In this document: positions 1 through 64,000 of the stretch, one piece after another | Layout: every line of letters begins with the position of its first letter | Position numbering within the stretch: the first letter of the stretch is position 1 | Assembly (NCBI GenBank): GCA_965116815.1 | Contig: OZ220722.1 | Span: 1,695,050 to 1,759,049, forward strand | DNA from: Candidatus Poribacteria bacterium | GTDB lineage: Bacteria > Poribacteria > WGA-4E > WGA-3G | Direction of reading: 5' to 3' | DNA length: 64,000 nt | Made by a program: the position numbers and the translations under genes | The notes under the pieces: model-generated | Told to the model about the DNA's origin: nothing | Seen by the model: only the letters and a program-made list of their open reading frames with translations | The model's database searches: none

Positions 1-574
1 GAGCGTGTCACCGGGTGACATGTCAATTCCTAATTCTTCAACGTTTTCCGGTTTGACGGCTTGTACATTTGTAAACGAAATAGCGGTGTCCGCTGTTTCA
101 ACAGGGAGTAGCCCATATTGATAGGAACGTGGGATCAGCACCATGCGTCCAACGTCTTCGTCCGATGTGTCTAATGCGACCCAAACACCAATGAGCGGAT
201 CTATTGTGATGTACTGTTCGTCTTGGTGTAGTGCTTGACCTCGTGCACCGGGCGGTTTGAAGTAGATCATTGTTTGTAAAAGCACCGGCGTATCATCAAT
301 CAGTTGCTCCGTAACAGTAAGCAGGTTGGTATCCGCTGCCCATTCTTGGGTTAATTCGTCCCAGTTGTGCATATTAATCATGCGCGGGAATTGATGATTT
401 GGATCATCGGCGTGGTCGGTTGTGCCACCGGAATCACCGGGCTTCGGGCCTTCTGCGCGACGTTTCATGTAATGTTCGCGCATTGACGTTACTGTGGCTG
501 TGTCAAAGAGATTGGGAATTACTACGAAACCTTGTTCTTTATAATCGTCTCGCTGTTGAGAGGTTAAAGACATG
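1..574 (-). CDS. Phytanoyl-CoA dioxygenase (PhyH) family protein, N-terminal part; the gene runs off the window start
   Basis: Reverse-strand ATG at 572-574. The translation MSLTSQQRDDYKEQGFVVIPNLFD... has the typical PhyH N-terminus. The frame is open to position 1. It is not in the ORF track because it is truncated. Confidence 0.55.
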
Positions 575-949
575 AACGAGTTCTCCCGTAGGTTGCTGGA
601 CCGTTTTGTATAACGTTTTTGAGTCTGTCTTTTAATTTTATGGTAATTTTGGGTATTTGTCAAAGTTTTTTCTCTTATATGTACGGAAGATTTGACTTTC
701 TATTAACCAGGGTCATTTAGTTTTCTCTTTTGTAGCGTATCCTGTTAGGTTGCGTTAATTGATGCACAGGCTAACGGTTTCCTATGCTACAAGGGGTTCT
801 CTACGTATCAGTAGCAAGGATTTGCATTGAAAATAGGTCTCCAAACTCGAAAACTAAATAGTCCTGCTCTCTTAACAGATTCAACGTGACTTTCTGAGAA
901 AACTGTGCTATACTTGTGCAAAATCTTATTTTATGGAGTATATCTTTTG

Positions 950-1885
950 ATGAAAAACGAATGGGTTGTTTACGAAGGAAACGAAGGTCCTGGAAAGGGC
1001 AAGCATATTGTTCTCGTCAGTGGTGACGAAGAGTATCGTTCTGAAGAAGCATTGCCGATGTTGGGGAAAGTGTTAGCCACACACCACGGATTTACATGCA
1101 CGGTGCTGTTTGCTATTGAGCCGGACACAGGGGAAATTGATCCAGAGGTCCAGACCAATATTCCGGGACTTCATCATTTAGAATCAGCGGATATGATGGT
1201 ATTGTTCACGCGTTTCCGTGAGCTACCCGATGAACAGATGAAGTATATCGTTGACTATACGAACGCTGGCAGACCTGTGATGGGACTCCGCACAGCGACG
1301 CACGCTTTCAGTTATAGCCGTGACCTTGAGAGTCCGTATGCAAAATATAGTTTTAACAGTGAGAGTTTTGAGGGTGGGTATGGCAGGCAGGTGCTTGGCG
1401 AGACATGGGTCAACCACCACGGACATCACGGTAAAGAGAGCGCGCGCGGTGTGATTGACGAAGCGATGCAGGACCACCCGGTTCTCAAAGGTGTTGACGA
1501 TGTTTGGGGCCCGTCCGATGTCTACGGCATTAATGATCTGACGGGCGATTCTCAAGTGCTTGTCCATGGACAGGTATTGGTCGGTATGGAACCAACAGAC
1601 GCGCCGAAACCGGATACCGTCACAATGCCGATGGTGTGGATTAAAACCTATACCGGCGATGAAGGGAACACCTCACGCGTCTTGAACACGACGATGGGTG
1701 CCTCTGTCGATTTGGAGAGCGAAGGACTCCGTCGCCTTCTCGTCAATGGCTGCTACTGGTGTATGGGAATGGAGGACGCAATTCCCGATAAAAGTGTTGT
1801 CGATTATGTCGGCGATTATGCGCCGACGTTCTTCGGTTTCGGCACGTTTACAAAGGGTGTCCGTCCAGCGGACCATGTGCTGTAG
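950..1885 (+). CDS. ThuA-like / class-I glutamine-amidotransferase-like domain protein (putative)
   Basis: ORF 905..1885. An internal ATG at 950 is preceded by GGAG. The HIVLVSGDEEYRSEE..GRPVMGLRTATHAF pattern suggests a ThuA-like fold. The assignment is tentative. Confidence 0.4.
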   Translation: MKNEWVVYEGNEGPGKGKHIVLVSGDEEYRSEEALPMLGKVLATHHGFTCTVLFAIEPDTGEIDPEVQTNIPGLHHLESADMMVLFTRFRELPDEQMKYIVDYTNAGRPVMGLRTATHAFSYSRDLESPYAKYSFNSESFEGGYGRQVLGETWVNHHGHHGKESARGVIDEAMQDHPVLKGVDDVWGPSDVYGINDLTGDSQVLVHGQVLVGMEPTDAPKPDTVTMPMVWIKTYTGDEGNTSRVLNTTMGASVDLESEGLRRLLVNGCYWCMGMEDAIPDKSVVDYVGDYAPTFFGFGTFTKGVRPADHVL

Positions 1886-2009
1886 TACTACCTTTTTGGA
1901 ATCTTTAAATCGTGTAGGGTGGATTCCTGTATCCACCCTATATTGCTGTCGGCTGAACCAGAAGTGCCTACGAACCAAAGATGCAGTTTATTCCCCGATG
2001 TAATGTTCC

Positions 2010-5000
2010 CTATTCTTCTCCAAGCGAGATGTGAAATATTCCACGATCTTTGATAGCACTATAGAGTTTATCGTTAATGACAGCAAGAGCAGCAGTTTCA
2101 CCGAGTGCTTCTGAAGAAACTTGCTTCCATTGATTACCGGTATCCAAGCGATAGACTCCAGCATTACCAGCACCATAAACTGTAGGACCCTCCACAGCAA
2201 ATCTGTCTATAATGGGACGTGTACTCGCACTATCGGTTAGCACGCGCCAGTGTGCGCCAGTTTCTGAACTCAACACGCCTTCGTCTGTTGCGACATAAAC
2301 TGTTGAATCAGCAAAGGTTATCTCCTTGAAATGGGTAAAATGAAGCGGTAGACTTGGTGTAACATCTCTCCAGCTGCTCCCTCCATCAAGCGACTGAAAC
2401 AGCTTACCATCGCGTTTTCCGACGTAGATGGTTTCTCCCGAAACCGCTAATTTGAGATCCTGGCTGTCGTTGTCATAAGATTCTTGGCTCATGTCTGTTA
2501 ATCCTGTGCTTATCCACTCCGGGGCACCAAGTCTCCACTTAAAAAGTGTACGTCTGTGCTCAGCGTAGAACACATCGTTACAAACTACGATCATTCTGGT
2601 TGTCGCCTCCTTCCCACGTATAGGAGGTGGAACGATTGATACGACTGCGTGATGTTCTTTTTTAGAACCCTCAGATAAGTGAGTCTTTTTCGCTGCCTCG
2701 CTATCTGCTCGTAACTTACGAGATAATGCTTTATCATCAGAAGCGGGTATGCCTTGAATGGGACTGTGTATATTGCCATCTATAGATACGCGGGAAATTT
2801 GCAAGTTGTTAGTTTCAGGTGAGATAAGATAAAGATTATTGTCATCAACTACCAATTTTGAATTAAAGTAGTGGGAGATACGCGCTCTGTCGGGTTTTAA
2901 TGATTCGGTCGTAATTGTAGTCACCTCCCCAGTAAACCTCTCGGTAATTGAGAACTTTTTCCAAGACGCACCTTCGTCAGTTGATTGATACACCGCATAA
3001 CCATTATGCGCGTATAATCTATTGTTGAACGTAACTAAATCCTTCAACCTTGTTCCAGCCATCCCATCTATAAGTAACTGCCACGATTTCCCGCCATCAG
3101 TTGTGCGACGAATCCCAAAGGGATTAACTTGGTAAAATGTCGTCTCGTTTACAGCCACAACTGGAAGCCTATTGATCATGAACAGATTCCCATCTCCTGA
3201 AAGCTCTGTCCAAGTTTTTCCGTTATCTGTTGAACGATGGCGTTGGTCGGCAGTTGACGCTAAAAGCACTTCACCAACAGCCGAAATCTTCATGCCAGAT
3301 GGTATGTATCGATCATAAGATTTATAACTGGGTGTTATTTCCGTCCATGATGCTCCTAAGTTAGCCGAATGGAAAATTTTGAGAGTATGCGACTCATTTC
3401 TTGGCACTTCTTGGTCTACCGTTATTGGCGTGAATCCCAACAGATCGGGCCCTGTCCCGATATAGAGATTATTCTCAGACACCGCCAAGGAGTAAATGGC
3501 TCTTGATGTCTCCACTGGCAACTTTTTCCAAATACCTAAATCGAGACGATAGAGACCGCGCCCTGTACCAGCAAACACTGTGTTTTGAACAGCAGCGACT
3601 GTGGAAATCGTTTTGTTTGCCAATCCATCATTAAATAGGTTCCATTGTGTCCCACCGTCTGTAGATCGATAAATTCCTTTATCTCTAAGGGCAAGATACA
3701 TCGTGGAATGGGCTTGCGAGTAGGGACGAGGTGACCTCGCCCCTACTTCATCAATGATGATGAGACCGACAGCTTGTCCCTTTGGTCTGGGACCAATCGT
3801 CCTCCAAGTTTCACCGCTATCATCCGAAGTAAATATTTCATCGGTGGATACTATGTAAAGGATATCACCGTGTTCTGCCATCGGCATTAGCGATTTACCA
3901 ATTGGAATATCTGTGTTGACGCTTGTCCACGCGGTTGCATCTGTTCTTAGTCTGTATATTCCTGTCGGAGCAATAGTATAGACGGTACCTTCGGATGTCG
4001 CGAAGATATCGCGTACCTGTCCCCCTGGCGGCGCGTTTCCCTGCGTCCACTGCGAAGTAGAAAACTTGGCGGAGTCCTCCAATGTAGCAGATGTTGTGGT
4101 AGTTGTAGAGACTTGTGTGCCAGTTCCGCTGCTTTTACCCGCAGCAGCCTGTCCACCTCGGTTTCGCACAGCTGGTTTCACCGCAATATCAAGAGTGATA
4201 GGTGTGTCAATGATTTCAATGGTAGGTTCGGATTGTGCTTCAAAACTGTATGGTCTCTGAAAACGAGCAAGGTATTGGCTGCTCGCGCCGAGCAGCAATA
4301 TGACCAAAGCTACAGCCGTGCCGAAAGCCGCCCACGGTAGCAAGGGTTTGCCAACCGGAGGCTGTATCGGTTTCATATTAGCCACTTCCCGCATGATACG
4401 CTCAGTTACTTGAGCAGGGAACGGGATACTTCCAAGTGTTTCGCGAACCAAAAGTTCTTCTTGCTGTTCCTGTAAACGCTCGCGTCCCCGGCGAAGTCGA
4501 CTCTTAATCGTATTCACCGACACCCCTAAGAGTTTCCCGATCTCCTTCGCCGTCATCTCTCCGAGATAGTGGAGCGTTACCACTGTGCGCTCACTTTCCG
4601 GCAGCTTTGCCAGAAGTTTTTTGACGAGTTCATGGCGATGTTCGGTGCTCTCTGTCAGCCGTTGTTCCGATACGTAATGTGTGTAAGAAGATTCTTCGAT
4701 TTCTTCCACAGGCGTGTCCTCCAACGATTGCATCACAGATTTGTTCTTTATGTTCTTTTCGAGCCATTTAAGGCAGAGTCGATTGGCGATGACATACATC
4801 CATCCGGAGAACTGCTTTGGATTCCTGAGCTGCGCAAGATTCTTATATACTTGAAGGAAAGTATCTTGCGTAATCTCTTCGGCAACATGAAAATCGCCAA
4901 CTTTTCGCCACGCAAGCGCGTGAATACCTTTCTGATGCTTTCGGACTAAGGCATTGAACGCTGCGTCATCACCGGACAAGATTTTACGAATTAGTTGAAC

Positions 5001-5018
5001 ATCGTCTTTTGTTTCCAT
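2010..5018 (-). CDS. ECF sigma-70 factor (regions 2 and 4) fused via one TM helix to a large extracytoplasmic BNR/Asp-box beta-propeller domain
   Basis: From the ATG at 5018 (METKDDVQLIRKIL...). Sigma-2 motif FNALVRKHQKGIHALAWRKVGDFHVAEEITQDTFLQVY and sigma-4 ESERTVVTLHYLGEMTAKEIGKLLGVSVNTIKSRLRRGRERL. Hydrophobic segment LLPWAAFGTAVALVILLLGASSQYLA. Then repeated SxDxGxTW boxes (STDGGTQW, STDNGKTW, TTDGGKSW, STDEGASW, SLDGGSSW). Confidence 0.8.
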   Translation of the reverse strand: METKDDVQLIRKILSGDDAAFNALVRKHQKGIHALAWRKVGDFHVAEEITQDTFLQVYKNLAQLRNPKQFSGWMYVIANRLCLKWLEKNIKNKSVMQSLEDTPVEEIEESSYTHYVSEQRLTESTEHRHELVKKLLAKLPESERTVVTLHYLGEMTAKEIGKLLGVSVNTIKSRLRRGRERLQEQQEELLVRETLGSIPFPAQVTERIMREVANMKPIQPPVGKPLLPWAAFGTAVALVILLLGASSQYLARFQRPYSFEAQSEPTIEIIDTPITLDIAVKPAVRNRGGQAAAGKSSGTGTQVSTTTTTSATLEDSAKFSTSQWTQGNAPPGGQVRDIFATSEGTVYTIAPTGIYRLRTDATAWTSVNTDIPIGKSLMPMAEHGDILYIVSTDEIFTSDDSGETWRTIGPRPKGQAVGLIIIDEVGARSPRPYSQAHSTMYLALRDKGIYRSTDGGTQWNLFNDGLANKTISTVAAVQNTVFAGTGRGLYRLDLGIWKKLPVETSRAIYSLAVSENNLYIGTGPDLLGFTPITVDQEVPRNESHTLKIFHSANLGASWTEITPSYKSYDRYIPSGMKISAVGEVLLASTADQRHRSTDNGKTWTELSGDGNLFMINRLPVVAVNETTFYQVNPFGIRRTTDGGKSWQLLIDGMAGTRLKDLVTFNNRLYAHNGYAVYQSTDEGASWKKFSITERFTGEVTTITTESLKPDRARISHYFNSKLVVDDNNLYLISPETNNLQISRVSIDGNIHSPIQGIPASDDKALSRKLRADSEAAKKTHLSEGSKKEHHAVVSIVPPPIRGKEATTRMIVVCNDVFYAEHRRTLFKWRLGAPEWISTGLTDMSQESYDNDSQDLKLAVSGETIYVGKRDGKLFQSLDGGSSWRDVTPSLPLHFTHFKEITFADSTVYVATDEGVLSSETGAHWRVLTDSASTRPIIDRFAVEGPTVYGAGNAGVYRLDTGNQWKQVSSEALGETAALAVINDKLYSAIKDRGIFHISLGEE

Positions 5019-5496
5019 CAGAAAGAATACTCCGTGATTATGTTCCGCCGAGTTTGGACGGATACAGCAATAAATAGACAAGTTCTCTCAATATCAAGTT
5101 GCTTCCGTATTGGAGAGTATACCAAACACAACGCTAAAATAAAACCCATAAATTTGAAACATCACTTTGCCGTTCTATAATTAAAGATACTATTTTGAGA
5201 CGGAAAGGGTGCATAACCTGAAATAAATTGAATTTTTCGACTGAAAAGCCGCAATTTTAAGCAAGGCTTACGCTAATTCTTTGCTTCTGGTATTTGCTTA
5301 GACAGCACTCAGAGAAGCGTGTGGCGCGTAAGCCTCACAATATTGATGGAACAGAATAGCCAAAGAGGTCTATCACTTTGTCCTATAGAGAAGGGGCGAA
5401 GACCCCTTTCTTACATTCTACTTTGGTTTCTCAGGAGGCGTTAGTTCCTGAGGAGGAGTCGGCTCTTTGAGGTGTTCTAAAGCCGCTTGTGTACCC

Positions 5497-5994
5497 TCAA
5501 TTGGTGCGTTCAATTTCTACCAACTTATCAATGTAAGCCGCTTTGTACGTTTCCCAGTCATCTGTCGGCGGAATATCAAAAACGCCTGACTGCCACAGAT
5601 TCGGATTGTCTTCCAGAAGTGCCAAAGCATGCCGATGTAACAGGGTGGACGCATACTCGTAGAAGTTTCCTATGATGATGCCTCTCTCCAAAAGCATCTG
5701 AAGCCACTCTGCTCGTGGATACCTTGCATCTATCTTACTTATTGTAAGGTTACTGCTATAGCTTTCAATTTCTGTTCCGTTGCCCTTGCGCGATAGGCTT
5801 ACTTCGGTTTTTGCATGTCCCGTATTGTAATCCGCATCTAACTCCTTCATCAGTTCTTGGGCATTTTGGGAACCGGTATATTTCTTGTCACTGGACCGCA
5901 TACTCGGTGATATAATTTCAAGTTCAGTGGTTGTCATTGAAGATGTACCGGATACCGAACGTACACAGAACCGCATACTCAAAGTACTTTCCAT
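5497..5994 (-). CDS. Hypothetical protein; short paralogue of 8336..9187 (conserved DARYPRAEWLQ..PPTDDWETYKAAYI C-domain), lacks a signal peptide
   Basis: The ORF's C-terminal ~90 aa align to the 8336..9187 product. GGAGA lies upstream of the ATG. A conserved leader hairpin precedes it. Confidence 0.5.
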   Translation of the reverse strand: MESTLSMRFCVRSVSGTSSMTTTELEIISPSMRSSDKKYTGSQNAQELMKELDADYNTGHAKTEVSLSRKGNGTEIESYSSNLTISKIDARYPRAEWLQMLLERGIIIGNFYEYASTLLHRHALALLEDNPNLWQSGVFDIPPTDDWETYKAAYIDKLVEIERTN

Positions 5995-6009
5995 TCTTAG
6001 TATCTCCTT

Positions 6010-6747
6010 TTAATTTAGAGGCGTTATGTTGCCTCGTGACTGTTTTAAGTTTCCCCATGTTGTTGCCAACTTGGTTTGTGAGGTTACAGACAATCCATCT
6101 GTATTTGGAATACCAGGCCCTGTGACCTTGAAATTGTCAAATCTTGCTGTATAATTGGTAAGACCTAATCCTACTCTACCGGTCGGAAATTCAGGAAATC
6201 CGTGTAGAGGTTCTAAAGCTATGGGGTCCAAAACTTGTTTCCCATTTATCCGAAAAGTCAAGTGCTTTCCACGAACACTCACTTGGAAGGTCGCCCATTT
6301 TCGCAATTTCAACAAGCGGTGGGGTTTCTCATCGTAGGTTAAAAAAGAGCGTCCACGCAAATTGCCACCAAAACATATCGCTATGGGTTCCACTGCGGGG
6401 CCCGCAAAATCATCAATCCCACATACGACCCCCCATGTCCCTTTAATCCGGACAGCGATCACAATGATTCCAGGGCCATGTTTTTCGAGGGGTTTAACAT
6501 TAAATTCGATGTCATAATCTTGCCAGGTATCTTCTCCAATCGTGAGTAAACGGGGTGCGTCCCTATTTATTATTTCGAGTTCGTCGTCAATAATTTCCCA
6601 AGGACTAGGACCGGGGGGATTGACGCCGAACATAACTAATTCTTGATAGTTGACGAGCTCTTCATCATCAAAAGTGTCCAGAAACGTACCCGCTTGAGCG
6701 GCGAAAATAAAGAGAAGAATGCACAACCCAATAATAACTGATTTCAT
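6010..6747 (-). CDS. Secreted DUF1080 / LamG-like jelly-roll domain protein (putative)
   Basis: Signal peptide MKSVIIGLCILLFIFAAQA. The Trp/Gly-rich pattern resembles the 3-keto-disaccharide-hydrolase-like (DUF1080) family. The assignment is weak. Confidence 0.45.
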   Translation of the reverse strand: MKSVIIGLCILLFIFAAQAGTFLDTFDDEELVNYQELVMFGVNPPGPSPWEIIDDELEIINRDAPRLLTIGEDTWQDYDIEFNVKPLEKHGPGIIVIAVRIKGTWGVVCGIDDFAGPAVEPIAICFGGNLRGRSFLTYDEKPHRLLKLRKWATFQVSVRGKHLTFRINGKQVLDPIALEPLHGFPEFPTGRVGLGLTNYTARFDNFKVTGPGIPNTDGLSVTSQTKLATTWGNLKQSRGNITPLN

Positions 6748-6896
6748 TTTTCTTTCTCCTTCAGAGGCGTTATGTTGCCTCGTGTTTGAAGTTTAACCTT
6801 TGAACAATATTTGCCAAAAAAGGCGAGGTATTTGCGTAACACAATGAACATCGCTGATAATTCGGCTCTCATTAGTATGTCGTGTCGTACTTCGCG

Positions 6897-8312
6897 TTAA
6901 ATATCTGACCGGAAGAACTTCAGAAACGCCAAGGTTGTCAACGCCACCGCAAAGAAGCATAGGAAGAGCACATCCACCAGTGAGTGCCTTAACGTTTCAT
7001 CTAAAGACGGGACTGCTATAGGGGGTGGCTGCGCAATTGTGTAGAGATCATCGGGATGGTAACCTCTGACGGAAGCGTGATCTACTATTTTACTGAACAG
7101 ATCCGCGTGAAGTGCGCCATAATAACGATCCGCTGCTTCAAAATAGTTGTGTTTTTTAATCTTTCCAGTCTGTGTCAAGTTCGTGGTGAGATAAATTAAG
7201 GAAGATGTCGGTGTGATTCGTGAGAGGGTTTCGCCGACCGCTTCCTGTCGCGCTTTCTCGCGCTGATAGTTCCTATCTATCTGGTCGGTGCGATCCGCGA
7301 ATTTCTGCTTATATGCGCCTTCAAGCGGTTGCACCAGTTTATCGAACTCCTGTCCTACTGCAAACATCTGTTCATGGGAAGCCTTCGGACGATCTTTCCA
7401 GAATTCTTGGTGCATCTCCTTTTTTCTTTCTTCAAGTTCAGCATTGAAATTTTCGCGGAGTGCAGTCTTTTCGAGATAAACGCTCTGCGCGGTTTTTGTG
7501 GGTACGATTAATTTCGCCGCGACAAACCCGATGCGTGGCACAATCAGCACAGCGAATACCCAGACAGTGAAGGCGACGATGAGGGCTGTTTTGGCGTTGT
7601 CTAAATAGGTGGAAATCACCGTGCCGATGGCGAAAAATACACCGATGTAGAGCAGCGCGGCGAGCATCAGAATCATGACGCGTGGGAAAACCTCTGGCTC
7701 ACCAAGGGGAAACCCTTGCCAGACGATGACGAGTAAACCGAAGAGAAACGCTACCAAAAACGGCACCACGAACACGATGTATCCGCCAATGAGTTTGCTC
7801 CATAAAAAAAGGTCGCGTGGCAGGGCGTTCGCTAAATTAATCCGCAACGTGCCAGCTTCTCTTTCCCCAGCAACTGCATCGAAGGTAAACAACAGCGCCA
7901 GCAAACTGAAGACGGTGCCGACTACGAACAGAAAATCGAGATGCCCTAAAAGGTGGGCAATAGAGTCGGAAACGGTCGCCGGCGGACCTTGGGTAATCCC
8001 ATTACGCGTCATCCCCAGATAACTTGGCAGTGCGTCACCCAATCCATTTGCGAAAACGCTCAAGGCGGTCGGTTTGAGGAAGAGTTTAGAGACTTCCAGT
8101 TCCGGTTCGAGTTCCATACTCGGATTTATGATCTTTTCTTCGACGTTTGACAGTTTAACGGATTCTTGGTAATCCAAAAGGTTTTTACGATAGTTTTGAT
8201 GATTGATAGAGAGGGTCAACGGAACAAGCAATAAACACATCAAAAGGAGCATAACGAACCGGACGCTCAGAATGTGATGCATCATCTCTTTTTGAATCAA
8301 TGTCACTAACAT
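6897..8312 (-). CDS. ABC-2 family transporter permease-like membrane protein with C-terminal cytoplasmic coiled-coil extension (paralogue 1)
   Basis: Six predicted TM segments. The FDAVAGEREAGTLR motif is typical of ABC-2 permeases. There is a ~150 aa charged extension and a final TM. ~75% identical to 9307..10728. Confidence 0.6.
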   Translation of the reverse strand: MLVTLIQKEMMHHILSVRFVMLLLMCLLLVPLTLSINHQNYRKNLLDYQESVKLSNVEEKIINPSMELEPELEVSKLFLKPTALSVFANGLGDALPSYLGMTRNGITQGPPATVSDSIAHLLGHLDFLFVVGTVFSLLALLFTFDAVAGEREAGTLRINLANALPRDLFLWSKLIGGYIVFVVPFLVAFLFGLLVIVWQGFPLGEPEVFPRVMILMLAALLYIGVFFAIGTVISTYLDNAKTALIVAFTVWVFAVLIVPRIGFVAAKLIVPTKTAQSVYLEKTALRENFNAELEERKKEMHQEFWKDRPKASHEQMFAVGQEFDKLVQPLEGAYKQKFADRTDQIDRNYQREKARQEAVGETLSRITPTSSLIYLTTNLTQTGKIKKHNYFEAADRYYGALHADLFSKIVDHASVRGYHPDDLYTIAQPPPIAVPSLDETLRHSLVDVLFLCFFAVALTTLAFLKFFRSDI

Positions 8313-8335
8313 ATTGAACTCCCTTTAATTTTATT

Positions 8336-9187
8336 CTAATTTGGCTCGTCAGGAGGAAGTGGTTCCTGAGGATGCATCGGTTCTTCGGAGCGTTCTAAAG
8401 CCTCTTGTGCGCGCGCAATCTGTTTCCTTGCATGCTCAAGTTGCTTCCTGACATGCTCAAGCTGCTGTGAATTCAACGCTTTATGTTCAAGTTGAGTCAT
8501 AGCGCGCACAATTGATTCCTTACTGCGTTTAAGGGCAAGTTTAATTTGCTCTCTACTACGTTCAATCTGTTTCCCAGTGTGCTTACTTACCAACTTATTG
8601 ATGTAAGCGGCTTTATAAGTTTCCCAATCATCTGTTGGTGGAATACCGCGAAACCCTGCCTCATACAAATCTGGATTGTCTTCCAAGAGTACCAAAAGGT
8701 AACGCTTTGATAGCAAGGACGCATACTCGTCGGAGTTATCTATGGTGATGCCTTTATCCAAAAGCAGCTGAAGCCATTCCGCTCGTGGATATCTCGCATC
8801 TATCTCACTTATTGTGAGGTCGCTGCTATAAGTCGTAGTTCTTGGCCGTTCCAATATCTCCCCGTTGCGAATCACTAAGCTGCCATCGGATATAATCACT
8901 TTGGTCTCTGGTAGTTTCTTTGACAGTCCCTTATTGTAATCCACATTTAACGCTTTCATCAATTCCCGCGCGTTTTGAGGACCGATGTACCTTTTATAAT
9001 TGGATGACACTGTCGAAGTGAATTCAATGGATTCACTTTTTACCTGTGTCTTCGACGATCCAGTTTCGGAACTTTGTGTATATGCATAGGTGCCTCCCCA
9101 CAAAAGGATGGCGAGTCCTAAAGTTGCGAAGAATGGAAGTCTTGCGAGAGTTTTTCCGCAGTGAAAAATGCGTTTCATTTTTAGCAT
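8336..9187 (-). CDS. Secreted hypothetical protein with C-terminal coiled coil (long paralogue of 5497..5994)
   Basis: Signal peptide MLKMKRIFHCGKTLARLPFFATLGLAILLWGG. Shares the conserved central domain with 5497..5994. The C-terminus has heptad repeats (EHVRKQLEHARKQIARAQEALERSEE). Confidence 0.6.
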   Translation of the reverse strand: MLKMKRIFHCGKTLARLPFFATLGLAILLWGGTYAYTQSSETGSSKTQVKSESIEFTSTVSSNYKRYIGPQNARELMKALNVDYNKGLSKKLPETKVIISDGSLVIRNGEILERPRTTTYSSDLTISEIDARYPRAEWLQLLLDKGITIDNSDEYASLLSKRYLLVLLEDNPDLYEAGFRGIPPTDDWETYKAAYINKLVSKHTGKQIERSREQIKLALKRSKESIVRAMTQLEHKALNSQQLEHVRKQLEHARKQIARAQEALERSEEPMHPQEPLPPDEPN

Positions 9188-9306
9188 CTCCTTTTAATTC
9201 AGAGGCATTATGTTGCCTCGTGTTTGAACTTTAACCTTTGAACAATATGCGTCTGTATCCGAATGACGCGTTTTAAACGGTGTCGGCAATTCAGCTATCA
9301 TCAACA

Positions 9307-10728
9307 TCAAATATCGGAACGGAAGAATTTCAGGAATGCCACGGTTGTCAATACCACAGCAAAGAAGCAGAGCAGCAGCACATCCACCGCCGATTGACGG
9401 AACGTCTCTCCTAAAGTCGTTATCTCCAAAGATGGTGGTTGTGTAATTTTGACTCGTCTGCTTTGTCTGCTATAAGCATGATCTATAATTTTACTGAACA
9501 AATCTGTATAGAGCATCTCATAATAGCGATCACCTGTTTGAAAATAGGTGCTTCTTTTTGCCTTTCCAGTCTGTGTCAAGTTTGTAGAGATATAAATTAA
9601 GGAAGATGTCGGTGTGAGTCGAGAAAGCATCTGCCCCACCTGTTCTTGCCGTTCAGTTTCACGTTTATGATTCCGATCCAATTTGTTAGAATGGTTCTGG
9701 AATCTTGATCTATATTCCGCTTCAAGAGGTTTCATACGTTCATTAATTTTTTTCGAAATCTCCCCGCCTATAGATCTGCGTCCCTTCTCATCGGGCGGGA
9801 CTTCCATGATCATTTTCTGTTTTTCCTCTTCGAGTGCTGCGTTGAAATCGTCTCGCATGGCTGTTTTTTCCATATAGACACTCTGTGCAGTCTGTGTTGG
9901 TGCGATAAATTTGGCAGCAAGGAACCCAACGCGTGGCGTGATCAATACCGCAAACACCCAGACGGTAAAGGCAACGATGAGTGCCGTTTTAGAATTGTCT
10001 AAGTAGGTGGAAATCACCGTGCCGATTGCAAAAAAGACTCCAATATAAAGCAACGAGATGAGGATTAAACTGAGAACTCTCGGAAAAATTTCAGGTTCGC
10101 CGAGAGGGAACCCTTGCCAGACAAGCATCAGTAAGCCGAAAAGCAACGACACCAAGAATGGAACGACAAACACCGCGTATCCGCCAATCAATTTGCTCCA
10201 TAAAAATAGGTCGCGCGGCAGGGAATTCGCTAAGGTGATCCGAAGGGTGCCCGCTTCTCGTTCCCCGGCAACGGCATCGAACGTAAACAGTAGGGCAAGG
10301 AGACTAAAAACAGTACCGACTATGAATAGAAAATCAAGATGCCCTAACAGATTGGAAAGAGAGGAAACCAAGGCGGGTGCCCCTTGTGTAATCCCATTAC
10401 GTGTCATGCCGAGATAGCTCGGCAACGTATCTGCTAACCCATTTGCGAAGACGCTCAAAGGGGTCGGTTTGAGGATAAGTTTGGAAACCTCCAGTTCTGG
10501 ATCCAGTGGCATCCCTGGATTCATTGTGGTTTCTTCAATGTTTGTAAGTTTAACGGCTTCTTGGTAATCCACTAAGTTCTGGCGATAATTTCGGTAATTT
10601 GTAGAAAGTGTCAGCGGGACGAGAAGGAGGCACATCAAAAGAAGCGCGACGAAACGGACGCTCAGAATATGATGCATAATCTCTTTTTGAATCATAGTCA
10701 TTAACATTTGAATTTTCCTTTCACTCAC
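9307..10728 (-). CDS. ABC-2 family transporter permease-like membrane protein (paralogue 2)
   Basis: Same architecture and GEREAGTLR motif as 6897..8312. Confidence 0.6.
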   Translation of the reverse strand: MSERKIQMLMTMIQKEIMHHILSVRFVALLLMCLLLVPLTLSTNYRNYRQNLVDYQEAVKLTNIEETTMNPGMPLDPELEVSKLILKPTPLSVFANGLADTLPSYLGMTRNGITQGAPALVSSLSNLLGHLDFLFIVGTVFSLLALLFTFDAVAGEREAGTLRITLANSLPRDLFLWSKLIGGYAVFVVPFLVSLLFGLLMLVWQGFPLGEPEIFPRVLSLILISLLYIGVFFAIGTVISTYLDNSKTALIVAFTVWVFAVLITPRVGFLAAKFIAPTQTAQSVYMEKTAMRDDFNAALEEEKQKMIMEVPPDEKGRRSIGGEISKKINERMKPLEAEYRSRFQNHSNKLDRNHKRETERQEQVGQMLSRLTPTSSLIYISTNLTQTGKAKRSTYFQTGDRYYEMLYTDLFSKIIDHAYSRQSRRVKITQPPSLEITTLGETFRQSAVDVLLLCFFAVVLTTVAFLKFFRSDI

Positions 10729-10932
10729 TGATATTGAGGATTGCGTTTTTTCAAACTAATTTCGGTGAAGTGGTGTCTGTTTCCCTTTTATAATTAAGGA
10801 TACGGGTTTGGAGGGGAAAGGGTGCATAAAACGAAAAAACTGGATTTTCATCTCAGAAATTGTAAAAATGTTGAAATTGTTGGGTGGCTTTGAGAGGTGG
10901 CAATTGCTGATAATCAAATGTTATGTAAACGA

Positions 10933-10985
10933 AAAAAATCGTGCGGAGAACTATGTGTGTTTTACATGTCTCCGCACGATATTTA
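10933..10985 (-). terminator. Rho-independent (bidirectional) terminator downstream of the BNR lipoprotein gene
   Basis: Perfect 12-bp stem ATCGTGCGGAGA/TCTCCGCACGAT with a ~20-nt loop. It is flanked by an A-run on one side and a T-run on the other. Confidence 0.75.
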
Positions 10986-11012
10986 AACGCTTATGAAATA
11001 AATGAATGTCCA

Positions 11013-14000
11013 TCAACGCTTGGGACGACGTAGCACAACGCCTCCCTGTCCAGCGACCCATAACGTCTCTCCATCTTTGACACGCGTGATGGTATACAGG
11101 TCATTGTCAATGCCGGTATGCTCCCGTTTCCACGTTTCACCGCCATCTGTTGAATGAATGATAGCACCAGCGGCACCGACGGCATAGATTTCCTGTTCAG
11201 AGAGTGCCAAAATATCGTAAAGCGTTTCCGACATACCGCTCAACTTTGACTCCCAAGTGAATCCGCCATCAGATGTGGATAGGATAATCCCGGCGCGTCC
11301 GACAGCCCATCCCTGTCTTTTCGTGATGAATGACACACCGTAAAGGTCGTAACCTGCGTATGTCTCATGGAATTTCCAATATTCGCCACCGTTGACGGTT
11401 CGCTGGATGACCCCATTGGTTCCAACCGCCCAACCGAGCGGTGCAAATTTCATATCAATACCTGTGAGGTTTCTACCCGTTGAGGTGCGCTGAAATTCCC
11501 AAATCGGACCGCCATCCAGGTTGTGAAGAATATCTCCATTTTCACCGACAGCCCATCCTTCGGAAAAATTGCCAAAGGCAACCTCATTTATGGAGATGTC
11601 AAAGCCTGGTGGCAGCTCCTGCGCGTTTTCTGTTGACCAGTCCTCACCGTCTGCGGTGTAAAGCATACCGCCATCGCGTTTCATCGCCCAGCCCCATTTC
11701 GGATCAAGACTGATGAAGTGGACATTAACGATGCGGTCCGTGGTACCACTCTCCAAACGCTCCCAATTTTTTCCACCGTCCTCTGTTGACAGCAGGACTC
11801 CGTTATCTCCGGCAATCCAACCGTTTTGCTCGTCGAGAAATATCACATCTCGGAAGTTATCGGGTGCTTCACCAAATTGGTGGTGCCAGGTCTTGCCGCT
11901 ATCTGTGGTGGCGTAAATCTGGCCCCCGGATTTTTGTGCCGTCTCAGTCCCACCCGAGTCGGCTCGATACACGTGCCCTTCATGAATCCGCTCCGCACCG
12001 ACAGCCCAACCGTGCCCATCTGCCAGGAAATAGGCGTTGGTAATTTGGGTCAAGAGTGGGTCGGCTTGTTCGAGTGCCATTCTATCTACCCAACTTGTGG
12101 GTTCGCTGTTCTCAGTTTCGCCTCTGGACGAAGTATGGAGTGGCTTCCAGTTTTTACCTTGGTTCTGTGTGGTGAGAATCGCCCCACCGATACCAATTCC
12201 CCACGCTTCGGCGTGATTTCGGAATTTCACGGTCTGCAGCTGGATATTCAAATACGTTCCTTTAATCTCTCGTTCTGCTTCCAGATCCCGTTTCCAACTC
12301 TCTCCGCCGTCTGTGGTAAACAGCGATGTCCCGTTCTCCATCACCGCCCAACCCGATGTAGCATCCATGAAATGGACACCGATACAACGGTTATGGGTTC
12401 TGGCTTGAATCTCCCAGTAGTCTCCACCGTCAACCGTGTGTAGAATCAATCCGCCAGTCCGCCGTTGGGGGGCAACTGCCCATCCCTCTTTGCTATTAAT
12501 AAAATGCAAGTCCGTAATTGACTGCTGTGTTGCACTGGTTTGCTGAGGGGTCCAAGTTTTACCGCCATCGGTTGTCCGCAGAATTTGTCCCCTATCAACA
12601 CCCAGCCATCCCTGTTTTGGGTTAATGAAGTGGATGGCACGGATACTGCCGTAGGGTCGCGCACCTGAACGCGAAGGTTGCAGGTCTTCGCGAATAATCT
12701 GCCACGTTTTGCCACCGTTTTCGGTGCGTAGTAGTACACCTTGTCCACCAATCCAACCGTGGTTTTCATCGATGAAAACAATGCGCTGTAATTCTTCTGT
12801 CACGCCACTCTGTTGCAGCTGCCATGTCGTGCCACCGTTTGTGGTGTGCAAAATGGTACCGCTACCCCCCACTGCCCAGCCCTCCTGCGCAGATAGGAAG
12901 TAGGTATCGGTGAAATGGGTTTGCAAAGCCCCTTGACGCACGATCTCCCAGTGAGATTCAATCGGTTCAATCGGTTTCTCATCGGTTTCTATATCCTGTG
13001 CAGCAGGCGGCAACTCGGCGATGAACTGCTCCGTGTCCACAGAATAGCGCATCGCAATGCCACCTTCACCCACAAGGAGGATACCATCGGGAGAGAGCGA
13101 GAAACTATAGAGATCGTTGGACGTGCCACTTTTCTGCAACTCCCACGTCACACCTCCATTGATGGTGGTCAGAATGACACCTTCATCGCCGACAATTAAC
13201 CCGTGATTCGCATCGGCAAAGTAGACTTTATTCAGATTTGCCTGCGTTCCACTCCGTTGGAATTTCCATGTTTTTCCGCCATCAAGCGTGTGTAGAATCT
13301 CGCCGAATTGCCCGACCACCCAGCCGGTGTGTTGATCGATAAAGTAAGCGGCGTAGAGTTCGTTGTAGCTGTTGCTGTTCTGTCGTTTCCACGTCAATCC
13401 ACCATCTTGGGTATGAAAGACAATACCGGGCCACCCGACGACCCACCCCTCTGTCTCATTGAGGAAAAAGATGCCTTTAATCATTTCGTGGAAATAGCGT
13501 GGTGCTTGTTGACTCCACGTTTCTCCACCGTCTGTTGTATGAAGCACAGTCCCCAAATCTCCAACGATCCAGCCCTTTTTCGGATTGATGAAATGGAGCG
13601 CATTGAGGGTGTACCACCATCCACTGGTTTGTCGTTCCCATGTCTGACCGGCATCGGTTGTGTGAAGGATAAGTCCGCCATCGCCAACCGCCCAACCTTC
13701 TTTGTCGGTAGCGAAAGATAGATTACGGATGCGATGCCACGTGTCCATCTCAATGTTCGTCCAGGTTTTACCACTGTCGTTACTCGTCGTGATTGTGCCT
13801 TTTTCTCCGACGGCAACCGCCCGGTCAGCATCCGCAAACGCGACACTTTGCAGGTCGTCAGCTGTCGTGCCACTTCTCATGTTCCATGTTACCCCGCCAT
13901 CGGTCGAGTGTAGGAGCGTGCCGTTCCAACCGACTGCCCATGCCTCTTTAGGACTTGTGAAGTGAACCCCCATTAGGTCGTTCTTCGTTGGGGTTTCTGA

Positions 14001-14873
14001 TAATCTCCAATTGTCGCCGCCATCTTCGGTTCGAGTGATAAACCCACCCTGCGCGACTGCTACGCCGTAGTCATCATCAATAAAATGGAAGTCATAGACG
14101 GTTGGACGGACGTGTCCATAAACCGGTGGAAGCCGACTATCTTGTCCTCGCCACTCTGTGCCGCCATCGCTGGTATGAAAGATGCTCCCGTCCGTGCCAC
14201 CACTCCATCCGTTGAAAGGGTTCGTAAAAAATACCGTATGGAGATTGCAAACCGTTGATGTTTGATCTTCTCTCACGAAGTTATCCTGTCCGCGCCAGGT
14301 CTGACCGCCGTCTGTGGTAACAAAGATTTGATTGTAATCTCCAACTGTCCACCCGCGCTGCTTATCCATGAACCAGATACCGCCAAGTCCGAATCCGTCA
14401 ATTGCTTCTTGATGGTGCCATGTTTCTCCACCATTTTGTGTATATAGCAGCCCATTCTGTCCAGCGATCCATCCCGTTTTTGAATTAGTGAAAAAGACAT
14501 CCATAAGCAGCGCATGGGCTTGACGTTTTTGAAGAGTCCAGTGTCGCCCACCATCGTCGGTGATAGCGATTAATCCCTTGTCACCAACTGCCCAGCCGTT
14601 ACGAAGGTTTGTGAAATAAACCGCTTTGAAATCTTCATTTGTATTCACCGTCTGTTTTTCCCAGCTCACACCACCGTCAGCCGTATGGAGAATCCATCCT
14701 TGATGCCCGACAATCCATCCGTGTTTGGCATCTGCAAAGTAGATGTCCGTAAAATGGGTTTGCCAGTCTGCTATGCGAGTAATTTCCTTTTTTACACAAC
14801 CGGTGAACAGAAAAGGCACTCCGAAGAGAATCGCCATCCAAAAGTAAGTGATGTGTTGAAAAATCTTTTTCAT
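11013..14873 (-). CDS. Giant lipoprotein made of ~29 Ycf48-like/BNR (Asp-box) repeats, predicted to form multiple 7-bladed beta-propellers (copy 1)
   Basis: Lipoprotein signal MKKIFQHITYFWMAILFGVPFLFTGC. Repeating GW(A/I)VG..G.IL.T.DGG.TW units occur roughly every 43 aa. GGAGG RBS. Confidence 0.8.
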   Translation of the reverse strand: MKKIFQHITYFWMAILFGVPFLFTGCVKKEITRIADWQTHFTDIYFADAKHGWIVGHQGWILHTADGGVSWEKQTVNTNEDFKAVYFTNLRNGWAVGDKGLIAITDDGGRHWTLQKRQAHALLMDVFFTNSKTGWIAGQNGLLYTQNGGETWHHQEAIDGFGLGGIWFMDKQRGWTVGDYNQIFVTTDGGQTWRGQDNFVREDQTSTVCNLHTVFFTNPFNGWSGGTDGSIFHTSDGGTEWRGQDSRLPPVYGHVRPTVYDFHFIDDDYGVAVAQGGFITRTEDGGDNWRLSETPTKNDLMGVHFTSPKEAWAVGWNGTLLHSTDGGVTWNMRSGTTADDLQSVAFADADRAVAVGEKGTITTSNDSGKTWTNIEMDTWHRIRNLSFATDKEGWAVGDGGLILHTTDAGQTWERQTSGWWYTLNALHFINPKKGWIVGDLGTVLHTTDGGETWSQQAPRYFHEMIKGIFFLNETEGWVVGWPGIVFHTQDGGLTWKRQNSNSYNELYAAYFIDQHTGWVVGQFGEILHTLDGGKTWKFQRSGTQANLNKVYFADANHGLIVGDEGVILTTINGGVTWELQKSGTSNDLYSFSLSPDGILLVGEGGIAMRYSVDTEQFIAELPPAAQDIETDEKPIEPIESHWEIVRQGALQTHFTDTYFLSAQEGWAVGGSGTILHTTNGGTTWQLQQSGVTEELQRIVFIDENHGWIGGQGVLLRTENGGKTWQIIREDLQPSRSGARPYGSIRAIHFINPKQGWLGVDRGQILRTTDGGKTWTPQQTSATQQSITDLHFINSKEGWAVAPQRRTGGLILHTVDGGDYWEIQARTHNRCIGVHFMDATSGWAVMENGTSLFTTDGGESWKRDLEAEREIKGTYLNIQLQTVKFRNHAEAWGIGIGGAILTTQNQGKNWKPLHTSSRGETENSEPTSWVDRMALEQADPLLTQITNAYFLADGHGWAVGAERIHEGHVYRADSGGTETAQKSGGQIYATTDSGKTWHHQFGEAPDNFRDVIFLDEQNGWIAGDNGVLLSTEDGGKNWERLESGTTDRIVNVHFISLDPKWGWAMKRDGGMLYTADGEDWSTENAQELPPGFDISINEVAFGNFSEGWAVGENGDILHNLDGGPIWEFQRTSTGRNLTGIDMKFAPLGWAVGTNGVIQRTVNGGEYWKFHETYAGYDLYGVSFITKRQGWAVGRAGIILSTSDGGFTWESKLSGMSETLYDILALSEQEIYAVGAAGAIIHSTDGGETWKREHTGIDNDLYTITRVKDGETLWVAGQGGVVLRRPKR

Positions 14874-14896
14874 CTGTTTTGCCTCCTTGGGTGATT

Positions 14897-16999
14897 TTAC
14901 TGTGTTCGAGGATTCGGGATTACAACCGGGTCGAGTAATACTGGAGATTTTTGAGAGGGTGAATAAACACCGACTGCAGCACCAGCATCCGTAGCGAACC
15001 AGATTTTACCCTGACTGTCTTCAAATACCGACCAAACGCGGTTGCTCGGTAGACCATCGTCTGTGTTAATGTTTTGGAACGTTTCGCCGTTATACACACT
15101 CACACCAACACCGACTTCAGGGATTGGAATATTATCCTCGGCTTCGTGAACCTCAATCGTTAGGGGTAATTTTTTACTACCTGTGAACCAGAGATTGCCG
15201 TTGGTGTCTCGCAGGATACTCTCAACCTTATTCATTGGAAGTTCTTCGCTTTGTGGAAAGTGAACTAATTCTTTGCCATCGTAGCGACGGATGCCAGTAT
15301 ATTCGTCCCCTACGCCTTCTTGGGTAATCCAGAGATTATTCTGTGCATCAAACTGTAGGTTTGTTATTTGTCCGCTTTGCGACTGTCCCATCTCCCTGAA
15401 AGCGTTTAAATTTACATCAAGGTACCGGAAATCAGACGTTTGGAGGTTGTAATAGGTAATACCGGCGTAGCTGCCAAACCAAAAATTTCCTGCTGTATCC
15501 TGTGCAATCGCTGTAACTTGATTCCACCAATGCGGTAGAACCTCCATCCCTGTGGGTCCATTGAAGATAAGACTGCTAAACTTTTCACCGTCGTAGCGAC
15601 TCACACCTTCATCCGTGGCGAACCAAAGCGTCCCCGTTTTGTCCTCAAACATGTCCTGAATGGGACCGCGGAGGAGTCCATCGGCTCCGGTAAACGTCCG
15701 AAACGCTTGTCCATCATAGCGACTTATACTTTCTAATGGAGTAGGTGTCTGTGTTTTCATCTCCATTTCGTCCTGGACGGTATTAGCGAGTTCGCTTAAT
15801 GGCATATTGATGTATGACATATCTATAAACTTTGGTCTATTCAGCGCATTTGCGAGCATTCCATCCCCAAACCAGAGCATGCCCTGCCGGTCTTCAAAGA
15901 TAAGACCTGTCGTGTTTCGTGATAAGCCATCTTCTGTTGTGAAGGTTTGGAAGTTGTCTCCGTCATAACGTGTGATACCGTCGGCTGTGCCAAACCACAG
16001 CGCACCTTGGCTGTCTTCAAAGATAGTGAGCACAGTATTGGATGCTAAACCATCTGCTTCGGTAATTGTTCTTTCTATAAGAAGTTTGCCGGCATTGCTG
16101 GATGCGGGCTGCATGCCAGCACCCCTGTTCTGACTCGGGTGAGATGTCTGTCCGATCTGATTCCTAACATCGGGTTTAGCATCCGTATCAAGAACGATGT
16201 CGGTATCAATGATTTCAATAGTCGGTTCGGATCTCGCCTCAAGACTATACGGCTTCTGAAAACGGGCAAGATACTGATTACTGGCACCTATCATCAACAG
16301 AATCACGACCGCGGCACTCCCAAGAGCCGCCCACGGTAACACCGGTTTCCCACTCGGAGGAGATACCGGGGTTATATCAGCAACCTCCCGCATGATACGC
16401 GCTGTCAAATCAGCGGATAATTCAACGCCGCCGAGCACTTCACTCACCAAGGGTTCTGACGCTTTTAAACGTTCTCGTCCCCGGCGAAGTCGTCCCTTAA
16501 TTGCACTCACCGACACCCCTAAGTATTTGCTAATTTCCTTAGCTGTCATTTCGCCGAGATAGTGGAGCGTCAGCACTGTGCGTTCGCTCTCTGGGAGCCT
16601 TTTCAAAAGGTTTTTAACGACTTCAGAACGGTGTTCCGCTGCTTCTGTCTCGCGCCGCTCCGACATATAATGTTGATACGAGGATTCCTCTATCTCTACC
16701 ATAGGTGTGTCCTCCAAAGATGGCATCGTGGATTTACGCCTTTTAAGCCAGTTAAGGGCAAGTCGATTTGCTATGACATACAGCCAGCCAGAAAAACATT
16801 TCGGATCCTTTAAAGCCCCGAGTTTTTTGTAGACCTGGATGAAAGTATCTTGCGTGATCTCTTCGGCATGGTGAAAATCACCAATCTTCCGCCAGATGAG
16901 GGCGTGAACACCCTTTTGATGCTTTTCAACTAAGGTGCTGAATGCCGAATCGTCGCCTGACAGAACCCTATAAATCAATTGAACATCGTTTTCTAACAT
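14897..16999 (-). CDS. ECF sigma-70 factor fused via one TM helix to an extracytoplasmic Reg_prop (two-component-regulator propeller) domain
   Basis: The sigma-2/sigma-4 regions are ~75% identical to those of 2010..5018. TM LPWAALGSAAVVILLMIGASNQYLA. Then NTVLTIFEDSQGALWFGTADGITRYDG-type Reg_prop repeats. Confidence 0.8.
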   Translation of the reverse strand: MLENDVQLIYRVLSGDDSAFSTLVEKHQKGVHALIWRKIGDFHHAEEITQDTFIQVYKKLGALKDPKCFSGWLYVIANRLALNWLKRRKSTMPSLEDTPMVEIEESSYQHYMSERRETEAAEHRSEVVKNLLKRLPESERTVLTLHYLGEMTAKEISKYLGVSVSAIKGRLRRGRERLKASEPLVSEVLGGVELSADLTARIMREVADITPVSPPSGKPVLPWAALGSAAVVILLMIGASNQYLARFQKPYSLEARSEPTIEIIDTDIVLDTDAKPDVRNQIGQTSHPSQNRGAGMQPASSNAGKLLIERTITEADGLASNTVLTIFEDSQGALWFGTADGITRYDGDNFQTFTTEDGLSRNTTGLIFEDRQGMLWFGDGMLANALNRPKFIDMSYINMPLSELANTVQDEMEMKTQTPTPLESISRYDGQAFRTFTGADGLLRGPIQDMFEDKTGTLWFATDEGVSRYDGEKFSSLIFNGPTGMEVLPHWWNQVTAIAQDTAGNFWFGSYAGITYYNLQTSDFRYLDVNLNAFREMGQSQSGQITNLQFDAQNNLWITQEGVGDEYTGIRRYDGKELVHFPQSEELPMNKVESILRDTNGNLWFTGSKKLPLTIEVHEAEDNIPIPEVGVGVSVYNGETFQNINTDDGLPSNRVWSVFEDSQGKIWFATDAGAAVGVYSPSQKSPVLLDPVVIPNPRTQ

Positions 17000-17410
17000 C
17001 AGAGAACCTCATAATAAATGAGTAAATCAGCACACATCTACGTTCTCCACAGATTAGATCTGCGGAGATGCCAAATACGCAAACTCTATTTCCAACTTCA
17101 CTTTATATTAAAGACACATTTTTAAAGCGAAAGGGTACATAATTTGAAAAAAATCAAAAAATTACTCAAATTTCCGACCTTACTTTATATTAAAGACACA
17201 TTTTTAAGAGGGAAGGGTACATAATTTAGGCGTTAGGCAAATTGAACAGAGAATCGGAAACCCATTTGCTGAAAATGCCTCGCAGTGAGAGTATTACGTT
17301 GCATATAACCCCCTAAATCCGCCAACCCCCATATCCCCCCTTATCAGGGGGGTAGGGGGACTTTAAGAGGAAATGCGTAAGTCCTAATATAATTTGATGT
17401 CATGCAAACC

Positions 17411-17467
17411 AAAACAAAAATCGCGCGGGGAGCTATGTGTGTTCTACATGCCTCCGCACGATTTTTA
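17411..17467 (-). terminator. Rho-independent (bidirectional) terminator downstream of BNR lipoprotein copy 2
   Basis: Stem AAAAATCGCGCGG / CCTCCGCACGATTTTT with one mismatch. T-run in the minus sense. Homologous to the 10933..10985 terminator. An additional 13-bp perfect inverted repeat (GACCAAGAACTCG...CGAGTTCTTGGTC) at 17489..17541 abuts the stop codon. Confidence 0.7.
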
Positions 17468-17545
17468 AACGCTTATGAGATAAACAGATTTGACCAAGAA
17501 CTCGTCTACAGATACTTTTGGTAAAGCGCGAGTTCTTGGTCAAGG

Positions 17546-20500
17546 TTAACGTTTAGGACGACGCAGCACAACGCCTCCCTGTCCAGCGACCCACAGCCTC
17601 TTCCCATCTTTAACACGTGTGATGACATACAGGTCATTGTCAACGCCAGTATGCTCCCGTTTCCACGTTTCACCACCATCTGTCGAATGAATGATGGTTC
17701 CAGCAGCACCGACGGCGTAGATTTCATGTTCAGAGAGTGCCAAAATATCGTAAAGCGTTTCCGACATACCGCTCAACTTTGACTCCCAAGTGAATCCACC
17801 GTCAGTGGTGGATAGGATAATCCCGGCGCGTCCGACTGCCCATCCCTTTCTTTTCGTGGTGAACGACACGCCGTGAAGGTCGTAGCCTGCGTGTGTCTCG
17901 TGGAACTTCCAGTATTCACCGCCGTTGACTGTTCGCTGAATTACGCCGTTGCTCCCAACGGCCCAGCCGAGGGGTGCAAACTTCATATCAACGCTTCTGA
18001 GGTTTTTACCGGTTGAAGTGTGCTGCAATTTCCAGATCGGACCGCCGTCCAGATTGTGGATAATTTCTCCATTTTCACCAACTGCCCATCCCTCAGAGAA
18101 TTTACCAAAAGCAGCTTCATTTATCGAGAGTGGAGGTAGTTGATGCTGGGGAAGATCAGGTAGTTCGCGCTGTGGAAGTTCTTGATTGTTGTCTGTTGAC
18201 CAATCATCGCCATTGGTCGTATAGAGCAGGGTTCCATCCCTTTCCATCGCCCAGCCCCATTTTGGCTCAAGACTGATGAAGTGGACATCGACGATGCGGG
18301 CCATTGTGTTGGTTTGCAACCGCTTCCAATTTATTCCACCGTCCTCTGTTGATAGCAAGGCTCCGTTATCTCCAGCGATCCAACCGTTCTGCTCATTGAG
18401 AAACAGCACATCGCGAAAATTATCAAGCGGTTCACCGAGTTGATGGTGCCAAGTTTTTCCGCCATCTGTCGTGGCGTAAATCTGACCCGTAGATGCCTCT
18501 GCTTCATTGGAGCCACCAATATCAGCCCCGACCGATTCCCTGTCGAAAATTTGTTCTCGACCCACTACCCAACCACGCCCATCCGGTAGAAAATGCGCGT
18601 TGGTAATTTGAATTGAGTATCCAAACGGACGTTCCGCTGCCATTTCTTCTATCCAACTTTCCGAGTCACCATTTTCACTTTCCTGCCCAAACAAGGAATT
18701 CAGTGTTTTCCAACTCTCACCTTGGTTTTGGGTGGTAAGAATCATCTGTCCAGCGTTAATTGCCCAAGCTGTTGCCCAAGCCTCGGTGTGATTGCGGAAT
18801 TTCACCGTAACCAGATGGATATCCAAATTCAATCCTTTAATGTCTCGCCCTGTGTCCAGATCTCGTTTCCAATTCTCTCCACCATCTGTGGTAAGAAGTG
18901 AGGTTCCGTCTTCCATTATCACCCAACCCGATGTGGCATTCAGAAAATGGATACCAATGCAACGCTGATGGGTTGTGGCTTGGATTTGCCAGTAATCACC
19001 GCCATCAACTGTGTGTAGGATAAATCCACCTGTCCGCCGTTGGGGTGCAACTGCCCATCCTTCTTGACTGTTGATGAAATGCAGGTGCGTGATCGGTTGC
19101 TGGGTTGTCCCTGTTTGCTGAAGCGTCCAGGTTATGCCACCATCGTTTGTACGCAGGATCTGCCCTCTATCGACACCGATCCATCCTTCTTTCGGATTGA
19201 TGAAGTGTATCGCACGAATATTGCGAAAGTTTTTCAACCCTTCACGGACAACGTGCCACGTCTCGCCCCCGTTTTCAGTTCGCAGCAGTACGCCTTGACC
19301 GCTAATCCAACCGTGTTTTTTATCAATGAAAACAATCCGTTGTAATTCTTCGGTCACGCTGCTCTGTTGTGTCTGCCATGTCGTGCCACCATCTGTGGTC
19401 CGTAAAATGGTACCGCCGTCACCGACTGTCCACCCTTCCTCTGCAGACAGGAAATAGGTATCGGTGAATTTGGATTGCCAACTTCCTTGACGGACGATTT
19501 CCCAGTGATATTCAATCGGTTCAATCGGTTTCTCATCGGTTTCTATGTCTTGCGCAGCAGGTGGCAACTCGGCAATGAACTGCTCCGTGTCTACAGAGTA
19601 GCGCATCGCAATGCCACCTTCACCCACAAGGAGGATACCATCGGGAGAAAGCGAAAAACTATAGAGATCGTTGGACGTGCCGCTTTTCTGTGATTCCCAC
19701 GTCATTCCACCATTGATGGTGGTTAAAATGACCCCTTCATCACCGACAATTAATCCGTGATTTGCATCGGCAAAGTAGACTTTGTTCAGATGTGCCTGCG
19801 TCCCACTCCGCTGGAATTTCCACGTTTTGCCGCCATCAAGCGTGTGTAGAATCTCACCAAATTGCCCGACCACCCAGCCGGTATGTTGATCGATAAAGTA
19901 AGCAGCGTAGAGTTCGTTATAGCTGTTGCTGTTCTGTCGTTTCCACGTCAATCCACCGTCTTGGGTGTGAAAGACAATACCGGGCCACCCGACGACCCAA
20001 CCCTCTGTCTCATTGAGGAAAAAGATGCCTTTAATCATTTCGTGGAAATAGCGCGGTGCTTGTTGTACCCACGTTTCTCCACCGTCTGTTGTATGGAGCA
20101 CAGTGCCCAAATCTCCAACGATCCAGCCCTTCTGAGGATTGATGAAATGGAGAGCATTGAGAGTATACCACCATCCGCTGGTTTGCCGTTCCCATGTCTG
20201 ACCGGCATCGGTTGTGTGCAGGATAAGTCCGCCGTCGCCAACCGCCCAGCCTTCTTTGTCAGTGACAAAAGATAAGTTCCGAATGCGGTGCCACGTGTCC
20301 ATCTCAATGTTCGTCCAGGTCTTGCCACTGTCGTCACTCGTCGCAATTGTGCCTTTCTCTCCGACGGCAACCGCCCGGTCAGCATCCGCAAACGCGACAC
20401 TCTGCAGATCATCAGCTGTCGTGCCACTTCTCATGTTCCATGTTACCCCGCCATCGGTCGAGTGTAGGAGGGTACCGTTCCAACCGACTGCCCATGCCTC

Positions 20501-21427
20501 TTTAGAAGTCGCAAAATGAACACCCATCAGGTCGTTTTTGGTTTGGTTTTCTGTTAATCTCCAGTTTTCCCCGCCATCTTCGGTCCGAATGATGAACCCG
20601 CCCTGTGCAACCGCCACGCCGTAGTCATCATCAATAAAATGGAAGTCATAGACGGTTGGACGGACATGTCCATAAATCATCGGGAGTCGACTGTATTGGG
20701 TCTGCCATTCTGTTCCACCGTTAGTTGTGTGGAAAATGGTGCCGTCTGTGCCACCGCTCCACCCCTTATAAGGGGTCGCAAAAAATACCGTATGGAGGTT
20801 GCAAACCTCCGATGTATCGTGTTCCGTTCTCGCAAGCTGATCCTGTCTACGCCAAGTTTGGCTACCGTCTGAAGTGACAAAAATCCTGTCGTAATCTCCC
20901 ACGATCCATCCGCGATGCTTGTCTACAAAGTGGATGCCACCGAGTCCGAATTCGCTCGCTTCCTGATGATGCCATGTTTTTCCACCATTTTTTGTTTGTA
21001 ACAGCCCATCCTGACCAGCAATCCAACCGGTCTTTGAGTTGAGGAAAAAGACATCCATAAGCAGCGTGTGCGCTTGATTCCTTTGCAGGGTCCAGTGTCG
21101 TCCACCGTCGTCAGTAATAGCAATTAACCCTTTGTCGCCAACTGCCCAACCGTTACGAAGGTTTGTGAAGTAAACCGCTTTGAAATCCTCATGCGTGTTC
21201 ACTGTCTGTTTTTCCCAACTTACGCCGCCATCAGCCGTATGAAGAATCCATCCCTGATGCCCCACAATCCATCCGTGTTTGGCATCCGCAAAGTAGATGT
21301 CCGTAAAATGGGTTTGCCAGTCCGCTATACGAGTAATCTCTTTTTTCACACAACCGGTGAACAGGAAAGGAATTGCCAAAAGAGTTGCTATTGAAAAACA
21401 AGTGATGTATTGAAAAATCTTTTTCAT
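17546..21427 (-). CDS. Giant Ycf48-like/BNR-repeat lipoprotein (copy 2, ~90% identical to 11013..14873)
   Basis: Start at the ATG at 21427 (MKKIFQYITCFSIATLLAIPFLFTGC) with an AGGAGA RBS. The ORF track gives 17546..21451. Long stretches are >90% identical to copy 1 at the nucleotide level. Confidence 0.8.
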   Translation of the reverse strand: MKKIFQYITCFSIATLLAIPFLFTGCVKKEITRIADWQTHFTDIYFADAKHGWIVGHQGWILHTADGGVSWEKQTVNTHEDFKAVYFTNLRNGWAVGDKGLIAITDDGGRHWTLQRNQAHTLLMDVFFLNSKTGWIAGQDGLLQTKNGGKTWHHQEASEFGLGGIHFVDKHRGWIVGDYDRIFVTSDGSQTWRRQDQLARTEHDTSEVCNLHTVFFATPYKGWSGGTDGTIFHTTNGGTEWQTQYSRLPMIYGHVRPTVYDFHFIDDDYGVAVAQGGFIIRTEDGGENWRLTENQTKNDLMGVHFATSKEAWAVGWNGTLLHSTDGGVTWNMRSGTTADDLQSVAFADADRAVAVGEKGTIATSDDSGKTWTNIEMDTWHRIRNLSFVTDKEGWAVGDGGLILHTTDAGQTWERQTSGWWYTLNALHFINPQKGWIVGDLGTVLHTTDGGETWVQQAPRYFHEMIKGIFFLNETEGWVVGWPGIVFHTQDGGLTWKRQNSNSYNELYAAYFIDQHTGWVVGQFGEILHTLDGGKTWKFQRSGTQAHLNKVYFADANHGLIVGDEGVILTTINGGMTWESQKSGTSNDLYSFSLSPDGILLVGEGGIAMRYSVDTEQFIAELPPAAQDIETDEKPIEPIEYHWEIVRQGSWQSKFTDTYFLSAEEGWTVGDGGTILRTTDGGTTWQTQQSSVTEELQRIVFIDKKHGWISGQGVLLRTENGGETWHVVREGLKNFRNIRAIHFINPKEGWIGVDRGQILRTNDGGITWTLQQTGTTQQPITHLHFINSQEGWAVAPQRRTGGFILHTVDGGDYWQIQATTHQRCIGIHFLNATSGWVIMEDGTSLLTTDGGENWKRDLDTGRDIKGLNLDIHLVTVKFRNHTEAWATAWAINAGQMILTTQNQGESWKTLNSLFGQESENGDSESWIEEMAAERPFGYSIQITNAHFLPDGRGWVVGREQIFDRESVGADIGGSNEAEASTGQIYATTDGGKTWHHQLGEPLDNFRDVLFLNEQNGWIAGDNGALLSTEDGGINWKRLQTNTMARIVDVHFISLEPKWGWAMERDGTLLYTTNGDDWSTDNNQELPQRELPDLPQHQLPPLSINEAAFGKFSEGWAVGENGEIIHNLDGGPIWKLQHTSTGKNLRSVDMKFAPLGWAVGSNGVIQRTVNGGEYWKFHETHAGYDLHGVSFTTKRKGWAVGRAGIILSTTDGGFTWESKLSGMSETLYDILALSEHEIYAVGAAGTIIHSTDGGETWKREHTGVDNDLYVITRVKDGKRLWVAGQGGVVLRRPKR

Positions 21428-21505
21428 CTGTTTTGTCTCCTTTAGTAGCAATCAGCAAAGACGCAAACGTTTAGGATCGTTTCTTTTTTTACGGGCAGCC
21501 GACGG

Positions 21506-22732
21506 CTATTTTTCAGAGGGTAGATAAACCCCGACTGCGGCACCAGCGTCCGTAGCAAACCAGAGTTTGCCACTGCTGTCTTCAAACACCGACCAGACTC
21601 GGTTACTCGGTAGACCGTCGTCTGTGTTAAAGTTTTGGAACCTCTCACCGTTATAGACACTTACACCAGTATTGACGACATTGTAAAGCATGCTAACGCT
21701 TTCCTCAGTTTCGTTTATCGTCGGAGGCAGGTTCTTGACACCGGTAAACCAGAGGTTGCCGCTGCTATCCTGCATGATGTTGTCAACGCTATTCATTGGA
21801 AGTGCTTCACTTTGTGGAAAGGTTGTCAGTTTTTTGCCATCGTATCGACGTATACCGCTGTCTTCCTCGTCCATACCATCTTTACTCATCCAGAGGTTTT
21901 CCTTCGCATCGAACTGCTGATCTGTTATGTTTGCAGTTGGGGCATTCCCCATCTCTTGGAAAAGGGTGAAGTCCTCGTCGATAGCAAAATGACGGAAACG
22001 GTTCGTTTGGAGGTTGTAATAGGTAATGCCAGCGGTGCTGCCAAACCAAAAATTTCCTGCTGTATCCTGTGCAATCGCTTTAATTTCGTCCCACCGATCC
22101 GGTAATACTTGCATCCCGATCGGTCCGTTCATAGTGATAGTGTTGAAAGTTTCCCCGTCATAGTGACTCACACCAGCCGATGTCGCGAACCAAAGCGTAC
22201 CAGTTTCGTCTTCAAAGATATCTTTAATGGTATCACGGGGGAGACCGTCGGCGGTCGTAAAAATCCTGAACTTTTCGCCGTCGTAGCGACTCACGCCTTT
22301 TAACCGAATGGGCTTTCTCGTTCCTGCTGATGTTTCATCATAGGGTGTGAGATCGAGTTCACTCAATGGCGTTTCCATCCAAGACATATCCATAGGCTTC
22401 CCTCTTTCCAGAAAGCTTGAAAGCACACCGTCAGCAAACCAAAGCATTCCTCGTTGGTCTTCAAAGATGAGACCTATCGTGTTCCGTGAAAGTCCATCTT
22501 CTGTTGTGAAGGTTTGGAAATTCTTCCCATCATAGCGGGTGAGTCCATCGGTCGTTCCGAACCACATCGTGCCACTGCTATCTTCAAAAATGGTGAGCAC
22601 CGTATTGGATACCAAACCATCCGCTTGGGTTAAGGTCTTTTCGATTTTAAGCTCCGCTGCGCTGGCAACATATACTACCCAATTCAACAGTAGAAACATA
22701 GCAAGCCACATTGCATGAGATCGTTTTCGCAT
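21506..22732 (-). CDS. Secreted stand-alone Reg_prop beta-propeller protein (paralogue of the C-terminal domain of 14897..16999, without a sigma domain)
   Basis: Probable start MRKRSHAMWLAMFLLLNWVVYVASA (signal peptide) at 22732. The repeats TLTQADGLVSNTVLTIFEDSSGTMWFGTTDGLTRYDG are near-identical to the fusion protein. There is no room for a sigma domain before the next gene. Confidence 0.7.
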   Translation of the reverse strand: MRKRSHAMWLAMFLLLNWVVYVASAAELKIEKTLTQADGLVSNTVLTIFEDSSGTMWFGTTDGLTRYDGKNFQTFTTEDGLSRNTIGLIFEDQRGMLWFADGVLSSFLERGKPMDMSWMETPLSELDLTPYDETSAGTRKPIRLKGVSRYDGEKFRIFTTADGLPRDTIKDIFEDETGTLWFATSAGVSHYDGETFNTITMNGPIGMQVLPDRWDEIKAIAQDTAGNFWFGSTAGITYYNLQTNRFRHFAIDEDFTLFQEMGNAPTANITDQQFDAKENLWMSKDGMDEEDSGIRRYDGKKLTTFPQSEALPMNSVDNIMQDSSGNLWFTGVKNLPPTINETEESVSMLYNVVNTGVSVYNGERFQNFNTDDGLPSNRVWSVFEDSSGKLWFATDAGAAVGVYLPSEK

Positions 22733-22961
22733 TGAAAAACTCCTTCTCTCGGAAATATGGAAGCATTCTAATTTTTGGATTTTTGCTATCCCGAAATGTG
22801 TCGTCCATTTGATGTAAGTGGGGTTCAGAATCAGTTGTAGTTCCAGTATGACCGAAAGCAAGGTAACTGATACCGAGTAGTAACAAACAGACAAGAAGTA
22901 GGTTAATTATTACAAAGCGCATTTTCTCTTTCCTTATTTAAAGTTAAGAATTACGCTGAAC

Positions 22962-23780
22962 TTACAAGCGGTAATTTGCTAATTTGATATCCGCCCAAGT
23001 CGTTGTCACCTTATCGCTCGGTGAAACAGCGAGGAAGTTTCCCGACATTGCTTGTTTGATCTCGGTTCCACTGAGCCCGCGCTGCCATACCGCTGCTTCG
23101 TCAATAGAGCCATTGACAAATGCATATTTATTTTTTGCGCATCCTATCCAGACGGGTGCGATATTGTCACCAGCGAAGTTGAATTCCTTCTTTTCTTCGC
23201 CCATGACTTCACCGTCTAAATAGATTTTCGTCGTTTTCCCGTCGTAACTTCCCGCAACATGATGCCACCGTTTTTCCTTCATTTTGTGCGGAACGATGAA
23301 TTCTTGTCGATCCGAACCCCCATGGTCATCCCGTGACCCCAGAAGCAACCAGATTTCTGGTCCGCGACCGATGTCAATACTACCGATGCCATAAGAGGCT
23401 CCCCACTTGACTTCAAACCAATGACAGCCCTTATCAATCCAATGCACCTTCTTGCCTTTCCACGTTTCTTGATAATAGACCCATGCCATCATTGTTATTT
23501 CATCTACGACTTTTAACTTCTCCCGAGACGGAATATTGACGCAATCCTGTCCGTTGTTCGTAATGTGGATTGCATCCCCATACTTACCCTTGACAATCTC
23601 AGTATTTTCAATGATCTCCGCGTCGAGACCATTACCCGACGTATCAACAATCGTCTGCTTTTTAACGTTGTCAAAGTCCAGATAAAAAACGAGGTCTTCA
23701 TTAAGCCCTGCGTTCGCGTGAGTCGTCACTAACAGAATAACAACATTAAAAAAGATAGTACCGATGGGTAACCGTGCCAT
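22962..23780 (-). CDS. Secreted LamG-like (concanavalin-A-like lectin/glucanase, Laminin_G_3) domain protein
   Basis: Signal peptide. The DTSGNGLDAEI..GKYGDAIHITNNGQDCVNIP motif is characteristic of LamG_3. Confidence 0.6.
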   Translation of the reverse strand: MARLPIGTIFFNVVILLVTTHANAGLNEDLVFYLDFDNVKKQTIVDTSGNGLDAEIIENTEIVKGKYGDAIHITNNGQDCVNIPSREKLKVVDEITMMAWVYYQETWKGKKVHWIDKGCHWFEVKWGASYGIGSIDIGRGPEIWLLLGSRDDHGGSDRQEFIVPHKMKEKRWHHVAGSYDGKTTKIYLDGEVMGEEKKEFNFAGDNIAPVWIGCAKNKYAFVNGSIDEAAVWQRGLSGTEIKQAMSGNFLAVSPSDKVTTTWADIKLANYRL

Positions 23781-24321
23781 ATTTTTGCTCCTTTATGATT
23801 TGTCGAGTTTCCCTTGAAATGGTAAACGTAAAGACAATGTGCAATTTATGTGCCAACCTGAGAGTGATATCATGGTGAAACGGGAAATATCGCCTTGATA
23901 GTCGGTTGAACGCGGGATTAAGCGATTTTTAGGAGATAAAAATATTTGAAAGAACACTGCACCAAATAGGGCAGATAATACGGACAACTGCACGAATTTG
24001 TGCAATGACCTCGACGCTGTGTGCCTTTTATGTTTCAACATTAGATGAACCATTTTGTCAGTCATATATAGTAAAGTCCGTAACTATCTATACATCACCC
24101 AAAGGGCGAGGATACAATCCTCGCCAGCGGCGTGGAAGGTTGGTTCGCTAACCAACTAACTGTCTATATGTTTCCGGGCTTTACTACTTTACTATATAAT
24201 GACGCGGATAGCAGACGAAAGGGTTGCCTAATTCTGCCAAAAATTGGGGGAAATGTAATAAAGGACATAGATCGCGTCTATGTCCAAAGGGAAGTGTAGG
24301 AAGGCGTATTCTTGACGCTAT

Positions 24322-25086
24322 TTAGAGCGAAAGGATGCCACCCTCAACGAGCATCGGGGCACCGGTCATATATCTTGATTCGTCGGAGGCTAAATAGACT
24401 GCTGCCCAAGCAATATCTTCCGGTTCACCGATACCCAACGGATGCATCTCTTTGATTTCTTTGTTGATTGCCTCTGGGTCTGGCTGCTTCGATAGGAATT
24501 CTTGATAGAGTTCGGTGTTGATCGTGCCGGGGCAGAGGCTGTTAACACGGATGTTGTCTTCAGCATACCGAACCGCCATGCTGCGTGAGAGGTGTACCAC
24601 AGCGGCTTTGGAGGAGGTATAGGCGGGATGCATCGGAAACCCGACGTAGGCAGATTCACTCGCCATATTGATAATCGAACCGCCACCGGCTTCGCGCATT
24701 AATGGGATTATCGCCCGTGAGACGAGATAGATGCTTTTCACATTGACAGCGTATTGCCGATCCCAGTCCGCCTCAGAGATCTCTTCTAATTCACCTACGA
24801 CAGCAATACCGGCGTTGTTGAACAACACATTTGGATTGCCAAGTTCGGACGTGACCTGTGCAACAGCGTTCTCAATTTGTGCTGCGTCGGTTATATCACA
24901 CTCGCAGAAGAGGGCGGTTCCACCGGAGGCTTGAATCTGTTGCGTGGTCGCTTCGCCACGCTCAGCGTTGATATCCCAGATAGCGACAGCTGCACCTTCA
25001 CCCGCGAAAAGTTCTGCGCTTTTCGCACCGATGCCTCGCGCTGCACCTGTGATAACTGCGATTTTGTCCTTAAGTCGGTCTGCCAT
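24322..25086 (-). CDS. SDR family NAD(P)-dependent oxidoreductase
   Basis: TGAARGIG Rossmann motif, NNAG, and catalytic YTSSK. Confidence 0.85.
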   Translation of the reverse strand: MADRLKDKIAVITGAARGIGAKSAELFAGEGAAVAIWDINAERGEATTQQIQASGGTALFCECDITDAAQIENAVAQVTSELGNPNVLFNNAGIAVVGELEEISEADWDRQYAVNVKSIYLVSRAIIPLMREAGGGSIINMASESAYVGFPMHPAYTSSKAAVVHLSRSMAVRYAEDNIRVNSLCPGTINTELYQEFLSKQPDPEAINKEIKEMHPLGIGEPEDIAWAAVYLASDESRYMTGAPMLVEGGILSL

Positions 25087-25171
25087 ATATGTTCTTTCTC
25101 AGATAGGGAGTTTCGCAACCATAAGGGCTTTTACCAGTAAAGAATCGCGTCTTTCCCTGAGCAAGTCTGTC

Positions 25172-25366
25172 CTACATTTGATGGTTCCGTTGGATCCGCT
25201 TTGCGATCGTCCTGATGTCGGGTTCATCAGCGATCCATTCCTTGCGTTCCTCTGTAAAATTACCTGTAGTCGGTTCACACTGCCTAAGAAATCGGACCAT
25301 ACCTGCGGCACCAAGGTTCTCAGAAAGCACTTTAAGCCCAGCTTCGTAAATTTCTGAGTCAGTCAT
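25172..25366 (-). CDS. Small hypothetical protein (uncertain)
   Basis: ORF 25172..25468 overlaps the antitoxin 3' end in another frame. It is trimmed here to the internal Met MTDSEIYEAGL. There are no recognisable motifs. Confidence 0.2.
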   Translation of the reverse strand: MTDSEIYEAGLKVLSENLGAAGMVRFLRQCEPTTGNFTEERKEWIADEPDIRTIAKRIQRNHQM

Positions 25367-25388
25367 CTTCAAATTGTTCATTAAATTC

Positions 25389-25733
25389 TTAAACTTCGTA
25401 GAAGGGCATTGAAATGTTAATTTCTGCGGCAGGCTTGTTAGCAGGTCTACCTCGGACAACAATTTCAATGTCGCAATCCAGTTTTCTAATCAGTGAAAAC
25501 AGCTGCTGAATAGAAAAGTCATCAAGCAAGCCATCTTGAAGGGCAGAAAACTCAGACTTGTTGAGGTCTAGCATCTTGGCTGCCTTACGTTCCGTGATCC
25601 CGCTTTTGGTTATAATACCATTGATTATTAAGGCAAGGCGGGCTTTCGCAAGGTATTCCTCTGGGTTGGGAACCTCCAAATCTTTAAATACATTGCCGCT
25701 ACCTTTTTCAATTTCAATTTTTTTCTCAGTCAT
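25389..25733 (-). CDS. HTH (XRE-family) antitoxin of a type II TA pair
   Basis: Its start overlaps the upstream toxin's stop by 4 bp (ATGA). A helix-turn-helix-like segment reads ITERKAAKMLDLNKSEFSALQDG. Confidence 0.6.
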   Translation of the reverse strand: MTEKKIEIEKGSGNVFKDLEVPNPEEYLAKARLALIINGIITKSGITERKAAKMLDLNKSEFSALQDGLLDDFSIQQLFSLIRKLDCDIEIVVRGRPANKPAAEINISMPFYEV

Positions 25734-26074
25734 TTTTTCTCCATTTGTGCCTGTGCTTTTACTATGTTTAAGCGTCTACGGATTAAATCAATTTCCTTTT
25801 TTGGAGTCTTTATTCCACGCTTTGATTTCTTCTTGAAGCAGTGGAGGACATAAATCAAATCTCCCAGGTTCACCACGTAAACCGCCCGATAGGTATCACG
25901 AGCGTGATCTCTCACAATTTCATACACTCCCGAAAATCCTCGCAATGGTTTAGTTTTGTCAGGAGTTTCTCCACCCTGTGCCTCTTCCAGTGCATAGCCG
26001 ATTTTCCTCCGAACATCGGTCGGAAATTCTAAGAGCCGCTTCTTCGAGTCCCCAACCCAGAAGACGGGGCGCAT
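25730..26074 (-). CDS. RelE/ParE-superfamily toxin (Gp49/HigB-like 'addiction module killer')
   Basis: The KPLRGFSGVYEIVRDHARDTYRAVYVVNLGDLIYVLHCFKKKSKRGIKTPKKEIDLIRRRL pattern is typical of Gp49-like toxins. The ATG at 26074 is preferred over the TTG at 26095. Confidence 0.6.
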   Translation of the reverse strand: MRPVFWVGDSKKRLLEFPTDVRRKIGYALEEAQGGETPDKTKPLRGFSGVYEIVRDHARDTYRAVYVVNLGDLIYVLHCFKKKSKRGIKTPKKEIDLIRRRLNIVKAQAQMEKK

Positions 26075-26275
26075 TTGTTCGTCTTGCCTAAGCAAATTCT
26101 ACCAAACTCGAGAAGATTTTGCAACAGTTTTTTGCTATCACGGTACCTATGCAAATCTACAGGGATTTTGGGATAAATGCGGATTGGTTGCGTCTACATT
26201 TACTTGTAATGAATCTTGACACGTCGCACAGGCGCGAAAATCTTCACGACACACAAACTCGGGCAGATGCTACGT

Positions 26276-27085
26276 TTAGAGTCCTCTCAGGAGGGATACC
26301 CACCGCTCCCATGCAGCTTTCGTAGCGGATTTTTGAGCGTCGTTTGCGTCTTCTGCCATGCCGCGTCTCAAGAAGGCGTGACCGACTCCTTCATAGATAA
26401 CGGGGTCGTAGGTAACGTTTGCGGCATCGGCTGCGGCTTCGGTGGCATCAATTGTGGCATTGATGCGGTTGTCACTCTCGCCATAAAAACCGTATATTGG
26501 TGCTGATATTTTGGGGATGTTTTCCGGTGCTGCGGCGCGACCGTAGAACACGAAGCCAGCGGCTATTGTATCGGAATGGACAGCGTAGCTGAACGTTTGA
26601 CCGCCTCCCCAGCAGAAGCCGGAAACAGCAACCTTTTCATTCGTTGAAGGTAGGTCTCTGGCATATTTCTGAATGGCATCCAGATCTGATGTGACTTGAG
26701 AGGGTGAGAGTTCTCGGATGCTCCGTCGCACGTCGTCCCTATAATCGAAACTCTCTGTGCCGCCGCCGTCAGGTCCCATGCCGGAAAGCAGGTCAGGGCA
26801 GATTGCGACAAAGCCTTCGGAGGCGAGTCTGTCTGCAACGAGGCGAATCCAATCGGTGAGCCCAAAAATTTCGTGGATAACGATGATAGCCGTTGCTGGT
26901 TCTTTTACCTCTGGATAAACAACAAACGTATTGACAACACGCCCATCCGGAGTCGTGACTTTTACCCATTCGCCGTGGCGCGGTGATTTTTCGAGTTCAG
27001 TCTTTATGCTGTCAGCCCCTGCGTTACTAATGAACAATAAACCGGTAACAATGATGCCTAACATGAGGGCATTACACATCTGCAT
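26276..27085 (-). CDS. Dienelactone hydrolase family protein (secreted)
   Basis: Signal peptide. IHEIFGL and the nucleophile context GFCWGG. Conserved C-terminal His. Confidence 0.75.
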   Translation of the reverse strand: MQMCNALMLGIIVTGLLFISNAGADSIKTELEKSPRHGEWVKVTTPDGRVVNTFVVYPEVKEPATAIIVIHEIFGLTDWIRLVADRLASEGFVAICPDLLSGMGPDGGGTESFDYRDDVRRSIRELSPSQVTSDLDAIQKYARDLPSTNEKVAVSGFCWGGGQTFSYAVHSDTIAAGFVFYGRAAAPENIPKISAPIYGFYGESDNRINATIDATEAAADAANVTYDPVIYEGVGHAFLRRGMAEDANDAQKSATKAAWERWVSLLRGL

Positions 27086-27094
27086 AGTTTCTCC

Positions 27095-28198
27095 CTATTT
27101 TTCCTTTGTTTTGTGAATAATGGATTCTACGACCTTCTGCATTTCAGGAGTAGGTATTGCACCGATCAAGAAGAAGTGGATTTTCACCCCCGACCATCTG
27201 AAGGCATCCGTCGATACGAACCGGTGTTTATAGACCTTCTGACCGCCAAGTTCAATCTCGGTTTCTCTTCTACGTTCTCTATCGCTGAGACGAGGTGGGT
27301 CGCCTGTTTTTTCAAATAGCGTGAAGGTTACCAATCCATCTGTATATTCGAGAAGAATTGAATCCTTCTCTTTGCTTCTTATACTACGAACCTCCTGCAA
27401 CTGGAACCCGGGTGGTAGGTATTCAGGTTGAATGGGTTTCGTTTTAAGCGTTTTTTCTGCATCGGCAAGTGAAATTGGGTCGCTCCGCGAGGGTCGCTGC
27501 TTTATCTCTTTTTCAAAAACCTGCCATTTGCGTTCCACGGCTTCAGGATCGAAACTAATTCGGTTATAGACAAACATCTCCCGAAGCACGCCTTCAGCAT
27601 CCAGGTCCTCTACCCGCAAGATAGCACCGTTTTCACGAGCAAAGAAGATGCGTTTTGTGGGTCTATCAGCAAATTTAGGCGTGATCGTTAGGATGTTAGT
27701 TTCATGGCCCGCTATTTTTTCTTCGGATTCCGATTCTTCCAAGTTGTAGTTTTGGGCGATTAGCTCAATCTGTTTTTTCGAGAATTGGCTTCTAACTTGC
27801 CGCCATTCGCTCCGATTTCGATTTCTTTCCCGACGGTCTCCGCGATTTTCGTTATCATCTCTTCTTCTGTTGTCGTTCCGGCGTTCGTCTCTGCTGCGCG
27901 AACCTTCATGCGAATGTCGTTCACCGACCGCGGATACCACCCGCCGATACGATACATTCGCGGATTTATGAATAACCACCTCTTCAAAAGTCCGTGTGCC
28001 TCTCGACGAACTAAACGTCTTCACGCGGAGCCCCACGTAACTGACTTTACGCTCGGCTTCTGCAATGCGTTCAAGCGTGCTGACATCAGCAAAAAGTGTG
28101 TGAGGTGTCCACAACAAAAAGGCTAAAACTGCAGACCATAAAAGATGATGGTTAGATCGTCCGTCCCTATGAAGAATTAGATGCTTATGCGTTTGCAT
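27095..28198 (-). CDS. RseB/MucB-like (LolA-fold) periplasmic sigma-E regulatory protein with an Arg/Asp/Glu-rich low-complexity insert
   Basis: Third gene after the ECF sigma and anti-sigma genes. ATG at 28198, 21 nt after the anti-sigma stop. N-terminal signal/TM. The overall MucB_RseB-like pattern is a moderate match. Confidence 0.5.
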   Translation of the reverse strand: MQTHKHLILHRDGRSNHHLLWSAVLAFLLWTPHTLFADVSTLERIAEAERKVSYVGLRVKTFSSSRGTRTFEEVVIHKSANVSYRRVVSAVGERHSHEGSRSRDERRNDNRRRDDNENRGDRRERNRNRSEWRQVRSQFSKKQIELIAQNYNLEESESEEKIAGHETNILTITPKFADRPTKRIFFARENGAILRVEDLDAEGVLREMFVYNRISFDPEAVERKWQVFEKEIKQRPSRSDPISLADAEKTLKTKPIQPEYLPPGFQLQEVRSIRSKEKDSILLEYTDGLVTFTLFEKTGDPPRLSDRERRRETEIELGGQKVYKHRFVSTDAFRWSGVKIHFFLIGAIPTPEMQKVVESIIHKTKEK

Positions 28199-28218
28199 GG
28201 ATTCACCTGTTGGAAAAT

Positions 28219-29172
28219 TCAATTCTCCGCAAAGAAGTCAAGAACCTGTTCTTCAGCCTCTTCAATGGTTTCTGGAGGTAGAGATTCCAGACTGAGCGGG
28301 CTGCCGACATTTGACTTCAATGGGTTGTCTTCAAGTTGCTCAGTATAAAGTCCGTAGTAGAAATCAAGAGTTTCATCATATTGGGGCGTAGTTGGATAAA
28401 AGTAGAGTGCTCCCAAAATCAGTGTGAGTGTCAAGATACCCGTCGCCCCTGCTGTAACGGGGCGGAAGAACCAGCGTCCAAAATCCGGTAACCATTGCCC
28501 AATATCTGGTAGCCATCGTGGGCGCGTGGATTCTTCGGACTCCGTCTTTGCTGGTTGCTCGCGTATTTTAGCCATCACTGCGTCTTCAATAGATGACGGA
28601 GCTGGATGCTCAAGACCTTTGATCATCTCGCGACTTTTCTGAAATGCTGTGAGCATTTCGGAACACTCGTTGCAGGCGTGAAGGTGTGTTTCAATTCGCT
28701 CACGCATAGCGGGGACTAATTCATTATCTAAGTAGGCTGATAACTCGTCTTGAAATCCGGCGTGTATTTTTGCCATTACTGCGTCTTTAAGCGTTGATGG
28801 CACCGGATGCGCGGAGTCTGTGATCATCTGACGGTTCTTCTGGAACGCCGACAGCATTTCGGAACACTCGTTGCAGGTGTGAAGGTGTGTTTCAACCCGT
28901 TCGCGCGCAGCGGGGGCTAATTCATTATCTAAGTAGGCAGATAACTCATCTTGAAATCCGGCGTGTATTTTTGCCATTACTGCGTCTTTAAGCGTTGATG
29001 GCACCGGATGCGCGGAGTCTGTGATCATCTGACGGTTCTTCTGGAACGCCGACAGCATTTCGGAACATTCACTACAAGAACGGAGATGTATTTCAACCTG
29101 TTCACGCCTACTTGGCGATAATTCATTATCTAAATAGGCTGATAGTTCTTTTTGGATGCGGCTGTGGTTCAT
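28219..29172 (-). CDS. Transmembrane anti-sigma factor with three tandem zinc-finger (ZAS, HxxxCxxC) N-terminal domains
   Basis: Three 65-aa repeats ELSAYLDNEL..E.HL..C.EC...L.AFQK.R.MI......P.PS...DAVMAKI.AGF. A TM segment follows (ILTLTLILGALYFY). The gene lies immediately downstream of the ECF sigma gene. Confidence 0.75.
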   Translation of the reverse strand: MNHSRIQKELSAYLDNELSPSRREQVEIHLRSCSECSEMLSAFQKNRQMITDSAHPVPSTLKDAVMAKIHAGFQDELSAYLDNELAPAARERVETHLHTCNECSEMLSAFQKNRQMITDSAHPVPSTLKDAVMAKIHAGFQDELSAYLDNELVPAMRERIETHLHACNECSEMLTAFQKSREMIKGLEHPAPSSIEDAVMAKIREQPAKTESEESTRPRWLPDIGQWLPDFGRWFFRPVTAGATGILTLTLILGALYFYPTTPQYDETLDFYYGLYTEQLEDNPLKSNVGSPLSLESLPPETIEEAEEQVLDFFAEN

Positions 29173-29202
29173 TTTTAAGTTCGAGGATAGTGGTAAGGAT
29201 AT

Positions 29203-29823
29203 TTACCACTCGACTCGCTCCAGTTCTTTTTTCAGTGCTTTTCGAGCCTCGTGTAACCGGGATTTAACGCGTCCCAATGTACATCCAAGGATTTCTGCTA
29301 TTTCTTCATACGGTAAGTCTCGTAGTTCTCTCAGCACCAGAATTTCTCTATGGCTGTCTTTGAGTTTCGCGAGGGCGGCGTGCACAATTTCTTTTTCTTC
29401 TGCGCGTAGTGCTGCCTCTTCTGGTGTTGCTGTATCAAGAGGAACCCAGGGTTGTGAATCGTCAATCTCCATTGGGTCAGTTTTTCGACGTTGATACTGA
29501 TCAATATGGTTAAGACATTTATTTTTAACAATGCGGTAGAGCCATGTCGAGAATCGGGATCGGAATTGAAATTTCCCGATATTTTCCCATGCGGAGAGGA
29601 ACGCATCTTGTGCAACATCTTGGGCATCTTGGTGATGACCGAGTATACCGTAAGCGATGTTATAGACCCAATGTTGGTATTGAATTATGAGGGTCCCCAT
29701 CGCATCAGCATCGCCATTTTGACAGCGTAAAACGATCTCACGTTCCTGTGCGAGATCCAATTCCTCGGTTTTGCCCATTTCCGAATAGGTTTGCATAGTC
29801 GTCGTAGGGGTTGCAACGGGCAT
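29203..29823 (-). CDS. ECF (sigma-24/RpoE-like) RNA polymerase sigma factor
   Basis: Sigma-2 region (IQYQHWVYNIAYGILGHHQDAQDVAQDAFLSAW) and sigma-4 region (EILVLRELRDLPYEEIAEILGCTLGRVKSRLHEARKAL). The ATG at 29823 has a GGAGA RBS. Confidence 0.85.
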   Translation of the reverse strand: MPVATPTTTMQTYSEMGKTEELDLAQEREIVLRCQNGDADAMGTLIIQYQHWVYNIAYGILGHHQDAQDVAQDAFLSAWENIGKFQFRSRFSTWLYRIVKNKCLNHIDQYQRRKTDPMEIDDSQPWVPLDTATPEEAALRAEEKEIVHAALAKLKDSHREILVLRELRDLPYEEIAEILGCTLGRVKSRLHEARKALKKELERVEW

Positions 29824-29997
29824 ACTTTTTCTCCAAACCGTAAAAATAAAATGCTTTCGTTCAACTCGGAACCGTTTAATTTCCCAATGATCTTGCTTGA
29901 ATTTCACTTGGAACAAGCGAAATTCTAAGTATTGGAAGAAACTAAGTGGCTTTCTTATTCACTTAGACAGCATAGAGAAAAAAAGGTTCGTTTTGTT

Positions 29998-32448
29998 TTA
30001 TTGAAGCACGTTTTCCTTACCCGGCGTGGTTTGGATCTGTTTAAGTTCGCCGTTACCGTTCGGCCATCTGCCGAAAGCAACATCCTTCTCCTGTTTTTCA
30101 AACGTCACTGTATCAAGTACTTGGTTGCCACGTATATCAGTATCAACGAGCATTATAGTTTCACCGTTACGCGACAACTTGAAGTTCGCATGCAGTCCTT
30201 CGGCTTTGCCGTCTTCATCTAACCACACGAGAAGATAACCTTGTGCTGGAATCATCGTATTTTCTGGAAACGCCCATTTCTTGGGGTTTTCCATTTTATC
30301 GCTCAAGTACATTCCAGAGAGATTTACTACCTCATTGGTGAGGTTGTGCAGTTCAAGCCAGTCTTCGTGTTGTCCTTGCGGGTCGGTGAGGCCTTTGGTA
30401 TTAGCTGCCATCAGTTCGTTAATGACGACAGGTGTCTCTTTCGCGACAGGAACACCGACTCGGTACCGCGCCGCGCCTTGTTCTGCTCTCACCGATGAAA
30501 AGGTCGTCGTACCATGCGTCTGCACGGCATTCGCCTCAACGTAATAGTGGACTGTGGTGCCTGCTGGAAAACCCGGAATGTGTCCAACATAACTATTCCC
30601 GTCCTTTGTCATTATCACCTGATTGAAAATGACATACCGTTCGCTACTATAATACAACAAAACCTTATCAGCGGCAATTGATTTATCAAGTGTCACTCTG
30701 ACTAAAACAGGTTGATTGGCTATCGGAGGATTTCCGGATCCGATCTCAACGGAAGTAATTTGTGGTGTTGGCTTGTTGAGTTCAGGATGATTGCGCAGAT
30801 GCTCACGTCTTTGCGTTACAAAACGTTTGAGGTCCTCTGGAACACCGACTGCGAACTCTTGGTAGCCGTAAAGCTTCTTATCGTCTTGTTGCACTTCTGC
30901 ATCAATCAGCGTTTGATATTCCTTGATAATTGGTTCAAACACTTCCCAATCGAGCCATTCATCCATGACGGTTCGGACGTGTGCGAGATACCGCGCGCGC
31001 CACTCTGGGTTTGAGAGTAGCCGCTTAATAAGAGGACGCGCAGTGTTGTTTTCATGTGCAACGGGAGATACCATTCCATTTTCTAAAGTTCCCCACGACC
31101 AGCCGCCGGGACCTCCACCACCGGGACCCCCTCTGCCTGATCGACCAAATCTGAGACTTTCATTGTTATCATGCGGTACGAGGTGGAACCTGCCGTTGAC
31201 ATCTTGATAGATAGCGTAATCGCCACCTTTGTGGATGTAGCCGTCGTCATCCATAAAAACGTTTGAAACGGCGAGTTGCCATAGGACTTGATCGATGTTA
31301 AGAATGGATGGAAGATTTTTCGCAAGCTCCGCGTCAGGAGTGGAATCGTCAAGCATTTTAGTGAGTGCAATAAGACCTTCCCAAGGATTCTCAACATTGC
31401 GGGTTTTGAGTTGATACGTTTCTTGATACGTTGCTGGATCATCTCCAGCATAGTTCAGGGCACCCCCTCTACCGGGACCCACTTTCCAACGGATGCCGCC
31501 TTTTGTGCCGAACCACTCGGCGAGAAAGTCCTTGTTGTATTGTTGGAGATTGATATAAACCCCCCAATTTTCGCCGTTGATAACCAGTTTCACAAGGTTC
31601 GTTTTCATCGCGGGCATGTAGTCACGTGAAATCCGATTATAGAGTACTTCACGAAGGAAAGAGGCATCAACATGCCCGTTTAGCAAATTGAGCGTTTTGT
31701 AACCGTAAAGGCGTTGCCCATCTTCACCATAATCGACAGCAATATTGAAGGATTTTTTGTCTGATCTGACTGTAAAGTAAGAAGAGGTGCCTCGAAAATG
31801 GACACCAACATCTGAGTAAACTTTTCCATCAACAATTAATTCTGCCGGAACTTCAATATCCGTGCGATAAAATGCATTCATCTGCTCGGACCAATCTTCG
31901 TGATGGAATCGGAGATAGAGCGTCCGAAATGTTTGTGTGTTATAGAGTGGCGGTGAATCTTCTGGTGTAGATGCCAGGCTTGCTTGCACATCGTTTTGAA
32001 CGCCATCGCGTAGATTTTCCTTGGGTATTAGAGACAAGCCACTGCCACCACGCGTCTGTAGTGCTGCTTCTCGTTCAGCACCGGTTAGTTTTCCGTCTTT
32101 ATCCTTATCAAACTGCTCGACCAGTTTTTCCGGTGGACGCGGGCCGCCTCGTCCACCACCAAATGGAGGCATCCCACCCGGGGGACCGAAGCCTCTATCA
32201 GGCCCTGTGTTGCGTTGCATCTTCTCAATCTCTTCACGACTGAGCTTATCGCCGGTGAACGCTTCTAAGCCTGTAACTCGAAGCATGAGTTCATCTTCTT
32301 CATTGCTCAGTTTACCATCTCCATTGAGGTCGAACCGTTTCTGCTCATCCGAGAGTTTTGGTGTTTCTTGGTTGTCTTGGGCGTTTGCAAAGGTTACCCA
32401 ACCCATAATTATTAGCGCAATGAGTGTTATAGATTTAAGCTGTTTCAT
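29998..32448 (-). CDS. Secreted CotH-kinase-family protein with N-terminal EF-hand/dockerin-like Ca-binding motifs, Gly-rich linkers and a C-terminal lamin-tail domain
   Basis: Signal peptide. DLNGDGKLSNEED. CotH-like core (LLNGHVDASFLREVLYNRISRDY..LVINGENWGVYINLQQYNKDFL). LTD motif VINELMAAN...DWLELHNLTNEVVNLSGMYLSD. Confidence 0.65.
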   Translation of the reverse strand: MKQLKSITLIALIIMGWVTFANAQDNQETPKLSDEQKRFDLNGDGKLSNEEDELMLRVTGLEAFTGDKLSREEIEKMQRNTGPDRGFGPPGGMPPFGGGRGGPRPPEKLVEQFDKDKDGKLTGAEREAALQTRGGSGLSLIPKENLRDGVQNDVQASLASTPEDSPPLYNTQTFRTLYLRFHHEDWSEQMNAFYRTDIEVPAELIVDGKVYSDVGVHFRGTSSYFTVRSDKKSFNIAVDYGEDGQRLYGYKTLNLLNGHVDASFLREVLYNRISRDYMPAMKTNLVKLVINGENWGVYINLQQYNKDFLAEWFGTKGGIRWKVGPGRGGALNYAGDDPATYQETYQLKTRNVENPWEGLIALTKMLDDSTPDAELAKNLPSILNIDQVLWQLAVSNVFMDDDGYIHKGGDYAIYQDVNGRFHLVPHDNNESLRFGRSGRGGPGGGGPGGWSWGTLENGMVSPVAHENNTARPLIKRLLSNPEWRARYLAHVRTVMDEWLDWEVFEPIIKEYQTLIDAEVQQDDKKLYGYQEFAVGVPEDLKRFVTQRREHLRNHPELNKPTPQITSVEIGSGNPPIANQPVLVRVTLDKSIAADKVLLYYSSERYVIFNQVIMTKDGNSYVGHIPGFPAGTTVHYYVEANAVQTHGTTTFSSVRAEQGAARYRVGVPVAKETPVVINELMAANTKGLTDPQGQHEDWLELHNLTNEVVNLSGMYLSDKMENPKKWAFPENTMIPAQGYLLVWLDEDGKAEGLHANFKLSRNGETIMLVDTDIRGNQVLDTVTFEKQEKDVAFGRWPNGNGELKQIQTTPGKENVLQ

Positions 32449-32512
32449 TGTGTTCTCCTTTCAGTTTTAGACCTATCCAACCTATAGAGGTTCGCATTTT
32501 CTCTTGTTAACC

Positions 32513-33172
32513 TCATTCTTTATCTATCTTCACTTCTGTGACATTTTCAATTCCTGAGAGTTCATTAAAAAAAGTAAGCCATTCCTGCGGATTTTCCAAT
32601 TTAATCCGGAAGGTTAGTTCAACCAATTGGGACTTTTTAATCCGTTTATCGATTAAGTGCTCATAAATGAGGTGCTTATCAAAAATAGGGCGATAAACGG
32701 TTTCAAAACTCTGGTCGGGCGGCAAACAGAATTCAAGGCTGAAGTCGTTATCATTACCGAAGCGTTGATGCCAGTGGTATATGGCAAGGATAATAATACC
32801 AATGAGGAATGTCGCCAGAATAGCGACAGATGGATTTCCGGCACCGACTGCCATACCAACGGCTAACGCGTAAAAAACAAAACCGATATCGCGTGGGTCT
32901 TGGATGGCGGTACGAAACCGAATAATCGACAGCGCACCTACTAAACTAAACGCCCGTGCGATACTGTCTCCGATAATCACCATCACCACAGAAATCAGCA
33001 TACACAGAATGATAAGGGTGTCTGTAAAGGATTTTTGTGGGACTTTAGCGTGCGTCCACAGATAGATGTTAACAATAAAAACACTGAGTGCGAAAGAAAG
33101 TATCAATCTAAGAGCATCAGCACCAAGTGTTACAAGCGGTGGCAGGGTTAAAAAATTGAGTAATATATCCAT
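32513..33172 (-). CDS. DUF4956-like integral membrane protein
   Basis: Four TM segments followed by a soluble C-domain. The pattern matches the DUF4956 family, which is commonly encoded beside CotH genes. Confidence 0.5.
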   Translation of the reverse strand: MDILLNFLTLPPLVTLGADALRLILSFALSVFIVNIYLWTHAKVPQKSFTDTLIILCMLISVVMVIIGDSIARAFSLVGALSIIRFRTAIQDPRDIGFVFYALAVGMAVGAGNPSVAILATFLIGIIILAIYHWHQRFGNDNDFSLEFCLPPDQSFETVYRPIFDKHLIYEHLIDKRIKKSQLVELTFRIKLENPQEWLTFFNELSGIENVTEVKIDKE

Positions 33173-33348
33173 TCCTATTTGCCAATTAGAGATTTGTGTA
33201 ATAGTAGTCTACCATAATTAGACAAACTTGTATATAAATTGTTGAAAGATTGTGTTAAGAGAATAGAATGGGCGGATTTGATGGGATTGCAAGGGCGGAC
33301 TCCCAGAGGGTTCCGCCCGTTCTGCGGTACGGAAGTTCTGTGCAATAT

Positions 33349-33780
33349 CTATTCAGATGTGGTTTTCGTTTCTGTTCCGTAGAGGGCTATGCGATCAATC
33401 ATACCTGTTGACGATCCTAACACAACGCGGATAGCATCTGTAGAGAGGGGGGCTTGGATAATATAAGGCGATTTCCGAATCGGTGTTTTGATTGCCTTAA
33501 CAATCCGCCAGTTATCTTCGCTCATCCGAGCATAAACGGTCATATTCCTCAACGGTTCGATCGGATCGAAGTGGATTTCGATTCGATTGATAGAACGTCT
33601 TTCTGGAAGTATCCACTTCTGAATCGAGCCAGTGCCGCTCTCGGACATCTCATAAGCCTCCGTCATACCGCCATCAACGCGAACTGTGTTTTGCGCTGCC
33701 ATCGACAGACAACCGAGCAGCATGAACGGAAGTAGGGCAAATACGAAGATGCTATGGGTAGACTTTTGGGGTGAAATCAT
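33349..33780 (-). CDS. Small secreted hypothetical protein
   Basis: N-terminal signal peptide (FVFALLPFMLLGCLSMAA). No recognisable domain. Confidence 0.4.
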   Translation of the reverse strand: MISPQKSTHSIFVFALLPFMLLGCLSMAAQNTVRVDGGMTEAYEMSESGTGSIQKWILPERRSINRIEIHFDPIEPLRNMTVYARMSEDNWRIVKAIKTPIRKSPYIIQAPLSTDAIRVVLGSSTGMIDRIALYGTETKTTSE

Positions 33781-33831
33781 AATTTGTTCCTCCTATTATT
33801 ATAGACGGGTTTTGATGGCGTTGTGCCTATT

Positions 33832-35397
33832 TTATGTTCGTGCTTCCTGACGAATTAGGATGCCAACGAATATCCCTGAGAAAGCCAGAATTGCAAGCGC
33901 GTAAGGTGCCGCTTCAGCAAACATCGCTTCTGTCGTATAACTCCAGACGTTAAGCGCGAGCGTTTCATATCCAGCCGGTGATAAGAGAAAGGTAAGCGGC
34001 AGTTCTTTCATTGTTGCCACGAAAACAAGCGCGGTGGCGGTAAGCATGCCGCGCATGAGCGTTGGAAGAAGTGCTCTGAAAAATGCCTGTATCGGTGAAT
34101 ACCCAAGCGAGCGAGCTGCCTCCTCTAAGTGTGGGGACGCTTGATAAAGCGAACTCCGCACCGGTCCGATAGCTTCTGCAAGGAAATGTAGCGTACATGC
34201 ATAGATGAGCACCGGCAATGTTTTGTAGATAAAAGACATCGTGTTTAAAACGAAAAAAATGAGCGACAGTGCGAAAGCGAGTGGCGGTATAGCGTAAACG
34301 ATATAGGCGACACGTGCTAACATGTTTGACAGACGAGATGGGTATCGGACACCTACATAGGCAAATGGGACTGCGAGGAATGCACACAGAATTCCTGCGG
34401 GTATTGCGATCGAGAGTGAACCGATGAGGGAATTCGTAAGTCCTTCTAATACTGTCCTATCGAACCCTCTAAACATCCAGAGAAGGATGGCACTGGTTGG
34501 TACCACTACAGTCAGGAATGTAAGCACACCGAGGTACAGATAAGCTGGAACACGCCACCCACCGAGTGGAATCTGCGGCAACTGACGGGAAACTCCGGTC
34601 CCTGCGCGATGAAGGACGACTCGGTTTAGTAATTTTGCCTCAAGGTAAAGCAGGCATGCGGTAAATGCGAGAAGCATCAGCGCAAGCCACGCCGCGTAAA
34701 TGTGTTCAAAAGAGAGTGTATACTCTATATAGAGTGCGTAACTAAAGGTCTCATATCGCATCAACGACACAACACCAAAGTCGCCGATGACATGTAAACT
34801 GATGAGCAGCCCGCTGGCGTAGAGCGCGGGACGCAGCTGCGGAAGAATGACGCGAAAGAAAACCTCACGATACCGATAGCCAAGACTTCGGGCGGATTCC
34901 TCAAGACTTGGATCCAATCCTAACAAGGCGGTGCGCAGATTTAGAAAGAGATAAGGGCTTGTGTAGGCACTTAGGGCAAGAAGTGCCCCCCAGTAACCGC
35001 TGAGGCGCGGGATACTCGTGCCGAAGAGTTGAGCGACAATACCTGTATTTCCACCGAGTGCCAAGAGTGCGTAAGCCATCACGTAGCCTGGGATTGCGAG
35101 TGGCAAAGCACACAGCACCGTAAAGAAACGTTTTCCCTGTAGGTTCACTCTGGTTGTTAACCATGCTGCAGGGGTTGCCAGAAGGAGGTTTAGTCCAAGA
35201 ACGCCGCCAGTCAGTAGGAGCGTGTTAAAGAAAAGTTTCGCGTTTCGCCAGCGGAAAACAATTTGCCCAAGCGCGGTACCTTCCGCAGAAAGTGCTTTGA
35301 CGAGCAGATACGCCAATGGGATAAGACCACCGATGCCTACAGCGACTGCGGGAATAAGGAAATAGCGGTGTACGCTTACTGATTTTAGTTTTGGCAT
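33832..35397 (-). CDS. Fe(3+)-type ABC transporter permease (duplicated 6-TM domains, FbpB-like)
   Basis: Two EAA loops (LEESARSLGYRYREVFFRVILPQL and LEEAARSLGYSPIQAFFRALLPTL). ~12 TM segments. Confidence 0.8.
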   Translation of the reverse strand: MPKLKSVSVHRYFLIPAVAVGIGGLIPLAYLLVKALSAEGTALGQIVFRWRNAKLFFNTLLLTGGVLGLNLLLATPAAWLTTRVNLQGKRFFTVLCALPLAIPGYVMAYALLALGGNTGIVAQLFGTSIPRLSGYWGALLALSAYTSPYLFLNLRTALLGLDPSLEESARSLGYRYREVFFRVILPQLRPALYASGLLISLHVIGDFGVVSLMRYETFSYALYIEYTLSFEHIYAAWLALMLLAFTACLLYLEAKLLNRVVLHRAGTGVSRQLPQIPLGGWRVPAYLYLGVLTFLTVVVPTSAILLWMFRGFDRTVLEGLTNSLIGSLSIAIPAGILCAFLAVPFAYVGVRYPSRLSNMLARVAYIVYAIPPLAFALSLIFFVLNTMSFIYKTLPVLIYACTLHFLAEAIGPVRSSLYQASPHLEEAARSLGYSPIQAFFRALLPTLMRGMLTATALVFVATMKELPLTFLLSPAGYETLALNVWSYTTEAMFAEAAPYALAILAFSGIFVGILIRQEART

Positions 35398-35439
35398 CCC
35401 ATTCTGCTGTCTTAACTGCTCGACCAGACGCTGCGACTT

Positions 35440-36453
35440 CTATAAAATCTCAACGCGCCGCAATAGCTTAACTGTTCCATCAAGATCGTCCATATCGTTG
35501 AGGTTAAATGTTGGAGCCAATTGAAGCAGTTCGGAAAGAGGCAGCAGTTCCGTGTGTGGTGTCACCCCCTCAATGGCGGGGTATTCAAAAACGTCGCCGG
35601 TGAAATATTGCTGTGCTTTCGCGGATAACAAGAATTCCACAAACTTCAGGGCTGCTTCTTTATTTTTGCTGCTCTTTAACACGCCGACACCGGCAATATT
35701 AACAAGATTTCCTGGATCGCTTGCCTTAAAGAAGGTTTGCGCTACAGGAAAATTGGCATCCTTGCTTTTGAAGCGGAGAAGATAGTAGTGATTCGGCAAT
35801 CCGACATCTATTTCGCCTGCAGCGAGTGCTTCTATGATAGGTGTATTCTTAGCATATTTTTTCGCGCCGTTCGCCTTCATGTCGCGTAGCCATTTCTCCG
35901 TGCGTTCTTCGCCAACTTGCACGCGTAGGGAGGTAACAAATGCTTGGAATGAGGCGTTCGCTGGCGCCCAACCAACTCTGCCTTTCCACATCGGTTGCGT
36001 TAAATCGAAAATACTTTGCGGAAGTTCTTCCATTGTAACGCGTTCTGGAGAATATGCAAGGACACGCGCTCTACCACTTGTTGCTACCCAGAAACTTTCG
36101 GCATCTCGAAAACCTGAAGGTACTTTTGTGAGGATGGATTCGGGGAGTTTTTCAAACATCGCCTTTTTACTCACCGCACCGAGTGCACCAGCGTCCTGTG
36201 CCCAAAAGAGCGCGGCAGGACTTTTGTCGCCTTCTGTTAGGAGTGCAGCGGCGAGTTGTGTTGTGTTGCCGTAACTCACTTCTACCTGAATACCGCTTTT
36301 CTCTTCAAACTGTTTGATGATTGGTTCAACAAGACTCTTACTTCGTCCGGAATAGATAGTCAATGTCTCAGCGTAGGCTGTTCCGGCAAAGGTGAATAAG
36401 AGCAAAATTAGCGAACAGCAATTGAACAAGTTGAATCGATTGTTAAAAAACAT
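35440..36453 (-). CDS. Fe(3+) ABC transporter periplasmic substrate-binding protein (FbpA/AfuA-like)
   Basis: Signal peptide. Family-typical YGNTTQLAAAL...ALFWAQDAGALG. Confidence 0.75.
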   Translation of the reverse strand: MFFNNRFNLFNCCSLILLLFTFAGTAYAETLTIYSGRSKSLVEPIIKQFEEKSGIQVEVSYGNTTQLAAALLTEGDKSPAALFWAQDAGALGAVSKKAMFEKLPESILTKVPSGFRDAESFWVATSGRARVLAYSPERVTMEELPQSIFDLTQPMWKGRVGWAPANASFQAFVTSLRVQVGEERTEKWLRDMKANGAKKYAKNTPIIEALAAGEIDVGLPNHYYLLRFKSKDANFPVAQTFFKASDPGNLVNIAGVGVLKSSKNKEAALKFVEFLLSAKAQQYFTGDVFEYPAIEGVTPHTELLPLSELLQLAPTFNLNDMDDLDGTVKLLRRVEIL

Positions 36454-36556
36454 AATGTTTCCTTTGTGTAGTTAATAGACTGTACATCAGAGTCCGAACT
36501 GATGTAAGTTTTGTCTGATTTGATAGAAAAAAGTTCGGAATTGTTGGATAGAAACA

Positions 36557-37651
36557 TCAACGCTTCGGTATGACTCGCCAGCGTGTGTTCATGCCCGCTG
36601 TAATATGGTCAGCAACGTGGCAGTGATAGAGCCAGTTGCCGGGGGTTTTCGCTGCCATATCAACCGTAACCATGGTGCCGGGTAGTAGCTCTACAACGTC
36701 AGTGCGCTTCCCCGCGTTTAGCACTGTCTGACCGTGCCAGTGTGCGGTGTGCATATCGACTTCAGTGCCCAATCCGATAAGATACCAACGGACCCTGTCG
36801 TCCTGTTCAACTTCCAACCCTTGTAAATTGCCGAAGATGAAACCGTTAATTGCATGCTTGAGATTCCCTTCTTCTGCTTCTTCGGATGAGTCATAAGCCT
36901 CAGTCTGACCACTTTTGACAATTTCTCGGTCATTCTCGTTAAAGATAAGGAACAGGGTTGTAAATGCTTTATCGATATCTTTTGGACGCGGGTCCTCCGG
37001 TGAGCGTTCCATCCCCTTTTTAGTGACAACAACAGTTCCAATTAAACCGTCATAAACCTCTGTCACCGCATCAACGTGCGAGTGGTAGAGCCAGACAATA
37101 GACGATGGGTCGTTCGGACCGGGGGCGGCATCGCTGTCTGCTTCCCAGTGGTAGGTGAAGGTGTCCCCGGGTGGCACAGCGGCACCGGATCCTTTCATAT
37201 CTGCGCCCTCGTTTTCTTCATCGTATTGTAACCCGTGTACATGGATACTGAGGGGTTTATCTGCCCGGTTAAGAAAGTGCACTCGGACGCTATCGCCTTC
37301 AACAGCGTGTAGTTGCGGTCCAAGGATACCCATCCACACAGGTTGTTCGACTTGTGTCGTGTAGGAGGCATCGGTATATTGAATATAGCGATATTTTTCG
37401 TACACAAGTGCTTTACCCCAAACGTCCAACCCCATACTTGGTCTGATAAGGTTTTGTCCGCTCGGTGCATAGTTCCATTCAACTTTCTCAGCGGCGATCC
37501 AATATTCTCGCGTTTCAGATTCGGCAGGGGTGGTCCAAAAGCACAGCAACGTACTCATGGAGATAAGAAGCGCGTAAAACGCCGATTGCGGGGTTTTTGT
37601 GTTAAAAAGGGCGTGTAATCTGAAAACGTTCCGTTTTAAGTTTATATTCAT
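36557..37651 (-). CDS. Multicopper oxidase (cupredoxin) family protein
   Basis: WLYHSHVD and the C-terminal HCHVADHITAGM copper-ligand motifs. The start is ambiguous (37651, 37666 or 37699). Confidence 0.75.
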   Translation of the reverse strand: MNINLKRNVFRLHALFNTKTPQSAFYALLISMSTLLCFWTTPAESETREYWIAAEKVEWNYAPSGQNLIRPSMGLDVWGKALVYEKYRYIQYTDASYTTQVEQPVWMGILGPQLHAVEGDSVRVHFLNRADKPLSIHVHGLQYDEENEGADMKGSGAAVPPGDTFTYHWEADSDAAPGPNDPSSIVWLYHSHVDAVTEVYDGLIGTVVVTKKGMERSPEDPRPKDIDKAFTTLFLIFNENDREIVKSGQTEAYDSSEEAEEGNLKHAINGFIFGNLQGLEVEQDDRVRWYLIGLGTEVDMHTAHWHGQTVLNAGKRTDVVELLPGTMVTVDMAAKTPGNWLYHCHVADHITAGMNTRWRVIPKR

Positions 37652-37815
37652 GATATTGAGACTCATTTTCAAAAACTGAAGTTTTAAGACAAACCTCATA
37701 AAAGAGTAAACCTCAATGGGTTAAATTTGCATTCAATTATACCACAATAAACAGAGCGTGTCAAAAAATCTTAAGATTTGGTCGCTAATCTGTATGTGTG
37801 TGCTTATATTTACGC

Positions 37816-38670
37816 TCAATCTATCTGTGGGTCAAGGGCATCTCGAAGCGCATCACCGAGGAGGTTAAAACCTAAAACAATAAGGAAAATAGCGATGCCG
37901 GGCGCAGTGACAGCAAGCGGTGCTCTGCGGATAAACTTTCGGTTTTCATTGAGCATCGCACCCCATTCTGGTTCGCCAATCTCTGCACCGAGTCCTAAGA
38001 AACTCAGTCCTGCAGCGTCTAAAATGGCTGCGCCAATTCCTAAAGTTGCCTGAACAATCAACGGGGCGAGACAGTTCGGGAGGACGGTGGTCAGAAGAAT
38101 CCGATTATCGCTCGCACCGATCACTTTTGCAGCGACGACATAGTCTAACTCACGGACTTTAAGGACTGCAGCGCGCAAAATTCGGGCGTATTGTGGGATA
38201 TAAACAATCGAGACAGCGATAATCGCGTTGGTGAGACTCTGTCCCAAAATTGTGACAATGACCATGGCGAGGAGGATACTCGGCATTGCAAGCATCATAT
38301 CCATCACGCGCATAATCAGGTTGTCTATTCTCCCACCATAATAACCAGCGATTGCCCCGAAGAGCATCCCAAATCCAACAGAGAAAGTCATCGCGACGAA
38401 TCCAACCTTTAGAGATATACGGGTCCCATAGACAATCCTGCTGAAAATGTCGCGACCAACGCCATCGGTGCCGAGGTAGTTCACATCTGACCAACCTTTG
38501 AGGCGTTCAACGACGTTTGCGTGCCTTGGATCGTGTGTCGCGATGAGCGGGGCAAAGATGGCGACGACAATGAAGAACAGTATAATGGAGGCACCAATCA
38601 TGGCGGAACGGTGTCTTAAGAGTTTGCGGAAGACGAGATGTTGGTTGGTATTGGTTATCGGTGTATTCAT
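37816..38670 (-). CDS. ABC transporter permease (DppC/OppC-like)
   Basis: N-terminal extension plus 6 TM segments. Binding-protein-dependent transporter signature. Overlaps the upstream permease gene by 4 bp. Confidence 0.8.
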   Translation of the reverse strand: MNTPITNTNQHLVFRKLLRHRSAMIGASIILFFIVVAIFAPLIATHDPRHANVVERLKGWSDVNYLGTDGVGRDIFSRIVYGTRISLKVGFVAMTFSVGFGMLFGAIAGYYGGRIDNLIMRVMDMMLAMPSILLAMVIVTILGQSLTNAIIAVSIVYIPQYARILRAAVLKVRELDYVVAAKVIGASDNRILLTTVLPNCLAPLIVQATLGIGAAILDAAGLSFLGLGAEIGEPEWGAMLNENRKFIRRAPLAVTAPGIAIFLIVLGFNLLGDALRDALDPQID

Positions 38671-39689
38671 CTGGCTTCGTCTCCGAGGCGAATACGTGGG
38701 TCAAAGTAGGCATACAAAAGATCCACGATGAGATTGACGAACATAAAGACCGTTGCGACGAAAAGCACACCACCTTGTACGGCACGGACATCGCGCGCTT
38801 CAACGGCGGCGCGCAACCATGAACCGAGTCCGGGCCAGGAGAAAATATGTTCAGTTAGGATCGCTCCGCCCAATAGATAACCGAATTCCAAGCCGATAAT
38901 TGTCAAGACAGGCACCATACTGTTTTTCATTGCATGTTTGCCGACGACTTTCCATCGCGACAAACCTTTCGCATACGCTGTCATAATATACGGTTGATTT
39001 AGCACTTCGAGGAGACTGGAACGGGTCATCCGAGCGATGATTGCTAATGGGATAGTCCCCAATGTTACCGCAGGAAGAATGAGATGCGCGATGGCATTTC
39101 GGAAGGCAGCGAAGTTTCCCATGAGAAGCGTATCAATGAGATAGAAACCTGTGCGTGATTGGATGTCTAAATCCAATATTACATCAAGTCGTCCTGTGCT
39201 TGGTAGTATCGGTAAGAAATAAGAGAAAAGCAGAATAAGCATCAAGCCTAACCAGAAGATAGGCATAGAGATGCCAGCGAGGGATATGGACATTGAGAAA
39301 TAATCCAAAAATCTTCCGCGGGCGATCGCCGCAATAACGCCTGCCCCGATACCGAATACGATGGAAAATGCCATTGCAGCGAGGGTTAGTTCAGCCGTTG
39401 CCGGGAAATAGCGTTTGATTTCTTCAGTGACGGGTTGTTTTGTTTTGAACGAGCGTCCAAAGTCAAGATGTGAGACATCCCACAGGAATTTGGCGTATTG
39501 GTGATACAGGGGTTTATCAAGCCCCATCTCTTCTCGAAGTTCGATGAGTGCTTTTTCGGTCGCGCGCTCTCCCAAAATAGCGACGGCGGCATCGCCGGGG
39601 ATGAGGTGCACCATCAGGAAAACGAGAAGCGATACCGCCAAAAGGGATAAACCGATCGAAAGAAAGCGTTGGAGGAGATATGAGAGCAA
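38667..39689 (-). CDS. ABC transporter permease (DppB/OppB-like)
   Basis: The MLSYLLQRFLSIGLSLLAVSLLVFL... N-terminus is typical of DppB. EAA-like loop. Confidence 0.8.
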   Translation of the reverse strand: MLSYLLQRFLSIGLSLLAVSLLVFLMVHLIPGDAAVAILGERATEKALIELREEMGLDKPLYHQYAKFLWDVSHLDFGRSFKTKQPVTEEIKRYFPATAELTLAAMAFSIVFGIGAGVIAAIARGRFLDYFSMSISLAGISMPIFWLGLMLILLFSYFLPILPSTGRLDVILDLDIQSRTGFYLIDTLLMGNFAAFRNAIAHLILPAVTLGTIPLAIIARMTRSSLLEVLNQPYIMTAYAKGLSRWKVVGKHAMKNSMVPVLTIIGLEFGYLLGGAILTEHIFSWPGLGSWLRAAVEARDVRAVQGGVLFVATVFMFVNLIVDLLYAYFDPRIRLGDEAR

Positions 39690-39770
39690 GGGTTGAACCT
39701 TCCGTATCTTTTAACGATTATGTCTGAGCGGGGTTTCCGTTGTCAATTCTGAGCTGAAATCGTTAAAAAA

Positions 39771-40598
39771 TTAGAAAAATGGGTTGTGCAATTTCTCCTC
39801 ACCTACAGTGGTGGAGGGGCCGTGTCCGGGAAAGAGCCTGACAGCGTCTGGAAGTGAGAGTAGGTTGTCGCGAACGCTGTCGATTTCATCCTGATAAGAG
39901 ATGTTGGGACCCCCAACGGAACCGGCAAAAATGGCATCACCGACAAAGGCTACATCCTGTGCGATGAAACTACACCCACCAGGGGTGTGTCCGGGCGTAT
40001 TGACGACGTTTACCGTCAGTTCACCCACAGTGAGGGCATCGCCATGCGCAACCTCACGCAGTCTGTTTTCACTTCGCGGTTTCGGTTCGTTCCTATGGAT
40101 GTAAGTTTCGCATCCGGTGGCGGATTGGAGTTTGGGTAACCCGTCGGTATGGTCGCTATGCGCGTGCGTCAGAAGGATCGCAGCGGGATTCACATTGTGA
40201 GCATCCACTTGTTCCAAGACGCGGTCTGGATGCGCTGCGGTGTCGATAATTGCAGCGTCGTTGGTTGTTTTGCAAATCAAGAGATATGCATTGACGGGCC
40301 ATCCGCCCACAGGTGCGCTGATTGTGATAACCTCAAGATTTGCGTCGCTACTCTGCGGTGGCGGTTCAGGTTCCCACTGCTCTGTCGCGATGTCAAGCAG
40401 TTTAGTACCGTCCAAATTCAGTACTTCTGCGAGACGAAAAACTTGTGTTTCTGTCGGTTTTAAGGTATACTGTTCCATACGCGCAAGTTCTGCCTCTGTG
40501 ATACCAACAGCACTTGCAGTTTGGCTTTGAGAAAGGTCTTGCCCGCGTCGGGCTTTGCCAATGATGTCACCAAATTCATCTTCGAGTGCATAAGCCAT
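39771..40598 (-). CDS. MBL-fold metallo-hydrolase with N-terminal XRE-type HTH domain
   Basis: The HTH reads LSQSQTASAVGITEAELARME. The metallo-beta-lactamase motif is HAHSDHTDG. Confidence 0.7.
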   Translation of the reverse strand: MAYALEDEFGDIIGKARRGQDLSQSQTASAVGITEAELARMEQYTLKPTETQVFRLAEVLNLDGTKLLDIATEQWEPEPPPQSSDANLEVITISAPVGGWPVNAYLLICKTTNDAAIIDTAAHPDRVLEQVDAHNVNPAAILLTHAHSDHTDGLPKLQSATGCETYIHRNEPKPRSENRLREVAHGDALTVGELTVNVVNTPGHTPGGCSFIAQDVAFVGDAIFAGSVGGPNISYQDEIDSVRDNLLSLPDAVRLFPGHGPSTTVGEEKLHNPFF

Positions 40599-40654
40599 GG
40601 TGGTGTTCTCCTTAACTTTTTTACTTTACGGAACATTGTATCAAAAAATCAGGT

Positions 40655-41272
40655 ATGATGCAATTGAAAATAGGTCGCATTGAAGAAGGAGAGATTCTGA
40701 TGGGCATTCCAAAAAATGGATATGAACAAGCGACAATATCCCTCGCGCCGCTGGAAACTGATATGACGTTAGAAGATTTTCTTGAGAGTGATTTAGAGGG
40801 ATATGAATATATGAAAGGAAAGTTAATACCGATGGCACCACCGACAATGGAACACGGTGAAATCAGTATGAGCCTTAGTTTATTGTTAGGTGTTCATATT
40901 CGTGAACATGGGTTGGGGCGTTTGTATCCAGCAGATACAGACTTTAAATTGGGAGACCGATTGGTTAAACCGGATGTCGCGTTTGTTTCTACAGCGAGGT
41001 TGCCTGAGAACAGGAACCAGGCATCTCCTATAGCACCAGATCTTGCTGTTGAGGTAGTGTCACCATCAGATGTTTTTCGGCGTGTAATTGAAAAGGCGTT
41101 CGCCTATCTGGACGCAGGAACACAAATAGTCTGGGTGATTGAACCCGGATCAAAAACAGTAACCGTCTATCGTTCGGAAACAAATATCAAGTTGCTTACA
41201 CGCGAAGATACGCTCAGCGGTGAAGATGTTGTTGAAGGGTTTTCGTGTCAAGTCGTACAACTGTTTGAATAG
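40655..41272 (+). CDS. Uma2-family (DUF820) endonuclease, copy 1
   Basis: The conserved core PDLAVEVVSPSD...E(K) is typical of Uma2/PD-(D/E)XK. 60% identical to the next gene. Confidence 0.7.
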   Translation: MMQLKIGRIEEGEILMGIPKNGYEQATISLAPLETDMTLEDFLESDLEGYEYMKGKLIPMAPPTMEHGEISMSLSLLLGVHIREHGLGRLYPADTDFKLGDRLVKPDVAFVSTARLPENRNQASPIAPDLAVEVVSPSDVFRRVIEKAFAYLDAGTQIVWVIEPGSKTVTVYRSETNIKLLTREDTLSGEDVVEGFSCQVVQLFE

Positions 41273-41307
41273 ATACAGTTGAGATACGGCAAACTAATTA
41301 TGGAGGA

Positions 41308-41880
41308 ATGAACATGAGACAACAAGACGCTCATGGAGTCACCCAAGAAATACTTCCACCTCCCAAGAAGATGACGCTGGAAGAATTTCTTGAGAGTGAT
41401 TTAGAGGGATATGAATATGTGAAGGGAGAACTTATACCGATGCCTGCTGCATCATGGGAACATGGATTGATCAGCGCGAAGGTCTTTTTGCGTTTAGGGA
41501 CGTACGTTGAAGATAATCAACTCGGCAAAGTGGTTACCCCAGACACTGGCTTCCAGGTCGGTGAGCGCGTCCTGAAACCAGACGTTGCCTTCCTTTCAAC
41601 AGCGCATCTGCCTGATAATCCGAGCAGGGCATGTCCAGTGCCGCCGGACCTGGCCGTGGAGGTCGTTTCACCATCCGATGTTTTTCGGCGTGTGATTGAA
41701 AAAGCGTTCGCTTATCTTGAAGCTGGTACACAGATGGTCTGGATTGTCGAACCCACTTCACAAACGGTACGAGTGTATCGATCTGAAATGCCTATCAGGG
41801 TGTTAGGAATTAACGACACCCTCACGGGTGAAAATGTCGTTGAAGGGTTTTCATGTCAAGTGGCACAACTTTTTGAATAA
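41308..41880 (+). CDS. Uma2-family (DUF820) endonuclease, copy 2
   Basis: Paralogue of 40655..41272. The two share an identical C-terminal ...VVEGFSCQV(A/V)QLFE. Confidence 0.7.
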   Translation: MNMRQQDAHGVTQEILPPPKKMTLEEFLESDLEGYEYVKGELIPMPAASWEHGLISAKVFLRLGTYVEDNQLGKVVTPDTGFQVGERVLKPDVAFLSTAHLPDNPSRACPVPPDLAVEVVSPSDVFRRVIEKAFAYLEAGTQMVWIVEPTSQTVRVYRSEMPIRVLGINDTLTGENVVEGFSCQVAQLFE

Positions 41881-41889
41881 GGAGTTTTT

Positions 41890-42648
41890 ATGAAACTTGG
41901 TTTAGTTACATATAATATGGCAAAAGATTGGGATGTCCCCACGATCATTGAAAAATGCGTGGAGACAGGGTTCTCAGGCGTGGAATTGCGGACAACGCAT
42001 GCCCACGGCGTTGAGGTCGAACTTTCGGCAAGCGAACGGGCAGCAGTAAAACAACAATTCGCTGATTCTCCGATTGAGATTGCCGGTTTAGGTTCCGCAT
42101 TTGATTACCATGCCGTGGATCAGGCGGTCGTTCGTCAGAATATCGAAGGGACGAAGGTGTATTCTCAACTCGCAGCGGATGTTGGAGCACCCGGTGTGAA
42201 GGTACGTCCGAATGGACTCCCTGAAGAAGTACCCGTCGAAAAGACATTGGAGCAAATTGGATTGGCGTTACGTGAGTGTGGCGAATTCGCTGCGGATCTC
42301 GGCGTGCAGATTCGGCTGGAAGTCCACGGCGGTGGCACCTCTGAACTCCGACATATCCGAACAATTATTGACGTTGCTGATCACGAAAATGTTTATGTCT
42401 GCTGGAATTCCAATTTCGGTGAAGTAGAAAACGGTTCTATTCAAAAGAACTTTGATCTCGTGAAAGGCAGAATCGGCTTGGTGCATATCACCGAACTGCA
42501 TCGACGGGAGTATCCGTGGCGTGAGCTTTTTACACTCTTGAGAGATTCAGGGTATTCGGGGTACACCCTTGCAGAGATCGCCGGAAGTTCCGATCCAGAA
42601 CGCGTAATGAATTTCTATCGGGCACTGTGGGAAGAACTGTCAAGGTAA
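41890..42648 (+). CDS. Sugar-phosphate isomerase/epimerase (xylose-isomerase-like TIM barrel)
   Basis: MKLGLVTYNMAKDWD... with the Glu/His/Asp pattern of the AP-endonuclease-2/TIM family. Confidence 0.65.
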   Translation: MKLGLVTYNMAKDWDVPTIIEKCVETGFSGVELRTTHAHGVEVELSASERAAVKQQFADSPIEIAGLGSAFDYHAVDQAVVRQNIEGTKVYSQLAADVGAPGVKVRPNGLPEEVPVEKTLEQIGLALRECGEFAADLGVQIRLEVHGGGTSELRHIRTIIDVADHENVYVCWNSNFGEVENGSIQKNFDLVKGRIGLVHITELHRREYPWRELFTLLRDSGYSGYTLAEIAGSSDPERVMNFYRALWEELSR

Positions 42649-42701
42649 CAGAAGCGTTCTTGTGATTTGTGTTATCACACTGCCAAAGGAGGTATTCTCT
42701 C

Positions 42702-43694
42702 ATGACCAAACACCCTAAAGACTTGAAAATGTCCTTAAAGGGTATTTTGAAAAGGTATAGCATTATTATACTCGTCGCGGGACTCGCCCTCGCTATCAGC
42801 GGTTGCGAACGAGATGACATAACACTTCCAGCGGAAACAACATCGCCCGCAGAGAAAAAAGTAGTGCTCCCAGAGGGAAAAACAACACCGCCCCCAGAGA
42901 AAGAAATACCGCTCCCTGAAGGCATGGTGCTCATCCCCGCAGGCGAGTTTCAGATAGGCAGCAACGATGCGGAGGCAGATGACGATGAGCAGCCGGTGCG
43001 CACCGTCTATGTAGATGCGTTCTATATGGACGAAACAGAAGTGACGCACGCGCAATTCAAAGAATTTGTGCTTGAAAACCCGCGTTGGCAGAAGAATCGG
43101 ATTGACGGAAAATTTCACAATGGACGTTATCTCTGGCCCTGGGATGGGAATAACTACCCAAAAGGTAAAGACAAACATCCGGTTGTTCATGTGAGTTGGT
43201 ATGCGGCGATGGCATACGCGGAGTGGACAGGAAAGCGTCTGCCGACAGAGGCGGAATGGGAACGCGCCGCGCGCGGGGGCTTAGTCGATAAGAAGTATCC
43301 GCATGGGAACACGCTAACGCCACGGGATGCGAACTACGGCAACAACATTAAAAATACCACCGCCGTAGGGAGGTATCCTGCGAACGGGTATGGATTGTAT
43401 GATATGACGGGTAACGTGAGCGAATGGTGTTTAGATCCATACCATAGTGGATTCTATTCTACATTTCCACAGGAGGGAGTTGCGCGCAATCCGTTGGCGG
43501 GTGCGAACACGATTCAGTGGTTATTGGATAACTTCACAAATGTTAATGTTGACGTTTCCCGCGTCGAGCGCGGTGGTAACTGGTTCGATAAAACTCGAGG
43601 CCTGCGTGTCGCCGATCGGCATGACTTCACGCCACCGAGCGCGTTCTGGGTCATCGGTTTTCGTTGTGTGAGACCTGTAACTGTAAACCCTTAA
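42702..43694 (+). CDS. Formylglycine-generating-enzyme (FGE/SUMF1) family lipoprotein
   Basis: Lipobox LALAISGC. RLPTEAEWERAARGG...YPHGN and RGGNWFD motifs of the FGE-sulfatase domain. Confidence 0.7.
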   Translation: MTKHPKDLKMSLKGILKRYSIIILVAGLALAISGCERDDITLPAETTSPAEKKVVLPEGKTTPPPEKEIPLPEGMVLIPAGEFQIGSNDAEADDDEQPVRTVYVDAFYMDETEVTHAQFKEFVLENPRWQKNRIDGKFHNGRYLWPWDGNNYPKGKDKHPVVHVSWYAAMAYAEWTGKRLPTEAEWERAARGGLVDKKYPHGNTLTPRDANYGNNIKNTTAVGRYPANGYGLYDMTGNVSEWCLDPYHSGFYSTFPQEGVARNPLAGANTIQWLLDNFTNVNVDVSRVERGGNWFDKTRGLRVADRHDFTPPSAFWVIGFRCVRPVTVNP

Positions 43695-43787
43695 CGGACT
43701 TTACCCTTCCCAAAATGTTATACAAGTGTAACATTCTTTAAGGGCATAGGTATTGCCAGTTTTTTTGATGAATGAGGATGGACATCA

Positions 43788-46109
43788 TTGTTCGGATCAC
43801 GGTTTTACATTTTATCTATAGGGATACTTCTTTTGAGTGCTATCAGTGTCGGCGCAGCACCTGAAACCGTCTGTCTCAGCAATGCTGCATGGACAGTTGA
43901 CATTGTTCCGCAGTCGCTCGCTGTAGAGACATATCCGGCGGATTCGGAAGTATCCGTGCCGATTTCGTGGGGACAAGCCGGTTTTAGCAATATAACGGAA
44001 TTCTCTCAAAAAGACAATACTGTCAGCTGGCGGCTGCCAGAGCACTTTCTTACCGTTCGCTTTGAACTGATAGACGACTCACTATCCGTTGAATTTATTC
44101 AGGACAAAGGGACAAATGAGGCATTAAGTTTAACATGGCCCGTTATTGAAGATTTTGAATCTCTCCGTGGATACGTTTTACCTTTTTTTGAAGGGAGTTA
44201 CGTACCGAAAGATGACGTTACATGGCGGGATTTTTTGACAGAACGGGGACCGATAGACACAACGGCAGGTCTCTCAATGCCGTTTTGGGGGTTGCATCTC
44301 AACGAACGAACGCTCACCTATATTTTAACCCATCCGTTCAACAACCACATCCATTTCCATAAGACATTAACTCCTGGATTAGGCATGCAAGTATCGCATA
44401 CTTTCACACCAAATTGGGAGCAGAAAAGGTATGAGGTGCGTATCACGCTTGATGCAGCATCGCCAGTTGCCCCCGCCAAGCGTTACCGAAAGTGGCTGGA
44501 ACAGAATGCCGAATTCGTTTCTTTTCATGAAAAAATTCAACGGACGCGTGCCGCGAGGAAGTTACTCGGTGCTGCCCATATCTATTTATGGGGCGGTAAA
44601 CTCCTCAGCCAATATGATGTAACAGATTGGAAGACGTTCGCCACAAGACTAAGTGGTGATAGCGGGGTTGCGAGACAGATTTGGACGCAACTGAACACAG
44701 AGGCACGGGAAGCAATTCATGAAATCGCGCAGACGGACTATCCGCCCAAATATAGTTTACGCGTTGTAAGTCGTGCAATAAGTGAGCAACTTGAAAAGCA
44801 AAGTTTTTACGAGCCAGCCACTTGGACAGACATTTCTCCTATGTCGGAGACAAAAGCGTTAATTTCGCGGGATGTATCCACGCTATCACTACCAGAGATT
44901 TACCGGCGCAACTGTCTTATACTATATGCAGCGTTTCCCGATATACTGCGACCTCCAGACGAATGGGGTGACGGTCTTTCTGTAAAACTACTGGAACAAT
45001 TTGCCGAAAATGGATTGGATAGACTCTGGCTCGGGGTAGATTCATGGCAGGACGGGTTTCGGCATCCGACTGCTGTCGCGAAGGCGAAAGAACTCGGTTA
45101 TCTGGTTGGACCGTATGACTCCTACCATAGTATCCATCACCCGGACGAAAAGGATACATGGGAAACCGCACAGTTTGATTTGTCGCTTTATGAGACTGGT
45201 GCAATTGTCAATGCAGACGGCACAAAAAATCGGGGATTTAAAAAGAAGGGGTATCATTTAAGTCCGCTCGTCGCGCAGCCTTATGTCGAAAGTCGTGTCA
45301 ACGGTATTGTTGAACAGATGCCAACAAACTTTAATTCGTGGTTCATTGATTGTGACGCTTACGGCGAACTCTTCGACGATTATTCAACGTCCCACCCTGC
45401 GACGCAGTTAGATGACCTGAATGCACGACTCGCTCGTATGGCGTGGATTCGGGATACGCACAATATGGTCGTCGGTTCGGAAGGTGGTGCTGCTTATTCA
45501 GCATCCACAATTCACTTTGCCCACGGCATGACAGTTCCCGTTATCGGATGGGGTGATCCAGATATGAAGACGAAAACCTCGCCTTACTATATTGGCGGGT
45601 ACTGGCCCCCCGAAGGTCCGGCGATTCACATCAAGCAGGTGCCTCTCAAATCGAACTATCTATATCTCTATTACGACCCGCGTTTTCGCTTACCGCTCTA
45701 TCAAATTGTATTTCACGACTCGGTAATAACAACAAACCATTGGGGGGCTGGAAGCCTCAAATTTGAGAATGCAATCGGAACACTGGCACTTTTAGAGTTG
45801 CTCTACAATGTACCGCCACTATATCATCTGAACATGGCAGAGTTTTCAAAGCATAAAGCGTGGATAAAGCGGCACTACGCCTTCTTCTCGCCGTTGCATC
45901 GTCGAATCGGCGGACAGGCAATGACGGATTTTGAATGGCTGAGCGAGGATAGACAGGTCCAACGCACCGAGTTTGGGAATACAGTTGAGATGTACGCCAA
46001 CTTCGGGATGGATCCATTCAGATATAAAGGCGTGATAATTATGGGACGAAGTGTGGTTGCAAGATGGATGGATACCGGTAAAATTGAGGTGTTTTCTGTG
46101 AACCCTTAA
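43788..46109 (+). CDS. Large secreted hypothetical protein (possible glycoside-hydrolase-like)
   Basis: Signal peptide MFGSRFYILSIGILLLSAISVGAAPE. No confidently recognised domain. Confidence 0.5.
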   Translation: MFGSRFYILSIGILLLSAISVGAAPETVCLSNAAWTVDIVPQSLAVETYPADSEVSVPISWGQAGFSNITEFSQKDNTVSWRLPEHFLTVRFELIDDSLSVEFIQDKGTNEALSLTWPVIEDFESLRGYVLPFFEGSYVPKDDVTWRDFLTERGPIDTTAGLSMPFWGLHLNERTLTYILTHPFNNHIHFHKTLTPGLGMQVSHTFTPNWEQKRYEVRITLDAASPVAPAKRYRKWLEQNAEFVSFHEKIQRTRAARKLLGAAHIYLWGGKLLSQYDVTDWKTFATRLSGDSGVARQIWTQLNTEAREAIHEIAQTDYPPKYSLRVVSRAISEQLEKQSFYEPATWTDISPMSETKALISRDVSTLSLPEIYRRNCLILYAAFPDILRPPDEWGDGLSVKLLEQFAENGLDRLWLGVDSWQDGFRHPTAVAKAKELGYLVGPYDSYHSIHHPDEKDTWETAQFDLSLYETGAIVNADGTKNRGFKKKGYHLSPLVAQPYVESRVNGIVEQMPTNFNSWFIDCDAYGELFDDYSTSHPATQLDDLNARLARMAWIRDTHNMVVGSEGGAAYSASTIHFAHGMTVPVIGWGDPDMKTKTSPYYIGGYWPPEGPAIHIKQVPLKSNYLYLYYDPRFRLPLYQIVFHDSVITTNHWGAGSLKFENAIGTLALLELLYNVPPLYHLNMAEFSKHKAWIKRHYAFFSPLHRRIGGQAMTDFEWLSEDRQVQRTEFGNTVEMYANFGMDPFRYKGVIIMGRSVVARWMDTGKIEVFSVNP

Positions 46110-46119
46110 AGAGTCAAAC

Positions 46120-46370
46120 TAAAGTTTGGACAATCTTCTGTAGAATAGGCTGTTAGCCTGTTCCATCTTCCGTAGAATAGCCTGTTGGTCTCCTGTTCTG
46201 TCTTCCGTAGAATAAGTTGTCTCTTTGCTCCAGCGGAGCAATATTGCCTCACAGTGAGAGTAGCAGCCGATTGTTGGCAATCCTGCACTCCAGCGGAGTG
46301 CTATGTCTATAGAAAAAGACGTATGCGAACTACCGCACTCCAGCGGAGTGCTATGTCTATAAAAGGGACA
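46120..46370 (+). repeat. Two families of short direct repeats: 3 copies of TCTTC(C/T)GTAGAATA at ~35-bp spacing, then 2 perfect and 1 degenerate copy of palindromic GCACTCCAGCGGAGTGCTATGTCTATA
   Basis: 46130/46166/46201 share TCTTCYGTAGAATAR. 46285..46311 and 46335..46361 are identical 27-mers, each with an internal 7-bp inverted repeat (GCACTCC/GGAGTGC). A degenerate copy lies at ~46226. Confidence 0.6.
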
Positions 46371-46456
46371 ATTTGAGTTGATTTATGGTTGATGAATTCA
46401 ACAAAATATGATACACTTTTGGAAATTTATCAACATGGAGGTTTGAATATACAGAC

Positions 46457-48289
46457 ATGACGGAATCCCATAATCAGGAAGAACTCAATAAAGCACTTAA
46501 CATATACATACGTGCTATGTGTGATTTCATCTTCGAGTATCTGAAAAAGAAAGTACGAGGTGAAACTGTAGAAGATTTGATTAGAAAGGTAGTGAATCGC
46601 GAACCATTTGATCTGGAACCTAAGCATATTCTACAGATTTTTAGGCATCGAGAGAGCAGGGATTTTTTTAAAGATCGATTTGGTTACAATCCGCGGACTG
46701 GTCAGGACAAATATGACATTGAGAGTGTGACGGCTCTGATCGTAATGGGACGAAATAAAGTTCACCATGTAGGATCTGTGGATCTGGATTCCGAGTTCAC
46801 CCGAACGTGCCTGTTTCTTATCGCCGATGTACTAGGGGAAATCAATAGGCCAGATGCAAAGGAAGCGGTTGAAACCATTCGAGATCAGCTTTTCTCTGAT
46901 GAGTCTGAAGAACACCCGTTGGAAGCTGAGAATGCTGCTTACAAGAAACAGATCGCTGATATAATCAAGCAGCGTGATGCAGCAAAAGCAGAAAAAACTG
47001 AATTGGAAAAACAGGTCAAGACTACATCAGATCGGCTGGCAGAAGTCGAGGCAGAATGGATTGCTTGCGATGAACGTCTAGCAACTATATCTTTCCAGCT
47101 AGAAATGGCTGTAGCCGGAAAAACCGTCGCTGAGGAACGCTTATCAGGCATATCAAATCGATTAGAAGACGCGGAAGTAGAGAAGACCGAGTTGGAGAAA
47201 CGTCTCAAAACTATGTCAGATCGGTTAAAAGACGTAGAGAAAGAAAATGCTGCGTATCAGAAACGCGTGGAGACCATTTCAAATCAGTTAGAAAAAGCGA
47301 AGGCCGAGTTAGATGCTTTCAAGGAACGTCCTGCGCCATTAGAGCCAAAAGAACCTTTACGGCTAAATCCTAACACACCTGATTCTGTCACTTTTCATGG
47401 GACCATCTTTACGAAGCATTTGAACCAGTATTTATGTTATGGAGATGATATTTCCCAAGATTTCTGGCATTATTGGCAATCACAAGGACGCGAAGGTAAA
47501 CAGAAAATGCGGGATGCCGGGTGGAGTGTAGAGAAAGTAGACGGAGAGTGGGAAGTGATAGTTTCTCCAGAGGATTTTCAAGCATGGATAGCGAATGAAA
47601 TGACGGAATTGAGCGACTTACTTAATTCTTTGCAAAACAAAGAACCCTCAACGCAGCCTCCGCGTCCCTTCTATGGAAAACGCGAGGCGAACAATCTGGA
47701 CGACCGCAAGGAAATCGGGCGAAAGGTCGCTGAGTTGCGTATTAACTCCGCCGGTTCAAAGCCGATGAGTTGGCGTCGCATCCGCGAGAAGTTGCGGATC
47801 AAGAATGATGAGTTCCACAAGGGTATTCGTCTCGAGGATCATTTCCGTGAGTCCGTTGTCGAACGCATTGAGTCGTTTGAGGGCGGATGGGAATATAGGG
47901 GCAAGCTCAAATCTCTGTTAGGATTTGAGCCCGTCGGGGAATTGAAGTCTCGGATAGAGGCGTGCAAGCCGAAACCGGTCCCAAAGGAAGAGGCAGAAGA
48001 GGTTGAAGAACCTCAGGGCACGGTTCTACCTACAGGTAAAGAAATGGAACAACCTGCCCTTGAATTTCTCAGCGATGGAAGAGAATATCCTCGAATCGAG
48101 ATCATAAATGTGCTTACCCAGCATTTTTCTCTTACCAAAAATCAGAGGGAACAGTTAAGTCGAAGTGGCAGGGTGGAACTTTACCTAAGAAACAAGGAAT
48201 TGGTAGAACGAACCAGAACAGGCTACTACAGAATAACCGATCTCGGCCTTGAGATCTTGAAGCGAAACTCAGGTGACGTTCCATTTTAA
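46457..48289 (+). CDS. HEPN-domain (DUF4145/Swt1-like, Rx4HH) protein with central coiled coil and C-terminal Mrr_N-like winged helix
   Basis: N-terminal ...IVMGRNKVHHVGSVD (R-x4-H motif). aa 150-290 have heptad repeats (TELEKQVKTTSDRLAEVE... duplicated). The C-terminus (YPRIEIINVLTQHFSLTKNQREQLSRSGRVELYLRNKELVERTRTGYYRITDLGLEIL) matches Mrr N-terminal wHTH. Confidence 0.55.
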   Translation: MTESHNQEELNKALNIYIRAMCDFIFEYLKKKVRGETVEDLIRKVVNREPFDLEPKHILQIFRHRESRDFFKDRFGYNPRTGQDKYDIESVTALIVMGRNKVHHVGSVDLDSEFTRTCLFLIADVLGEINRPDAKEAVETIRDQLFSDESEEHPLEAENAAYKKQIADIIKQRDAAKAEKTELEKQVKTTSDRLAEVEAEWIACDERLATISFQLEMAVAGKTVAEERLSGISNRLEDAEVEKTELEKRLKTMSDRLKDVEKENAAYQKRVETISNQLEKAKAELDAFKERPAPLEPKEPLRLNPNTPDSVTFHGTIFTKHLNQYLCYGDDISQDFWHYWQSQGREGKQKMRDAGWSVEKVDGEWEVIVSPEDFQAWIANEMTELSDLLNSLQNKEPSTQPPRPFYGKREANNLDDRKEIGRKVAELRINSAGSKPMSWRRIREKLRIKNDEFHKGIRLEDHFRESVVERIESFEGGWEYRGKLKSLLGFEPVGELKSRIEACKPKPVPKEEAEEVEEPQGTVLPTGKEMEQPALEFLSDGREYPRIEIINVLTQHFSLTKNQREQLSRSGRVELYLRNKELVERTRTGYYRITDLGLEILKRNSGDVPF

Positions 48290-48382
48290 GTTTCAATGGT
48301 GGCATCAGTTGGTATGCTGTAGAACTATAGGGTTGTACTCTTAAAGCGATTGAGTTTCCCGGACTTCGCTGGAGGCGAAACT

Positions 48383-48718
48383 ATGTTTATGCAGAAACTC
48401 AAAGCCAGCCTTCGATTTCTCGGAATTCTGTTTGTTAGAATTTTGGCGGGAGTCGTAATAGGGCACTTGTGGGTTATCGCTGTGGCACTTGTTTTTCATC
48501 ACACAGGGGAGAATATAGTATCTCAACACGCGGAAATAGGTCCCCATCACGGTCTTTATGACTATTTTGATTCAAGATACGACATAGGTCCTATTTTTCG
48601 TATTGTCGCTTGGGTCGCATGTATAGGAAACTTGGGGTGTATGGCACTTGGATTTCTCTGGGGTATTTCTCAAGGTAGGTTGGGTTTACGGAGATGGTTG
48701 AAAAAGCAGCGGGCTTAA
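48383..48718 (+). CDS. Small membrane protein (3 TM), hypothetical
   Basis: GGAGG RBS 8 nt before the ATG at 48383. Hydrophobic throughout. Confidence 0.45.
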   Translation: MFMQKLKASLRFLGILFVRILAGVVIGHLWVIAVALVFHHTGENIVSQHAEIGPHHGLYDYFDSRYDIGPIFRIVAWVACIGNLGCMALGFLWGISQGRLGLRRWLKKQRA

Positions 48719-48746
48719 AAAATAGGGTCATCTTTGAAAGGAAGTT

Positions 48747-49136
48747 ATGGATCAGACTGAATTTTATCAAGCGAAATTAAACTACGAAACAGATTCTTGG
48801 GATCTCTATGAAGCACTCAATAACGGGGAACCTATCGTTGTTATAGATGCCCGTTCTCCAGAGGCGTATGCCCTTGAACACATACCAACATCAATAAATA
48901 TCCCGCATCGAACAATGTCTGAGGTGACTACACGTGAACTTGATAAATCAAAATTATATGTGACCTACTGTGATGGTATCGGCTGTAATGCTTCCACAAA
49001 AGGTGCCTTGAATATGGCAAAGTTGGGATTTCAGGTTAAGGAACTTATGGGTGGCTTAGATTGGTGGAAACGTGATAGCTATGAAACGAAAGGTAAACAA
49101 GGCGTGCCGGGGACTGAGGTTGTGTGTGGGTGCTAA
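48747..49136 (+). CDS. Rhodanese-like domain protein
   Basis: PIVVIDARSPEAYALEHIP..INIP and the cysteine loop YCDGIGCNAS. Confidence 0.7.
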   Translation: MDQTEFYQAKLNYETDSWDLYEALNNGEPIVVIDARSPEAYALEHIPTSINIPHRTMSEVTTRELDKSKLYVTYCDGIGCNASTKGALNMAKLGFQVKELMGGLDWWKRDSYETKGKQGVPGTEVVCGC

Positions 49137-49198
49137 ATATGATCGTAAAAAATTTAATTTGCAATTGCAAACCGGATAGTGTATAATTAAATTACTAT

Positions 49199-49271
49199 TC
49201 CCCCATAGCTCAGTCGGTAGAGCAGATGGCTGTTAACCATCGTGTCGGCGGTTCGAGTCCGTCTGGGGGAG
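49199..49271 (+). tRNA. tRNA-Asn (anticodon GTT)
   Basis: Acceptor stem TCCCCCA/TGGGGGA. D-arm GCTCAGTCGGTAGAGC. Anticodon loop CTGTTAA. T-arm GGCGGTTCGAGTCCGTC. No encoded CCA. Confidence 0.9.
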
Positions 49272-49372
49272 TTTTGAATTTTGCTGGCGGGCTTTGGTGG
49301 TCAAGGTTCGCCAGCAAATCTTTTTAATCTGTTCTTGTTCAAATTCACCCTACTTCTCCACTGGAGGTCAAT

Positions 49373-50197
49373 ATGCCTAAGAAATTTACCGATGCACAAC
49401 TTGATGAACTCTTAGCGAAAGGCTACTTAATTGTCCCCGACTACTATTCAGATGAACAACTTGCGGAGATGCAAGCTGCCCAACGCCGTGTACTCCGGAC
49501 ATGGGAAGAAGTTAAGGATGATCCACCCCCCGGTAGAGCAACTTTGACCGAATTCCCGCCCGCTGAAATGGCTTTATTACGCGCGATCGTGGACCACGAT
49601 GCATGGGAATTCGCACGTCAATTTCTGAAAACGGAGCATATTCACTTCCGTGCTGGGTGTATGATTGCACGCTATCCCGGATTTAAAGGCCCGGGTGTCG
49701 GTAGCGATCCGAACAATTTGCACATTGATAACAGTAACAACTCACTGCTCCCACAGTCTGAAAGTGCCCGTGAATTCGGGCAAATCGGTTTTTGGGTACA
49801 CCTTGAGGATGTTGACGAAGATCAGGCACCGCTTAGGCTACTTGCTAAGGAACACGGACGGGATACCTCTAAATACGAACCGCTTGTTTGCAAAGGTGGA
49901 ACTGTCTGTATTTTTAACAACTATACATTGCATTCAGCAAGCGATTATCTACGGGAAGATGGACAACGTTTTACATGGGGATTCGGTTTAGGACGTGCAG
50001 ACCACTATTGGGAAGGTTTTCGGCACTACACAGACAAAGGTCGAAATCCAACATTCTCGAAATTCATCGGTACGCTGACAGCGGCAGAACGTGAAGTCTT
50101 TCGGTTTCCACCCGCTGGACATCCGTATTATACACCCCAAACACTTGAGGCGTTGGAAGAACAGTATCCTGGTTGGAACGACCGCGGTGAGTATTGA
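49373..50197 (+). CDS. PhyH-like Fe(II)/2-oxoglutarate dioxygenase family protein
   Basis: N-terminal FTDAQLDELLAKGYLIVPDYYSDEQL. HID (HxD) facial-triad motif. Confidence 0.55.
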   Translation: MPKKFTDAQLDELLAKGYLIVPDYYSDEQLAEMQAAQRRVLRTWEEVKDDPPPGRATLTEFPPAEMALLRAIVDHDAWEFARQFLKTEHIHFRAGCMIARYPGFKGPGVGSDPNNLHIDNSNNSLLPQSESAREFGQIGFWVHLEDVDEDQAPLRLLAKEHGRDTSKYEPLVCKGGTVCIFNNYTLHSASDYLREDGQRFTWGFGLGRADHYWEGFRHYTDKGRNPTFSKFIGTLTAAEREVFRFPPAGHPYYTPQTLEALEEQYPGWNDRGEY

Positions 50198-50205
50198 ATC
50201 GAATA

Positions 50206-51137
50206 TGATGAAAGTCATGATTCCACCAATTAAGTGTCAAGGGATTAAAAGCAAACTTGTTCCTTTCATAAAGCGAGCTGTGGATTGGTCTTTTGAAGGT
50301 AGATGGATTGAACCCTTTATGGGTTCGGGGGTTGTTGGTTTCAATATCATACCCCGCGATGCTGTTTTTGCAGATAGCAATCCACATTTGATTAACTTCT
50401 ATAATGCCATCGCGAGTGGAAAGATTGATGGTTTGAAAGTGAGAAGTTTCCTTGAACAACACGGTGAGATGTTATCAAGACGTGGACAAGATTATTATTA
50501 TGAAGTTCGAGAGCGGTTTAATAAGACGCATGAACCTTTGGATTTCCTTTTTTTAAATCGCAGCTGCTTCAATGGCATGATTCGGTTCAATCGTAAGGGA
50601 GACTTTAATGTCCCTTTCGGGCACAAACCGCAGCGATTTTCCAAAGGATACATCACAAAGATTGTGAACCAAATTGACTACGTTTACGTTATGTCAAGGC
50701 ATTCTAATTGGTCATTTATCTGCCAAGATTATAGAGAAACACTCAAAGAGATTTCTGAAAACGATTTTGTCTACTGTGATCCACCTTACGCTGGACGGCA
50801 CGTTGATTATTTTGATAGTTGGGACGAAGAAAATGAACGATCCCTATTTAAGATGCTGCGTCAATCTCCTTGCAAATTCATCTTATCCACTTGGCATAGT
50901 AATCAGTACAGGAAAAATGTTTTTCTTGAGACGCTCTGGTCAGAATTTCACGTGTTAACCAAGGAACACTTTTATCACGTCGGTGCGAAAGAGAAAAATA
51001 GAAAACCGATGCTTGAGGCATTGGTCATGAATTTCACACCTAAACACTCGCATGAGGAACCGACTGGGCGAGCTGAACAACTTCTGCTTTTTGAAAAGTT
51101 GGCAGCATATCAAAGAAGTGAAAGTTTGGTGTCGTGA
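50206..51137 (+). CDS. Dam-family (D12 class) DNA N6-adenine methyltransferase
   Basis: Motif I EPFMGSGVVGFN and motif IV VYCDPPY. The ATG at 50206 is 9 nt after the upstream stop. Confidence 0.75.
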
Positions 51138-51142
51138 AAATG

Positions 51143-52777
51143 TTAAAAAGGCGTTTTTCGGAGCGGTTCGGACATCAACCATCCGATGATGTTGACAATA
51201 TCGTCCTGCCGTTCCTGTAGCATCACTTCGATGAGTGCCGGTTTTTCTGCCGCGAGCGCGTCCCGTAAAGTATCCTTGAAATCATCCAAATTCTCGACTC
51301 GCTTGGCATACGCACCGAAAGACTGCGCGAATTCGACAAAATCGGGATTAAGTAGATCGGTATCAATCGTGCGTCCTTCACACCCTTTCTGTTGAGACCC
51401 CTTAATCGCTGACAAAGCACCGTCATTCACCACGATCGCCACGACGTTAATGCCGTATTTCATAGCGGTCGCCATCTCCACGGCTCCCATCAGAAACCCA
51501 CCATCGCCACTGAAGCAGATAACCGGTCGATCAGGATGTGCGACTTTAGCACCGATCGCCGCAGGATACGCGTGCCCTAACGCCACGCCGATATTGGGGT
51601 AGAGGAAAGTTCTCGGATCGTAGATAGGAAATTCAGCAAAAGAAGCATAACCGAGCGCGTGGACATCAATCGCGTAGATGGTGTCTCGTGGAAGCACATC
51701 TTGTAGTTCATGAATGACCGGTAAAGATGGCTGCGCATCAAAATCTGTTCGGAGTTCTGCCAACGTCTCGTTCCATCCGTTTTCACCGGGGGGGACATCC
51801 TCAATGAGTGCTTGCAACGTCAGTTTCAGATCACCGACGACCCCCACATCACACGGATATTCAAGCCCAATCTCGTCCGCATCCTCGTCAATTTGGATGA
51901 AGGGTTGCGGTAGCTCCAGACTCCAATTTCGGGTATCAATAGAGGTAAAGCGCGGTCCGATGCCAATTAGACAATCAGCGCGTTGGAGTGCCTCGCGTCC
52001 GAGGTAGCCGTAGCAAATTTGGAGTGCCAACGGATGGTCTTCTGACAAGACTCCCTTCCCATTGCGGGTGACGATGACAGGCGCGTTCAGTTTTTCGGCA
52101 AGGAGACGTAACTCGTTTCGGGCGTTTGAATGAAAGACAGCGGAACCTGCAAAAATCAGTGGCATCTTCGCGTTGCGGATCGTCTCAACAGCGGTACTGA
52201 GATCTGTCTCGTCAGGTGGAGGTAGTTCGGCGCGTTCTACACGTGATGGAATCCGAACATCGCCGTCTCCAGTGACGACATCCATCGGGAATTCCAACAT
52301 TGTCGGTCCCGGTCTCCCGTTACGCATCGCTCTAAAGGCGTTTTCAACAACGATAGGAATCTCAGCGACGGTGTGGGCGATAGCGCAGTATTTGGTAATT
52401 GATTCAAAGAACCGCATCTGATCCAAGCCGTGGAACATTTTACTGGGGTGTTTGCTATAGAGACTGGAATCGCTTTGACCCGTAATCAGCAGAACGGGTG
52501 CGCAATCGGTGAATGCTTCTAAAATCCCAGTAGAGGCATTACTGGCACCGGGACCCGGCACAGTGATAGCCACCCCGACTTCTCCGGTTGCGCGGGCGAA
52601 ACCGTCTGCCATCTGTGTCGCCGCGTACTCGTGCCGGACCAGGTAGTGGTCAATCATGCCTTTCCCGCGTCGGAGCAAGGCATCATAAATCTGAATGTTT
52701 TGGGTGCCGGGCATCCCGAAAACGGCTGAAACGCCTTGTGCTTTCAAGCATTCAATGAGAATATCTGCGCCTTTCAC
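51143..52777 (-). CDS. Thiamine-pyrophosphate-dependent enzyme (acetolactate-synthase / sulfoacetaldehyde-acetyltransferase family)
   Basis: N-terminal TPP_N (GADILIECLKAQGVSAVFGMPG), central domain and C-terminal GDGGF motif. Confidence 0.8.
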   Translation of the reverse strand: MKGADILIECLKAQGVSAVFGMPGTQNIQIYDALLRRGKGMIDHYLVRHEYAATQMADGFARATGEVGVAITVPGPGASNASTGILEAFTDCAPVLLITGQSDSSLYSKHPSKMFHGLDQMRFFESITKYCAIAHTVAEIPIVVENAFRAMRNGRPGPTMLEFPMDVVTGDGDVRIPSRVERAELPPPDETDLSTAVETIRNAKMPLIFAGSAVFHSNARNELRLLAEKLNAPVIVTRNGKGVLSEDHPLALQICYGYLGREALQRADCLIGIGPRFTSIDTRNWSLELPQPFIQIDEDADEIGLEYPCDVGVVGDLKLTLQALIEDVPPGENGWNETLAELRTDFDAQPSLPVIHELQDVLPRDTIYAIDVHALGYASFAEFPIYDPRTFLYPNIGVALGHAYPAAIGAKVAHPDRPVICFSGDGGFLMGAVEMATAMKYGINVVAIVVNDGALSAIKGSQQKGCEGRTIDTDLLNPDFVEFAQSFGAYAKRVENLDDFKDTLRDALAAEKPALIEVMLQERQDDIVNIIGWLMSEPLRKTPF

Positions 52778-53107
52778 GTACTAATCTCCTTTGTCTTTGC
52801 TGAGAAAATTTTCCAACCACGCATCAGGATCATATCCCAGTCGCCGTAGTGATTGACAGCCGATCCGTTTTAGAAAATTTGGGATGAGGTTAAAGAGTCT
52901 AAGTCGCCAATTCATTTTTTAATTTGTTGTTCCTGGGCTGCTCTCCATTACATTACGAGCAGGTTTCTGGTTGATTTATACTGGGTTTGGAAACTTTGAC
53001 GCTTCTTCAACAAAACATGAAACCTTTAGCCTGCAACAACGGCGCAGGCGGATATACGCAAAGGAACATTATTTATCCAACCTACCTCACCGGACCGCAA
53101 GGAAGAA

Positions 53108-54235
53108 TTAAAAAAGTGCGTTGCCAGTGGTTTTATCAAAAAAATGCATTCGTTCCGAGACAAATGTGACGTAGATATGCTGTCCGATTTCCGCTTCAAA
53201 GTTGGGTGCTGTGGACGCTTTAAGGATCGTATGCGCGCCTGCGGTATCTGTTCCGAGGGTTATCTCAACGATTGTCTCTGCACCGAGCGGTTCAGCACTA
53301 TAAACTTCAGCCTGAAATGCATTCGGGATTGACTGATGGCTAACAACGATGTCTTCAGGGTGCACGCCAAAGACAAGATTCCTTTCTGAGTCACTATCGT
53401 TTAGCGTTTTAGAAATCCTTGTGTCCTGAATTGCTACCGAATTGTCGCTTCCAAGATCGTGTGCTAACCTCAACTGGAGTTCACCGTTGGTACTGGAGAT
53501 GTCGCACGGAATGCAATTCATGCTTGGATTTCCAACAAAACCGGCGACGAATAGGTTGTCGGGATGATTATAGATTTCAGAGGGTGTCCCGAGTTGCTGG
53601 ATTTTACCGGCTTCAAGGACTGCGATCCGGTCCGCCATCGACATCGCTTCGGTTTGATCGTGCGTCACGTAGAAGGTTGTTGTGCCGAGTTCCTGTTGCC
53701 GCCAACGAATTTCCGAGCGCATCTCTGCCCGAAGTTTCGCATCAAGATTGGAGATCGGTTCATCCATGAGAAATACTTGGGGACGACGCACCATGGCGCG
53801 TCCGAGTCCGACCCGCTGCGTTTCACCGCCGCTTAACTGGTTCGGTGTGCGCATGAGTAGATGTTCAATGTGAAGCATCTGTGCAATATCTCTGACACGC
53901 CGATCAATTTCCTCTGCCGAGAGCTTTCTCGGATGCAGTGGGAACGCCATGTTCTCGTAAACACTCAGGTGCGGATAAAGGATATGCGATTGGAAAACGA
54001 AAGCGACATCACGTTCTGCGGGGGTTTTATCGTTGACACTGACACCGTCCAAGTAGATTGTACCTTCTTCGGGTTTGTCCAAACCAGCGATACAACGCAG
54101 CGTTGTTGTTTTTCCAGCACCGGTTTGACCAAGAAGCACGAAAAATTCCTGATCTTGGATATCGAGCGTGATGTCGTCAAGCGCGATCAGGTCGCCGAAC
54201 CGTTTTGTAATGTTTTCGAGTTTTACTGTTGCCAT
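53108..54235 (-). CDS. ABC transporter ATP-binding protein (FbpC/PotA/MalK family with C-terminal TOBE-like domain)
   Basis: Walker A GQTGAGKTT. Signature LSGGETQRV. Walker B FLMDEP. Confidence 0.85.
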   Translation of the reverse strand: MATVKLENITKRFGDLIALDDITLDIQDQEFFVLLGQTGAGKTTTLRCIAGLDKPEEGTIYLDGVSVNDKTPAERDVAFVFQSHILYPHLSVYENMAFPLHPRKLSAEEIDRRVRDIAQMLHIEHLLMRTPNQLSGGETQRVGLGRAMVRRPQVFLMDEPISNLDAKLRAEMRSEIRWRQQELGTTTFYVTHDQTEAMSMADRIAVLEAGKIQQLGTPSEIYNHPDNLFVAGFVGNPSMNCIPCDISSTNGELQLRLAHDLGSDNSVAIQDTRISKTLNDSDSERNLVFGVHPEDIVVSHQSIPNAFQAEVYSAEPLGAETIVEITLGTDTAGAHTILKASTAPNFEAEIGQHIYVTFVSERMHFFDKTTGNALF

Positions 54236-54521
54236 AAATGTTTTGTACTGCTGTCCTGTTGGTATTGTTTTAATATAACATGAATCGCGTTTAGGGGCAA
54301 CAGAAATTGGTTCTCAGTTTTCGGTTGTTGGTAGTCGGTGAGGGAACACATTTTTGCGGAAGAACGGCGCGATTGCAAACCTTACCCACCACTTATGCGA
54401 AGAACGCAATAGCCTTAGGAACTTGAAAAAAATAAATGCAATTCGGCAGCGTATAGAGTATAATTAATGAAGTAGCTTTCAGGTTTACGCTATTGCAAGC
54501 AAACAAAAGGTTGGAGGAAAG

Positions 54522-56321
54522 ATGCTGAATCGCCCAGAGGCACAACAGAACGCTCAAGGACATCTGTCTTTAATGGACAGGATCAGACGGCAGTACGATT
54601 TAACCCCCTCAATCACGTCGGTTTTCGGACTGACGATCCTGTTTTTCGCTGTTTTCCTCATATATCCACTCCTCTATGTTTTCAAAGAAGCGTTCTGGAT
54701 TGAAAATAAATTCAATCTTACATACTTCAAACTGATGGTGACCGATCCGAATATCCGAGAACTGGTTATCAATAGTCTCGAAATCGGTGTGATGGTCACG
54801 ATAATGACGAGCATTGTTAGCTTGCCACTCGCGTATTTTTTGACACGATACCGGTATCCTGGACGCGATATGTTGCGCGCTGTCATCTTAATTCCGATGA
54901 TTATGCCACCCTTTGTTGGGGCAATTGGAATGCAGCAGTTTTTCGGGTTGTTTGGAAGCGTGAATATGCTTCTCGTGAAACTCAATCTAATTGATATATC
55001 GGAAACCATTGACTGGTTCGGTGGCGGGTTCTGGGGTGTGGTGATGTTGTCAACGTTGCACCTATATCCGATAATGTATCTCAACATCGTTGCTGCGCTC
55101 GCAAACGTTGATCCGAGTTTAGAAGAAGCCGCAGAGAATATGGGGGCATCTCGGTTCCAAGTTTTCCGGCAAATAACGTTGCCCTTGATGATGCCGGGTT
55201 ATTTCGCGGGAGCGATTCTCGTTTTTATCTGGGCATTTACGGATCTCGGCACGCCTCTAATCTTTAATTACAATGAAGTCGTTGCGGTGCGAATTTTCCG
55301 ACAAGTAACTGAAGCGAATCAGAACCCGATGGGGTACGCGCTTGTTGTGCTAATCATCGTCCTGACAGCACTCGCCTTTTATGTTTCTAAGCGGTGGACA
55401 GGCAGTAGACACTATGAGATGCTTGGCAGAGGACACGTGACTTCACGCGAGGTAGATACGAAATGGGCGATGCGTAGTATCATCTACCTCTTTATCGGTG
55501 GACTGACGTTTACGGCGTTGTTGCCCCATATTAGTGTGATTCTGATCTCTTTAACCCCGGATGCAAGCCAGTGGCGATTGAGTGTACTACCGCAATCTTT
55601 GACCTTTGCGCATTATATTGAAACCTTCACGCATTCCGATACGCTACCAAGTATCCTCAATAGCCTGAAATACAGCGTTTTTAGTACACTATTGGCACTT
55701 TTGGTAGGTGTCGTGGTGTCGTATCTACTCACTCGCAAACGTCTTCCATTTCAAAATCTGTTGGATGCAATCGCGATGTTACCTTTAGCATTGCCTGGGG
55801 TGGCAATAGCATTTGGATACATGGGCAGCTTCGCAGATACGACGCTTTTACTGAAACATCTCCCAGAAGCGTTCATCAATGTGATTGATCCGAGGAAGAA
55901 TCCGACGTTCCTGTTAATTATTAGTTATGCAGTGCGGCGGTTGCCGTATATGCTGCGCTCCATCTATGCGGGACTTCAGCAGACGAGCGTGTCGTATGAA
56001 GAGGCATCACAAAATGTAGGCGCGACCCCGATCCGAACCTTGTATAAGATTACCTTGCCTTTGGTCATCGCGAATATCCTCGCTGGTGCGATTCTGGTAT
56101 TCTCGTTCTCTATGTTAGAAGTGAGTGATAGCTTAATCTTGGCAATGCAGGATAAGTACTACCCAATTACAAAAGCGATTTGGGCACTCTCCCAGCGTCC
56201 TGATCACGGCGCATATACTGCGAGTGCGCTGGGTGTGGTGGGGATGTTAATTCTAATCGCGTGTCTGCTTGGTGCGGGACGTGTGCTTGGTGGAAAGTTA
56301 GGAGAGATTTTCCGCATTTAG
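54522..56321 (+). CDS. Fe(3+)-type ABC transporter permease with duplicated TM domains
   Basis: Two EAA loops (LEEAAENMGASRFQVFRQITLP and YEEASQNVGATPIRTLYKITLP). RBS GGAGG. Confidence 0.8.
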   Translation: MLNRPEAQQNAQGHLSLMDRIRRQYDLTPSITSVFGLTILFFAVFLIYPLLYVFKEAFWIENKFNLTYFKLMVTDPNIRELVINSLEIGVMVTIMTSIVSLPLAYFLTRYRYPGRDMLRAVILIPMIMPPFVGAIGMQQFFGLFGSVNMLLVKLNLIDISETIDWFGGGFWGVVMLSTLHLYPIMYLNIVAALANVDPSLEEAAENMGASRFQVFRQITLPLMMPGYFAGAILVFIWAFTDLGTPLIFNYNEVVAVRIFRQVTEANQNPMGYALVVLIIVLTALAFYVSKRWTGSRHYEMLGRGHVTSREVDTKWAMRSIIYLFIGGLTFTALLPHISVILISLTPDASQWRLSVLPQSLTFAHYIETFTHSDTLPSILNSLKYSVFSTLLALLVGVVVSYLLTRKRLPFQNLLDAIAMLPLALPGVAIAFGYMGSFADTTLLLKHLPEAFINVIDPRKNPTFLLIISYAVRRLPYMLRSIYAGLQQTSVSYEEASQNVGATPIRTLYKITLPLVIANILAGAILVFSFSMLEVSDSLILAMQDKYYPITKAIWALSQRPDHGAYTASALGVVGMLILIACLLGAGRVLGGKLGEIFRI

Positions 56322-56657
56322 GGGCATCTTCAATCTTCATGAAGTCATAACATCGTAGGTTGGGTTGAGCGGAGTTTCCGAGAAAAATGATATGGACACC
56401 GCAAGTATATTTACCGCCCTACACCGTTCTATCAAGCAAGGAGATAGCGAAACCCAACGCAAACCTACCGCTATGTTTGTAGCGTTTGACGTAAAGAATG
56501 TTGGGTTTCGCTGGGTTTCTCTACGCCTCTGCGGGTATATCAGGTTTGATGTCTTTTGAAATATCTACCTTTGATTTTCAACCCCGCTCAACCCAACCTA
56601 CAAGAGCACGGAAATCGTAAATTGACATCTATGGTGGAACTGCTGGTAGGAGATATA

Positions 56658-57245
56658 ATGGATATTTTGCATAGCATTCGCGGTGCGTTGTTGGAAGCAC
56701 AGGACATCCTCAATCGGTTTATCGGAAACCCTGAGAACATCGCAACCATCGCGGAAACAGCGGAGATGATTCGAGACGTTTTTGAACAGGAGCAGAGAAT
56801 CTTCACCTGCGGAAACGGCGGGAGTTTGTGCGATGCTGTCCATTTTGCTGAGGAATGCACAGGCAAGTTCCGCAGCGATAGAAAACCGCTTCCGGCAATC
56901 GCACTCGGCGATGCGGGACATATTACCTGTACGGCAAACGATTTCGGGTTTGCGGAGATCTTCGCGCGTCCACTCTCAGCACTTGGACACCCTGGCGACT
57001 TACTCATCGTTCTCTCGACCAGCGGAAATTCTGAAAATGTTGTGCGCGCTGCAGTGGTGGCGAAATCACGCGGGATGCAGGTGTTCGGGCTGCTCGGTGG
57101 GGATGGCGGAGGCCTTAAGCAACACTGTGATATTTGTCTAATCGCACCCGGAAACACCGCAGATCGGATTCAGGAAATCCATATAAAAGTATTGCACATC
57201 TTGATAGAGCATGTTGAGCGGTTGATGTTCCCAGAGAATTATTGA
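56658..57245 (+). CDS. gmhA: D-sedoheptulose-7-phosphate isomerase (SIS domain)
   Basis: FTCGNGGSLCDAVHFAEECTGKF...VLSTSGNSENV...ADRIQEIHIKVLHILIEHVE closely follows the GmhA pattern. The ATG at 56658 has a GGAGAT RBS. Confidence 0.7.
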   Translation: MDILHSIRGALLEAQDILNRFIGNPENIATIAETAEMIRDVFEQEQRIFTCGNGGSLCDAVHFAEECTGKFRSDRKPLPAIALGDAGHITCTANDFGFAEIFARPLSALGHPGDLLIVLSTSGNSENVVRAAVVAKSRGMQVFGLLGGDGGGLKQHCDICLIAPGNTADRIQEIHIKVLHILIEHVERLMFPENY

Positions 57246-57320
57246 CAAGTAACACCGTTCTTTGATACGGTTTTGTGAAGATTTCTTTAGGGTTTGCAAC
57301 TTAATAGTGGAGGACAATTT

Positions 57321-57602
57321 ATGGAAACATCGGAAAGAAATAAGGCGTATTGGCGGAAAAACCTGCAATATCTCGCTATTTTATTGGGAATTTGGTTTAT
57401 CACCTCGTATTTATGCTCAATTGTATTTGTTGATCAGCTGGACAAAATCCAAATCAGAGGCTATCGTCTCGGTTTTTATTTTGCGCAACAGGCATCCATC
57501 TGGATTTTCGTTGAACTTATTTTTGTTTATGCATGGTTGATGAACCGTCTGGAGAGGAAATATACACAACAGGAAGATGAGGAGGGCGCAGAACAATCAT
57601 GA
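57321..57602 (+). CDS. DUF4212 small membrane protein (solute:sodium symporter small subunit)
   Basis: Two TM helices. Stop overlaps the symporter start (ATGA). GGAGG RBS. Confidence 0.65.
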   Translation: METSERNKAYWRKNLQYLAILLGIWFITSYLCSIVFVDQLDKIQIRGYRLGFYFAQQASIWIFVELIFVYAWLMNRLERKYTQQEDEEGAEQS

Positions 57603-59296
57603 ACGTACAAGCATGGACATTTGTGATGGTGGGCCTCTCCTTCGCCTTGTATATCGGTGTAGCACTCTGGTCCAAGGCGCGTTCGACAGGAGATTTCTAT
57701 GTCGCTGGGAGCAACGTGCATCCGGTTGTCAACGGCATGGCAACAGCAGCGGATTGGATGAGCGCGGCATCCTTCATCGCAATGGCAGGGATGATCTCCT
57801 TCATGGGACGTGATGGCTCTGTTTATCTGCTCGGATGGACGGGTGGCTACGTACTACTCGCATTGTTATTGGCACCCTACCTCCGTAAGTTCGGTAAGTA
57901 TACAGTCCCCGATTTCGTCGGTGACCGATACTACTCGCAATTGGCTCGGATTGTCGCCGTGGTGTGTGCGATTTTTGTCTCCTTTACTTACGTAGCCGGA
58001 CAGATGCGCGGTGTCGGTATTGTCTTTTCTCGGTTTCTGAACGTCAATGTTGAAACCGGCGTGCTTATCGGTATGGGTATTGTATTCTTTTACGCTGTGC
58101 TGGGGGGTATGAAGGGCATTACGTATACACAGGTTGCGCAGTACTGTGTGTTGATTTTTGCGTATCTCGTACCTGCGATTTTTATCTCTATCCTCATTAC
58201 AGGCAACGCTATCCCTCAGTTGGGATTGATGGGAAAGGTAGCAGATGGTTCAGGACTGTATCTCTTAGATCGACTCAACGGTTTGAACGAAGAATTGGGG
58301 TTTAACTTGTATACAGGTGGTAGTAAAGCCACCATTGATGTCTTTTTTATCACAGCGGCGTTGATGTTAGGAACAGCGGGACTCCCACACGTGATTATCC
58401 GTTTCTATACGGTCCGAAAAGCCTCGGAAGCACGGATCTCTGCGGGGTGGGCACTGCTGTTCATCGCGATTCTCTATACGACCGCACCGGCAGTCGCGGT
58501 GTTTGCCCGGACAAATCTCCTCAAAACTGTCAGATATGAACAAAATGGTGAATTGAGAGATGTCAAATATGAGGATGTACCAACGTGGTTTAAAAATTGG
58601 GAAGCAACAGGGTTAATTGAGTTCAACGATGTGAACGGTGATGGTGCTATTCAGTACCGAGGACCGAAATCTGATGTCGAGAATGAACTTACAATTGATC
58701 GGGACATCATGGTATTGGCGAATCCTGAGATCGCGAAACTCCCAAACTGGGTTGTCGGTTTGGTTGCTGCTGGCGGTTTGGCAGCCGCGCTCTCAACAGC
58801 GGCGGGTTTGCTGTTGGTAATCTCCACCGCAGTCGCGCACGATCTCCTCAAGGGGGCAATTATACCAACACTACAGGAGAAGCAAGAATTGATTGCCGCA
58901 CGCATCGCTGCAGGTGTCGCGGTGTGTATCGCTGGATATTTCGGTATAAACCCGCCAGACTTTGTAGCTCCGGTCGTAGCGTTCGCTTTTGGACTTGCGG
59001 CGAGTTCATTCTTCCCCGCGATTGTCATGGGCATCTTTTCCAAACGCATGAACAAGGAAGGTGCCATCAGCGGTATGATTGTTGGGATCACCTTCACAGC
59101 TGCGTATATCATCTATTTCAAATTTATCAGTCCGGAACTCAACACATCGGAGCACTGGTTATGGGGTATTTCACCAGAGGGGATCGGGACCCTCGGCATG
59201 GTGCTGAACTTTATTGTTTCTATCAGTGTGGCAGCCCTAACACCACCGCCACCAGCTGACGTGCAAGCACTCGTTGAAGACATTCGAGTGCCTTAA
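57599..59296 (+). CDS. Sodium:solute symporter family transporter (ActP-like cation/acetate symporter)
   Basis: SSF signature VVNGMATAADWMSAASFIAMAGMI. ~13 TM segments. Confidence 0.8.
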   Translation: MNVQAWTFVMVGLSFALYIGVALWSKARSTGDFYVAGSNVHPVVNGMATAADWMSAASFIAMAGMISFMGRDGSVYLLGWTGGYVLLALLLAPYLRKFGKYTVPDFVGDRYYSQLARIVAVVCAIFVSFTYVAGQMRGVGIVFSRFLNVNVETGVLIGMGIVFFYAVLGGMKGITYTQVAQYCVLIFAYLVPAIFISILITGNAIPQLGLMGKVADGSGLYLLDRLNGLNEELGFNLYTGGSKATIDVFFITAALMLGTAGLPHVIIRFYTVRKASEARISAGWALLFIAILYTTAPAVAVFARTNLLKTVRYEQNGELRDVKYEDVPTWFKNWEATGLIEFNDVNGDGAIQYRGPKSDVENELTIDRDIMVLANPEIAKLPNWVVGLVAAGGLAAALSTAAGLLLVISTAVAHDLLKGAIIPTLQEKQELIAARIAAGVAVCIAGYFGINPPDFVAPVVAFAFGLAASSFFPAIVMGIFSKRMNKEGAISGMIVGITFTAAYIIYFKFISPELNTSEHWLWGISPEGIGTLGMVLNFIVSISVAALTPPPPADVQALVEDIRVP

Positions 59297-59313
59297 AAAA
59301 TGGAGGTTTTCTA

Positions 59314-60990
59314 ATGAAGGCAAGATTTTCATGGCGACGTAAGAGAGGCCATATACAAGCGATTGCCAAAATTGGCTGTGTGATGCTACTACTGGTGATG
59401 GCTGCCGTTGCGAATGCCGCAGAAGTGGAAGATTTCATGCCCAAAGAGAGTATTCTCTATCTGAAACTCCAAGATATAGATGAAGTCTACGGAGAAATTG
59501 AGATTTCGGAAAATTGGGAAAAAGCACTCGCACTATTACCGGACGTGCAGGGCTGGCAAGAGATGCAGCAAGGGCTCATAATGTTTCAAGGGATGCTTGG
59601 GACTGATCCGTTGGGCATCATAGAGACGGTGGGTTATCGAACCGCGCTGGCAATATGGCTGGAGGGAGCAAACAGTTCGGAAATCGAAACTGGTGTTGTG
59701 ATACATTCAGGAGGGAACCTGGACAAACTCCAGCAGTTGACCAAAATTGTGGAAGGACTCCTTGGGATGGGGGGCGAAAACACTTTGCGTTTAAATGCGG
59801 GTGTTTATCAGCGCGTTCGCTACAACGCGATAGAAATTCCCGGGGGTATTGCTAAATACGGGTTCGTAGATGATTTCCTTGTGATCGGTACGGGCGAGGG
59901 AAGTTTTGAAAGACTGATGGATACCTACCGAACAGACATGCCTTCTATTCAGGAGAACAAAGAATTTGACAGGGCATTGAAAGAAACGGGATCAGGAGAA
60001 GTTGTCGTCTATGCGAACGTTCCGCCTATTTTGTCTGTGATGAAGAATAATATAGAGGAATCGCTGGGAACGCGCCTCGCTATTTTTCAATCTGTGTTTG
60101 GACGGCTCAACTTGCTGGAGACCGGTTCCTTTCTTCAAGTGGCTGCGCAATTCAATCCTGACTTGCCTGCAAACGAGATAGGTCCGTTTTTAAGAGAGGG
60201 ACAGCGGCTCGAAACCCTAAACGCCTTATCCGTTGAAGACGATCTATTTGTCACTGTAGCACCCAAAGTTGTGGAGAGTATGTGGGAGCTTGTTCCCATC
60301 GATGACGCTGCCGAAGGCATCTCTTTTTTCGAGGGAATGTTGAACCTTAATTTGGAAGAAGATATTATGGTCGGGTTGACGGGTGAACTCGCTTTGTCCG
60401 TGCCTGATTTCACACGCTTCGATCCGGAAGCCTTGAATGGCTTTCGGTTTGAGTTTGATGGCGCAATTGAACTTGATGCAGGTGATGTAGAGACCGATGG
60501 TGGCATCATTTTCAACCCTAAACACCGGATGAAGTGGAATCAGGTTGGCAATAGCATTTCTAACCTACAAAATGCCTCTGTTTCTCAAACGAATTACAAG
60601 GGTGAGACAGTATCAGAGGTTTCCTCAAATATTTTTCATAGCGAAGTAGATGGACTGTTTCTTATCGGTTTCTCAGAGGAACAGGTGTATGCGCTTATTG
60701 ATGGAATTAAGGAAAAAAAGAAACCGTCCTATCTAAAACATCTGCCGAAAACACCTACTGCGTTTGCACAACTGAACTTAGCACGGGTTTTGGAGATCGA
60801 AAACGGATCACCGCCTGCGGACAAGCTACTTGTCAATTCTGAAGAGATGGCACTCTTACTCGCTTGGCTTTCCATCAAAGGTGATGCAGCTTTGTTGGAA
60901 GTAACACTGTCGGAAGAAGAAACACCTATTGAAATGATAGCGAAACTGGTTCCGTTTTTTCTTTGGAATATGGATGTTGAGTGGGAATAG
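59314..60990 (+). CDS. Secreted hypothetical protein
   Basis: Signal peptide CVMLLLVMAAVANAAE. GGAGG RBS. No recognised domain. Confidence 0.55.
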   Translation: MKARFSWRRKRGHIQAIAKIGCVMLLLVMAAVANAAEVEDFMPKESILYLKLQDIDEVYGEIEISENWEKALALLPDVQGWQEMQQGLIMFQGMLGTDPLGIIETVGYRTALAIWLEGANSSEIETGVVIHSGGNLDKLQQLTKIVEGLLGMGGENTLRLNAGVYQRVRYNAIEIPGGIAKYGFVDDFLVIGTGEGSFERLMDTYRTDMPSIQENKEFDRALKETGSGEVVVYANVPPILSVMKNNIEESLGTRLAIFQSVFGRLNLLETGSFLQVAAQFNPDLPANEIGPFLREGQRLETLNALSVEDDLFVTVAPKVVESMWELVPIDDAAEGISFFEGMLNLNLEEDIMVGLTGELALSVPDFTRFDPEALNGFRFEFDGAIELDAGDVETDGGIIFNPKHRMKWNQVGNSISNLQNASVSQTNYKGETVSEVSSNIFHSEVDGLFLIGFSEEQVYALIDGIKEKKKPSYLKHLPKTPTAFAQLNLARVLEIENGSPPADKLLVNSEEMALLLAWLSIKGDAALLEVTLSEEETPIEMIAKLVPFFLWNMDVEWE

Positions 60991-61023
60991 CCTAATTAGG
61001 CGCGACCGATTGAGGAGGAAACA

Positions 61024-62208
61024 ATGGTAATTCAGAGAGGATTTATACGGAATGCAAACACGAAACGATGGTTTTGGGTGATAACAATTGCCGCTGTTCT
61101 GTTATTCAGTTTCGGAATGAGCCAAATGGTTCAATTTCAAGAAGCGACTGCAGAATCACAAGAGGATGGCTTATCCCAACTCACTGCGGAACTTGATGCG
61201 ATCAAAGCAAAACATAAGATGCTACAGGCGAAGTGGCAATCGGAATTGCTTGCACAAGTCGTCCCAACCTTAGAGGACGAATCTAATGCCGTAAAACGCC
61301 AATTTGTGGATTTCCTTGAAGAACTTGGAAGTCCCGGCACCCCTGCTCTTGTTGCAATGCTCCAAGACCCTTCTAAGAGCGTGCGCAAAAAGGCGGTTGA
61401 AGCGTTAGGCGAAATTGGTGAAGATGAGCGGAAGGCAGGCAAAAATTATGATGCCGCTGTCATCGGATTGGCAATGGCACTTGAAGATACTTCTGATGAT
61501 GTTTTCCGAGAAGCAATCGCAGAATTGGGTGACGTTCGTCCGACATCTGGGAAATCAATTGCTGTCGTTGTACCAGCACTCATTGCTGTACAAACGAAAG
61601 GGTCATCAAGTGCCCGCGACGATATCCTTGATGTTTTAGGACAGATCGGTGAAGACCTCGCAAAAAGTGGGCAATCCACCGACACAATCCGAGACGCTCT
61701 AATTGCCGGTCTGAATGATAATTCGACAAAAGTCCGAACCAATGCAATAGCCGAGTTGTCTGATATACGAGCAGTTTCCACTGAAACATTCGCAGCACTG
61801 ATAGGTGCGTTGTCAGACAAATCTAAATCCGTCCGAGCACGCGGTGAAGATGTGTTGATTAAATTGGGTAAAGGTGATGCTGCAACAGTCGCACCGATGT
61901 TGGCGGATGCGCTTACGAGCAGTCAATCAGCCGTAACGCGTGGACATATTGTTGATGTACTTGGCGGAATTGGTGAAGAACTCGTAGAGAGCGGAGATTC
62001 CGGTGCGATGGTTGTTAAACCACTCCTTGTCGCATTGGAGGATAGTGTTGATGATGTCCGACGCAACGCTGCTGATGAATTGGGCGAAATGCGTGCAACG
62101 TCGCCTGACGTGCGGGCTGTATTGACACACGCACTCAACGATAGTTCCAAAGCCGTTCGCGATGCAGCGAAAAAGGCGATTCGGCGGATAGAGGCAGCCA
62201 ATAAGTGA
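61024..62208 (+). CDS. HEAT-repeat (PBS-lyase-like) protein with N-terminal TM anchor
   Basis: Repeated ..VR..A..ALG.IG.. units (SVRKKAVEALGEIGED, DVRRNAADELGEMRA, AVRDAAKKAIRRI). Confidence 0.7.
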   Translation: MVIQRGFIRNANTKRWFWVITIAAVLLFSFGMSQMVQFQEATAESQEDGLSQLTAELDAIKAKHKMLQAKWQSELLAQVVPTLEDESNAVKRQFVDFLEELGSPGTPALVAMLQDPSKSVRKKAVEALGEIGEDERKAGKNYDAAVIGLAMALEDTSDDVFREAIAELGDVRPTSGKSIAVVVPALIAVQTKGSSSARDDILDVLGQIGEDLAKSGQSTDTIRDALIAGLNDNSTKVRTNAIAELSDIRAVSTETFAALIGALSDKSKSVRARGEDVLIKLGKGDAATVAPMLADALTSSQSAVTRGHIVDVLGGIGEELVESGDSGAMVVKPLLVALEDSVDDVRRNAADELGEMRATSPDVRAVLTHALNDSSKAVRDAAKKAIRRIEAANK

Positions 62209-62575
62209 GCAATATTGAGAAACGAATTTTAGGTTTTGAGGAAGGATGGAAAGGAAGGAAGACTGGAAGAAACAGTGTCCCATCTATCTTCCATCCTTCC
62301 AATCTTTCAACCTTCCAACTCTCATGAAGATCAAAAACGTCCATTTAATATTCAAACTTGCTTAGTACTTTAAAAGGATAAATGCCTACACAGTACATGG
62401 CTGCGATATGTTCTCAAAAAGGGAATTGTAGACAGCTTGTTAAACCTATTTCCAACCTTTGCGTCTTAAGTATCAACAGTAGACACCCACAAACAGATTT
62501 ATAAAGAAAATAAAATAATAGAGGCTACTCCTCGCGTGAAGGACAGGATTCCGCGATAGGTAGAGCATTTACACC

Positions 62576-64000
62576 ATGCAACAGACACTGAATACGGAAA
62601 CCTCACTGGTTGAGGTGATGCGACAGGCATCTCTCATTTCGGAACAGGACTATACGGACATCATTGCAGAAATAGAACAAACCGGAGCGTCAGAGGCATC
62701 TGTGCTTTCTAAGCATGGCGTATCCTCTGATGTTCTCGCGCTCGCGACGAAAAGCGTTGAATACGGGACACACTTCATCCAATTAGAAGGTGTTGTTCCT
62801 GAACCTGACGTACTTGAAAAGGTTTCGCCAGGGTTCGCATACCGAAATAAAATTGTGCCTATTGCGTTGACAGACGATCAACTTACCATCGCAATGGTCG
62901 ATGTTCAGGATGTCATTCTCATTGACGAGATTGAACTCATCACGGGCTACCAAATTACGCCTGTCCTCGCTGATGAAGGAGACATTGATGAAGCAATCGT
63001 TCGTCTCTATGGGCGCACTGCTGAGAGTTTGCTGAGTGCTGGTATTAAGGGACCCGTCGGTGCAACTGCCACGCTTGAACGCGAGACGATTGAAGACTTC
63101 GGAATTGATGAGAAGGATCTCAGTCAAGATCCAACGGTTATACATGCTGTTGATCAGATGATTATTGATGCCGTCCGGATGGGGGCGAGCGATATTCACA
63201 TTGAACCCTACCCGACCCAGTTGAAAATCCGGTTCCGCGTCGATGGTGTGCTGGAAGACCAACCGCAACCGCCTGCCTATCTCCAATCCGCAATCACTTC
63301 CAGAATCAAAATCATGGCGGGGATGGATGTCGCGGAACGGCGCCGTCCACAAGATGGAAAAATCAGTCGGCAGATTGCCAGCGTTGGCAACCGCCAAATA
63401 GACCTCCGTGTTTCCACCGTACCGACAGTCGCAACGCTTCATGGCGAAAGCGTTGTGCTTCGTATCCTCGACCGACAGTCTATTGAATTTGGACTCACAG
63501 AACTCGGATTAACCGAGGACAACCTCCAACTCTTTGAACGCATGATTCGTAAACCGCACGGTATTATCCTCGCAACGGGACCCACCGGTAGCGGGAAGAC
63601 CACGTCGCTTTATGCCTGTTTAAAAGAGATTAACTCGCCTGATGTTAAAATCATCACACTCGAAGATCCGGTGGAGTATGAATTAGAAGGGATCAACCAA
63701 ATCCAGGTCAATCCCGATATAGACTTTACCTTCGCTCAGGGGCTCCGCCATATCCTACGACAGGACCCGGATAAAGTATTGGTCGGTGAGATTCGTGACT
63801 ACGAGACCGCGGAGATGGCGATCCATACCTCGCTCACAGGACACCTTGTCTTTAGCACACTTCACACAAACGATGCTCCCGGCGCAATCACCCGACTTAT
63901 CGATATGAACGTTGAACCTTATCTCGTCGCCTCTACGGTAGAGGGTGTCATCGCTCAAAGACTTGCTCGCCGTGTCTGCAGGGCGTGTTGTGAGATGCAT
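62576..64000 (+). CDS. GspE/PilB-family type II secretion / type IV pilus assembly ATPase (3' end beyond window)
   Basis: N-terminal T2SSE_N domain. Walker A GPTGSGKTT. Asp box and His box (LVFSTLHTNDA). Open to the window end. Antisense ORFs 62783..63442 and 63755..64000 are shadows. Confidence 0.85.
   Translation, partial: MQQTLNTETSLVEVMRQASLISEQDYTDIIAEIEQTGASEASVLSKHGVSSDVLALATKSVEYGTHFIQLEGVVPEPDVLEKVSPGFAYRNKIVPIALTDDQLTIAMVDVQDVILIDEIELITGYQITPVLADEGDIDEAIVRLYGRTAESLLSAGIKGPVGATATLERETIEDFGIDEKDLSQDPTVIHAVDQMIIDAVRMGASDIHIEPYPTQLKIRFRVDGVLEDQPQPPAYLQSAITSRIKIMAGMDVAERRRPQDGKISRQIASVGNRQIDLRVSTVPTVATLHGESVVLRILDRQSIEFGLTELGLTEDNLQLFERMIRKPHGIILATGPTGSGKTTSLYACLKEINSPDVKIITLEDPVEYELEGINQIQVNPDIDFTFAQGLRHILRQDPDKVLVGEIRDYETAEMAIHTSLTGHLVFSTLHTNDAPGAITRLIDMNVEPYLVASTVEGVIAQRLARRVCRACCEMH

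Follow-up and report, generated by a model that had tools for sequence, protein, structure and literature searches.

The locus described here lies in a 64,000-nucleotide stretch of DNA from Candidatus Poribacteria (hereafter the window, meaning the whole stretch analyzed). An ECF-type promoter is followed by the genes for an ECF sigma factor, a single-pass membrane anti-sigma factor and an RseB-like protein, in this order, and the locus is a sigma-E/RseA/RseB-like envelope-signalling operon. The anti-sigma gene stands directly downstream of the sigma gene and encodes three complete zinc anti-sigma domains (ASDs), as had been proposed in a preliminary description of this DNA. The coordinates of all features are given in Table 1.

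Table 1. Features of the operon and of the anti-sigma gene (window coordinates; aa, residues of the anti-sigma protein)
Feature	Position	Strand	Basis or remarks
Putative autoregulated ECF-type promoter, AAAACGAAC-N17-GTCTAA	29963..29994	-	about 140 nt 5' of the sigma start codon
ECF sigma gene, 206 aa	29203..29823	-	ATG at 29823; Pfam and NCBIfam profiles
Anti-sigma gene, 317 aa	28219..29172	-	ORF list; zf-HC2 and RsrA models, three stretches each
ASD 1 (aa 3-69), 'a' type in both halves	28966..29166	-	ligands H3, H29, C33, C36; log-odds typing
ASD 2 (aa 70-136), chimera	28765..28965	-	ligands H70, H96, C100, C103; log-odds typing
ASD 3 (aa 137-203), 'c' type, membrane-nearest	28564..28764	-	ligands H137, H163, C167, C170; log-odds typing
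119-nt exact repeat, donor side	28949..29067	-	ASD 1 C-half and first 17 nt of ASD 2
119-nt exact repeat, recipient side	28748..28866	-	ASD 2 C-half and first 17 nt of ASD 3
Cytoplasmic juxtamembrane linker (aa 204-237)	28462..28563	-	conserved WLPDIGQ-WLPDFGR-WFF motif
Single transmembrane segment (aa 238-258, PVTAGATGILTLTLILGALYF)	28399..28461	-	hydrophobic stretch; conserved columns; AF2 helix 242-257
Short acidic periplasmic tail (aa 259-317)	28222..28398	-	conserved LDFY.GL.TEQ..DNPLKSN motif
RseB/MucB-like periplasmic protein gene	27095..28198	-	likely start ATG 28198; MucB_RseB profile

The sigma gene matched the Pfam families Sigma70_r2, Sigma70_r4_2 and Sigma70_ECF and the NCBIfam sigma70-ECF model, with an RpoE/SigW-like assignment. 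Its mechanically called ORF is longer, reaching to a TTG at 29916; the orthologues are called at 206 aa. The gene ends 30 nt upstream of the anti-sigma gene. It should be mentioned that the two genes share a reading frame and are separated by one stop codon plus ten codons. The mechanical ORF of the RseB-like gene has TTG 28222 as its start and runs over the stop codon of the anti-sigma gene, and its orthologues (364-367 aa) start about 20 nt past that stop. The product matched Pfam MucB_RseB (PF03888) with 32.1 bits (cut-off 22.3), MucB_RseB_C more weakly and the NCBIfam RseB model weakly, and it carries a conserved insert rich in R, D, N and E. Sigma, anti-sigma and RseB-like genes were found side by side in all 57 loci examined (57/57). 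Both promoter motifs (GAAC-N17-GTCTAA type) are kept in 80% or more of the 49 upstream regions from orthologous loci, and their function as a promoter is presumed from their likeness to sigma-E/AlgU-type GAAC...TCT promoters.

In the anti-sigma protein the three ASDs are followed by a linker, one transmembrane helix and, in the periplasm, a short tail. Every ASD is complete, of the RsrA/RsiW-like zinc type and 67 aa long, with the ligand pattern H-x25-H-x3-C-x2-C. Three stretches of the protein were matched both by Pfam zf-HC2 (PF13490; E=7e-31) and by the NCBIfam RsrA model (TIGR03988), positions 6-72 of whose 77 positions are covered by each unit. The H-x3-C-x2-C motif thus occurs three times (motif histidines H29, H96 and H163), and the fourth zinc ligand (H3, H70 and H137) precedes each motif histidine by 26 residues. 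ASD 3 aligns with residues 13-74 of RsiW (PDB 5WUQ chain C) along helices 1-4, the VMAK motif of helix 4 included. Four helices per unit were also obtained with DSSP from an AF2 model of low confidence (mean pLDDT 47, pTM 0.21), which was built from the single anti-sigma chain and a family alignment of 43 sequences and from which only the secondary structure was used. Columns W220, I224, W227, P229, G232, R233, W234 and F235 of the linker are near-invariant in the family alignment, and Y272, E278, Q279, D282 and N283 are conserved in the tail. With the hydrophobic segment placed after the ASDs, the predicted topology is a cytoplasmic N-terminus and a periplasmic C-terminus; by analogy with RseA/RseB, the periplasmic tail is presumed to be the part that receives the signal and binds the RseB-like protein.

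The array was measured with Tandem Repeats Finder, which reported it as the sole large tandem repeat of the window (28652-29144, period 201, 2.5 copies, 88% matches, score 781). Over the 40 offsets from 180 to 219, self-identity is 0.82 at 201 and 0.19-0.30 at the remaining 39, so the repeat stands far above chance. Imperfect units of 201 bp are unlike slipped-strand repeats. The three consecutive units announced in the preliminary description are indeed present in one ORF, each running from ELSAYLDNEL to H-x3-C-x2-C, but their period is 201 bp (67 aa) and not 195 bp (65 aa) as stated there, and the segments it took for two copies, 28741-28935 and 28936-29130 (offset 195), are just 20% identical. 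When the units are cut at the first zinc-ligand histidine, their DNA identities are 84% (1/2), 82% (2/3) and 70% (1/3); when they are cut at ELSAYLDNEL, the values are 88%, 76% and 68%, respectively. The identity of about 95% once given for units 1 and 2 therefore does not hold for the units themselves. It does hold for an out-of-register segment, 28652-28866 against 28853-29067, with 10 mismatches in 215 nt, inside which the longest exact run at offset 201 extends over 119 nt (28748-28866 = 28949-29067).

Could the array have been made by an assembler that expanded a one- or two-unit repeat, as the preliminary description had allowed? The presence of the 119-nt exact repeat, and nothing more, speaks for this, and that repeat is shorter than ordinary reads, while the units differ at 12-32% of positions. 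The identical protein (P0001) sits on a 5.85-Mb contig. Moreover, three-unit genes with exact 67-aa spacing were found in 13 separate 90%-identity clusters (P0001, P0003-P0011, P0014, P0015 and P0017, where P0001 is the window's own protein), the other twelve being diverged orthologues from separate assemblies; their records are of scaffold type as well as of long-contig type. Two more three-unit genes are present in species-representative genomes (L001 and L002). An artefact can therefore practically be dismissed. The array is real, old and under selection.

Loci with one, two and three units were all found, and all relatives belong to Candidatus Poribacteria. Two domains are present in 47 of the 50 species-representative loci of this group; among the best 120 homologues, 101 have two motifs and 13 have three. 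Two-domain arrays are thus standard in Poribacteria and the third unit is common to the window's nearest relatives, which contradicts the earlier idea of very recent duplications.

To describe the units we typed their halves by log-odds, designating the N- and C-halves of the first unit of two-unit genes a1 and a2 and those of the last unit c1 and c2. The middle unit of the window's protein is mosaic, with a 5' half like that of unit 3 ('c' type, -37.9) and a 3' half that matches unit 1 exactly ('a' type, +57.0). The earlier view, in which units 1 and 2 were recent copies and unit 3 had diverged, was accordingly too simple, since unit 2 combines both. The same c1+a2 chimera, made of the last unit's N-half and the first unit's C-half, forms the middle unit in 13/13 three-unit proteins, which points to unequal crossing-over in a two-unit gene as its source. 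The C-half of the window's middle unit is 95-97% identical to the unit-1 C-half of its relatives and only 81-83% identical to their middle-unit C-half. The near-identity seen in the window is therefore due to local gene conversion. The 119-nt conversion tract is the only recent event in the window's array.

The history of the copy number was followed on a neighbour-joining tree of sigma+RseB (524 columns, 50 bootstraps). Three-unit genes were monophyletic in 0/50 bootstraps, and the two-unit locus L003 was nested in the window's three-unit clade in 45/50; its identity to the three-unit locus L054 in sigma+RseB is 97.9%. This tree shows at least five changes of copy number, and parsimony gives 6-8, figures that are approximate; concerted evolution blurs the ages of the units. 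Together these results describe a stepwise evolution: (i) single-ASD orthologues exist, and in most Poribacteria a gene with two ASDs, a1a2-c1c2, reached fixation; (ii) unequal homologous recombination between the two units produced the third ASD, in an a1a2-c1a2-c1c2 gene with a chimeric middle domain; (iii) the same recombination has several times added or deleted the middle unit; and (iv) gene conversion now and then homogenizes parts of the array, as in the 119-nt tract of the window. The present single-ASD relatives may be either the ancestral form or the result of a secondary a1+c2 collapse. The 'stuttering' of the preliminary description is thus recognizable as repeated change in copy number between lineages; variation within a population is not evidenced.

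Such flips, with a two-unit locus nested among three-unit relatives, are also what would be expected if the third unit were selectively neutral copy-number noise, continually made and removed by unequal recombination. We regard this as quite improbable, because three-unit genes have been kept in lineages whose sigma+RseB identity is 75-91% and their duplicated halves differ at synonymous sites with few or no non-synonymous differences. Between the N-halves of the middle and last units there are 0 non-synonymous and 13 synonymous differences in L052, and 0 and 7, respectively, in L054, a pattern that implies long retention under constraint. Each of the four half-domains of two-unit genes has a dN/dS within 0.13-0.22, and both units keep their zinc ligands (H3 in 43/45 and H70 in 40/45 genes, the exceptions being mostly 66-aa-spacing variants read out of register). 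As judged from these substitution patterns, purifying selection acts on all units. An intact H-x3-C-x2-C motif is nevertheless gone from one unit in 6 of the 120 best homologues, for example in L003/P0002, where it reads CNES; a working zinc site need not be present in every unit.

To find out how far the architecture extends, we searched 1.84 billion cluster representatives with a single unit. Among the best 150 matches were 148 new proteins, and 125 of these carry two to five tandem motifs. They include a three-ASD family of Melainabacteria/Obscuribacterales (P0126, P0269, P0276 and P0286), whose gene adjoins a single ECF sigma gene, and two proteins with four motifs (P0124 and P0135). Independent families reach up to at least five zinc motifs, and one cyanobacterial protein (P0222, Laspinema olomoucense) has six matched stretches, repeated without the zinc motif. 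Multi-domain anti-sigma factors, recognized here by their sequences, are thus widespread in Poribacteria, Melainabacteria and many metagenomic clusters. The architecture had been called unusual, and our literature search found no paper describing tandem or multi-domain anti-sigma factors, nor did our searches find an experimental characterization of the other multi-ASD families; with 125 of 148 proteins being multi-motif, it is not unique.

What could several ASDs on one protein do? The explanation that we prefer, and to which we would give a probability of about one half, is a stepwise-evolved array of three ASDs, each binding one copy of the co-encoded sigma factor, with the valency step as the part that we infer. 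Each ASD would be an independent putative binding site for the same sigma, and each anti-sigma molecule would keep two or three copies of sigma at the membrane. Co-transcription of sigma and anti-sigma would then provide surplus inhibitory capacity, that is, a tight off-state and a raised threshold. Once the protection by the RseB-like protein is relieved in the periplasm, the anti-sigma factor might undergo a single round of regulated proteolysis, which could free several sigma molecules together. The number of ASDs would in this way serve as an evolutionary dial for threshold and gain.

It is reasonable to suppose that several sigma molecules are bound per anti-sigma factor. In L050, a single-ASD orthologue, the sigma and RseB-like partners are unchanged, from which we infer that one ASD is enough for binding and that the rest are additional sites. 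Units of the a and c types have the same helix 1 (ELSAYLDNEL) and a common helix-4 core, VMAKI. Class-I ASDs, according to PMC7406223, have two conserved contact interfaces, helix 1 to sigma-4 and helix 4 to sigma-2. The same source reports that specificity is set mainly by helix 4 and its preceding loop, and it is here that the two types diverge (PSTLKD.VMAKI versus P.SI..AVMAKI); phylum-wide, they differ in helices 2 and 3 and in the loop that leads to helix 4. These consistent differences could mean different partners or roles and so count against valency for one sigma.

It is conceivable, though fairly unlikely, that a- and c-type ASDs divide the labour between different partners: for example, the membrane-proximal c-type would hold the co-encoded sigma, while the a-type would hold a second ECF sigma, or some other protein, whose gene lies elsewhere. 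Two regulons would then answer to one membrane sensor, and the chimeric domain would add capacity or a new specificity. In favour of this, some 100 two-unit proteins keep the two types consistently apart, with a mean log-odds of +56 and -50 for each half-domain, and purifying selection acts on both types. However, the neighbourhoods of the multi-ASD gene contain one adjoining sigma gene only, as in the independent three-ASD family of Melainabacteria, with no second sigma gene in any neighbourhood examined, and the identical helix 1, the common helix-4 core and the unchanged operon partners of the single-ASD orthologue also argue for one partner. The chimeric c1+a2 domain, moreover, is tolerated and kept by selection, which is easier to understand if both halves fit the same sigma.

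Alternatively, one ASD, probably the membrane-proximal one, could be the only one to bind sigma, the others being accessory modules: extra zinc/thiol redox sensors, spacers, or elements that delay or order the breakdown of the released fragment by a ClpXP-type protease. Redox sensing is a possible function of ZAS domains, as in RsrA and ChrR, and the loss of a cysteine from one unit in some relatives would be compatible with such a role. We consider this unlikely, as no unit has lost helix 1 or helix 4, the sigma-contact helices, and dN/dS lies at about 0.13-0.22, a constraint that a spacer would not need. Besides, in membrane-bound ZAS domains such as that of RsiW the zinc often has a structural role.

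Among the systems nearest to the protein studied here is the RsiW/SigW pair of Bacillus subtilis (PDB 5WUQ, 5WUR). RsiW is likewise a single-pass membrane anti-sigma with an N-terminal cytoplasmic zinc ASD (H-x3-C-x2-C), which in RsiW binds an ECF sigma, and the window's sigma scores as SigW/RpoE-like. RsiW differs in having one ASD, against three in the Poribacteria protein and one or two in its relatives, as well as a larger extracytoplasmic domain and no RseB-like partner; its sequence match to the window's unit 3 is weak (E=0.004). RsiW is regulated by stepwise intramembrane proteolysis.

In their model coverage the units also resemble RsrA of Streptomyces coelicolor and the ZAS family, and they share the four ligands (H-x25-H-x3-C-x2-C) with ZAS of the type of ChrR from Rhodobacter sphaeroides. 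RsrA itself, unlike the protein described here, is a soluble single-domain redox sensor. Assignment to the RsrA equivalog (TIGR03988, the mycothiol-system anti-sigma-R; soluble, actinobacterial, with SigR as partner) was rejected in view of the transmembrane segment, the three units and the Poribacteria relatives; the cut-off of this model is reached (112 bits) only because the scores of the three units add up.

The order of sigma, single-pass anti-sigma and periplasmic RseB/MucB-like protein is shared with RpoE-RseA-RseB of E. coli and AlgU-MucA-MucB of Pseudomonas, and the promoter is similar to their sigma-E/AlgU GAAC...TCT type. RseA and MucA have one ASD, without zinc, and the Poribacteria operon is without rseC. 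In the Pfam search of the anti-sigma protein RseA_N scored 23.7 bits, just under its cut-off of 24, and there was no match to RseA_C; model NF041468 gave 37 bits on the same protein (cut-off 165). The Melainabacteria and other multi-ASD clusters have two to five tandem ZAS units at 66-100-aa spacing and, in the sequences inspected, one hydrophobic segment after the units, as in Poribacteria. Their units are only 30-40% identical to those of Poribacteria and of another length (about 73 aa), and the downstream gene encodes a 176-179-aa protein with no Pfam hit instead of an RseB-like one.

More tentatively, and with somewhat less than even confidence, tandem ASDs could represent a multivalent design retuned by unequal recombination, a general and so far undescribed principle of ECF regulation across Poribacteria, Melainabacteria, cyanobacteria and uncultured groups. 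To our knowledge, models of signalling and synthetic biology, where they serve as orthogonal parts, alike treat ECF sigma/anti-sigma pairs as 1:1 modules. The Poribacteria operons form a natural orthologous series in which one, two or three domains of sigma-binding type are carried by the same membrane anti-sigma under selection. The locus also seems to be a clean case of unequal crossing-over leading to the gain of a domain, with a functional chimeric domain and subsequent concerted evolution. The series would provide ready-made alleles for testing valency; if each domain binds sigma, stoichiometry would be a parameter open to evolution and would determine the threshold, buffering and burst size of the response.

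The anti-sigma gene contains a lone array at 28652–29144 (Tandem Repeats Finder: period 201, 2.5 copies, 88% matches, score 781), and the 64 kb window has no other large tandem repeat. When offsets of 180–219 were scanned, self-identity reached 82% at offset 201 and 19–30% at all others; the 195-bp period of the preliminary description was therefore wrong, and the two intervals that it had matched are just 20% identical. The three consecutive zinc-motif units that it reported are real: the protein carries three 67-aa units (boundaries set at the first zinc ligand), each with the full ligand set H-x25-H-x3-C-x2-C. In short, the observation was real but mis-measured.

Features of the operon and its neighbourhood in the window
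Feature	Position	Strand	Remarks
Putative promoter AAAACGAAC-N17-GTCTAA	29963–29994	minus	~140 nt upstream of sigma start codon
ECF sigma gene	29203–29823	minus	206 aa; upstream of anti-sigma
Anti-sigma ORF	28219–29172	minus	317 aa; contains the array
Unit 1	28966–29166	minus	aa 3–69
Unit 2	28765–28965	minus	aa 70–136
Unit 3	28564–28764	minus	aa 137–203
Juxtamembrane linker	28462–28563		aa 204–237
RseB/MucB-like gene	27095–28198	minus	downstream of anti-sigma; PF03888 32.1 bits, cut-off 22.3
Low-complexity insert in RseB-like protein	~27806–27925	minus	~40 aa; 31 of 40 residues R/D/N/E
Gp49/HigB-like toxin ORF	25730–26095	minus	Pfam Gp49 E=6e-23
Putative antitoxin ORF (by position only)	25389–25733	minus	114 aa; overlaps toxin ORF by 4 nt
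Short tandem repeat	46133–46214		period 32, 2.5 copies, 84% matches, score 104

Both zf-HC2 (Pfam, E=7e-31) and the RsrA model (NCBIfam) matched the protein in three stretches. The best RsrA match covers model positions 6–72 of 77, and each unit is therefore likely to be a whole anti-sigma domain (ASD) of the zinc (ZAS) type, more than a zinc knuckle. RsiW residues 13–74 from the SigW-RsiW crystal structure 5WUQ align to unit 3, including the helix-4 VMAK motif, and the units belong to the ZAS class-I ASD family. An AF2 model built on a 43-sequence family alignment was poor (mean pLDDT 47, pTM 0.21); in its secondary structure each unit has four helices, residues 242–257 form one transmembrane helix, and the C-terminal tail contains two more. 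The linker carries a mini-repeat, WLPDIGQ-WLPDFGR-WFF, that is almost invariant family-wide; in L050, a Poribacteria locus with a single ASD, the linker differs and is longer. Assignment as an RsrA equivalog was rejected (the protein has several domains, is bound to the membrane and comes from a different phylum), as was homology to RseA (RseA_N scored under its cut-off). By analogy, the module would work like RpoE-RseA-RseB and SigW-RsiW.

The locus thus comprises a gene for an anti-sigma factor that crosses the membrane once and carries three complete ASDs, one adjoining sigma gene, an RseB-like partner and a conserved ECF-type promoter. Among 49 orthologous upstream regions, each promoter motif is retained in 80% or more, a conservation that fits an autoregulated ECF promoter. 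The gene order DUF4956, CotH/LTD, sigma, anti-sigma, RseB-like, dienelactone hydrolase, SDR recurs in all six relatives with gene calls. The R/D/N/E-rich insert of the RseB-like protein was present in 12 of 12 orthologues inspected, L050 included; E. coli RseB and MucB are not known to carry one. The toxin and putative antitoxin, flanked by the genes for dienelactone hydrolase and SDR, look like an insertion, because these two flanking genes are ~10 nt apart in the related loci L053, L054 and L056; in L057 an HTH_37 gene occupies this place. Upstream of sigma in L050 (2183–2941, minus strand) there is an ORF with many tandem ~17-aa motifs (…FADSEQHTAALFKQSEEHTAALFKQVLAR…) and a hydrophobic segment at its end, which is unrelated to the anti-sigma array.

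The 120 best homologues form a single family, and the few that bear an organism name, as well as every genome record encoding a relative, are from Candidatus Poribacteria. By intact H-x3-C-x2-C motifs, 101 of them have two, 13 have three (spacing always 67 aa) and six have one, at least five of these last being of two-unit length. With one genome per species, there were 47 two-unit loci, two three-unit loci (L001 and L002) and one single-unit locus, L050, whose 189-aa gene is flanked by orthologous sigma and RseB-like genes. Many more single-unit relatives, of ~175 aa, were found among cluster representatives. Expansion of a repeat during assembly, the objection raised in the preliminary description, is excluded for practical purposes and its probability is negligible, because scaffold-type records and long contigs (some reaching several Mb) alike contain three-unit genes, and P0001, identical to the window protein, sits on a 5.85-Mb contig.

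The sigma and RseB-like proteins of 56 loci were concatenated (524 columns) for a neighbour-joining tree, in which three-unit genes were scattered over several places and were monophyletic in 0 of 50 bootstraps; parsimony required 6–8 changes of copy number, one being the single-unit outgroup. The two-unit L003 was nested within the three-unit clade of the window (45 of 50 replicates); it shares 97.9% sigma+RseB identity with the three-unit L054, and its protein is that of L054 minus the middle unit. Copy number is thus labile between lineages.

Unit 2 of the window is mosaic: over the 5' half it shares ~92% identity with unit 3, and over the 3' half it is identical to unit 1, the exact tract there being 119 nt long (28748–28866 = 28949–29067). 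Residue frequencies at each position, taken over 100 two-unit proteins, plainly separate the first unit (type a) from the second (type c). All 13 three-unit proteins scored as (a,a)-(c,a)-(c,c), and this a1a2-c1a2-c1c2 order (1 and 2 denote N- and C-halves) is exactly what results when one two-unit copy crosses over unequally with another, unit 2 of the first pairing with unit 1 of the second.

Between the N-halves of middle and last units, non-synonymous and synonymous changes numbered 0 and 13 in L052, 0 and 7 in L054, and 3 and 11 in L053; the duplicate is therefore old and strongly constrained. The C-half of the window's middle unit is 95–97% identical to the relatives' unit-1 C-half and 81–83% to their middle-unit C-half, and all 10 mismatches of a 215-nt high-identity segment fall within 96 nt outside the exact tract (chance ~(96/215)^10 = 3e-4, our own calculation). 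Therefore, the middle unit was gene-converted by unit 1 in the window lineage. C-halves are likewise near-identical in L055 and L056, and not so in other lineages, a pattern of sporadic concerted evolution. The "very recent duplication" of the preliminary description accordingly holds just for the 119-nt conversion tract and fails as the origin of the third unit. Along 28564–29166, dS against the nearest relatives is very uneven: against L053 and L052 it is ~0.10 in unit 1, 0.28–0.31 in unit 2 and 1.2–1.4 in unit 3, and unit 3 gives just 0.44 against L054. This suggests between-lineage recombination or differential conversion inside the gene.

In 37 two-unit loci, dN/dS was 0.13–0.22 in every half of both units and the zinc ligands were kept in both. 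Among the orthologous middle units of L052, L053 and L054, dN was 0.026–0.039 against a dS of 0.07–0.19, and the chimeric c1+a2 domain is maintained by selection. Beside such constraint, a reading of the labile copy number as neutral noise is improbable.

According to a published coevolution study, class-I ASDs have two conserved interfaces, helix 1–sigma-4 and helix 4–sigma-2, and helix 2 is mainly structural (PMC7406223). The a and c types have an identical helix 1 (ELSAYLDNEL) and share the helix-4 core VMAKI; their differences lie N-terminal to helix 1, in helices 2 and 3 and in the loop that precedes helix 4. These differences could let the two types bind different partners, which we consider unlikely given the shared interfaces. 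One ASD probably suffices for the co-encoded sigma, because L050 has a single one. A single sigma-binding unit with accessory neighbours is a little less likely still, the additional units being under constraint themselves. Most likely, given the shared interfaces, the single-ASD orthologue and the selected chimera, each ASD binds a single molecule of this same sigma, and the anti-sigma factor would be bivalent or trivalent. Co-transcription with multiple ASDs would then leave inhibitory capacity to spare and raise the threshold, and one proteolytic event could free several sigma molecules.

With a single 67-aa unit as query, a search of 1.84 billion cluster representatives gave 586 matches at E≤0.001. 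Zinc motifs were counted in 148 proteins of the best 150, a ranking biased toward multi-unit proteins because unit scores add up: 72 had two motifs, 47 three, five four and one five, with a spacing of 66–100 aa in multi-motif proteins. Multi-ASD architecture is thus not unique to the Poribacteria anti-sigma. A Melainabacteria/Obscuribacterales family (~299 aa) has three ASDs and adjoins a single ECF sigma gene. In its loci L058 (4890–5420) and L059 (4899–5438), a gene overlapping the anti-sigma stop codon takes the position of the Poribacteria RseB-like gene; its 176–179-aa product has no Pfam match and could be a periplasmic partner that has so far escaped recognition. An extreme case of the same architecture is the cyanobacterial P0222, a 660-aa "anti-sigma factor family protein" of Laspinema olomoucense, in which six ASD-like and nearly identical repeats (~80–90 aa each, ELLSAYLDGE...) have no zinc motif and precede one hydrophobic segment.

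The gene thus represents a widespread anti-sigma architecture, for which the literature searched, including by term the large ECF/ASD classification papers, yielded no published description of tandem ASDs. Stoichiometry offers a clear experimental test of the multi-ASD reading. In Poribacteria, the three-ASD architecture is a conserved, selected and copy-number-labile trait of a phylum-wide operon.

What the first reader, a model, noticed from the sequence alone, without database searches (positions are those of the whole stretch)
46457..48718. HEPN–coiled-coil–Mrr_N single-chain protein with a downstream small membrane protein: candidate defence/abortive-infection module
The 610-aa protein combines an N-terminal HEPN RNase-type motif (RNKVHH), a duplicated coiled-coil segment, and a C-terminal Mrr_N-type winged helix. 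The winged helix is a DNA- or modified-DNA-sensing domain found in restriction systems. Twenty-seven nt downstream of an intervening gap, a 3-TM small protein is encoded with a strong RBS. HEPN + wHTH sensor + small membrane effector resembles abortive-infection logic. The locus also sits two genes from a tRNA and a Dam methylase. This exact architecture is not a named system to my knowledge.
Basis: partly seen in the sequence, partly recalled or inferred. Interest (0 to 1): 0.55.

Follow-up and report, generated by a model that had tools for sequence, protein, structure and literature searches.

The report
Mosaic HEPN–coiled-coil–winged-helix accessory gene
A Poribacteria chromosome carries an optional, fast-diversifying gene that fuses a predicted RNA-cutting HEPN head to DNA-binding tail domains through a coiled coil, and the window's copy is a recent recombinant of two alleles; it looks like a new single-protein immune or conflict gene, while the small membrane gene next to it is not its partner.

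Summary
The 610-aa ORF (46457-48289, +) is real. Its parts are largely as described: an R-x4-H motif (R99...H104) in a Swt1-type HEPN head, an internally duplicated coiled coil, and a C-terminal Mrr_N winged helix. HEPN is supported only through the family, not by the query alone. Two further uncharacterised modules, X and Y, lie between the coiled coil and Mrr_N.

Comparative genomics changes the picture. All named homologues are Candidatus Poribacteria. Most copies sit in one chromosomal slot between GH129 and rhodanese. Flanking genes there are 92-97% identical, but this gene's head averages 52%. Five related genomes have an empty slot, so the gene is accessory.

The window's copy is a clean recombinant. 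Its promoter-side spacer, head and first coiled-coil repeat are 97% identical to one genome. Its tail is 99.4% identical to another. Both values exceed backbone identity, and the crossover lies in the coiled coil. The catalytic R and H stay essentially invariant.

The small membrane ORF belongs to the backbone next to rhodanese. It occurs without the HEPN gene, and the HEPN gene occurs without it, so the two-gene module is not supported.

A defence or conflict role is the best inference, but it is unproven.

The parts
46110..46456 (+). Upstream spacer that travels with the head allele. It contains direct repeats at 46133-46226 (3 copies, ~32-nt period) and 46285-46364 (2 x 30 nt, each with the hairpin GCACTCC-AGC-GGAGTGC).
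   Evidence: Repeats. The spacer is 96% identical to L020 but largely absent or unalignable in L001. Any promoter or operator role is inference only; the promoter scan was no better than shuffles.
46457..48289 (+). HEPN-coiled-coil-X-Y-Mrr_N gene, 610 aa.
   Evidence: ORF. 195 homologues. An exact copy is in public data (P0001, 5.85-Mb contig).
46457..46876 (+). N-terminal Swt1-type HEPN head (aa 1-140), all-helical.
   Evidence: 24/35 family N-domains hit PF18731. AF2 model mean pLDDT 90.7, seven helices. The A1 profile finds DUF499/HmaC-type HEPN_Swt1 proteins at E ~1e-42. GC is 0.40 here against 0.47-0.53 in the backbone.
46751..46768 (+). R-x4-H catalytic signature RNKVHH (R99, N100, H104).
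   Evidence: Across 238 aligned head-family proteins: R in 237, H in 238, N in 205. R99 and H104 are invariant in A1.
46877..47344 (+). Coiled coil (aa ~141-296) with an internal duplication: aa 163-220 (46943-47116) and aa 226-283 (47132-47305).
   Evidence: Coiled-coil, SMC and tropomyosin profiles hit only this stretch. Duplication score 121 against 34.8 +/- 6.4 for shuffles.
46932..47201 (+). Recombination crossover zone between the L020-like head segment and the L001-like tail segment.
   Evidence: 90-nt-bin identities switch here. At protein level the switch is at aa ~180-240.
47369..47632 (+). Module X (aa ~305-392). An alpha+beta domain of unknown family; the conserved motif includes MRDAGWSVEKVDGxWEV.
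   Evidence: Present in 82 of 120 homologues. The homologous module in the P0008 model folds as three strands, two helices, two strands, one helix, with block-mean pLDDT 85-93 over the folded core. No Pfam hit; the whole-model PDB searches gave nothing assignable to X.
47678..47992 (+). Module Y (aa ~408-512). An all-helical domain of unknown family; a DNA-binding HTH role is a guess.
   Evidence: Present in 52 of 120 homologues. Its position relative to X differs between alleles: X-Y-C in only 2, Y-X-C in 20, Y alone in 28. The model shows six helices, with block-mean pLDDT mostly 87-94 (72 at the N-terminal edge). No Pfam hit.
48041..48262 (+). Mrr_N winged helix (aa 529-602).
   Evidence: PF14338 E = 3.2e-10, above the gathering score. 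In the homologue model the best Foldseek matches are winged-helix DNA binders of ~75-90 aligned columns; the output gives no query coordinates, so their assignment to this domain is an inference. tblastn hits 'restriction endonuclease' genes on Nostoc and Trichormus plasmids over aa 524-604.
48384..48718 (+). Small membrane ORF (111 aa from ATG 48384; RBS GGAGG at 48371-48375). Judged a backbone gene adjacent to rhodanese, NOT part of the HEPN module.
   Evidence: 57 homologues; all the named ones are Poribacteria. It is found 8-29 nt upstream of rhodanese in five genomes that lack the HEPN gene. It is absent from at least seven HEPN-bearing loci.

Best explanation
The gene encodes a stand-alone, accessory sensor-effector protein of the conflict or defence type.

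Shown:
- It is an optional insert of about 2.27 kb between GH129 and the small-ORF/rhodanese pair of a conserved Poribacteria backbone.
- It is far more variable than its flanks.
- Its modules (head, X, Y, Mrr_N, and in other alleles DUF4268 or an XRE-type HTH) assort independently.
- The window's allele is a recent recombinant whose junction lies in the duplicated coiled coil.
- The head's R-x4-H residues are conserved throughout the family.

Inferred mechanism:
- The coiled coil dimerises the protein. This would bring two HEPN heads together into the composite R-x4-H RNase site that HEPN enzymes need (established knowledge of HEPN RNases).
- The C-terminal Mrr_N winged helix, possibly helped by X and Y, binds DNA or a modified or foreign nucleic acid.
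- That binding licenses RNA cleavage, which gives growth arrest or abortive infection.
- Head/tail cassette exchange through the repetitive coiled-coil joint generates new sensor-effector combinations under diversifying selection.

In most genomes the insert also carries small companion genes: c19 (a PF05168 HEPN protein) or c20, plus one to three c1 genes. The window's copy lacks them, so it is a reduced version.
For: Domains:
- Mrr_N passes its Pfam cutoff.
- 24/35 family heads hit HEPN_Swt1.
- R99 is kept in 237/238 and H104 in 238/238 head-family proteins, despite ~50% overall identity.
- Coiled coil and its duplication.

Accessory status: five related genomes have the same backbone and no trace of the gene.

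Hypervariability:
- Backbone aa identity to the window is 92-97%, against 34-57% for this gene outside the closest relative L001 (83%).
- Over all locus pairs the backbone averages 0.94, the head 0.52, X 0.67, Y 0.76 and Mrr_N 0.69.
- Spearman head-vs-backbone is 0.03 and head-vs-Mrr_N is -0.04.

Recombination:
- Window 46457-46990 is 97.0% identical to L020, whose GH129 is 82.7% identical, and 66% identical to L001.
- Window 47185-48289 is 99.4% identical to L001, whose GH129 is 91.7% identical, and 69% identical to L020.

Combinatorial fusions typical of conflict systems:
- The same head is fused to DUF4268, HTH_31, UDG, LRR and DUF499 tails.
- A head-bearing DUF499 protein matches PADLOC HmaC at E = 9e-245.
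- The 2013 HEPN survey describes this Swt1/Abi2-clade head fused to DUF499 in R-M operons (PMC3710099).

Slot cargo and other contexts:
- c19 hits defence candidate PDC-M28A at E = 1e-9.
- L010's copy sits next to a Gp49/HTH_37 toxin-antitoxin pair and an SNase.
- L020's copy sits next to an IS200/IS605 transposase.

Composition: GC dips at the head.
Against: - There is no experimental evidence, and the query's head and tail have no PADLOC match.
- The query's own head does not reach any HEPN profile.
- Foldseek did not retrieve HEPN structures for a confident model, so HEPN rests on transitive sequence homology and the motif.
- The immediate flanks are metabolic or housekeeping: GH129, rhodanese, tRNA-Asn and PhyH.
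- A paralogue sits between an NFACT/RqcH-like gene and GroEL, so this is not a classical defence island.
- No phage or plasmid copies were found.
- The empty-site genomes are a somewhat more divergent clade (GH129 72-75% identical). Lineage-specific gain is therefore as possible as repeated loss.
- The functions of X and Y, the ligand of Mrr_N and the RNA target are all unknown.
- Dimerisation through the coiled coil was not modelled.
Confidence: 0.55

Rival explanations
1. One reading: a two-gene abortive-infection module. The HEPN-wHTH protein senses infection, and the downstream small membrane protein is the effector or partner.
For: The two genes are adjacent on the same strand, 94 nt apart. 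There is a good RBS and no terminator-like site between them beyond chance. The same adjacency is seen in L001.
Against: The small ORF occurs without the HEPN gene in L021-L025, always 8-29 nt before rhodanese. At least seven in-slot loci have the HEPN gene but no small ORF. Where both exist, other genes usually intervene, or rhodanese does in L014. The small ORF has no family or defence match.
Confidence: 0.04
2. It is the toxin of a selfish, addiction-type (toxin-antitoxin-like) cassette. Its cognate partners would be the small genes that follow it in most genomes (c19 or c20, and c1). The window's copy, lacking them, would be a decaying or domesticated remnant rather than an immune gene.
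For: c1 (87-118 aa, 1-3 copies) and c19/c20 follow the gene at short or overlapping spacing in 12 of 17 in-slot loci. They are absent from all five empty sites. c19 is a PF05168 HEPN protein of the kind found in HEPN/MNT toxin-antitoxin pairs. L010's copy neighbours a Gp49/HTH_37 pair.
Against: The window's ORF is intact with the catalytic residues kept. Its tail is 99.4% identical to another genome's, so it has been exchanged recently rather than decaying. A lone toxin without an antitoxin should be lethal or inactivated. c1 has no recognisable antitoxin, MNT or other family match. TA and defence roles are not mutually exclusive.
Confidence: 0.15
3. It is a housekeeping or regulatory protein, such as a DNA-tethered RNase or a nucleoid- or translation-associated factor. 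Its variability would reflect weak constraint or host-specific adaptation, not immunity.
For: Flanks at both recurrent slots are housekeeping or metabolic: GH129/rhodanese/tRNA, and NFACT/RqcH-like/GroEL. The gene is present in most genomes of this clade at the same position. Eukaryotic Swt1 itself acts in RNA surveillance (PMC3710099).
Against: The gene is absent from five related genomes with the same backbone. Segments are more similar between genomes than the backbone is, which points to recent horizontal exchange. Modules assort independently and tails are replaced wholesale. The active site is strictly conserved, so constraint is not relaxed.
Confidence: 0.15
4. It is a member of a known multi-gene system, either a CoCoNuT CnuE-type effector or an Hma/DUF499-type R-M accessory, whose partners lie elsewhere.
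For: CnuE proteins combine a wHTH, a weak coiled coil and HEPN (PMC11090510). The head subtype also heads HmaC-like ATPases.
Against: The domain order is reversed relative to CnuE. No helicase, McrB, McrC, DUF499 ATPase or SNF2 gene lies within about 5 kb in any of the 20 loci examined. The only MTase nearby pairs with an EcoRV-type REase in other genomes.
Confidence: 0.05

Closest known systems
Bacterial Swt1/Abi2-clade HEPN proteins fused to DUF499 AAA+ ATPase (Ava_2192 type; PADLOC HmaC of the Hma system)
   Same: Same subtype of N-terminal HEPN head. The A1 profile matches P0178, P0220 and P0253 at E of 1e-32 to 1e-42. Those proteins hit PF18731 and DUF499, and P0178 hits HmaC at E = 9e-245. 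The R-x4-H motif is conserved. The architecture is described as R-M-associated and catalytically active in PMC3710099.
   Different: The query has no ATPase. Its tail is instead coiled coil, X, Y and Mrr_N. There are no helicase or methylase partner genes, and it appears to be a single-gene unit.
CoCoNuT CnuE effectors (elongated wHTH, weak coiled coil, HEPN) of type II/III-A CoCoNuT systems
   Same: Same three kinds of parts in one polypeptide: a winged helix, a coiled coil and a HEPN RNase with R-x4-H. These are also predicted to be RNA-targeting immune effectors (PMC11090510).
   Different: The order is opposite: wHTH is N-terminal and HEPN C-terminal in CnuE. CnuE works with a UPF1-like CnuH helicase and McrBC-like CnuB/CnuC, none of which is near this gene. 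The HEPN family is different, and the winged helix here is Mrr_N. Sequence homology to CnuE was not tested.
Mrr type IV restriction endonuclease
   Same: Homologous N-terminal winged-helix DNA-binding domain. PF14338 passes its cutoff. tblastn hits annotated restriction endonucleases on cyanobacterial plasmids over aa 524-604.
   Different: The domain is C-terminal here and is not joined to a PD-(D/E)xK Mrr catalytic domain. The predicted nuclease is an RNase head.
Single-protein HEPN abortive-infection factors (AbiD/AbiF/Abi2 family and similar)
   Same: A stand-alone HEPN protein from the same broad Abi2/Swt1 clade (PMC3710099). The proposed logic is trigger-dependent RNA cleavage.
   Different: There is no Abi_2 profile match. 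The long coiled coil and three C-terminal modules are absent from classical Abi2 proteins. No phage-resistance phenotype is known.

Membership tests
HEPN superfamily, Swt1-like family (Pfam PF18731) | R-x4-6-H catalytic motif | tested here: met
   R99-NKVH-H104. R is kept in 237/238 and H in 238/238 head-family proteins.
HEPN superfamily, Swt1-like family (Pfam PF18731) | Profile match of the query itself above Pfam's threshold | tested here: not met
   The query's N-domain alone gave no HEPN family at E <= 10. The only hit was Ribonuc_2-5A at E = 0.033 over aa 83-106.
HEPN superfamily, Swt1-like family (Pfam PF18731) | Homology to bona fide family members (transitive) | tested here: met
   24 of 35 aligned N-domains hit PF18731, best E = 3.7e-10. 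The A1 profile retrieves PF18731+DUF499 proteins at E ~1e-42.
HEPN superfamily, Swt1-like family (Pfam PF18731) | All-alpha HEPN fold recognisable by structure comparison | tested here: inconclusive
   The AF2 model has pLDDT 90.7 and seven helices. Foldseek against PDB and BFVD gave no match at E <= 0.001, only generic helical bundles with TM ~0.2.
HEPN superfamily, Swt1-like family (Pfam PF18731) | RNase activity and dimeric composite active site | not testable with these tools
   This needs biochemistry.
Mrr_N winged helix (Pfam PF14338) | Profile match above the gathering score | tested here: met
   E = 3.2e-10, 40.4 bits against a 29.5-bit cutoff, aa 529-602.
Mrr_N winged helix (Pfam PF14338) | Winged-helix fold | tested here: met
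   The homologous domain in the P0008 model (C domains 51-99% identical among alleles) shows helices followed by a beta hairpin. The top Foldseek matches are PadR, MarR, AspA and IclR winged helices, with probability 0.94-1.0 but E of only 0.05-0.3. The modelled protein is a homologue, not the query, and the Foldseek output does not report which part of the model was aligned.
Mrr type IV restriction endonuclease | PD-(D/E)xK Mrr catalytic domain joined to Mrr_N | tested here: not met
   There is no Mrr_cat or other PD-(D/E)xK hit in the query. Some alleles carry DUF4268, but the query does not.
CoCoNuT system (CnuE effector) | N-terminal elongated wHTH with C-terminal HEPN | tested here: not met
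   The order is reversed: HEPN is N-terminal and the winged helix C-terminal.
CoCoNuT system (CnuE effector) | Operon with CnuH UPF1-like helicase and McrB/McrC-like CnuB/CnuC | tested here: not met
   The neighbours are GH129, FGE-sulfatase, the small ORF, rhodanese, tRNA, PhyH, Dam and a TPP enzyme. The same holds in the related loci.
Hma system (HmaC, DUF499 ATPase with helicase and methylase) | DUF499 AAA+ ATPase domain and partner helicase and methylase genes | tested here: not met
   The query has no DUF499 or HmaC hit, and there is no helicase nearby. Only the head domain is shared.
HEPN/MNT type II toxin-antitoxin | Adjacent minimal nucleotidyltransferase antitoxin and a PF05168-type HEPN | tested here: not met
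   There is no MNT gene in the window. The query's head is Swt1-type, not PF05168. A PF05168 protein (c19) sits next to the gene in L002, L004 and L006 only.
   The small ORF occurs without the HEPN gene in 5 genomes. The HEPN gene occurs without the small ORF in at least 7 loci.
Any PADLOC-DB v2 defence or candidate family | Profile match outside the coiled coil | tested here: not met
   The whole protein hits only JetC, LmuB, PbeC and ZorA coiled-coil regions at aa ~125-307. The head alone and the tail alone give 0 families.

The most novel reading that the evidence does not exclude
This is a previously undescribed family of stand-alone bacterial immune sensors, so far seen in Poribacteria. 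A conserved HEPN RNase head and interchangeable nucleic-acid-sensing tails are re-assorted between strains by recombination through a repetitive coiled-coil joint. That would be a cassette-shuffling way of generating new sensor-effector specificities at a fixed chromosomal hot spot.
Probability: 0.3. Interest if true: 0.7.

Novelty: new variant of a known kind. Interest (0 to 1): 0.52.

Why it matters
HEPN RNases fused to sensor domains are a recurring theme in prokaryotic immunity, but most predicted architectures remain untested. This one has three useful properties.

1. It appears to be a single-gene unit small enough to test heterologously.
2. It comes with a natural allelic series: dozens of head/tail combinations at one locus, plus empty sites. 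That series could be used to map what determines specificity.
3. It shows recombination at a coiled-coil linker directly at the DNA level, as the apparent means of re-pairing effector and sensor.

It would also add to the still sparse picture of how sponge-associated and marine Poribacteria, which are uncultivated and known to be rich in defence genes, cope with mobile elements.

If the gene turned out to be housekeeping, a hypervariable yet active-site-conserved RNase at a fixed locus would still need explaining.

Tried and rejected
- Foldseek of the confident head model against PDB and BFVD gave no significant match, so there is no structural confirmation of HEPN.
- Profile searches of the PDB with the head and tail alignments gave nothing.
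- Foldseek of the Y-X-Mrr_N model gave only weak winged-helix matches and nothing assignable to X or Y.
- Alignment A3 was unusable. Separate fragments were piled on top of each other by MAFFT.
- In alignment A4, the X-padded rows were placed correctly, but the X-to-Mrr_N rows were mis-threaded. The structure tool rejected the padded rows and the job was not counted.
- Because of this, I modelled the collinear homologue P0008 (Y-X-Mrr_N) rather than the query's own tail.
- The first genome scan with the head alignment failed for lack of a conserved stretch.
- The promoter and terminator scan was no better than shuffles around the gene.
- The listing of cluster members returned no names for the wider head family, so its taxonomy outside Poribacteria is unknown.
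- I suspected an HNH nuclease next to the L009 copy from its Cys/His pattern. Pfam gave no hit, so I dropped the claim.
- dN/dS was not computed. Head alleles are too divergent (about 50% aa identity) for synonymous sites to be informative, and recombination violates the model.
- I considered and rejected a polymorphic-toxin reading. There is no secretion or trafficking domain, and the nuclease is N-terminal.
Full report
**1. Observation**

The ORF 46457-48289 (+) encodes 610 aa. Pfam places Mrr_N (PF14338) at aa 529-602 with E = 3.2e-10, above the gathering score. Residues ~133-296 attract only coiled-coil, SMC and tropomyosin-type profiles in Pfam, NCBIfam and PADLOC. The two halves of that stretch, aa 163-220 and 226-283, are an internal duplication: alignment score 121 against 34.8 +/- 6.4 for shuffles.

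The motif RNKVHH sits at aa 99-104. The query's own N-terminus does not reach any HEPN profile; the only hit is Ribonuc_2-5A at E = 0.033 over the motif. In a non-redundant alignment of 35 family N-domains (A1), however, 24 hit PF18731 HEPN_Swt1, with best E = 3.7e-10. An AF2 model of the head is confident (pLDDT 90.7) and all-helical. Foldseek found no significant PDB or viral match, so the HEPN call rests on transitive sequence homology plus the motif.

The small downstream ORF most plausibly starts at ATG 48384, with GGAGG eight nt upstream. That gives 111 aa, the length called in L001. It has two hydrophobic stretches.

**2. Family and architecture**

A database search found 195 homologues, and every one that carries a source name is Candidatus Poribacteria. 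A pattern-limited scan of GTDB species genomes returned 14 loci, all Poribacteria.

The head and coiled coil are present in nearly all 120 listed homologues, and Mrr_N in 87. Between the coiled coil and Mrr_N lie two further conserved modules. X covers query aa ~305-392 and Y covers ~408-512. Their presence and order differ between alleles: X-Mrr_N in 56, Y only in 28, Y-X-Mrr_N in 20, and the query's own X-Y-Mrr_N in just 2. Other alleles carry DUF4268 or an XRE-type HTH_31 instead.

I could not build a valid deep alignment for the query's own X-Y-Mrr_N order. I therefore modelled the collinear allele P0008. It has mean pLDDT 86.3 and three folded domains separated by disordered linkers. Y is six helices. 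X is three strands, two helices, two strands and a helix. The C-terminus is a winged helix. Foldseek's best matches are PadR, MarR, AspA and IclR winged helices at high probability but weak E (0.05-0.3), and nothing could be assigned to X or Y. On plasmids, only the Mrr_N stretch matches annotated restriction endonucleases of Nostoc and Trichormus. No phage record matches.

**3. The wider head family**

An exhaustive profile search with A1 over 1.84 billion representative proteins found 676 proteins at E <= 1e-3 and 162 at E <= 1e-30. Of 133 new representatives, 117 carry the head without X, Y or Mrr_N. Sampled tails include DUF499 AAA+ ATPase, UDG, LRR repeats and several unknowns.

One DUF499 member, P0178, matches PADLOC HmaC at E = 9e-245. 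This is the HEPN+DUF499 architecture that the 2013 HEPN survey placed in R-M operons and judged catalytically active (PMC3710099).

Across 238 aligned head-family proteins, R99 is kept in 237, H104 in 238, N100 in 205 and D109 in 228. The active site is therefore under strong constraint.

**4. Genomic context: a variable slot in a conserved backbone**

In 17 of 20 loci carrying a homologue, the gene lies directly downstream of GH129 and upstream of rhodanese, tRNA, PhyH, (EcoRV REase), Dam and a TPP enzyme. Relative to the window, the AP_endonuc_2, rhodanese, PhyH and TPP-enzyme proteins are 92-97% identical and GH129 is 78-93%. The HEPN-CC gene is 83% identical in L001 and only 34-57% elsewhere.

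Over all locus pairs the mean identities are: backbone 0.94, head 0.52, X 0.67, Y 0.76, Mrr_N 0.69. Head identity is uncorrelated with the backbone (Spearman rho 0.03) and with Mrr_N (rho -0.04). GC falls to 0.40 over the head, against 0.47-0.53 in the backbone.

Five further genomes (L021-L025), found through the small ORF, have the same backbone but no HEPN-CC gene. There, GH129's stop lies 23-117 nt from the small ORF, and tblastn finds no remnant. The gene is thus an accessory insert of about 2.27 kb. Three copies lie elsewhere:
- L010 sits beside a Gp49/HTH_37 toxin-antitoxin pair and an SNase.
- L019, like the paralogue P0121 (L026), sits between an NFACT/RqcH-like gene and GroEL.
- L009 sits beside unannotated genes.

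P0121 and P0096 share a 5.55-Mb contig, so a genome can hold two paralogues.

**5. The window's allele is a recombinant**

Against its closest relative L001, backbone DNA identity is about 0.93. Across 46441-47034 it is 0.57-0.67, and across 47185-48234 it is 0.98-1.00.

A third genome, L020 (P0004, a Tara Oceans scaffold in the same slot), supplies the complementary match. Query aa 1-180 are 93-96% identical to P0004 and 46-76% to P0002. Query aa 241-610 are 96-100% identical to P0002 and 40-80% to P0004.

At the DNA level:
- The head (46457-46990) is 97.0% identical to L020 and 66.3% to L001.
- The upstream spacer (46110-46456) is 96.3% identical to L020.
- The tail (47185-48289) is 99.4% identical to L001 and 69.2% to L020.
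- GH129 is only 82.7% (L020) and 91.7% (L001) identical.

Each half is therefore closer to a different genome than the adjacent backbone is. That indicates recent horizontal exchange of gene segments. The crossover falls between 46932 and 47201, inside the duplicated coiled coil. A second case of discordance is L003 against L007: Mrr_N 99%, head 48%.

**6. The small membrane ORF is not a partner**

Its family has 57 members, the named ones are Poribacteria, and there is no domain match. It occurs without the HEPN gene in L021-L025, always 8-29 nt upstream of rhodanese. It is missing from at least seven in-slot loci that have the HEPN gene. Only in the window and L001 does it directly follow the HEPN gene. 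Elsewhere c19/c20/c1 genes intervene, or rhodanese does in L014. It behaves as a backbone gene.

The genes that do track the HEPN-CC gene are c1 (87-118 aa, 1-3 copies, no family match) and c19 or c20. They occur in 12 of 17 in-slot loci, at short or overlapping spacing, and in none of the empty sites. c19 is a PF05168 HEPN protein (E = 2e-6) that hits PADLOC candidate PDC-M28A at E = 1e-9. The window lacks all of them, so its insert is a reduced form.

**7. Mechanism**

Shown: domain composition, active-site conservation, accessory status, hypervariability, independent assortment of modules, and recombination at the coiled coil.

Inferred from established HEPN biology (HEPN RNases act as dimers with a composite R-x4-6-H site) and from the role of Mrr_N as the DNA-binding domain of Mrr:
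- the coiled coil dimerises the protein;
- the tail modules bind a nucleic-acid cue;
- binding licenses RNA cleavage, with growth arrest or abortive infection as the outcome.

I put this at 0.55.

**8. Comparison with known systems**

The head belongs to the Swt1/Abi2-clade HEPN domains and is shared with HmaC-like ATPases, but the query lacks the ATPase and its partners. By composition, the closest described analogue is CoCoNuT CnuE: wHTH, weak coiled coil, then HEPN (PMC11090510). CnuE has the opposite order and depends on a helicase plus McrBC, which are absent here. The query is not an Mrr endonuclease because it has no PD-(D/E)xK domain. No PADLOC model matches outside the coiled coil. 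The searched literature holds no description of this architecture or of HEPN genes in Poribacteria. Sponge-symbiont genomes are, however, reported to be enriched in defence genes (titles and abstracts of PMC5649159 and PMC5099237).

**9. Verdict**

The more interesting result is evolutionary: an optional, active-site-conserved HEPN-winged-helix gene at a fixed hot spot, whose alleles are re-assorted head-to-tail through a coiled-coil joint.

I rate it a new variant of a known kind (HEPN sensor-effector fusions), with interest about 0.5. Function remains untested.

Noticed in passing
window 50205-51137 (Dam MTase); L004 10573-11433, L025 6885-7745 (EcoRV-type REase): The Dam-family MTase (PADLOC MTase_II, E = 4e-127) is an orphan in the window. 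In L004, L008, L011 and L025 an Endonuc-EcoRV gene sits directly upstream of it, and L013 has a truncated copy. L002, L021 and L024 lack the MTase altogether. The PhyH-to-TPP-enzyme gap is thus a second variable slot, holding an R-M pair in various states of decay.
   Followed up: partly
L002 7940-8948; L004 7997-9004; also L005-L008, L011, L012, L014, L015, L017, L018: Companion cargo follows the HEPN-CC gene in most genomes. It comprises c19 (147 aa, PF05168 HEPN, PADLOC PDC-M28A E = 1e-9) or c20, plus 1-3 paralogous c1 genes (87-118 aa, starting 'MACxxLKQKI...', no family match). It is absent from the window and from all empty sites. Its function and its relation to the HEPN-CC protein are unknown.
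   Followed up: partly
L026 7001-8470; L019 8001-8882: There is a second recurrent chromosomal slot for a paralogue with the same head and coiled coil but a different tail. It lies between an NFACT/RqcH-like ribosome-quality-control gene and GroEL, followed by a 242-aa ORF with no match. P0121 here and P0096 at the other slot lie on the same 5.55-Mb contig.
   Followed up: partly
window 46133-46226 and 46285-46364: The upstream spacer holds three ~32-nt-period direct repeats (ATCTTCYGTAGAATAG...) and two 30-nt repeats, each with the hairpin GCACTCC-AGC-GGAGTGC. The whole spacer is 96% identical to L020 and travels with the head allele. It is missing from L001. It could be an operator or REP-like element; this was not tested.
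   Followed up: partly
window ~39000-41900 and the equivalent stretch of L001-L008, L011-L018, L020-L025: Uma2-family (PF05685) putative endonuclease genes occur in 1-4 tandem or interspersed copies upstream of AP_endonuc_2 and GH129, and the number differs between genomes. The FGE-sulfatase gene between AP_endonuc_2 and GH129 is present only in the window and L001, and is replaced by a Uma2 copy in several others.
   Followed up: no
L020 7974-8450: An IS200/IS605-type Y1 transposase gene lies about 570 nt downstream of the HEPN-CC gene in the Tara scaffold that carries the window-like head allele.
   Followed up: no
window 49198-49318: tRNA-Asn (GTT) is followed at once by a strong terminator-like hairpin (49280-49318, 18 pairs, then a T run). 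No comparable terminator lies between the HEPN gene, the small ORF and rhodanese, so these could be co-transcribed.
   Followed up: no
window 48747-49136: The 129-aa rhodanese ends in ...VVCGC and gives weak matches to rhodanese-related (seleno)protein families in NCBIfam (for example rhodanese_LYCAU E = 1.6e-7, SelU-like E = 2e-9, all far below cutoffs). Its constant pairing with the small membrane ORF suggests a membrane-associated sulfur or selenium-transfer pair.
   Followed up: no
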